DNA of 32,000 bases from Fastidiosibacter lacustris (GTDB taxonomy: Bacteria; Pseudomonadota; Gammaproteobacteria; Francisellales; Francisellaceae). Shown piece after piece: positions 1-32,000 of the stretch. Position 1 is the stretch's first letter. Each line of letters begins with the position of its first letter. The translations under genes and the position numbers were made by a program. The notes under the pieces were generated by a model. The model saw only the letters and a list, made by a program, of their open reading frames with translations, searched no databases and had not been told where the DNA came from. Location: assembly GCF_003428155.1 (NCBI RefSeq), contig NZ_QLIR01000002.1:90001-122000 (forward strand), read 5' to 3'.

Positions 1-142
1 CATAAATGTGATCAATTGTGGCAAGCGAATTGGCGATAAAACCTTGGTCAAGACCAAATAATAATCCACCTAAAGCTCCAATTAAACAAATCATGTAAAC
101 AATTTTCTTATATTGTTTGTTAGAAGTTGATTGTATTGGCAT
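1..142 (-). CDS. MFS sugar-porter family transporter, N-terminal fragment (gene continues beyond the left edge)
   Basis: Reverse-strand ATG at 142-140 is preceded by AGGGGA. Translation is MPIQSTSNKQYKKIVYMICLIGALGGLLFGLDQGFIANSLATIDHIY. The GGLLFG-D-G motif in the first TM helix is typical of sugar porters (GalP/XylE/AraE type). The ORF is open to position 1 and absent from the ORF track because it is truncated. Confidence 0.6.
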   Translation of the reverse strand, partial: MPIQSTSNKQYKKIVYMICLIGALGGLLFGLDQGFIANSLATIDHIY

Positions 143-724
143 AAAAGTCCCCTGTGTAAATTAAGACAGGCATATTTTGCGTAGTGTTAATGCAGATGTC
201 AAATAGTTACATTAGAGAATAGTTATTTACATTGTTCACAATAAAGAAATAATTATTGGTAATGATTAATATTAAGTGTAAATATCTGTAGATATTGCAA
301 AGCTGATATTGATTCAATAAACAAAGTAGACACGCTTTTATGCAATTTAATAGTTGATTAAAATGCTCATTTAAATGATGATCATGAGTAGAACCACGTT
401 TAAGTGGACTTTATTGATGAGGTTAATACTGTATGGAAGAATTGCATCAGATGGAATATTACTACCAATAATGGCAAAAAAAGTAGAAGCAAAGTTTAAC
501 ACTAAGCTACTTTTAATGTTTGAGATGGGCATAAAAATATGCCCAAAAGTAAAAAGCAAGCAAGATACAACGTATCAAAAATCTGTATAAATGTATGAAT
601 ATTTAAATGGTTTAAGCCAATAGTGTAAGTAGCAAAAGTATAGTTCAAAAGAAGAATATTCGCTGAATATAGCGATTATTTCTGATATGATTCAATCAGT
701 TTGAGTAGAAGGTAGTAAGTAGCG

Positions 725-2044
725 ATGAAAATTGCAATATTTGGTACAGGTTATGTTGGGCTTGTAACGGGCACCTGCTTTGCGGCGATGGGTAACCATG
801 TTTGCTGTGTGGACATTGACAATAAAAAGGTAGAGAATTTAAAAAAAGGAATTTCTCCAATATATGAACCAGGCTTAGATGATCTAATTAAACGCAATGT
901 AGCTAAAGGCAGATTAAGTTTTACGACGGAGGCAAAATCTGCGATTGATGAAGCAGAAATTATTTTTATTGCAGTAGGGACTCCACCTGATGAGGATGGT
1001 TCTGCTGATTTAAAATATGTGCTTCAGGTTGCAAAAACGGTTGCAAAATATATGAGTGAATATAAAGTCATTGTCAATAAATCGACTGTACCTGTGGGAA
1101 CAGAGTATAAAGTAACAGAGACGATTTCAAATGTGCTTAGATCGCGTGGCGTCACGCTTGACTTTGACGTTGTATCAAATCCTGAGTTTCTCAAAGAGGG
1201 TGATGCAATTAATGATTGTATGCATCCAGATCGGATTGTGGTTGGTGCACATTCTGAGCGCGCCGCGGATATGATGCGCGAACTTTATGCACCATTTGAC
1301 CCAAACCAAAACCGTTTAATGATCATGGATGTGCGTTCTGCCGAGATGACGAAGTACGTTGCAAATGCGATGCTTGCCACCAAAATCAGCTTTATGAATG
1401 AGATGAGTCAAATTGCTGAGCGAGTAGGTGCGGATATTGAAAAAGTACGAATTGGTATTGGTGCGGATCGGCGTATTGGTTATCATTTCATTTATGCAGG
1501 ATGTGGTTACGGTGGTTCTTGTTTTCCCAAAGATGTGCGAGCGTTGAGTCAGACTTCGCATGAATATGGTTATAAAGCAAGGCTTTTAAATGCTGTACAT
1601 GATGTTAATGATGAACAAAAAGAAGTATTGTTTAATAAGTTTTACAATTATTTTAATGGTGAAGTTGAAGGCAAAATAGTAGCCGTATGGGGACTTGCAT
1701 TTAAACCAAATACCGATGACATCCGTGAAGCACCTTCTCGAGTGTTGATTGAAAAACTATGGCAACACGGTGTGAAAGTAAAAGCGTATGACCCAGAGGC
1801 GATGAATAATTTTATCAACACATATGAGAACCGTGATAATTACGAGTTAGCACAAGATGCTTATGATGCGTTATATGGTGCCGATGCACTTTTTGTAGTG
1901 ACAGAATGGCAAAGCTTTAGAAGTCCAGATTTTGCTAAAATCGCGAGTAGATTAGCGCAACCTGTGATTTTTGACGGTCGTAACCTATATGATAAATCTC
2001 GCATGAAAAAAATGGGGATTGAATATATTTCAATCGGGCGTTAA
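725..2044 (+). CDS. ugd: UDP-glucose 6-dehydrogenase
   Basis: 439 aa. N-terminal Rossmann motif MKIAIFGTGYVGLVTG, then PIYEPGLDDL. Catalytic-cysteine motif GYGGSCFPKD. The C-terminal UDP-binding region has FKPNTDDIREAP. ATG start with GAAGG upstream. Confidence 0.95.
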   Translation: MKIAIFGTGYVGLVTGTCFAAMGNHVCCVDIDNKKVENLKKGISPIYEPGLDDLIKRNVAKGRLSFTTEAKSAIDEAEIIFIAVGTPPDEDGSADLKYVLQVAKTVAKYMSEYKVIVNKSTVPVGTEYKVTETISNVLRSRGVTLDFDVVSNPEFLKEGDAINDCMHPDRIVVGAHSERAADMMRELYAPFDPNQNRLMIMDVRSAEMTKYVANAMLATKISFMNEMSQIAERVGADIEKVRIGIGADRRIGYHFIYAGCGYGGSCFPKDVRALSQTSHEYGYKARLLNAVHDVNDEQKEVLFNKFYNYFNGEVEGKIVAVWGLAFKPNTDDIREAPSRVLIEKLWQHGVKVKAYDPEAMNNFINTYENRDNYELAQDAYDALYGADALFVVTEWQSFRSPDFAKIASRLAQPVIFDGRNLYDKSRMKKMGIEYISIGR

Positions 2045-2059
2045 GCGGTTGAGATATAG

Positions 2060-2521
2060 TCAAAAATTTTTATTACGCTGTTGATGCATCACAAAGCTAT
2101 TATCAGCTATTTTTTGCTCGTCTTTGGATAAATCTGCTTGATAACCAATAATCATAAGATAACCATTTTTGGATGTAACGTTAAAATGGTAGTAAATACC
2201 GTTGATCAGACAGCTTTGTTTGGCATCACATTCAATTTTTGGAAATATTCCGCTTAGTGTTTTAATTGATTGTTCATAGTTATAATTGCTCATGATAATG
2301 GCATTATCTACGATATTGTAGTTGAGTGTTAGGTAACCGTTGTAATTGTGTTTGAGCTCGGCTTTTAAATCCTGAGCAACGGTTTGATAGGCTTTAAATT
2401 TTACAAAAAAAATAAAACTCATAAAAAATAATACTCCAAGGGCAATAAGTGTAACAAGAAGTATTACGGTTAGTTTACCGCTTGAAACACTTTCTTGATT
2501 TTCGATTTGACTTTGTGACAT
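2060..2521 (-). CDS. Hypothetical membrane-anchored protein (single N-terminal TM helix, N/Y-rich extracytoplasmic domain)
   Basis: 153 aa. AAGGAA Shine-Dalgarno upstream of the ATG. TM segment LTVILLVTLIALGVLFFMSFIFFV. Lies 12 bp downstream of the FimV-like gene on the same strand, so co-transcription is likely. No recognisable family. Confidence 0.55.
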   Translation of the reverse strand: MSQSQIENQESVSSGKLTVILLVTLIALGVLFFMSFIFFVKFKAYQTVAQDLKAELKHNYNGYLTLNYNIVDNAIIMSNYNYEQSIKTLSGIFPKIECDAKQSCLINGIYYHFNVTSKNGYLMIIGYQADLSKDEQKIADNSFVMHQQRNKNF

Positions 2522-2533
2522 GACGATTCCTTG

Positions 2534-3643
2534 TTAATTTATACCAAAATATTTTTTATATAATGTATCAATATCTTTCCAGCGCTTATCATCATAAGGT
2601 AATAGATTAGAGGCAAGATAATCCCGTTCGCTGTTAAATGAAATTTCATCGCCATCTGCGCCATAGATTGCAAGGATTTTGATACGGATATCTAAATTTT
2701 TAGGTTCGCTATTTAACGCTTCTTGTAAAATAGTTTTAGCGTGTGCAACATCTTGTGCCTCTAGTAGTTCGTTGGCTTTTTGGAGTAGTTTTTTAATTTC
2801 ATCTTTGGATGCTTTTTTGCTAATACGCTCAGTCTCAGACTGTTTGTTGATCACGGCACCTTCTTTATCTTTTGTTGGATCAGATGTCTTAGCATAAAAT
2901 TGATCTTTCATTATACGTGTATCATGCTGGGCAAAAGTCGCTTTGCGTTTTAAGCGTCGCTGCCAAATTAAGAATATGACAATAACAATTAGTATAATGA
3001 TTAGCCACTGATTATAATCCGTTTTAGCTTTAGTATGGATATTGATATTTGTGTTTTCAGTATTCAGCCTGCTATCTTTATTATGGTCAACGTTGGTGTT
3101 AGTTATTGCTGGTGTAATGACAATGCCTTCAATAGTAGAGTTAGAGTGTTGGCTGGTATTTATTTGATTATTATTTGTATTGACTATGGAATTTTCAGGT
3201 AATGAATAGAGAGTTGAATCTGATTGTTTAATTGAGATAGTGGATTGCTGTTTTTTGTTAGCAAGTGTGAAAGATGTTTCTGTGAGGGATAACGCTTGCT
3301 CAAGAGTCGATGCTGGATTATTTTGATTAAGGTACAGCGTATGGCGTAATGTGTATAGTTTAACACCATCTTCTACTTCTTGTTTGGTAGTTGGAATGAG
3401 TAGTTTTTGGTTGATATTAATAATATCGTCGTTAATAGAAGGATTTTCTTTTGAGTTAATTCCCTTGATGGCTTGGATCATATCTTTGTTTGGAGTGCCT
3501 AAAATACCGTGCTTGCTCGCAATTCGCCATAACGAATCCCCTGACTTGACGGTGTATGTTGTAAGTGCAAAAGCAGGTAAAATAGGGAATAAGAATAATA
3601 ATAGTAGCATAAGCTTTTTATGCCAACTAGAGAGAGTGCTCAC
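2534..3643 (-). CDS. LysM-domain peptidoglycan-binding protein, FimV-like architecture
   Basis: 369 aa. GTG start with a perfect AAGGAG 5-6 nt upstream. Signal peptide MSTLSSWHKKLMLLLLFLFPILPAFA. LysM motif YTVKSGDSLWRIASKHG...INQKLLIP. Central TM helix WLIIILIVIVIFLIW. C-terminal TPR-like helix pair (AKTILQEALNSEPKNLDIRIKILAIYG) resembles the FimV C-terminal domain. Confidence 0.65.
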   Translation of the reverse strand: MSTLSSWHKKLMLLLLFLFPILPAFALTTYTVKSGDSLWRIASKHGILGTPNKDMIQAIKGINSKENPSINDDIININQKLLIPTTKQEVEDGVKLYTLRHTLYLNQNNPASTLEQALSLTETSFTLANKKQQSTISIKQSDSTLYSLPENSIVNTNNNQINTSQHSNSTIEGIVITPAITNTNVDHNKDSRLNTENTNINIHTKAKTDYNQWLIIILIVIVIFLIWQRRLKRKATFAQHDTRIMKDQFYAKTSDPTKDKEGAVINKQSETERISKKASKDEIKKLLQKANELLEAQDVAHAKTILQEALNSEPKNLDIRIKILAIYGADGDEISFNSERDYLASNLLPYDDKRWKDIDTLYKKYFGIN

Positions 3644-3745
3644 GTTTGCTCCTTTTTGTGTGATAAATCTAAGCTGTGATTGTAATCTAAATTAATTAGA
3701 ATGACCACGGGCAAAAATCGGATGTTTGTTACTTTATGAAGCTGC

Positions 3746-3774
3746 TTGAAAATAGTTGCTTTGACTATTTTCAA
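3746..3774. promoter_or_regulatory. Perfect 11-bp inverted repeat (TTGAAAATAGT-N7-ACTATTTTCAA) in the divergent region between the FimV-like gene and dotH; candidate operator
   Basis: Read directly from the sequence. Arms are 3746-3756 and 3764-3774. No U-tract follows in an orientation that would terminate either flanking gene, so an operator or structural role is more likely than a terminator. Confidence 0.25.
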
Positions 3775-3939
3775 AGTTTCTTGTGTCAAATTCACATTAA
3801 GAAACTACAAATAATTTCAAAATCATGAATCATAATTTATATAAATTCATCGATTTGATGAATGTATGTTAAAAAAAGACGACAATATGACAGAGTATTT
3901 TATTATGGTCACCATTGTTGATTAATGATTTAGCAGACC

Positions 3940-4776
3940 TTGAAAAAACTTATATATCCAAGTTTGCTGTTACTGGGATTATCATGCAATGGAGTGTCGG
4001 CGCAAGAGACTAACTCTCCTGTAAATAACCTTGTAAGCAGCATGTTTCCACTTAGTGCAAGTGATATTCAAAGCACTAAAAGTGAGATTAGTGCAAGACA
4101 AAAGGCAGCAGCTGTTATGCCAGCTATGAGTGATGCAAAAGGAGTCTCTCGCGTGGTTATGGCTGATACTAAACCAGGCTTTGCAACTTCCCCTCCTAAT
4201 GTAAGGCTTGGTATTGGTGTAGTGAGTTCAATTATTTTTACTGATGCAAAAGGAGTGGTTTGGCCGATTACTAGTTATGTGATTGGTGACACAGAGGACT
4301 TTGCAGTCAATTGGGATAAAAAGGGTGGAATTATGATGCTTCAATCTAAGAAACCTTATGCTAATACGAACATGGCTGTGATGTTGCAAGGACGTGCAAC
4401 ACCTGTGACTTTAATGCTGCAATCCACACAAAAAGAATGGGACTATGAGCTTTATGTTCGTGTTGCTAAAGCAGAGGATGATACTCATTTGGAAAACATT
4501 AGACAATCCCCTTATCTGTTATCACTTCTATCTGGAATAGTGCCAGAAGGTGCAAAATCGTTAAGTGTTTCTGGAGAGCAAAACACAGGAAAATTTTGGC
4601 TTTATCAAGGTCATTACCTCATTTTAACTTCAGGTACACTCATTTCTCCCGCCTATATCAATCATATTGAAGATAATACTTTAGGGACGACTAACGTATA
4701 TGAAATTGTACCCACTCCTGTCGTAATGATCTCCGACAATGTAGGGGTGCACAAAATCAATCTAAAGGATGAATAA
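3940..4776 (+). CDS. dotH: Type IVB secretion core-complex protein DotH/IcmK (IncI TraN family)
   Basis: 278 aa, TTG start. Signal peptide MKKLIYPSLLLLGLSCNGVSA-QE, which fits both an SPase I AxA site and a relaxed lipobox LGLSC. Long by-eye collinear match to Legionella IcmK: PPNVRLGIGVVSSIIFTDAKGVVWPITSYVIGDTEDFAVNWDKKGGIMMLQSKKPYANTNMAVMLQGRATPVTLML here, against PPVIRLSQGFVSSLVFLDSTGAPWPIAAYDLGDPSSFNIQWDKTSNTLMIQATKLYNYGNLAVRLRGLNTPVMLTL (recalled). Confidence 0.9.
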   Translation: MKKLIYPSLLLLGLSCNGVSAQETNSPVNNLVSSMFPLSASDIQSTKSEISARQKAAAVMPAMSDAKGVSRVVMADTKPGFATSPPNVRLGIGVVSSIIFTDAKGVVWPITSYVIGDTEDFAVNWDKKGGIMMLQSKKPYANTNMAVMLQGRATPVTLMLQSTQKEWDYELYVRVAKAEDDTHLENIRQSPYLLSLLSGIVPEGAKSLSVSGEQNTGKFWLYQGHYLILTSGTLISPAYINHIEDNTLGTTNVYEIVPTPVVMISDNVGVHKINLKDE

Positions 4777-5923
4777 AGTCATGTTGAAATTTTTGAAAAA
4801 TCATCCACGTATTAGAATACTCATTATTTTTGCCATACTTGTCATTGTCTCAATTACAATGCTATTAAAGTGCTCTAAAAATGGTCAAACTTATTTGCAG
4901 TCACAAGTGAATGATAAAAAAATTGAGGTAAACCAAAAGAATCCAATAAAGGATGACCAATACCAAAAGCTCGTAGACCAGGATAGACAACAAAAAATTA
5001 AGCAAGCTGAACATAAAAATAGCAGTTATATTGAAGATGTTTTTGCTTCCTCAACTCCAACTGAAAAACAAGAAAACCAGGCTCAGGATTATCAACAGAA
5101 ACAAATGGATCCTGTTACGTTTTATGACTATAAAAATAATCAGCAACAGGTAAATAAGCCAAGCGACACACAATCAACTAAGCACTCGTATGCTATGTCA
5201 ACTATTCAAGAAAATTTAGCTGTGGATCCTCAAACTGTGCAGAAAAATTTTGAAGTCATTTTAAAGTCTTGGAATAAAGTTCCATCAATGAAGGAGGAGT
5301 TTGGTGAGTTAGCAAATGGTTATGGAAGCAAAGAATCATTTAGTGCTCAATCTAAAATGGCGATGTTTAAAGCAGGTGATATTCTTATTGCGGTGATTGA
5401 TACGGCTGTTAATAGCGATCAACCTGATACGCCAATATTGGCTCACATCGTTGTGGGACCTTACAAACATGCAAAACTGTTAGGTAGTTTTGTCAGAGAA
5501 GAAGACAAATTAGTGGTGAAATTTACGACTTTATCCATTCCAGATCGAGCAGCAAGTATCAACATCAATGCTTACGCTATTGATCAAGCCACAGCCCAAA
5601 CTGCGTTGGCAAGTGATGTAGACCATCATTATCTTTTACGTTATGGCAGTTTGTTCTCAGCTGCTTTCTTGCAAGGGTTTGGGACCTACTTCACTAATGC
5701 TCAAAACAACAGTGGTTGGTGTTATGTTGACCCAATGGGTGGAAAGCATTGTCAAGGAAGTGAAGCTGCATTAACGACGAAAAATGCAGCATATGCTGGG
5801 TTAGGGCAAATTGGTACAGCATTAAGTAGTGCGATGACGAAGCAATTTGATAAACCTCCAACAGTTACTTTAAATCAAGGTAGTGCAATAGGGGTTTTGA
5901 TTATGCAAGACATAAAAGTTTAA
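4769..5923 (+). CDS. dotG: Type IVB core-complex protein DotG/IcmE, short TraO-like form with VirB10-like C-terminal domain
   Basis: 384 aa with an N-terminal TM helix (ILIIFAILVIVSITMLL). The C-terminus matches DotG: AGDILIAVIDTAVNSDQPDTPILAHIV..., AYAIDQATAQTALASDVDHHYLLRYGSLFSAAFLQGFG, ...GVLIMQD. It overlaps the dotH stop by 8 nt. An alternative ATG at 4781 has better Shine-Dalgarno spacing (AAGGA at 4765-4769). Confidence 0.88.
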   Translation: MNKVMLKFLKNHPRIRILIIFAILVIVSITMLLKCSKNGQTYLQSQVNDKKIEVNQKNPIKDDQYQKLVDQDRQQKIKQAEHKNSSYIEDVFASSTPTEKQENQAQDYQQKQMDPVTFYDYKNNQQQVNKPSDTQSTKHSYAMSTIQENLAVDPQTVQKNFEVILKSWNKVPSMKEEFGELANGYGSKESFSAQSKMAMFKAGDILIAVIDTAVNSDQPDTPILAHIVVGPYKHAKLLGSFVREEDKLVVKFTTLSIPDRAASININAYAIDQATAQTALASDVDHHYLLRYGSLFSAAFLQGFGTYFTNAQNNSGWCYVDPMGGKHCQGSEAALTTKNAAYAGLGQIGTALSSAMTKQFDKPPTVTLNQGSAIGVLIMQDIKV

Positions 5924-5947
5924 AGACAAATTTAAGGTATAAAGTAA

Positions 5948-6745
5948 ATGAGCAATTATGATTTTTTTGAAGATAATGAGAAAAATAAGCAGCCTGATCA
6001 AGAACAAGAGGGCAGATCCAATCAGCAAGGGATGGAAGAAACCTCAACTGTAAATGACAGAAATAGTATGAATCGCTTAAGTGACAAGCTTAAAAATTTT
6101 AAATTTGAAAAAATTTATCTTGCTTATGGCTTGGCAGTATTTATGTTGATGGCAGGCGCTTATTTTATTTTTAGCACTTTATTTGCCAGTGATGATACAT
6201 CTCATCCTAGTAGGACATCACAAATATCCTCTCCAAATACAAATACGCAATTTGTCAAAACCGAGCAGCGTATAATACAAAATGTCGATAACAAAGAGCT
6301 AACACAACGCTTACAAACAATATCAACACAACTAAATGATTTACAAACATCACAGGATAATAATAGCCAGCGATTTGAAAAAACCATCATTGAAATGGCA
6401 CAGCATATTAAAAGCGTGGAGTCCAATCAAGCTCAGATGCTAAAAAGTATCCAAAGTATAATTAAATCGCTGGATGATATACAAAAAGCAGACCAAAGCA
6501 AAACTTTAATTTCACTTGTTACTGAACTTCAAAGGCAGTTGCAATATATGAATGCCAAGGAAATAAATATGAATGAAAAACTGCATTTAACAGCAGTAAT
6601 TGATGGAATTGCTTGGCTTGAAGACAAAAAAGGCAGATCGATTACCGTAAAAGAAGGTTCGCAATTAGATGGCTATGGTAAGGTTTTGAAAATAGACAGT
6701 CAGGCATATAAAGTCTATACAGCATCAGGTTTTGTGTTTGAGTAA
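5948..6745 (+). CDS. dotF: Type IVB protein DotF/IcmG (TraP family)
   Basis: 265 aa (Legionella IcmG is about 269 aa). Acidic cytoplasmic N-terminus, one TM helix (IYLAYGLAVFMLMAGAYFIFSTLF), and a Q-rich coiled coil. The C-terminal beta domain LTAVIDGIAWLEDKKGRSITVKEGSQLDGYGKVLKIDSQAYKVYTASGFVF resembles DotF AVIPGRAWL...TVREGSKIPGYG. Position after dotG is conserved. Confidence 0.75.
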   Translation: MSNYDFFEDNEKNKQPDQEQEGRSNQQGMEETSTVNDRNSMNRLSDKLKNFKFEKIYLAYGLAVFMLMAGAYFIFSTLFASDDTSHPSRTSQISSPNTNTQFVKTEQRIIQNVDNKELTQRLQTISTQLNDLQTSQDNNSQRFEKTIIEMAQHIKSVESNQAQMLKSIQSIIKSLDDIQKADQSKTLISLVTELQRQLQYMNAKEINMNEKLHLTAVIDGIAWLEDKKGRSITVKEGSQLDGYGKVLKIDSQAYKVYTASGFVFE

Positions 6746-6765
6746 ATAATTAAGATGAGTGAAAG

Positions 6766-9720
6766 ATGAATTTCTTGTATAAAAGCGTTGAAGGTTTATT
6801 TGCTTGGTTAAATGCCATTAGCAATAAAACGATCTACAGTTATTGTGAGCTCGAAAGTGCAGATGATGAAAATACTTTAATTGCTAAAGATGGCAGCTTG
6901 ATTTCAATATTGGAAATCAATGGCGTTAAGCATATGGTTGGCAATGATGAATATATCTATTTATGTGAAAAAATTACGGCTATTTTAACACCTTTATTAC
7001 AAAAACAAGGTGTCAGGATTAAATGTTTTTTTCGTTATGATGCACAAAGTACAGCGCAAGAAATAGATGATTTACTGTTGCCTTCACAAAAGAGTGCTAA
7101 GCGCTTAAATCTCAATTTAGATGATTATTTTGAGGCAAAGAAAGAAAAATTAGATGAGGTTTGTGTATTTGAAAAATGTTACTTATGTATCTGGAGCTCA
7201 GCTGGTTTATTAAGTGCACATGCTCAAAAGCAAGCTTACAGGAATAAGACTGAGCGTTTAAAAGATCAGAATGTAAAAATATCATCAAAGACACAACACT
7301 TTTTGCATGTGCTTAATGAAGTGCGATTACAGCATGCTGCATTATTGACAATGCTATTAGAGTCATTTACAGCAATGGGGTTAAGTACGCATATCATGCA
7401 AGTACGGCATTTGCTACATACAATCAAAAGGCAAATTGCGCCAGACACAACAGATAAGAGTTGGCAGCCACATTTACCAGGCGATAATTTATATCTAGGA
7501 TATGAGGATAAAGATTGGTCGAACTGGTTATGGCCTAGTCTGTCTTATCAGTTATTTTGTGAAGATGGTGCTAATGTTAATATGTCTGAGTGTGTAATTG
7601 GTAACTACCGATATGCACCTGTAACTATCAGTTTGTTTCCTCAACATATTCAAGCGTTTTATGTTTTATTTAAAACTTTGAAAGAATATCAACTGCCTTG
7701 GCAAATGTGTTTTTCACTTACAGGAAATGGCATCAAAATAAGCCAAGTAAAATCATTATTAGCACAGTTTTTAACGTTTAGTTCGCATGAAAATAAATTG
7801 ATTTGTAATGCACACAAATTACTCAAGCACATTCAAGAACACAGCGATATGCCAGTGGTTAAGCTTTCAGTAAATTTAATTACTTGGGCACCTAAATCAG
7901 AGATCGAGGAATTTCAAAAGCGTAAAGCAGCCTTAAATAAAGCAATACAAAGCTGGGGGAGTGCGCAAACGACCGAAAATTTTGGTGACCCATTTGCCAT
8001 TGTTCAATCAACCTTATTAGCAATCAATCGTGAAGGCTTTCCTTGTGCAGTTGGTGCCCCATTAGGAGACGCAATAAAGCTTATGCCATTTTTTCGACCT
8101 GCAATTTCATGGGATTATGGTGCAACCTTATTTCGTACTCCAGATGGCAAACTATGGCCTTATCAAAGTGGGTCTTCAAAGCAAGTAAGCTGGATAGAGT
8201 TAATTTATGCACGATCTGGTTCAGGTAAGTCAGTATTATTAAATTCTCTTAACCTGTCTGCTTGTCTTTGCCAAGGATTAGAAGAGCTGCCTTATCTTTC
8301 AATTTTGGATATTGGACCATCTTCAAAAGGTGTGATCGATTTGCTAAAGTCCGTAACTAAAACGCCGAATATTGCTGAGCATTATCAATTTACATTTAGT
8401 TATAACGATGCGATTAATCCTTTTGATACGCATCTAGGTGCACGCGTTCCTGGTCATGCACATAAAGCATTTTTAATTAACTTTCTTTCCGCTTTATTGT
8501 TGGAAAATGTAGAAGCTTCTTTACCGGAAGGGATGGAAGCTATGTTAAATTTAGTTATTGATGAAGTTTATAAATTACACAGTGACGTTTATCAACCAAA
8601 GCTATACCAACCAGGAATTAACCCCGAAATTGATGATAAAATTAACGTTTTTAAATCTAACGATCATGGGCAATCATGGTGGCAGGTAACGGATAAATTA
8701 TTTGAGCAAAATGAAATACGTTTAGCTCAAAAAGCACAGCGTTATGCCATGCCGTTACTTTCTGATTTAATTAGTGCAGTCAATCAAACAAGTGTTATTG
8801 ATTTATATAAAACGCTAAAACTTTCCAATGGTGAGAGCTATATTCAGTATTTTTGTCGTAATATCACGACGGTAATTAAGAATCTACCTTCATTAAATCT
8901 TGTCACACGCTTAGATGTTTATGCAAAAGTAGTGGCATTTGATTTATCCTCTGTTATGTCGGCTGTATCGGCAAGTGATTCACGCATTTCAGTTATTGCT
9001 TATATGTTAGTACGCCATTTGACCGCAAGTTACTTTTTCGTTAAAGCACAAGATTTAGAGAGTTTGGCAAATGATTATCGACATTATCACAAACATAAAT
9101 TACAGGAGTTACATAACGTTCCAAAACGCATTGTATTTGATGAGTTTCATCGCACGCGTGGTTGTGCACCGATTTTAAGACAGGTTTTGACCGACATGCG
9201 TGAAGGTCGAAAGCACAATGTGCAAATTGCATTAGCATCACAGTCCTTAACTGATTTTAACCACACTATGCTTGAGTTTGCTACTTCCGTTTTTATTTTA
9301 AGTGGAGGCAATCAAAGTGCATTAGAAAACACGAAGTCTCATTTTGGTTTAAACGAAACTGAAGCGCTTGCGTTAAAGTATGCAGTGCATGGTCCAAATA
9401 GTAATGGCATGAATTTTATTGGTCAGTTTCACACCATTAATGGTGTAAATACTCAACTACTTAATTTAAGCTTAAGTGCCTATGAGGTGTGGTTATTTAC
9501 AACTACTTCGGAGGATTGTTATTTGAAAGAAAAGCTTGTTGAGCATCTTGGTGTCATTCCAAGCTTAACGCTTTTAGCACGTAAATTTCCACAGGGTAGT
9601 GCTAAACCCTATCTTGAAACACAAGCAATACTGCATTCAGATAAATCTATAAAACAAATTGCAAATGAATTAGTAGAAACTTTCATTGATCAATATTATG
9701 GGAGTATAAAGCATGCGTGA
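6766..9720 (+). CDS. dotO: Type IVB secretion ATPase DotO/IcmB (TraU family)
   Basis: 984 aa. N-terminal SYCELESADDENTLIAKDGSLISILEINGV matches IcmB SYCELETAD...DGSLLSV. Walker A is YARSGSGKSVLLNS and Walker B-like is KRIVFDEFHR. Size fits the roughly 1000-aa IcmB family. Confidence 0.92.
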   Translation: MNFLYKSVEGLFAWLNAISNKTIYSYCELESADDENTLIAKDGSLISILEINGVKHMVGNDEYIYLCEKITAILTPLLQKQGVRIKCFFRYDAQSTAQEIDDLLLPSQKSAKRLNLNLDDYFEAKKEKLDEVCVFEKCYLCIWSSAGLLSAHAQKQAYRNKTERLKDQNVKISSKTQHFLHVLNEVRLQHAALLTMLLESFTAMGLSTHIMQVRHLLHTIKRQIAPDTTDKSWQPHLPGDNLYLGYEDKDWSNWLWPSLSYQLFCEDGANVNMSECVIGNYRYAPVTISLFPQHIQAFYVLFKTLKEYQLPWQMCFSLTGNGIKISQVKSLLAQFLTFSSHENKLICNAHKLLKHIQEHSDMPVVKLSVNLITWAPKSEIEEFQKRKAALNKAIQSWGSAQTTENFGDPFAIVQSTLLAINREGFPCAVGAPLGDAIKLMPFFRPAISWDYGATLFRTPDGKLWPYQSGSSKQVSWIELIYARSGSGKSVLLNSLNLSACLCQGLEELPYLSILDIGPSSKGVIDLLKSVTKTPNIAEHYQFTFSYNDAINPFDTHLGARVPGHAHKAFLINFLSALLLENVEASLPEGMEAMLNLVIDEVYKLHSDVYQPKLYQPGINPEIDDKINVFKSNDHGQSWWQVTDKLFEQNEIRLAQKAQRYAMPLLSDLISAVNQTSVIDLYKTLKLSNGESYIQYFCRNITTVIKNLPSLNLVTRLDVYAKVVAFDLSSVMSAVSASDSRISVIAYMLVRHLTASYFFVKAQDLESLANDYRHYHKHKLQELHNVPKRIVFDEFHRTRGCAPILRQVLTDMREGRKHNVQIALASQSLTDFNHTMLEFATSVFILSGGNQSALENTKSHFGLNETEALALKYAVHGPNSNGMNFIGQFHTINGVNTQLLNLSLSAYEVWLFTTTSEDCYLKEKLVEHLGVIPSLTLLARKFPQGSAKPYLETQAILHSDKSIKQIANELVETFIDQYYGSIKHA

Positions 9721-10183
9721 TGCAATCGACATTCATCATTTTAAGACAGAAATTATTAATTATTGGCATGGCTTTAGTAAAAAAGAACTCGTCGATTTAT
9801 TGACGGTTTATGATATTAAGGAAGCACAAGAAAATGATTTTCAATTTTCAAATGAATTTTATGAGCAATTCTATGAGATTTGCTTAGAGTCCTATCAAAA
9901 AGAACATCTATCAGAAGAGTATGTTGAGGCAATCGTTAACTTGTGTGCAAAATTACCAACCACATTGATGATGTATTTCATGCAAAATGTACACAAGAAA
10001 AATTCAAATTTGTTTCAATTGGTCTATCAAAAATTAAGCAGTGATTCTGATTATCATGAGCTTTATAAGCGTTGTATGTCATTTGAAAAAAATTTGCTTT
10101 TAACCAGAGTGTGTAGTGAGTCTCGATTATTAATAATAGATACCGTGCTGACAAGACTAATGGAGGAAAACCATGCAGGCTAA
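9713..10183 (+). CDS. Hypothetical acidic, all-helical cytoplasmic protein; possible IcmW-like type IVB adaptor/chaperone
   Basis: 156 aa with no TM helix or signal peptide. GGGAG Shine-Dalgarno. Start overlaps the dotO stop, so translation is probably coupled. Weak by-eye resemblance to Legionella IcmW (about 151 aa): NYWHGF against KYWFEY near the N-terminus, and YKRCMSFEKNLLLTRVCSESRLLIIDTVLTRLMEE against FLKRNIVFERLRLLSRVFCQYRLKLVLRALEG at the C-terminus. The IcmW sequence is recalled from memory. Confidence 0.35.
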   Translation: MRDAIDIHHFKTEIINYWHGFSKKELVDLLTVYDIKEAQENDFQFSNEFYEQFYEICLESYQKEHLSEEYVEAIVNLCAKLPTTLMMYFMQNVHKKNSNLFQLVYQKLSSDSDYHELYKRCMSFEKNLLLTRVCSESRLLIIDTVLTRLMEENHAG

Positions 10184-10799
10184 TGTGTTAAAGGCGATTA
10201 CTGAGAAAGCTGAATTTTACAAAAATAATTTTAGACTCATGATTAAAATTTTATTAGTGAGTGTATTGCTAAACTTGGTTTTACTTTTAGGTTTGTGGTA
10301 TAGCCATAAAGAAGAAAAAATCTATTTTCTTGCGATTGATAATCAGGGCGTAGTTAAAGAGCTTAATTTACCTCAAACACCAGTTGTGACCGAAGATATG
10401 TTGATCAATTGGGTTAGTCAGAATGTAAATAAATTGTATAAATTTGATTTTCTTAATTATAAAGAGCAAATTTTGGCCTTGAGACCTCTTTTTACAGATC
10501 ATGGCTGGCAGGCATTTAATGAAGCCTTTAAAGATACAATTAAGCAAGTAGTAGATCAGAAAATGGTAGCAAAAGCGGTACTAAATGGTGTGCCAGTGGT
10601 AACGGCAGTGGGGTATATTGCTGGCATAAAAAGCTGGCAAGTACAAGTGCCTATACTGGTAACTTTCTCTAAAGGGCACGAGGCTGGTAATAATAATATG
10701 ATTTTGAAATTAACGCTTCAGGAAAACACAGATATTTCAGATTTAGCAAGTGGACAATATTTTGGAATTACACAAATTATTCAGCTTAATGAAAAATAA
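10173..10799 (+). CDS. dotI: Type IVB inner-membrane protein DotI/IcmL (IcmL-like family)
   Basis: 208 aa (IcmL is about 212 aa). GGAGG Shine-Dalgarno. Collinear motifs: EFYKNNFRLM against NFYRDNYRR, a TM helix, PVVTEDMLINWVSQNV against PVVTDDFVVQWTANAV, and SWQVQVPILVTFS against AWNIQMPILITYT. Confidence 0.8.
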   Translation: MQANVLKAITEKAEFYKNNFRLMIKILLVSVLLNLVLLLGLWYSHKEEKIYFLAIDNQGVVKELNLPQTPVVTEDMLINWVSQNVNKLYKFDFLNYKEQILALRPLFTDHGWQAFNEAFKDTIKQVVDQKMVAKAVLNGVPVVTAVGYIAGIKSWQVQVPILVTFSKGHEAGNNNMILKLTLQENTDISDLASGQYFGITQIIQLNEK

Positions 10800-10817
10800 T
10801 GAATTGAGAAACCTCAT

Positions 10818-11258
10818 ATGAAAAAAACAAAAGAAAGTAAAGAGAAAATTAGATTCCGTCGTACAAAGAAAATGTTTCTAATTGATTCGTTTCAAAAGCA
10901 GCATAAATTTATTGCTAATATCTTTAAACAGGTATTTAAAATTAGACAACCTGAGCATGAAATGTCATATGAAGACTTAGCAGCAATAGGTGTAGATAGT
11001 AATCGTGTAACTTATCTAATTAGAAGATTTACCTTTATGCTGCGACTATGTTTATTGCTTGCTGTCGTTGATTATTTTTATGCGCTGTATTTATTCATCC
11101 ATGGTTATATATTAGTTGGGTTAATGGCCATATCGGTTTTGCTATTACTTTTGGCCAATGCCTTTAAATATCATTTTTGGCGCTATCAACTATTGAAGAA
11201 AAAATTAGGATGTCATTTTAAAGAATGGTTTAGTGATTTAGTAAAAGGAGTCAAATGA
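10818..11258 (+). CDS. icmV: IcmV-like small inner-membrane protein (TraX-like)
   Basis: 146 aa. Basic N-terminus and two TM helices. The C-terminal motif AFKYHFWRYQLLKKKLGCHFKEWF resembles IcmV AFRYHFWYFQIK-RKLGC---EWF (recalled). Its stop overlaps the dotA start (ATGATG). In Legionella, icmV also neighbours dotA. Confidence 0.6.
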   Translation: MKKTKESKEKIRFRRTKKMFLIDSFQKQHKFIANIFKQVFKIRQPEHEMSYEDLAAIGVDSNRVTYLIRRFTFMLRLCLLLAVVDYFYALYLFIHGYILVGLMAISVLLLLLANAFKYHFWRYQLLKKKLGCHFKEWFSDLVKGVK

Positions 11259-14200
11259 TGGCAACGGGTATAACAGAAAACTGGAGCGCCTGGCAGGTAC
11301 TTGATCAGCTATTTGGTTTTGATAGCCAAAATACTTCGGCATCTGCCGCCTTGTCAGGGCAAGCAAGTGACGTTGCTTTTAGGGAGCTTATTTATTATTT
11401 CAATTGTGGCATTATTATGGCAGTAATTGCTATTTATGCTTTTATTCTGGTAATTGGCACGATTAATACAGCAAAAGATGGTACTTTTTTAGGTAAAAAT
11501 TGGAGCTCTTATTGGATTCCTTTGCGAACTATTTTAGGTTCTGCATGTGCAATTCCATTAAAATCAGGTTTTTGTATGGCACAATACTTTGTTTTTTTGA
11601 TGGTGGGAGTGAGCATTAATTTTGCTAATCAAGTATGGCAAAATACTTATGAAAAACTCGATAAGGATAAAGTACCGCCTGTGATGAGTTTTGATATATC
11701 AGATGGAGTGAAGACTGACATTGCTTTGTATCTTTTAGCAGGTTTTTCAGCAGATATGTTAAAAAACGTTGGTATGCCTACAGGTAGTGATAATAAATAT
11801 GATGCTTTGGATACGACTAAAGTGGATCAAATGTCTTTAGTACAAGCGGCAATGAAAATCGAAAAAAACATTACCCAAAAGATGATTGACAATAATCAAT
11901 TAGACGATATTTACGTTACGAAAGACAAAAAAATTAATACAGCCAACATAGAAAGACTCAAACAAGGTATGCAGCAATGGTCAGTGATTGAGGATGATAA
12001 CTACGTTCAATTTGATGTTTACAAAATCATTAACCACTATATATTTAGGTTACCTATCACTCAACCTGATCAGGATAAAGTTTCTACGGCGTTAAATACT
12101 TATTGTTATGTTGAAAAAAAGGATGAAGGATCACAACCACGTTCTTGTCAAGACATGGTTAATAGTATTATGGCTATTCATAACAATAGTATGGATATTA
12201 ATAAGCACCTAACAAACGATGCAGATGTTATTTTTACGTTGTCTCAGGCGATTGCCAGAGGGTTTCAACAAAAATTAAAGGACGAAGCAAAAAATACCGA
12301 TCAAGATAAAGTCAACTCTACTGAAGATGATAAAAAGGAGGGTGAAAATGACTGGTGGAATGCAGATCAAAAGTACTTTAAATTGGATGGTAATTTTGAG
12401 GAAGTATTAAAAGCATTTCATAATGACTTTGCAATATTTGATGACTTATTGTATAACAACCAGCAAAGTCAAATCACTATTGATAAAGTGGGTGTGACAC
12501 TACAGTATTTAAAAAATAACAATAGTATTAGTAGCTTAGTTGACCATTATAATGATGGTTCTCTTGAATATAGACTTTATCCTGACACCCACGCAGATGA
12601 AAAAAATCCTAAGCATAATAAAGAGGTCAAATTAACTGATTATACAGAAAATGATAAAACAGATAAGTTTATTCAGTTGGATGTCACTAAGCTTAAACAG
12701 CAAATGATAGATGTTTTTCATAACGTGTACGGAGATAAGGATAATCAGTACTGTAGGGATCAATTTAGCAAGCTTTTTCCTAATCAGCATATTATTGATG
12801 GTTTTAGTTGTAAGGATTTAATCGATGCGGTTGTTCCTTCTTCTATTTCAACAGATATTGGTAAGTATTTTTTAGTTATTCAAACGGCACTTGCTAATAG
12901 TAAATCAGGGATAGAAAGCTTGAAAGCAGAATATATCAGCCAATTTTTGTACTTAGTGCGTTTGTTTCAGCTAAATAATGTCGGTTTTTTCCATGAAGGT
13001 GCAGTAGTTGCTGATATTGCTTCTCCTGCGGAGAGTTTTTTAAATGGAATTTTCCAAAAAATGAGCCTTAATGCTGATGCAGGAGGAATGTTAAGTCAAA
13101 TTTATAATATTGGTGAAGCAGTAACTCCTGGCGTTGAAATGACAAATGCCTTTTCAGCGTTAAGACAGATCCAAGGTGTGGGGCAGTCATTAATTAAAAT
13201 GGTAGTTGATACTTTGCAATCTGTTACCGAAAAAACAGAGAAAGCTTTTACAGATGTTTTAATTGAAGTATCTACTATTCAGGGTGCGTCAAAACTTGCT
13301 GCATTAGGAACTGCGGCTTTTAGTTATTTTACACCTGGGTTGCCTGGTGTGATTTCTTCAATTGGAGACGTTGGTGCACAATTGGCGACCCTTATTACTA
13401 TGACGAATTTAACGATGTCATTAGTATGGTTACCCTTAGTATTTTTTGTTTTAGTGACCTTATTTACCAATGCAGTTTTATTCGCACTTATTATTCCATT
13501 GACCCCATTTATCTTATTTTGGGCGGGAAAGATTGCATGGTTGTTACTCATTATTGAAGCTTTAGTTGCAGCCCCTGTTGTGGCATTAGGTATTGTTTAT
13601 CCAGAAGGACATGAAGTATTTGGTAAAGCGGAACCTGCTATTCAAATCATGTTGAACCTTGTCTTAAGACCTGTATTGATGGTATTTGGGTTAATTACTG
13701 CGATTATTTTGACATATCTGGTTATTGCCATTTCGGCAAAAGGATTTCACGCTGTAGCAACTCAAATTAGCAATGTGTATGGTACATCGAGTGACAGTTA
13801 TGTAACGGGGACATTAAACTTATTATTGGTATTTATGTATGCAAGCTTTATTGGTTTAGCCTTTTACAAGTGCTTTTCATTAATTTATATTTTGCCAGAT
13901 AAAATATTGCATTGGGTAGGTGGCACACATAATGAGCGTGCAGGTGCTGAAGATATGCAAGAGATGAAGTCTTCTGGTATGCAAAATGCTCAAGGTATGG
14001 CACAAGCAGGCACACAAACGGCAGAGAAATATAATCAAGGCAAAACAGAAGAAATGCATGGTGTTCAAAACATGGGCTCTAGTGTGGGACATGTCGGCAC
14101 GTCTGTGGATAATTACAAATATCATAAAAATCAGAAAGGTAGTAGCGGTGGAGGTGAAAATAGTGCGCACCTTAATAACCCCGTTAATCCTAACAAATAA
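11255..14200 (+). CDS. dotA: Type IVB polytopic membrane protein DotA (TraY family)
   Basis: 981 aa. The N-terminal TM region has GKNWSSYWIPLRTILGSACAIPLKSGFCMAQYFVFLMV, against DotA GQKWNSLWTPLRVV...LLVPKASGYS. A large hydrophilic central domain is followed by a C-terminal bundle of about five TM helices and a Q/G/M-rich tail. AAGGAG Shine-Dalgarno. The start may be the second ATG at 11258. Confidence 0.85.
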   Translation: MMATGITENWSAWQVLDQLFGFDSQNTSASAALSGQASDVAFRELIYYFNCGIIMAVIAIYAFILVIGTINTAKDGTFLGKNWSSYWIPLRTILGSACAIPLKSGFCMAQYFVFLMVGVSINFANQVWQNTYEKLDKDKVPPVMSFDISDGVKTDIALYLLAGFSADMLKNVGMPTGSDNKYDALDTTKVDQMSLVQAAMKIEKNITQKMIDNNQLDDIYVTKDKKINTANIERLKQGMQQWSVIEDDNYVQFDVYKIINHYIFRLPITQPDQDKVSTALNTYCYVEKKDEGSQPRSCQDMVNSIMAIHNNSMDINKHLTNDADVIFTLSQAIARGFQQKLKDEAKNTDQDKVNSTEDDKKEGENDWWNADQKYFKLDGNFEEVLKAFHNDFAIFDDLLYNNQQSQITIDKVGVTLQYLKNNNSISSLVDHYNDGSLEYRLYPDTHADEKNPKHNKEVKLTDYTENDKTDKFIQLDVTKLKQQMIDVFHNVYGDKDNQYCRDQFSKLFPNQHIIDGFSCKDLIDAVVPSSISTDIGKYFLVIQTALANSKSGIESLKAEYISQFLYLVRLFQLNNVGFFHEGAVVADIASPAESFLNGIFQKMSLNADAGGMLSQIYNIGEAVTPGVEMTNAFSALRQIQGVGQSLIKMVVDTLQSVTEKTEKAFTDVLIEVSTIQGASKLAALGTAAFSYFTPGLPGVISSIGDVGAQLATLITMTNLTMSLVWLPLVFFVLVTLFTNAVLFALIIPLTPFILFWAGKIAWLLLIIEALVAAPVVALGIVYPEGHEVFGKAEPAIQIMLNLVLRPVLMVFGLITAIILTYLVIAISAKGFHAVATQISNVYGTSSDSYVTGTLNLLLVFMYASFIGLAFYKCFSLIYILPDKILHWVGGTHNERAGAEDMQEMKSSGMQNAQGMAQAGTQTAEKYNQGKTEEMHGVQNMGSSVGHVGTSVDNYKYHKNQKGSSGGGENSAHLNNPVNPNK

Positions 14201-14248
14201 GGCTTAAATCTTGTCATAAGTTATGAATGGAAGTGGAGAAATAAGATA

Positions 14249-15052
14249 ATGAAAAATAAAATTAAATTAATTATTGGTTTAGGAGTCATTATATCCCCAA
14301 TATGGGCTTTTGCTGTCACAGACTATTATATTACGATTAAAAACAATACCCCTTATACTTTGGTAGAACCAGGAACTTGGGTGGATGAAGGACGAGGATT
14401 TCAGACGAGTAAATCTAATATTAATGGAGGTAAAGAGTATACCTATGAAGTAGATGCTACATCTGGACCAGGCGGTGATACACGAGTAAGGGGGGGGATT
14501 GCTTATAGAATTAATGATTTTAATAATGATCGTTTTATGGCTGGGATTAAATTTAACATTGATGCCCATTCGGATCAATCACCACAATGGGCAGAGGCCT
14601 ATACGAATGGGGATGATAACTTATTACACGTTGATTATAGATTTACAGGAAGTCGTTATCTTGAAGTTACAGTGACAGTAGCAATGAACGTATTCCCCTA
14701 TCGTTTTATTTCTTTGGGACTCGGTTCTTTGAATGTTAGCGCTTGTGGTCAACATGCAACGCCATTAGCAAATGGTTTCTATGGTAATCCGTGTAAAGGA
14801 AACAATGATAGCTTTCTAAGTATTGGTTTTGCAAATTCTCCTGATTTATGTAGATTGACGATTAATTCTAATGGAGAAATTAAAGATGGGTTGATTTCTT
14901 GTAATATGGGGACCGAAGCGCGTTATATTAAAGATAAATCTACAATTGTCTTTGTATGCCAATCCAAAGGTTATGGCACGAGTTCTTGTCCGTGGTTAAC
15001 TTGGGAGGGACAATCTGATTCATACAGTAAAGCTATAAATGGCACTTTTTGA
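14249..15052 (+). CDS. Secreted hypothetical protein: Sec signal peptide, beta-rich N-domain, Cys-rich C-domain
   Basis: 267 aa. Signal peptide MKNKIKLIIGLGVIISPIWAFA. The C-terminal 110 aa contain 7 cysteines. GGAG-like Shine-Dalgarno 49 bp after the dotA stop. No family recognised. Contains a G8 homopolymer. Confidence 0.7.
   Translation: MKNKIKLIIGLGVIISPIWAFAVTDYYITIKNNTPYTLVEPGTWVDEGRGFQTSKSNINGGKEYTYEVDATSGPGGDTRVRGGIAYRINDFNNDRFMAGIKFNIDAHSDQSPQWAEAYTNGDDNLLHVDYRFTGSRYLEVTVTVAMNVFPYRFISLGLGSLNVSACGQHATPLANGFYGNPCKGNNDSFLSIGFANSPDLCRLTINSNGEIKDGLISCNMGTEARYIKDKSTIVFVCQSKGYGTSSCPWLTWEGQSDSYSKAINGTF
14490..14497 (+). repeat. G8 homopolymeric tract inside the 14249-15052 CDS (codons AGG GGG GGG = RGG)
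   Basis: Read directly: cacgagtaa-GGGGGGGG-att. This is the longest G/C run I noticed in an otherwise AT-rich window. Confidence 0.9.
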
Positions 15053-15196
15053 GTATCTTTCAATGTTGTCTGTCAAGATTGTAAATACGTTATAAGATTC
15101 AGCAATTTGATGAATCTACTCATATACTATGGTGTCTTTTGAATAATGCTCATATAATAACAACAGATTTAACTAAATATACTCTAGGGGGAAACA

Positions 15197-15460
15197 ATGA
15201 GTAGTCAAAATAATAATGGTAGTAAAAATGAGCAGTATAAGGTTAATGTTGTTTCAGATGAAAAAGCAATTGCTGCGATGAAAGAAGCTTTTAAACTTTC
15301 TGCAAAATTAGAGCAGGATTCAATTAATCGTTTTTCACAAGACAATTGGTTTAATCAACCAATAGAAAAAATAGATTATGATGTTAAAAGTGGTTCAAAT
15401 TATAAAGGTGATATTTTCAAAGGTGGTTCAGACGTTGGAACACAGAATACCCCAAGATAA
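15197..15460 (+). CDS. Small hydrophilic hypothetical protein
   Basis: 87 aa. Strong GGGGGA Shine-Dalgarno 5 nt upstream of the ATG. No TM helix or signal peptide. N/K/S-rich. No family recognised. Confidence 0.5.
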   Translation: MSSQNNNGSKNEQYKVNVVSDEKAIAAMKEAFKLSAKLEQDSINRFSQDNWFNQPIEKIDYDVKSGSNYKGDIFKGGSDVGTQNTPR

Positions 15461-15659
15461 TTGTTATTGGATTATATAATAGCTTTATGAAGTCAAGTTG
15501 ACTTAAACCAGTAAATCGATTTCATCAAGCTCTAAAAGTTTCAACTGATGTTTTGATTGCAAGGTCACCTAGCTCTTGCAAGAAGAAAAGTACACTTTCG
15601 TTCCCATGATTAACATCAATAGATAGCGTTTTTTATTTTTAATAAAGAGGAATTTTAAT

Positions 15660-32000: not shown

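Follow-up and report, generated by a model that had tools for sequence, protein, structure and literature searches.

The window analysed here, 32 kb (32,000 nucleotides) of chromosomal DNA from Fastidiosibacter lacustris, carries a block of eight genes at positions 3940-14200 of the plus strand in the order dotH, dotG, dotF, dotO, icmW, dotI, icmV and dotA, hereafter module A, followed by a set of accessory genes (Table 1). All eight ORFs are present, co-directional and tightly packed, as the initial annotation had described, in a manner that resembles an operon. Neighbouring genes overlap at dotH/dotG (8 nt), dotO/icmW (8 nt) and icmW/dotI (11 nt), while the gaps at dotG/dotF (24 nt), dotF/dotO (20 nt) and dotI/icmV (18 nt) never exceed 24 nt, and the start/stop overlap reported between icmV and dotA is seen in the sequence as ATGA (aaATGAtg). 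Module A very probably forms a single transcription unit with translational coupling.

Table 1. Features of the F. lacustris locus, in window coordinates
Feature	Position	Strand	Description
dotH/icmK	3940..4776	+	278 aa from TTG (most likely start); predicted Sec signal peptide MKKLIYPSLLLLGLSCNGVSA/QE; PF12293 E=6.5e-41
dotG/icmE	4769..5923	+	384 aa, short TraO-like form; NF033900 E=5.7e-68
dotF/icmG	5948..6745	+	265 aa; NF038218 E=5e-21; TraP NF033885 9e-10
dotO/icmB	6766..9720	+	984 aa; VirB4-family ATPase; Walker A GSGKS present
icmW	9713..10183	+	156 aa; PF23130 E=2.1e-19, 70.5 bits (cutoff 27); NF038222 1.3e-8
dotI/icmL	10173..10799	+	208 aa; VirB8-like inner-membrane component; NF038072 E=4.7e-39; PF11393 3.3e-31
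High-divergence tract	10334..14170	.	3' part of dotI, icmV, dotA; F. lacustris vs 'Ca. Nebulobacter yamunensis'
icmV-like	10818..11258	+	146 aa, small inner-membrane protein; NF038219 E=1.5e-20, 73.8 bits (under the equivalog cutoff of 100)
dotA	11255..14200	+	981 aa; NF033886 E=5.2e-73; TIGR04346 9e-64, 216 bits (cutoff 100)
w267	14249..15052	+	directly 3' of dotA; predicted secreted, Cys-containing; conserved accessory gene
w87, w381, w249	15197..17599	+	three conserved accessory genes; candidate effectors, chaperones or components
w276	17798..18628	+	putative LuxR-type regulator; final gene before tamB; PF00196 GerE E=2.8e-4, below cutoff

The gene identities proposed at the outset were upheld by profile matches, by full-length IcmB homologs in the case of DotO, and by a match to the solved Legionella structure in the case of DotA (PDB 9ngy, E=5.4e-42). 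The dotH gene, whose product is 71% identical to its Cysteiniphilum halobium ortholog, most likely starts at TTG 3940: translated from there, the protein begins with a predicted signal peptide, whereas the shorter version in the database, from ATG 4042, has none. DotG matches NF033900 over the C-terminal part of the model only (positions 730-1008), and further matches TraO (NF033884, 1e-28) and TrbI/VirB10 (PF03743, 1e-15). DotO contains no Pfam domain and matches VirB4 weakly (TIGR00929), but its full-length homologs that are named IcmB at source, those from Legionella included, are 37-45% identical; by species, identity is 79% to C. halobium, 42% to Piscirickettsia salmonis and 37-39% to Legionella. 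At the nucleotide level, the region encoding its Walker A motif resembles trbE. The 156-aa ORF, which had been recorded without a name, does exist and can now be assigned from its PF23130 match and its UniRef name to IcmW, a predicted coupling-complex adaptor/chaperone. The icmV-like gene occupies the same position in all copies of module A.

Of the hallmarks of effector-type type IVB secretion systems (T4BSS), the window holds the DotO ATPase, the polytopic DotA/TraY protein and the core proteins DotH, DotG and DotF. From the IcmS/IcmW pair, IcmW was found, and no IcmS-like match was obtained among the ORFs of 80 aa or longer scanned in the window, a search that small divergent proteins could escape. 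Homologs of IcmS, IcmQ/R, DotK, DotU/IcmF and IcmX were likewise undetected in the window, and profile scans bore out the earlier observation that DotB, DotC, DotD, DotL, DotM and DotN are missing from it. We propose that DotH, DotG and DotF would build a periplasm-spanning core, with DotO as the VirB4-type ATPase, DotI, IcmV and DotA as inner-membrane parts and IcmW as an effector adaptor; the genes that come after dotA would be lineage-specific accessory genes and a LuxR-type regulator.

Homologous components occur in Legionella and Coxiella, with which the block also shares its presumed role, the translocation of effectors into eukaryotic cells. The Legionellales loci are largely collinear and fall into two regions, one with icmT...icmB and the other with icmX-W-V, which diverge there from dotA-B-C-D (PMC8896642). 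Unlike these, the F. lacustris block has dotI after dotO and both icmW and icmV co-directional with dotA, and its DotG lacks the long Legionella repeat region; the initial annotation had thus been correct that the order departs from Legionella/Coxiella and from IncI R64. The IncI1 R64/MPF_I systems share common ancestry with the block (DotG/TraO, DotF/TraP, DotO/TraU, DotA/TraY, DotI/TraM, DotH/TraN), and DotG, DotF, DotO and DotA also match the IncI TraO, TraP, TraU and TraY families. As homologs of DotO are found on 3,779 plasmids, module A might be taken for the mating-pair-formation half of a chromosomally integrated IncI-like (MPF_I) conjugative element. However, the plasmid homologs are ~30% identical, with the exception of the nearest, that of P. 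salmonis (42%), and the gene order differs, being traM-N-O-P...U in R64 and dotI-dotH-dotG-icmG...icmB in the MPF_I plasmid examined. Such plasmids possess a relaxase and a coupling protein and are without IcmW, whereas the window and its flanks showed neither a relaxase nor a coupling protein, no integrase or tRNA lies close by, and the base composition agrees with that of the genome. Since IcmW and IcmV are in addition characteristic of the lineage that translocates effectors (PMC8896642), we regard the probability of a conjugative element of this kind as practically negligible.

The Dot/Icm cassette of P. salmonis, known in chromosomal and plasmid copies (PMC5671498, PMC3557282), shares families with module A that include the short TraO-like DotG, IcmW and IcmV. 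Like module A, it has all genes co-directional, with dotH-dotG-dotF at its head and icmW, dotO, dotA, dotI and icmV grouped at its tail; much of the re-ordering claimed for the F. lacustris block is already found in this cassette (PMC5671498). The tail itself reads icmW-dotO-x-dotA-x-dotI-x-icmV in P. salmonis and dotO-icmW-dotI-icmV-dotA, with no intervening ORFs, in F. lacustris. Moreover, the P. salmonis genes form a single cassette of ~21 kb in which x-x-dotD-dotC-dotB-icmT-dotL-x-dotM-dotN lies between dotF and icmW. A single cassette of the Piscirickettsia type was rejected for F. lacustris, where dotO follows 20 nt after dotF and no dotD-C-B-icmT-L-M-N block intervenes.

Comparison with other Fastidiosibacteraceae (C. 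halobium, C. litorale and Caedibacter taeniospiralis), whose DotO proteins are 53-79% identical to that of F. lacustris, placed the block in a wider context. The same eight genes, in the same order and on the same strand, are found in C. halobium, C. litorale and the metagenome-assembled genome (MAG) ERZ25071805, with flanking genes that differ among the three. In relatives, a second conserved set of ORFs (f185-f172-dotD-dotC-dotB-icmT-dotL-f95-dotM-dotN), hereafter module B, lies 2-22 kb from module A or is contiguous with it. The two modules share one contig in C. halobium and C. litorale, and are up to ~22 kb apart and inverted in C. halobium; in Caedibacter, module B is located just 3' of the w267-w249 genes, in three other genomes it follows icmV-dotA directly, and Fangia has module B loci together with a DotO of the module A clade. 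On the basis of gene content and order, module A is one half of a two-module architecture that recurs in the Fastidiosibacteraceae, and the two modules together are the equivalent of the single P. salmonis cassette. The locus is thus a new architectural variant of the known Dot/Icm system rather than an isolated condensed system. Equivalents of IcmC/D/J are indeed absent between dotF and dotO, as noted earlier, but not through simple deletion, since in relatives weak TraQ/IcmC-like ORFs and DotN sit within module B. In these relatives, module B would contribute DotC and DotD, the lipoproteins by which the core is fixed to the outer membrane, along with IcmT, the ATPase DotB and the coupling complex of DotL, DotM and DotN, and modules A and B together would serve to translocate effectors into eukaryotic hosts. 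Previous literature on T4BSS in this family is limited to 'a T4BSS in Fangia' and isolated icm genes (PMC8896642, PMC10228398, PMC7297999).

Missing parts just outside the window, a possibility that the initial annotation had wanted checked, were sought in the twin strain 'Ca. Nebulobacter yamunensis', a ciliate endosymbiont that is 99.7% identical and has the same genes intact. The six Dot proteins absent from the window are not encoded within 9 kb on either side of the corresponding region, and tblastn across 51 kb of the twin's contig identified no module B gene, matches at E<=1 being noise only. Genome-wide searches were for DotL alone and indirect, by way of a genome collection and protein databases. 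Among the best 80 of 284 DotL loci from species-representative genomes, a collection assumed to include F. lacustris, none belongs to Fastidiosibacter, whereas all its other genera in the family are represented and one or more of the search patterns occur in each of the 11 named DotLs of the family. Neither P. salmonis nor C. halobium DotL retrieved an F. lacustris-named DotL among its top 120 matches, which in one of these searches reached down to 798 bits, such that a lower-scoring DotL would escape, as would one below rank 80 in the genome scan; an ortholog would be expected near the top, at ~75-85% identity, and in the DotO protein search the F. lacustris protein is match 1. Both assemblies are nearly complete (BUSCO 97.6-99.2%; PMC9837558), and in the strain-unique lists (Table S4) the genes that Prokka named as T4SS genes and a coupling protein are parts of a VirB/Trb-type island in the case of Nebulobacter and of an F-type element in that of F. 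lacustris. The 'split' system suggested initially is borne out in relatives, while none of the searches run recovered the second half in F. lacustris.

Our preferred interpretation, with a probability of about 0.6, is that module A is the channel half of a Dot/Icm system, that F. lacustris apparently has no module B, and that this half is intact and under purifying selection. A lack of module B from the whole genome is what we infer from the searches above; if so, module A alone would be an orphan half, with the canonical DotL route of substrate recruitment closed.

All eight ORFs are free of frameshifts and premature stops in both strains. Between them, module A has accumulated 50 synonymous and 15 nonsynonymous differences (dN/dS ~0.08; p=3e-22 against neutrality), which points to strong purifying selection, and relative to C. 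halobium there is no rate acceleration. Module A would thus appear to be still useful or to have been orphaned very recently, and its current function is likewise inferred. As selection of this strength would be expected of a system that is complete and at work, it casts some doubt on the orphan status, and a dispersed T4BSS that acts on ciliate or amoebal hosts, with module B at a distance of over 27 kb or on a different contig, is a plausible if unlikely alternative. The evidence for absence of module B is indirect, the modules already lie apart in relatives, and the twin, a symbiont, is obligately intracellular (PMC9837558), and bacteria that live in this way usually depend on such systems; on the other hand, the DotL searches, the completeness of the assemblies and the assignment of the remaining T4SS genes to other elements all argue against a second half elsewhere.

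The differences between the strains are unevenly distributed. A tract that spans the 3' part of dotI together with icmV and dotA holds ~56/100 of those found across the 32 kb, including 41 synonymous and 12 nonsynonymous differences in dotI-dotA, and its synonymous divergence is ~5% compared with ~0.27% in flanking housekeeping genes; recombination is the probable cause. Part of the selection signal may have been inherited from a donor with a full system. Module A could on these grounds be a non-functional relic of a recent module B deletion, too young to decay, with its constraint carried over from donor or ancestral full-system lineages. DotC, DotD, DotB and DotL, none of which was found in the searches above, are essential for assembly and translocation in Legionella, and T4BSS parts are eroding elsewhere in the family, with a split DotL in Caedibacter (L023) and a split dotB without dotN at a metagenomic locus (L095). 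We nonetheless consider a relic distinctly unlikely, given that the genes are intact in two strains, that no lineage acceleration is seen, and that outside the tract module A still shows 9 synonymous versus 3 nonsynonymous differences (p=8e-5).

Dot/Icm machines are regarded as largely collinear and all-or-nothing, a view based mainly on Legionellales. In this family, the same parts are distributed over two portable modules that occur in many different arrangements, and a pair of strains of one species, one a free-living isolate and the other an obligate endosymbiont of a ciliate, seems to possess the channel half only, still constrained. Should module B truly be absent, F. lacustris would provide a cultivable system in which to study the role of a type IVB core without its coupling complex, and a window on the dismantling or repurposing of such machines. 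If module B instead lies elsewhere, the locus is an undescribed split architecture all the same, and a candidate host-interaction system for the Nebulobacter-Euplotes symbiosis that was not discussed in the genome paper. That the constrained channel half, kept without coupling protein, DotB or DotC/DotD, amounts to an independently functioning type IVB subassembly is improbable enough that we raise it as speculation; it may, for example, be a coupling-protein-independent exporter or an envelope complex.

The genes downstream of dotA bear on a related proposal. No match to w267 was found in Pfam, NCBIfam or PDB, and no family match to w87, w381 or w249. The w267 product has a signal peptide, and its orthologs follow dotA in C. 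halobium (62%) and lie beside module B in Caedibacter (54%), with a weak match in C. litorale. The order w87-w381-w249 is the same in C. halobium and C. taeniospiralis, and in C. halobium and Caedibacter the accessory genes and LuxR-like regulator family are the same as those after dotA in F. lacustris. The downstream accessory genes differ between the twin strains by 3 synonymous and 7 nonsynonymous changes, which counts in favour of the relic interpretation. Alternatively, module A could be a self-sufficient reduced machine, without coupling protein, DotB or DotC/DotD, that exports Sec-delivered periplasmic substrates such as w267. The VirD4-less type IVA system Ptl of Bordetella offers a model, module A holds analogues of the channel-essential VirB4 (DotO), VirB8 (DotI) and VirB9/10 (DotH, DotG) as well as polytopic DotA, purifying selection persists with no detectable module B, and w267 is syntenic with dotA in several genomes. 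However, we know of no coupling-protein-less precedent among type IVB systems and of no role for IcmW without DotL and IcmS, and module A and w267 accompany module B in every relative examined, with nothing specific to module A alone. Such a machine is in our judgement very improbable, and the 'minimal' T4BSS suggested initially is of low probability.

The island is flanked by housekeeping genes, and in F. lacustris and Nebulobacter it ends after the regulator gene w276, with tamB directly next; the sole T2SSE-family gene nearby is part of a Trb locus. Paralogs of w276 flank module B in C. halobium, C. litorale, Cysteiniphilum sp. 19S12-1 and Caedibacter, and in the MAG a paralog precedes dotH.

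Profile searches support every gene assignment in the block dotH-dotG-dotF-dotO-icmW-dotI-icmV-dotA (hereafter module A), which bears out the eight co-directional Dot/Icm genes proposed in the initial annotation and identifies the 156-aa ORF left unnamed there as IcmW. The eight ORFs occupy the span in a single direction, with junctions that overlap by 8, 8, 11 and 4 nt or are separated by gaps of 18-24 nt, and the icmV stop and dotA start have an ATGA in common. DotG is a short form that lacks the Legionella repeat region, and the IcmB-named homologs of DotO come from Legionella, Piscirickettsia and many MAGs. The database call for dotH begins at an ATG and gives a 244-aa protein whose signal peptide is lost; because initiation at an upstream TTG restores a signal peptide, MKKLIYPSLLLLGLSCNGVSA/QE, we consider the TTG the more likely start. 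Database starts are also slightly later for DotG and DotA. Searches of the PDB with phmmer returned no match for DotO, IcmW, IcmV or the accessory proteins w267 and w381, and a promoter and terminator scan, which gave fewer matches than shuffled sequence, was set aside.

Features of the locus, with coordinates in the window and supporting matches
Feature	Position	Match or description
LysM-domain gene	2534-3643 (- strand)	central transmembrane segment; divergent from dotH
Direct repeat, first copy	3747-3771	25 nt, imperfect, 84% identical to second copy
Module A	3940-14200	eight ORFs
dotH	TTG 3940; database ATG 4042	PF12293, E=6.5e-41
dotG	database start 4781	NF033900, E=5.7e-68, C-terminal 280 model positions only; also TraO and TrbI matches
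dotF		NF038218, E=5e-21
dotO	Walker A region 8198-8244	no Pfam domain; GSGKS Walker A motif; full-length 37-45% identity to source-named IcmB proteins
icmW		PF23130, 70.5 bits vs cutoff 27
dotI		NF038072, E=4.7e-39
icmV		NF038219, E=1.5e-20, under equivalog cutoff
dotA	database start 11258	NF033886, E=5e-73; solved Legionella DotA 9ngy, E=5e-42
Divergent tract	10334-14170	3' part of dotI, icmV, dotA
Accessory genes w267, w87, w381, w249, w276	14249-18628	five genes after dotA
1-nt T insertion in Nebulobacter	15633	intergenic, upstream of w381
Direct repeat, second copy	18403-18427	the two copies enclose dotH to w276
Trb/P-type locus	26508-31010; continues L092:6167-15943	TrbC/VirB2, TrbD/VirB3, TrbE/VirB4, 206-aa VirB8-like, TrbF, TrbG/CagX, TrbI, 123-aa ORF, TrbL, TraF peptidase, TrbB/VirB11
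trbE	Walker A region 28620-28666	

The DNA is chromosomal and belongs to Fastidiosibacter lacustris (Fastidiosibacteraceae; Francisellaceae in GTDB), with housekeeping genes on both sides: ugd and, farther away, gltX and gmk upstream, and tamB, tamA, tadA and asd downstream. G+C content is even along the window (about 0.29-0.42), which contains no tRNA genes or Rfam families, and no convincing flanking repeat was found at the island ends; the imperfect direct repeat around dotH to w276 could mark such ends, but is probably a chance occurrence in AT-rich DNA. The LysM-domain protein encoded beside dotH is presumably FimV-like, as its layout looks so, and its gene is not conserved beside module A in relatives. 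The window differs by 99 substitutions and a single 1-nt indel (99.69% identity) from contig JAMBMW010000002.1 of 'Candidatus Nebulobacter yamunensis', which lives as an obligate endosymbiont in the ciliate Euplotes aediculatus and whose ANI to F. lacustris is 99.38% (PMC9837558). The indel is matched by a difference in the called start of w381 (383 aa vs 381 aa).

Module A recurs in identical order in three more genomes, and its neighbours differ in each: Cysteiniphilum halobium (DotO 79% identical), C. litorale (53%) and a MAG (61%). Scanning one genome per species with Fangia DotL, followed by locus mapping, identified a second conserved block, module B, which comprises two small ORFs (one of them weakly TraQ/IcmC-like), dotD, dotC, dotB, icmT, dotL, a ~95-aa ORF, dotM and dotN. 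Module B is inverted on the same contig in C. halobium, with dotO to dotL spanning ~22 kb downstream; in C. litorale it lies upstream on the same contig, its dotN end ~14 kb ahead of dotH; in Caedibacter taeniospiralis it is found ~3 kb past w267-w249; and in three other genomes (loci L026, L030 and L035) it is immediately 3' of icmV-dotA. Further permutations of the two modules occur at loci L007, L025 and L047. Single Fastidiosibacteraceae genomes carry several paralogous Dot/Icm sets in varied arrangements, with up to five DotL loci in Facilibium. Some sets are eroded: DotL is split into 443 and 318 aa in a Caedibacter locus (L023), and in a metagenomic locus (L095) dotB is split and dotN is missing. 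A metagenome scan with DotA yielded four loci only, none of which reveals sequence downstream of module A.

Much of what the initial annotation took for re-ordering relative to Legionella is an existing trait of the Piscirickettsia lineage, as modules A and B combined make up the gene set of the published P. salmonis Dot/Icm cassette (PMC5671498). The order of that cassette, on chromosome and plasmid, is dotH-G-F-x-x-dotD-C-B-icmT-dotL-x-dotM-dotN-icmW-dotO-x-dotA-x-dotI-x-icmV, and there too icmW, dotO, dotA, dotI and icmV share the direction of dotH-G-F. New at the present locus are that the B block has been excised, that the local order is dotO-icmW-dotI-icmV-dotA and that the genes are tightly packed. 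The locus is best classed as a known system in a new architectural variant, one of the options raised in the initial annotation, whose interpretation is partly right. No plasmid among the homologs searched has the gene order of the window; the nearest plasmid homologs are those of P. salmonis (42% DotO identity), while MPF_I plasmids retain the IncI order and homologs outside Piscirickettsia are only ~30% identical. Given this distance, the presence of IcmW and IcmV, the lack of a relaxase and the chromosomal context, we assign the locus with high confidence to the effector-translocating lineage rather than to a conjugative element, and with equal confidence regard it as the half that encodes the channel in a Dot/Icm system of the Piscirickettsia/Fastidiosibacteraceae type. 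Previous work has reported a Fangia T4BSS possibly acquired from Piscirickettsia (PMC8896642, PMC11338181) and isolated icm genes in Cysteiniphilum (PMC10228398) and Caedibacter (PMC7297999), and TXSScan, including its type I class, has been run on Nebulobacter and F. lacustris in a study whose main text does not discuss a Dot/Icm locus (PMC9837558). In the open-access literature searched, we found neither the arrangement in two modules nor a genome with module A alone described.

The main alternative to a missing partner is that module B simply lies elsewhere in the genome and escaped our searches. The window extends 18 kb beyond dotA, and the Nebulobacter contig extends it by 9 kb at either end; across these 51 kb, tblastn with the ten C. 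halobium module B proteins gave noise only. Genome-wide, the DotL scan used peptide patterns of which at least one occurs in 11/11 named family DotLs and three or more in the orthologous group. Among the best 80 of 284 relatives, Fangia has 3 loci, Caedibacter 2 and Facilibium 5, and Cysteiniphilum species and Piscirickettsia are also represented, but Fastidiosibacter is missing. When the P. salmonis and C. halobium DotLs served as protein queries, the matches listed included named orthologs of every other genus but none of F. lacustris, whereas the F. lacustris DotO was hit 1 in the equivalent search. Unnamed NCBI DotL matches are Caedibacter, or singletons at MAG-like identity, and a candidate ortholog for the Fastidiosibacter lineage, DotL P0205, sits on a metagenomic contig whose module B is eroded. 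Assembly completeness for F. lacustris and Nebulobacter is reported to be 97.6-99.2% (PMC9837558). Among the genes listed as unique to one strain, the T4SS genes and coupling protein named by Prokka are part of an F-type element in the case of F. lacustris and of a VirB/Trb-type island in that of Nebulobacter. The same study states that F. lacustris lacks virD4 (PMC9837558); since it lists an F-type TraD as unique to F. lacustris, this statement probably concerns the type T system. From this negative evidence, in which DotL alone was searched genome-wide, we put the probability that F. lacustris lacks a DotL ortholog at roughly 80%, and hold with moderate confidence that the partner module is missing from the species.

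All eight module A genes are intact in both strains and, with 65/99 of the substitutions in 32 kb, show a pattern of change unlike that of the accessory genes.

Differences between F. lacustris and Nebulobacter by gene set
Gene set	Synonymous	Nonsynonymous	dN/dS	p against neutrality
Module A, all eight genes	50	15	about 0.08	3e-22
dotI-icmV-dotA	41	12	about 0.075	1e-18
dotH-icmW	9	3	about 0.09	8e-5
Flanking housekeeping genes	5	7	0.38	0.09
Accessory genes w267-w276	3	7	0.57	0.31

The divergent tract contains ~56 differences in 3.9 kb, overwhelmingly synonymous, compared with 1-3 per kb elsewhere; its synonymous divergence of ~5%, against ~0.27% in the flanking housekeeping genes, probably reflects homologous recombination that brought in dotI-icmV-dotA from a more distant relative. 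Relative-rate tests against C. halobium, which has kept module B, revealed no acceleration of the Fastidiosibacter lineage (unique changes 154 vs 200 and 151 vs 170 with two outgroups). The selection pattern argues against a long-dead relic and is the one expected of a working system, which stands in real tension with the apparent absence of module B. In Legionella, outer-membrane assembly of DotH requires DotC and DotD, and substrate recruitment and energisation require DotL, DotM, DotN and DotB. By analogy, module A by itself would be unable to translocate effectors via the canonical route, and would therefore either keep another selected role or have lost its partner very recently. That it is instead a self-sufficient reduced machine is improbable, although this would be an interesting reading.

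Synteny with C. halobium extends past dotA to w267, w87, w381, w249 and a w276-like gene, and the five accompany the T4BSS island both there and in Caedibacter. None received a confident family assignment, and the only PDB match of w249 by phmmer was insignificant (E=0.51). Secretion is predicted for w267. The w276 protein has a weak LuxR/GerE helix-turn-helix match, and its paralogs recurrently adjoin T4BSS modules in Fastidiosibacteraceae; in four other genomes they stand in tandem next to module B.

A second type IV system, of the Trb/P type and unrelated to module A, is flanked by asd and by the pilMNOPQ type IV pilus genes. This locus has neither a coupling protein nor a relaxase, and is thus likewise a T4SS that is incomplete or non-conjugative. 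Over 47 nt, the Walker A regions of dotO and trbE are 77% identical in nucleotide sequence, a trace of shared VirB4 ancestry.
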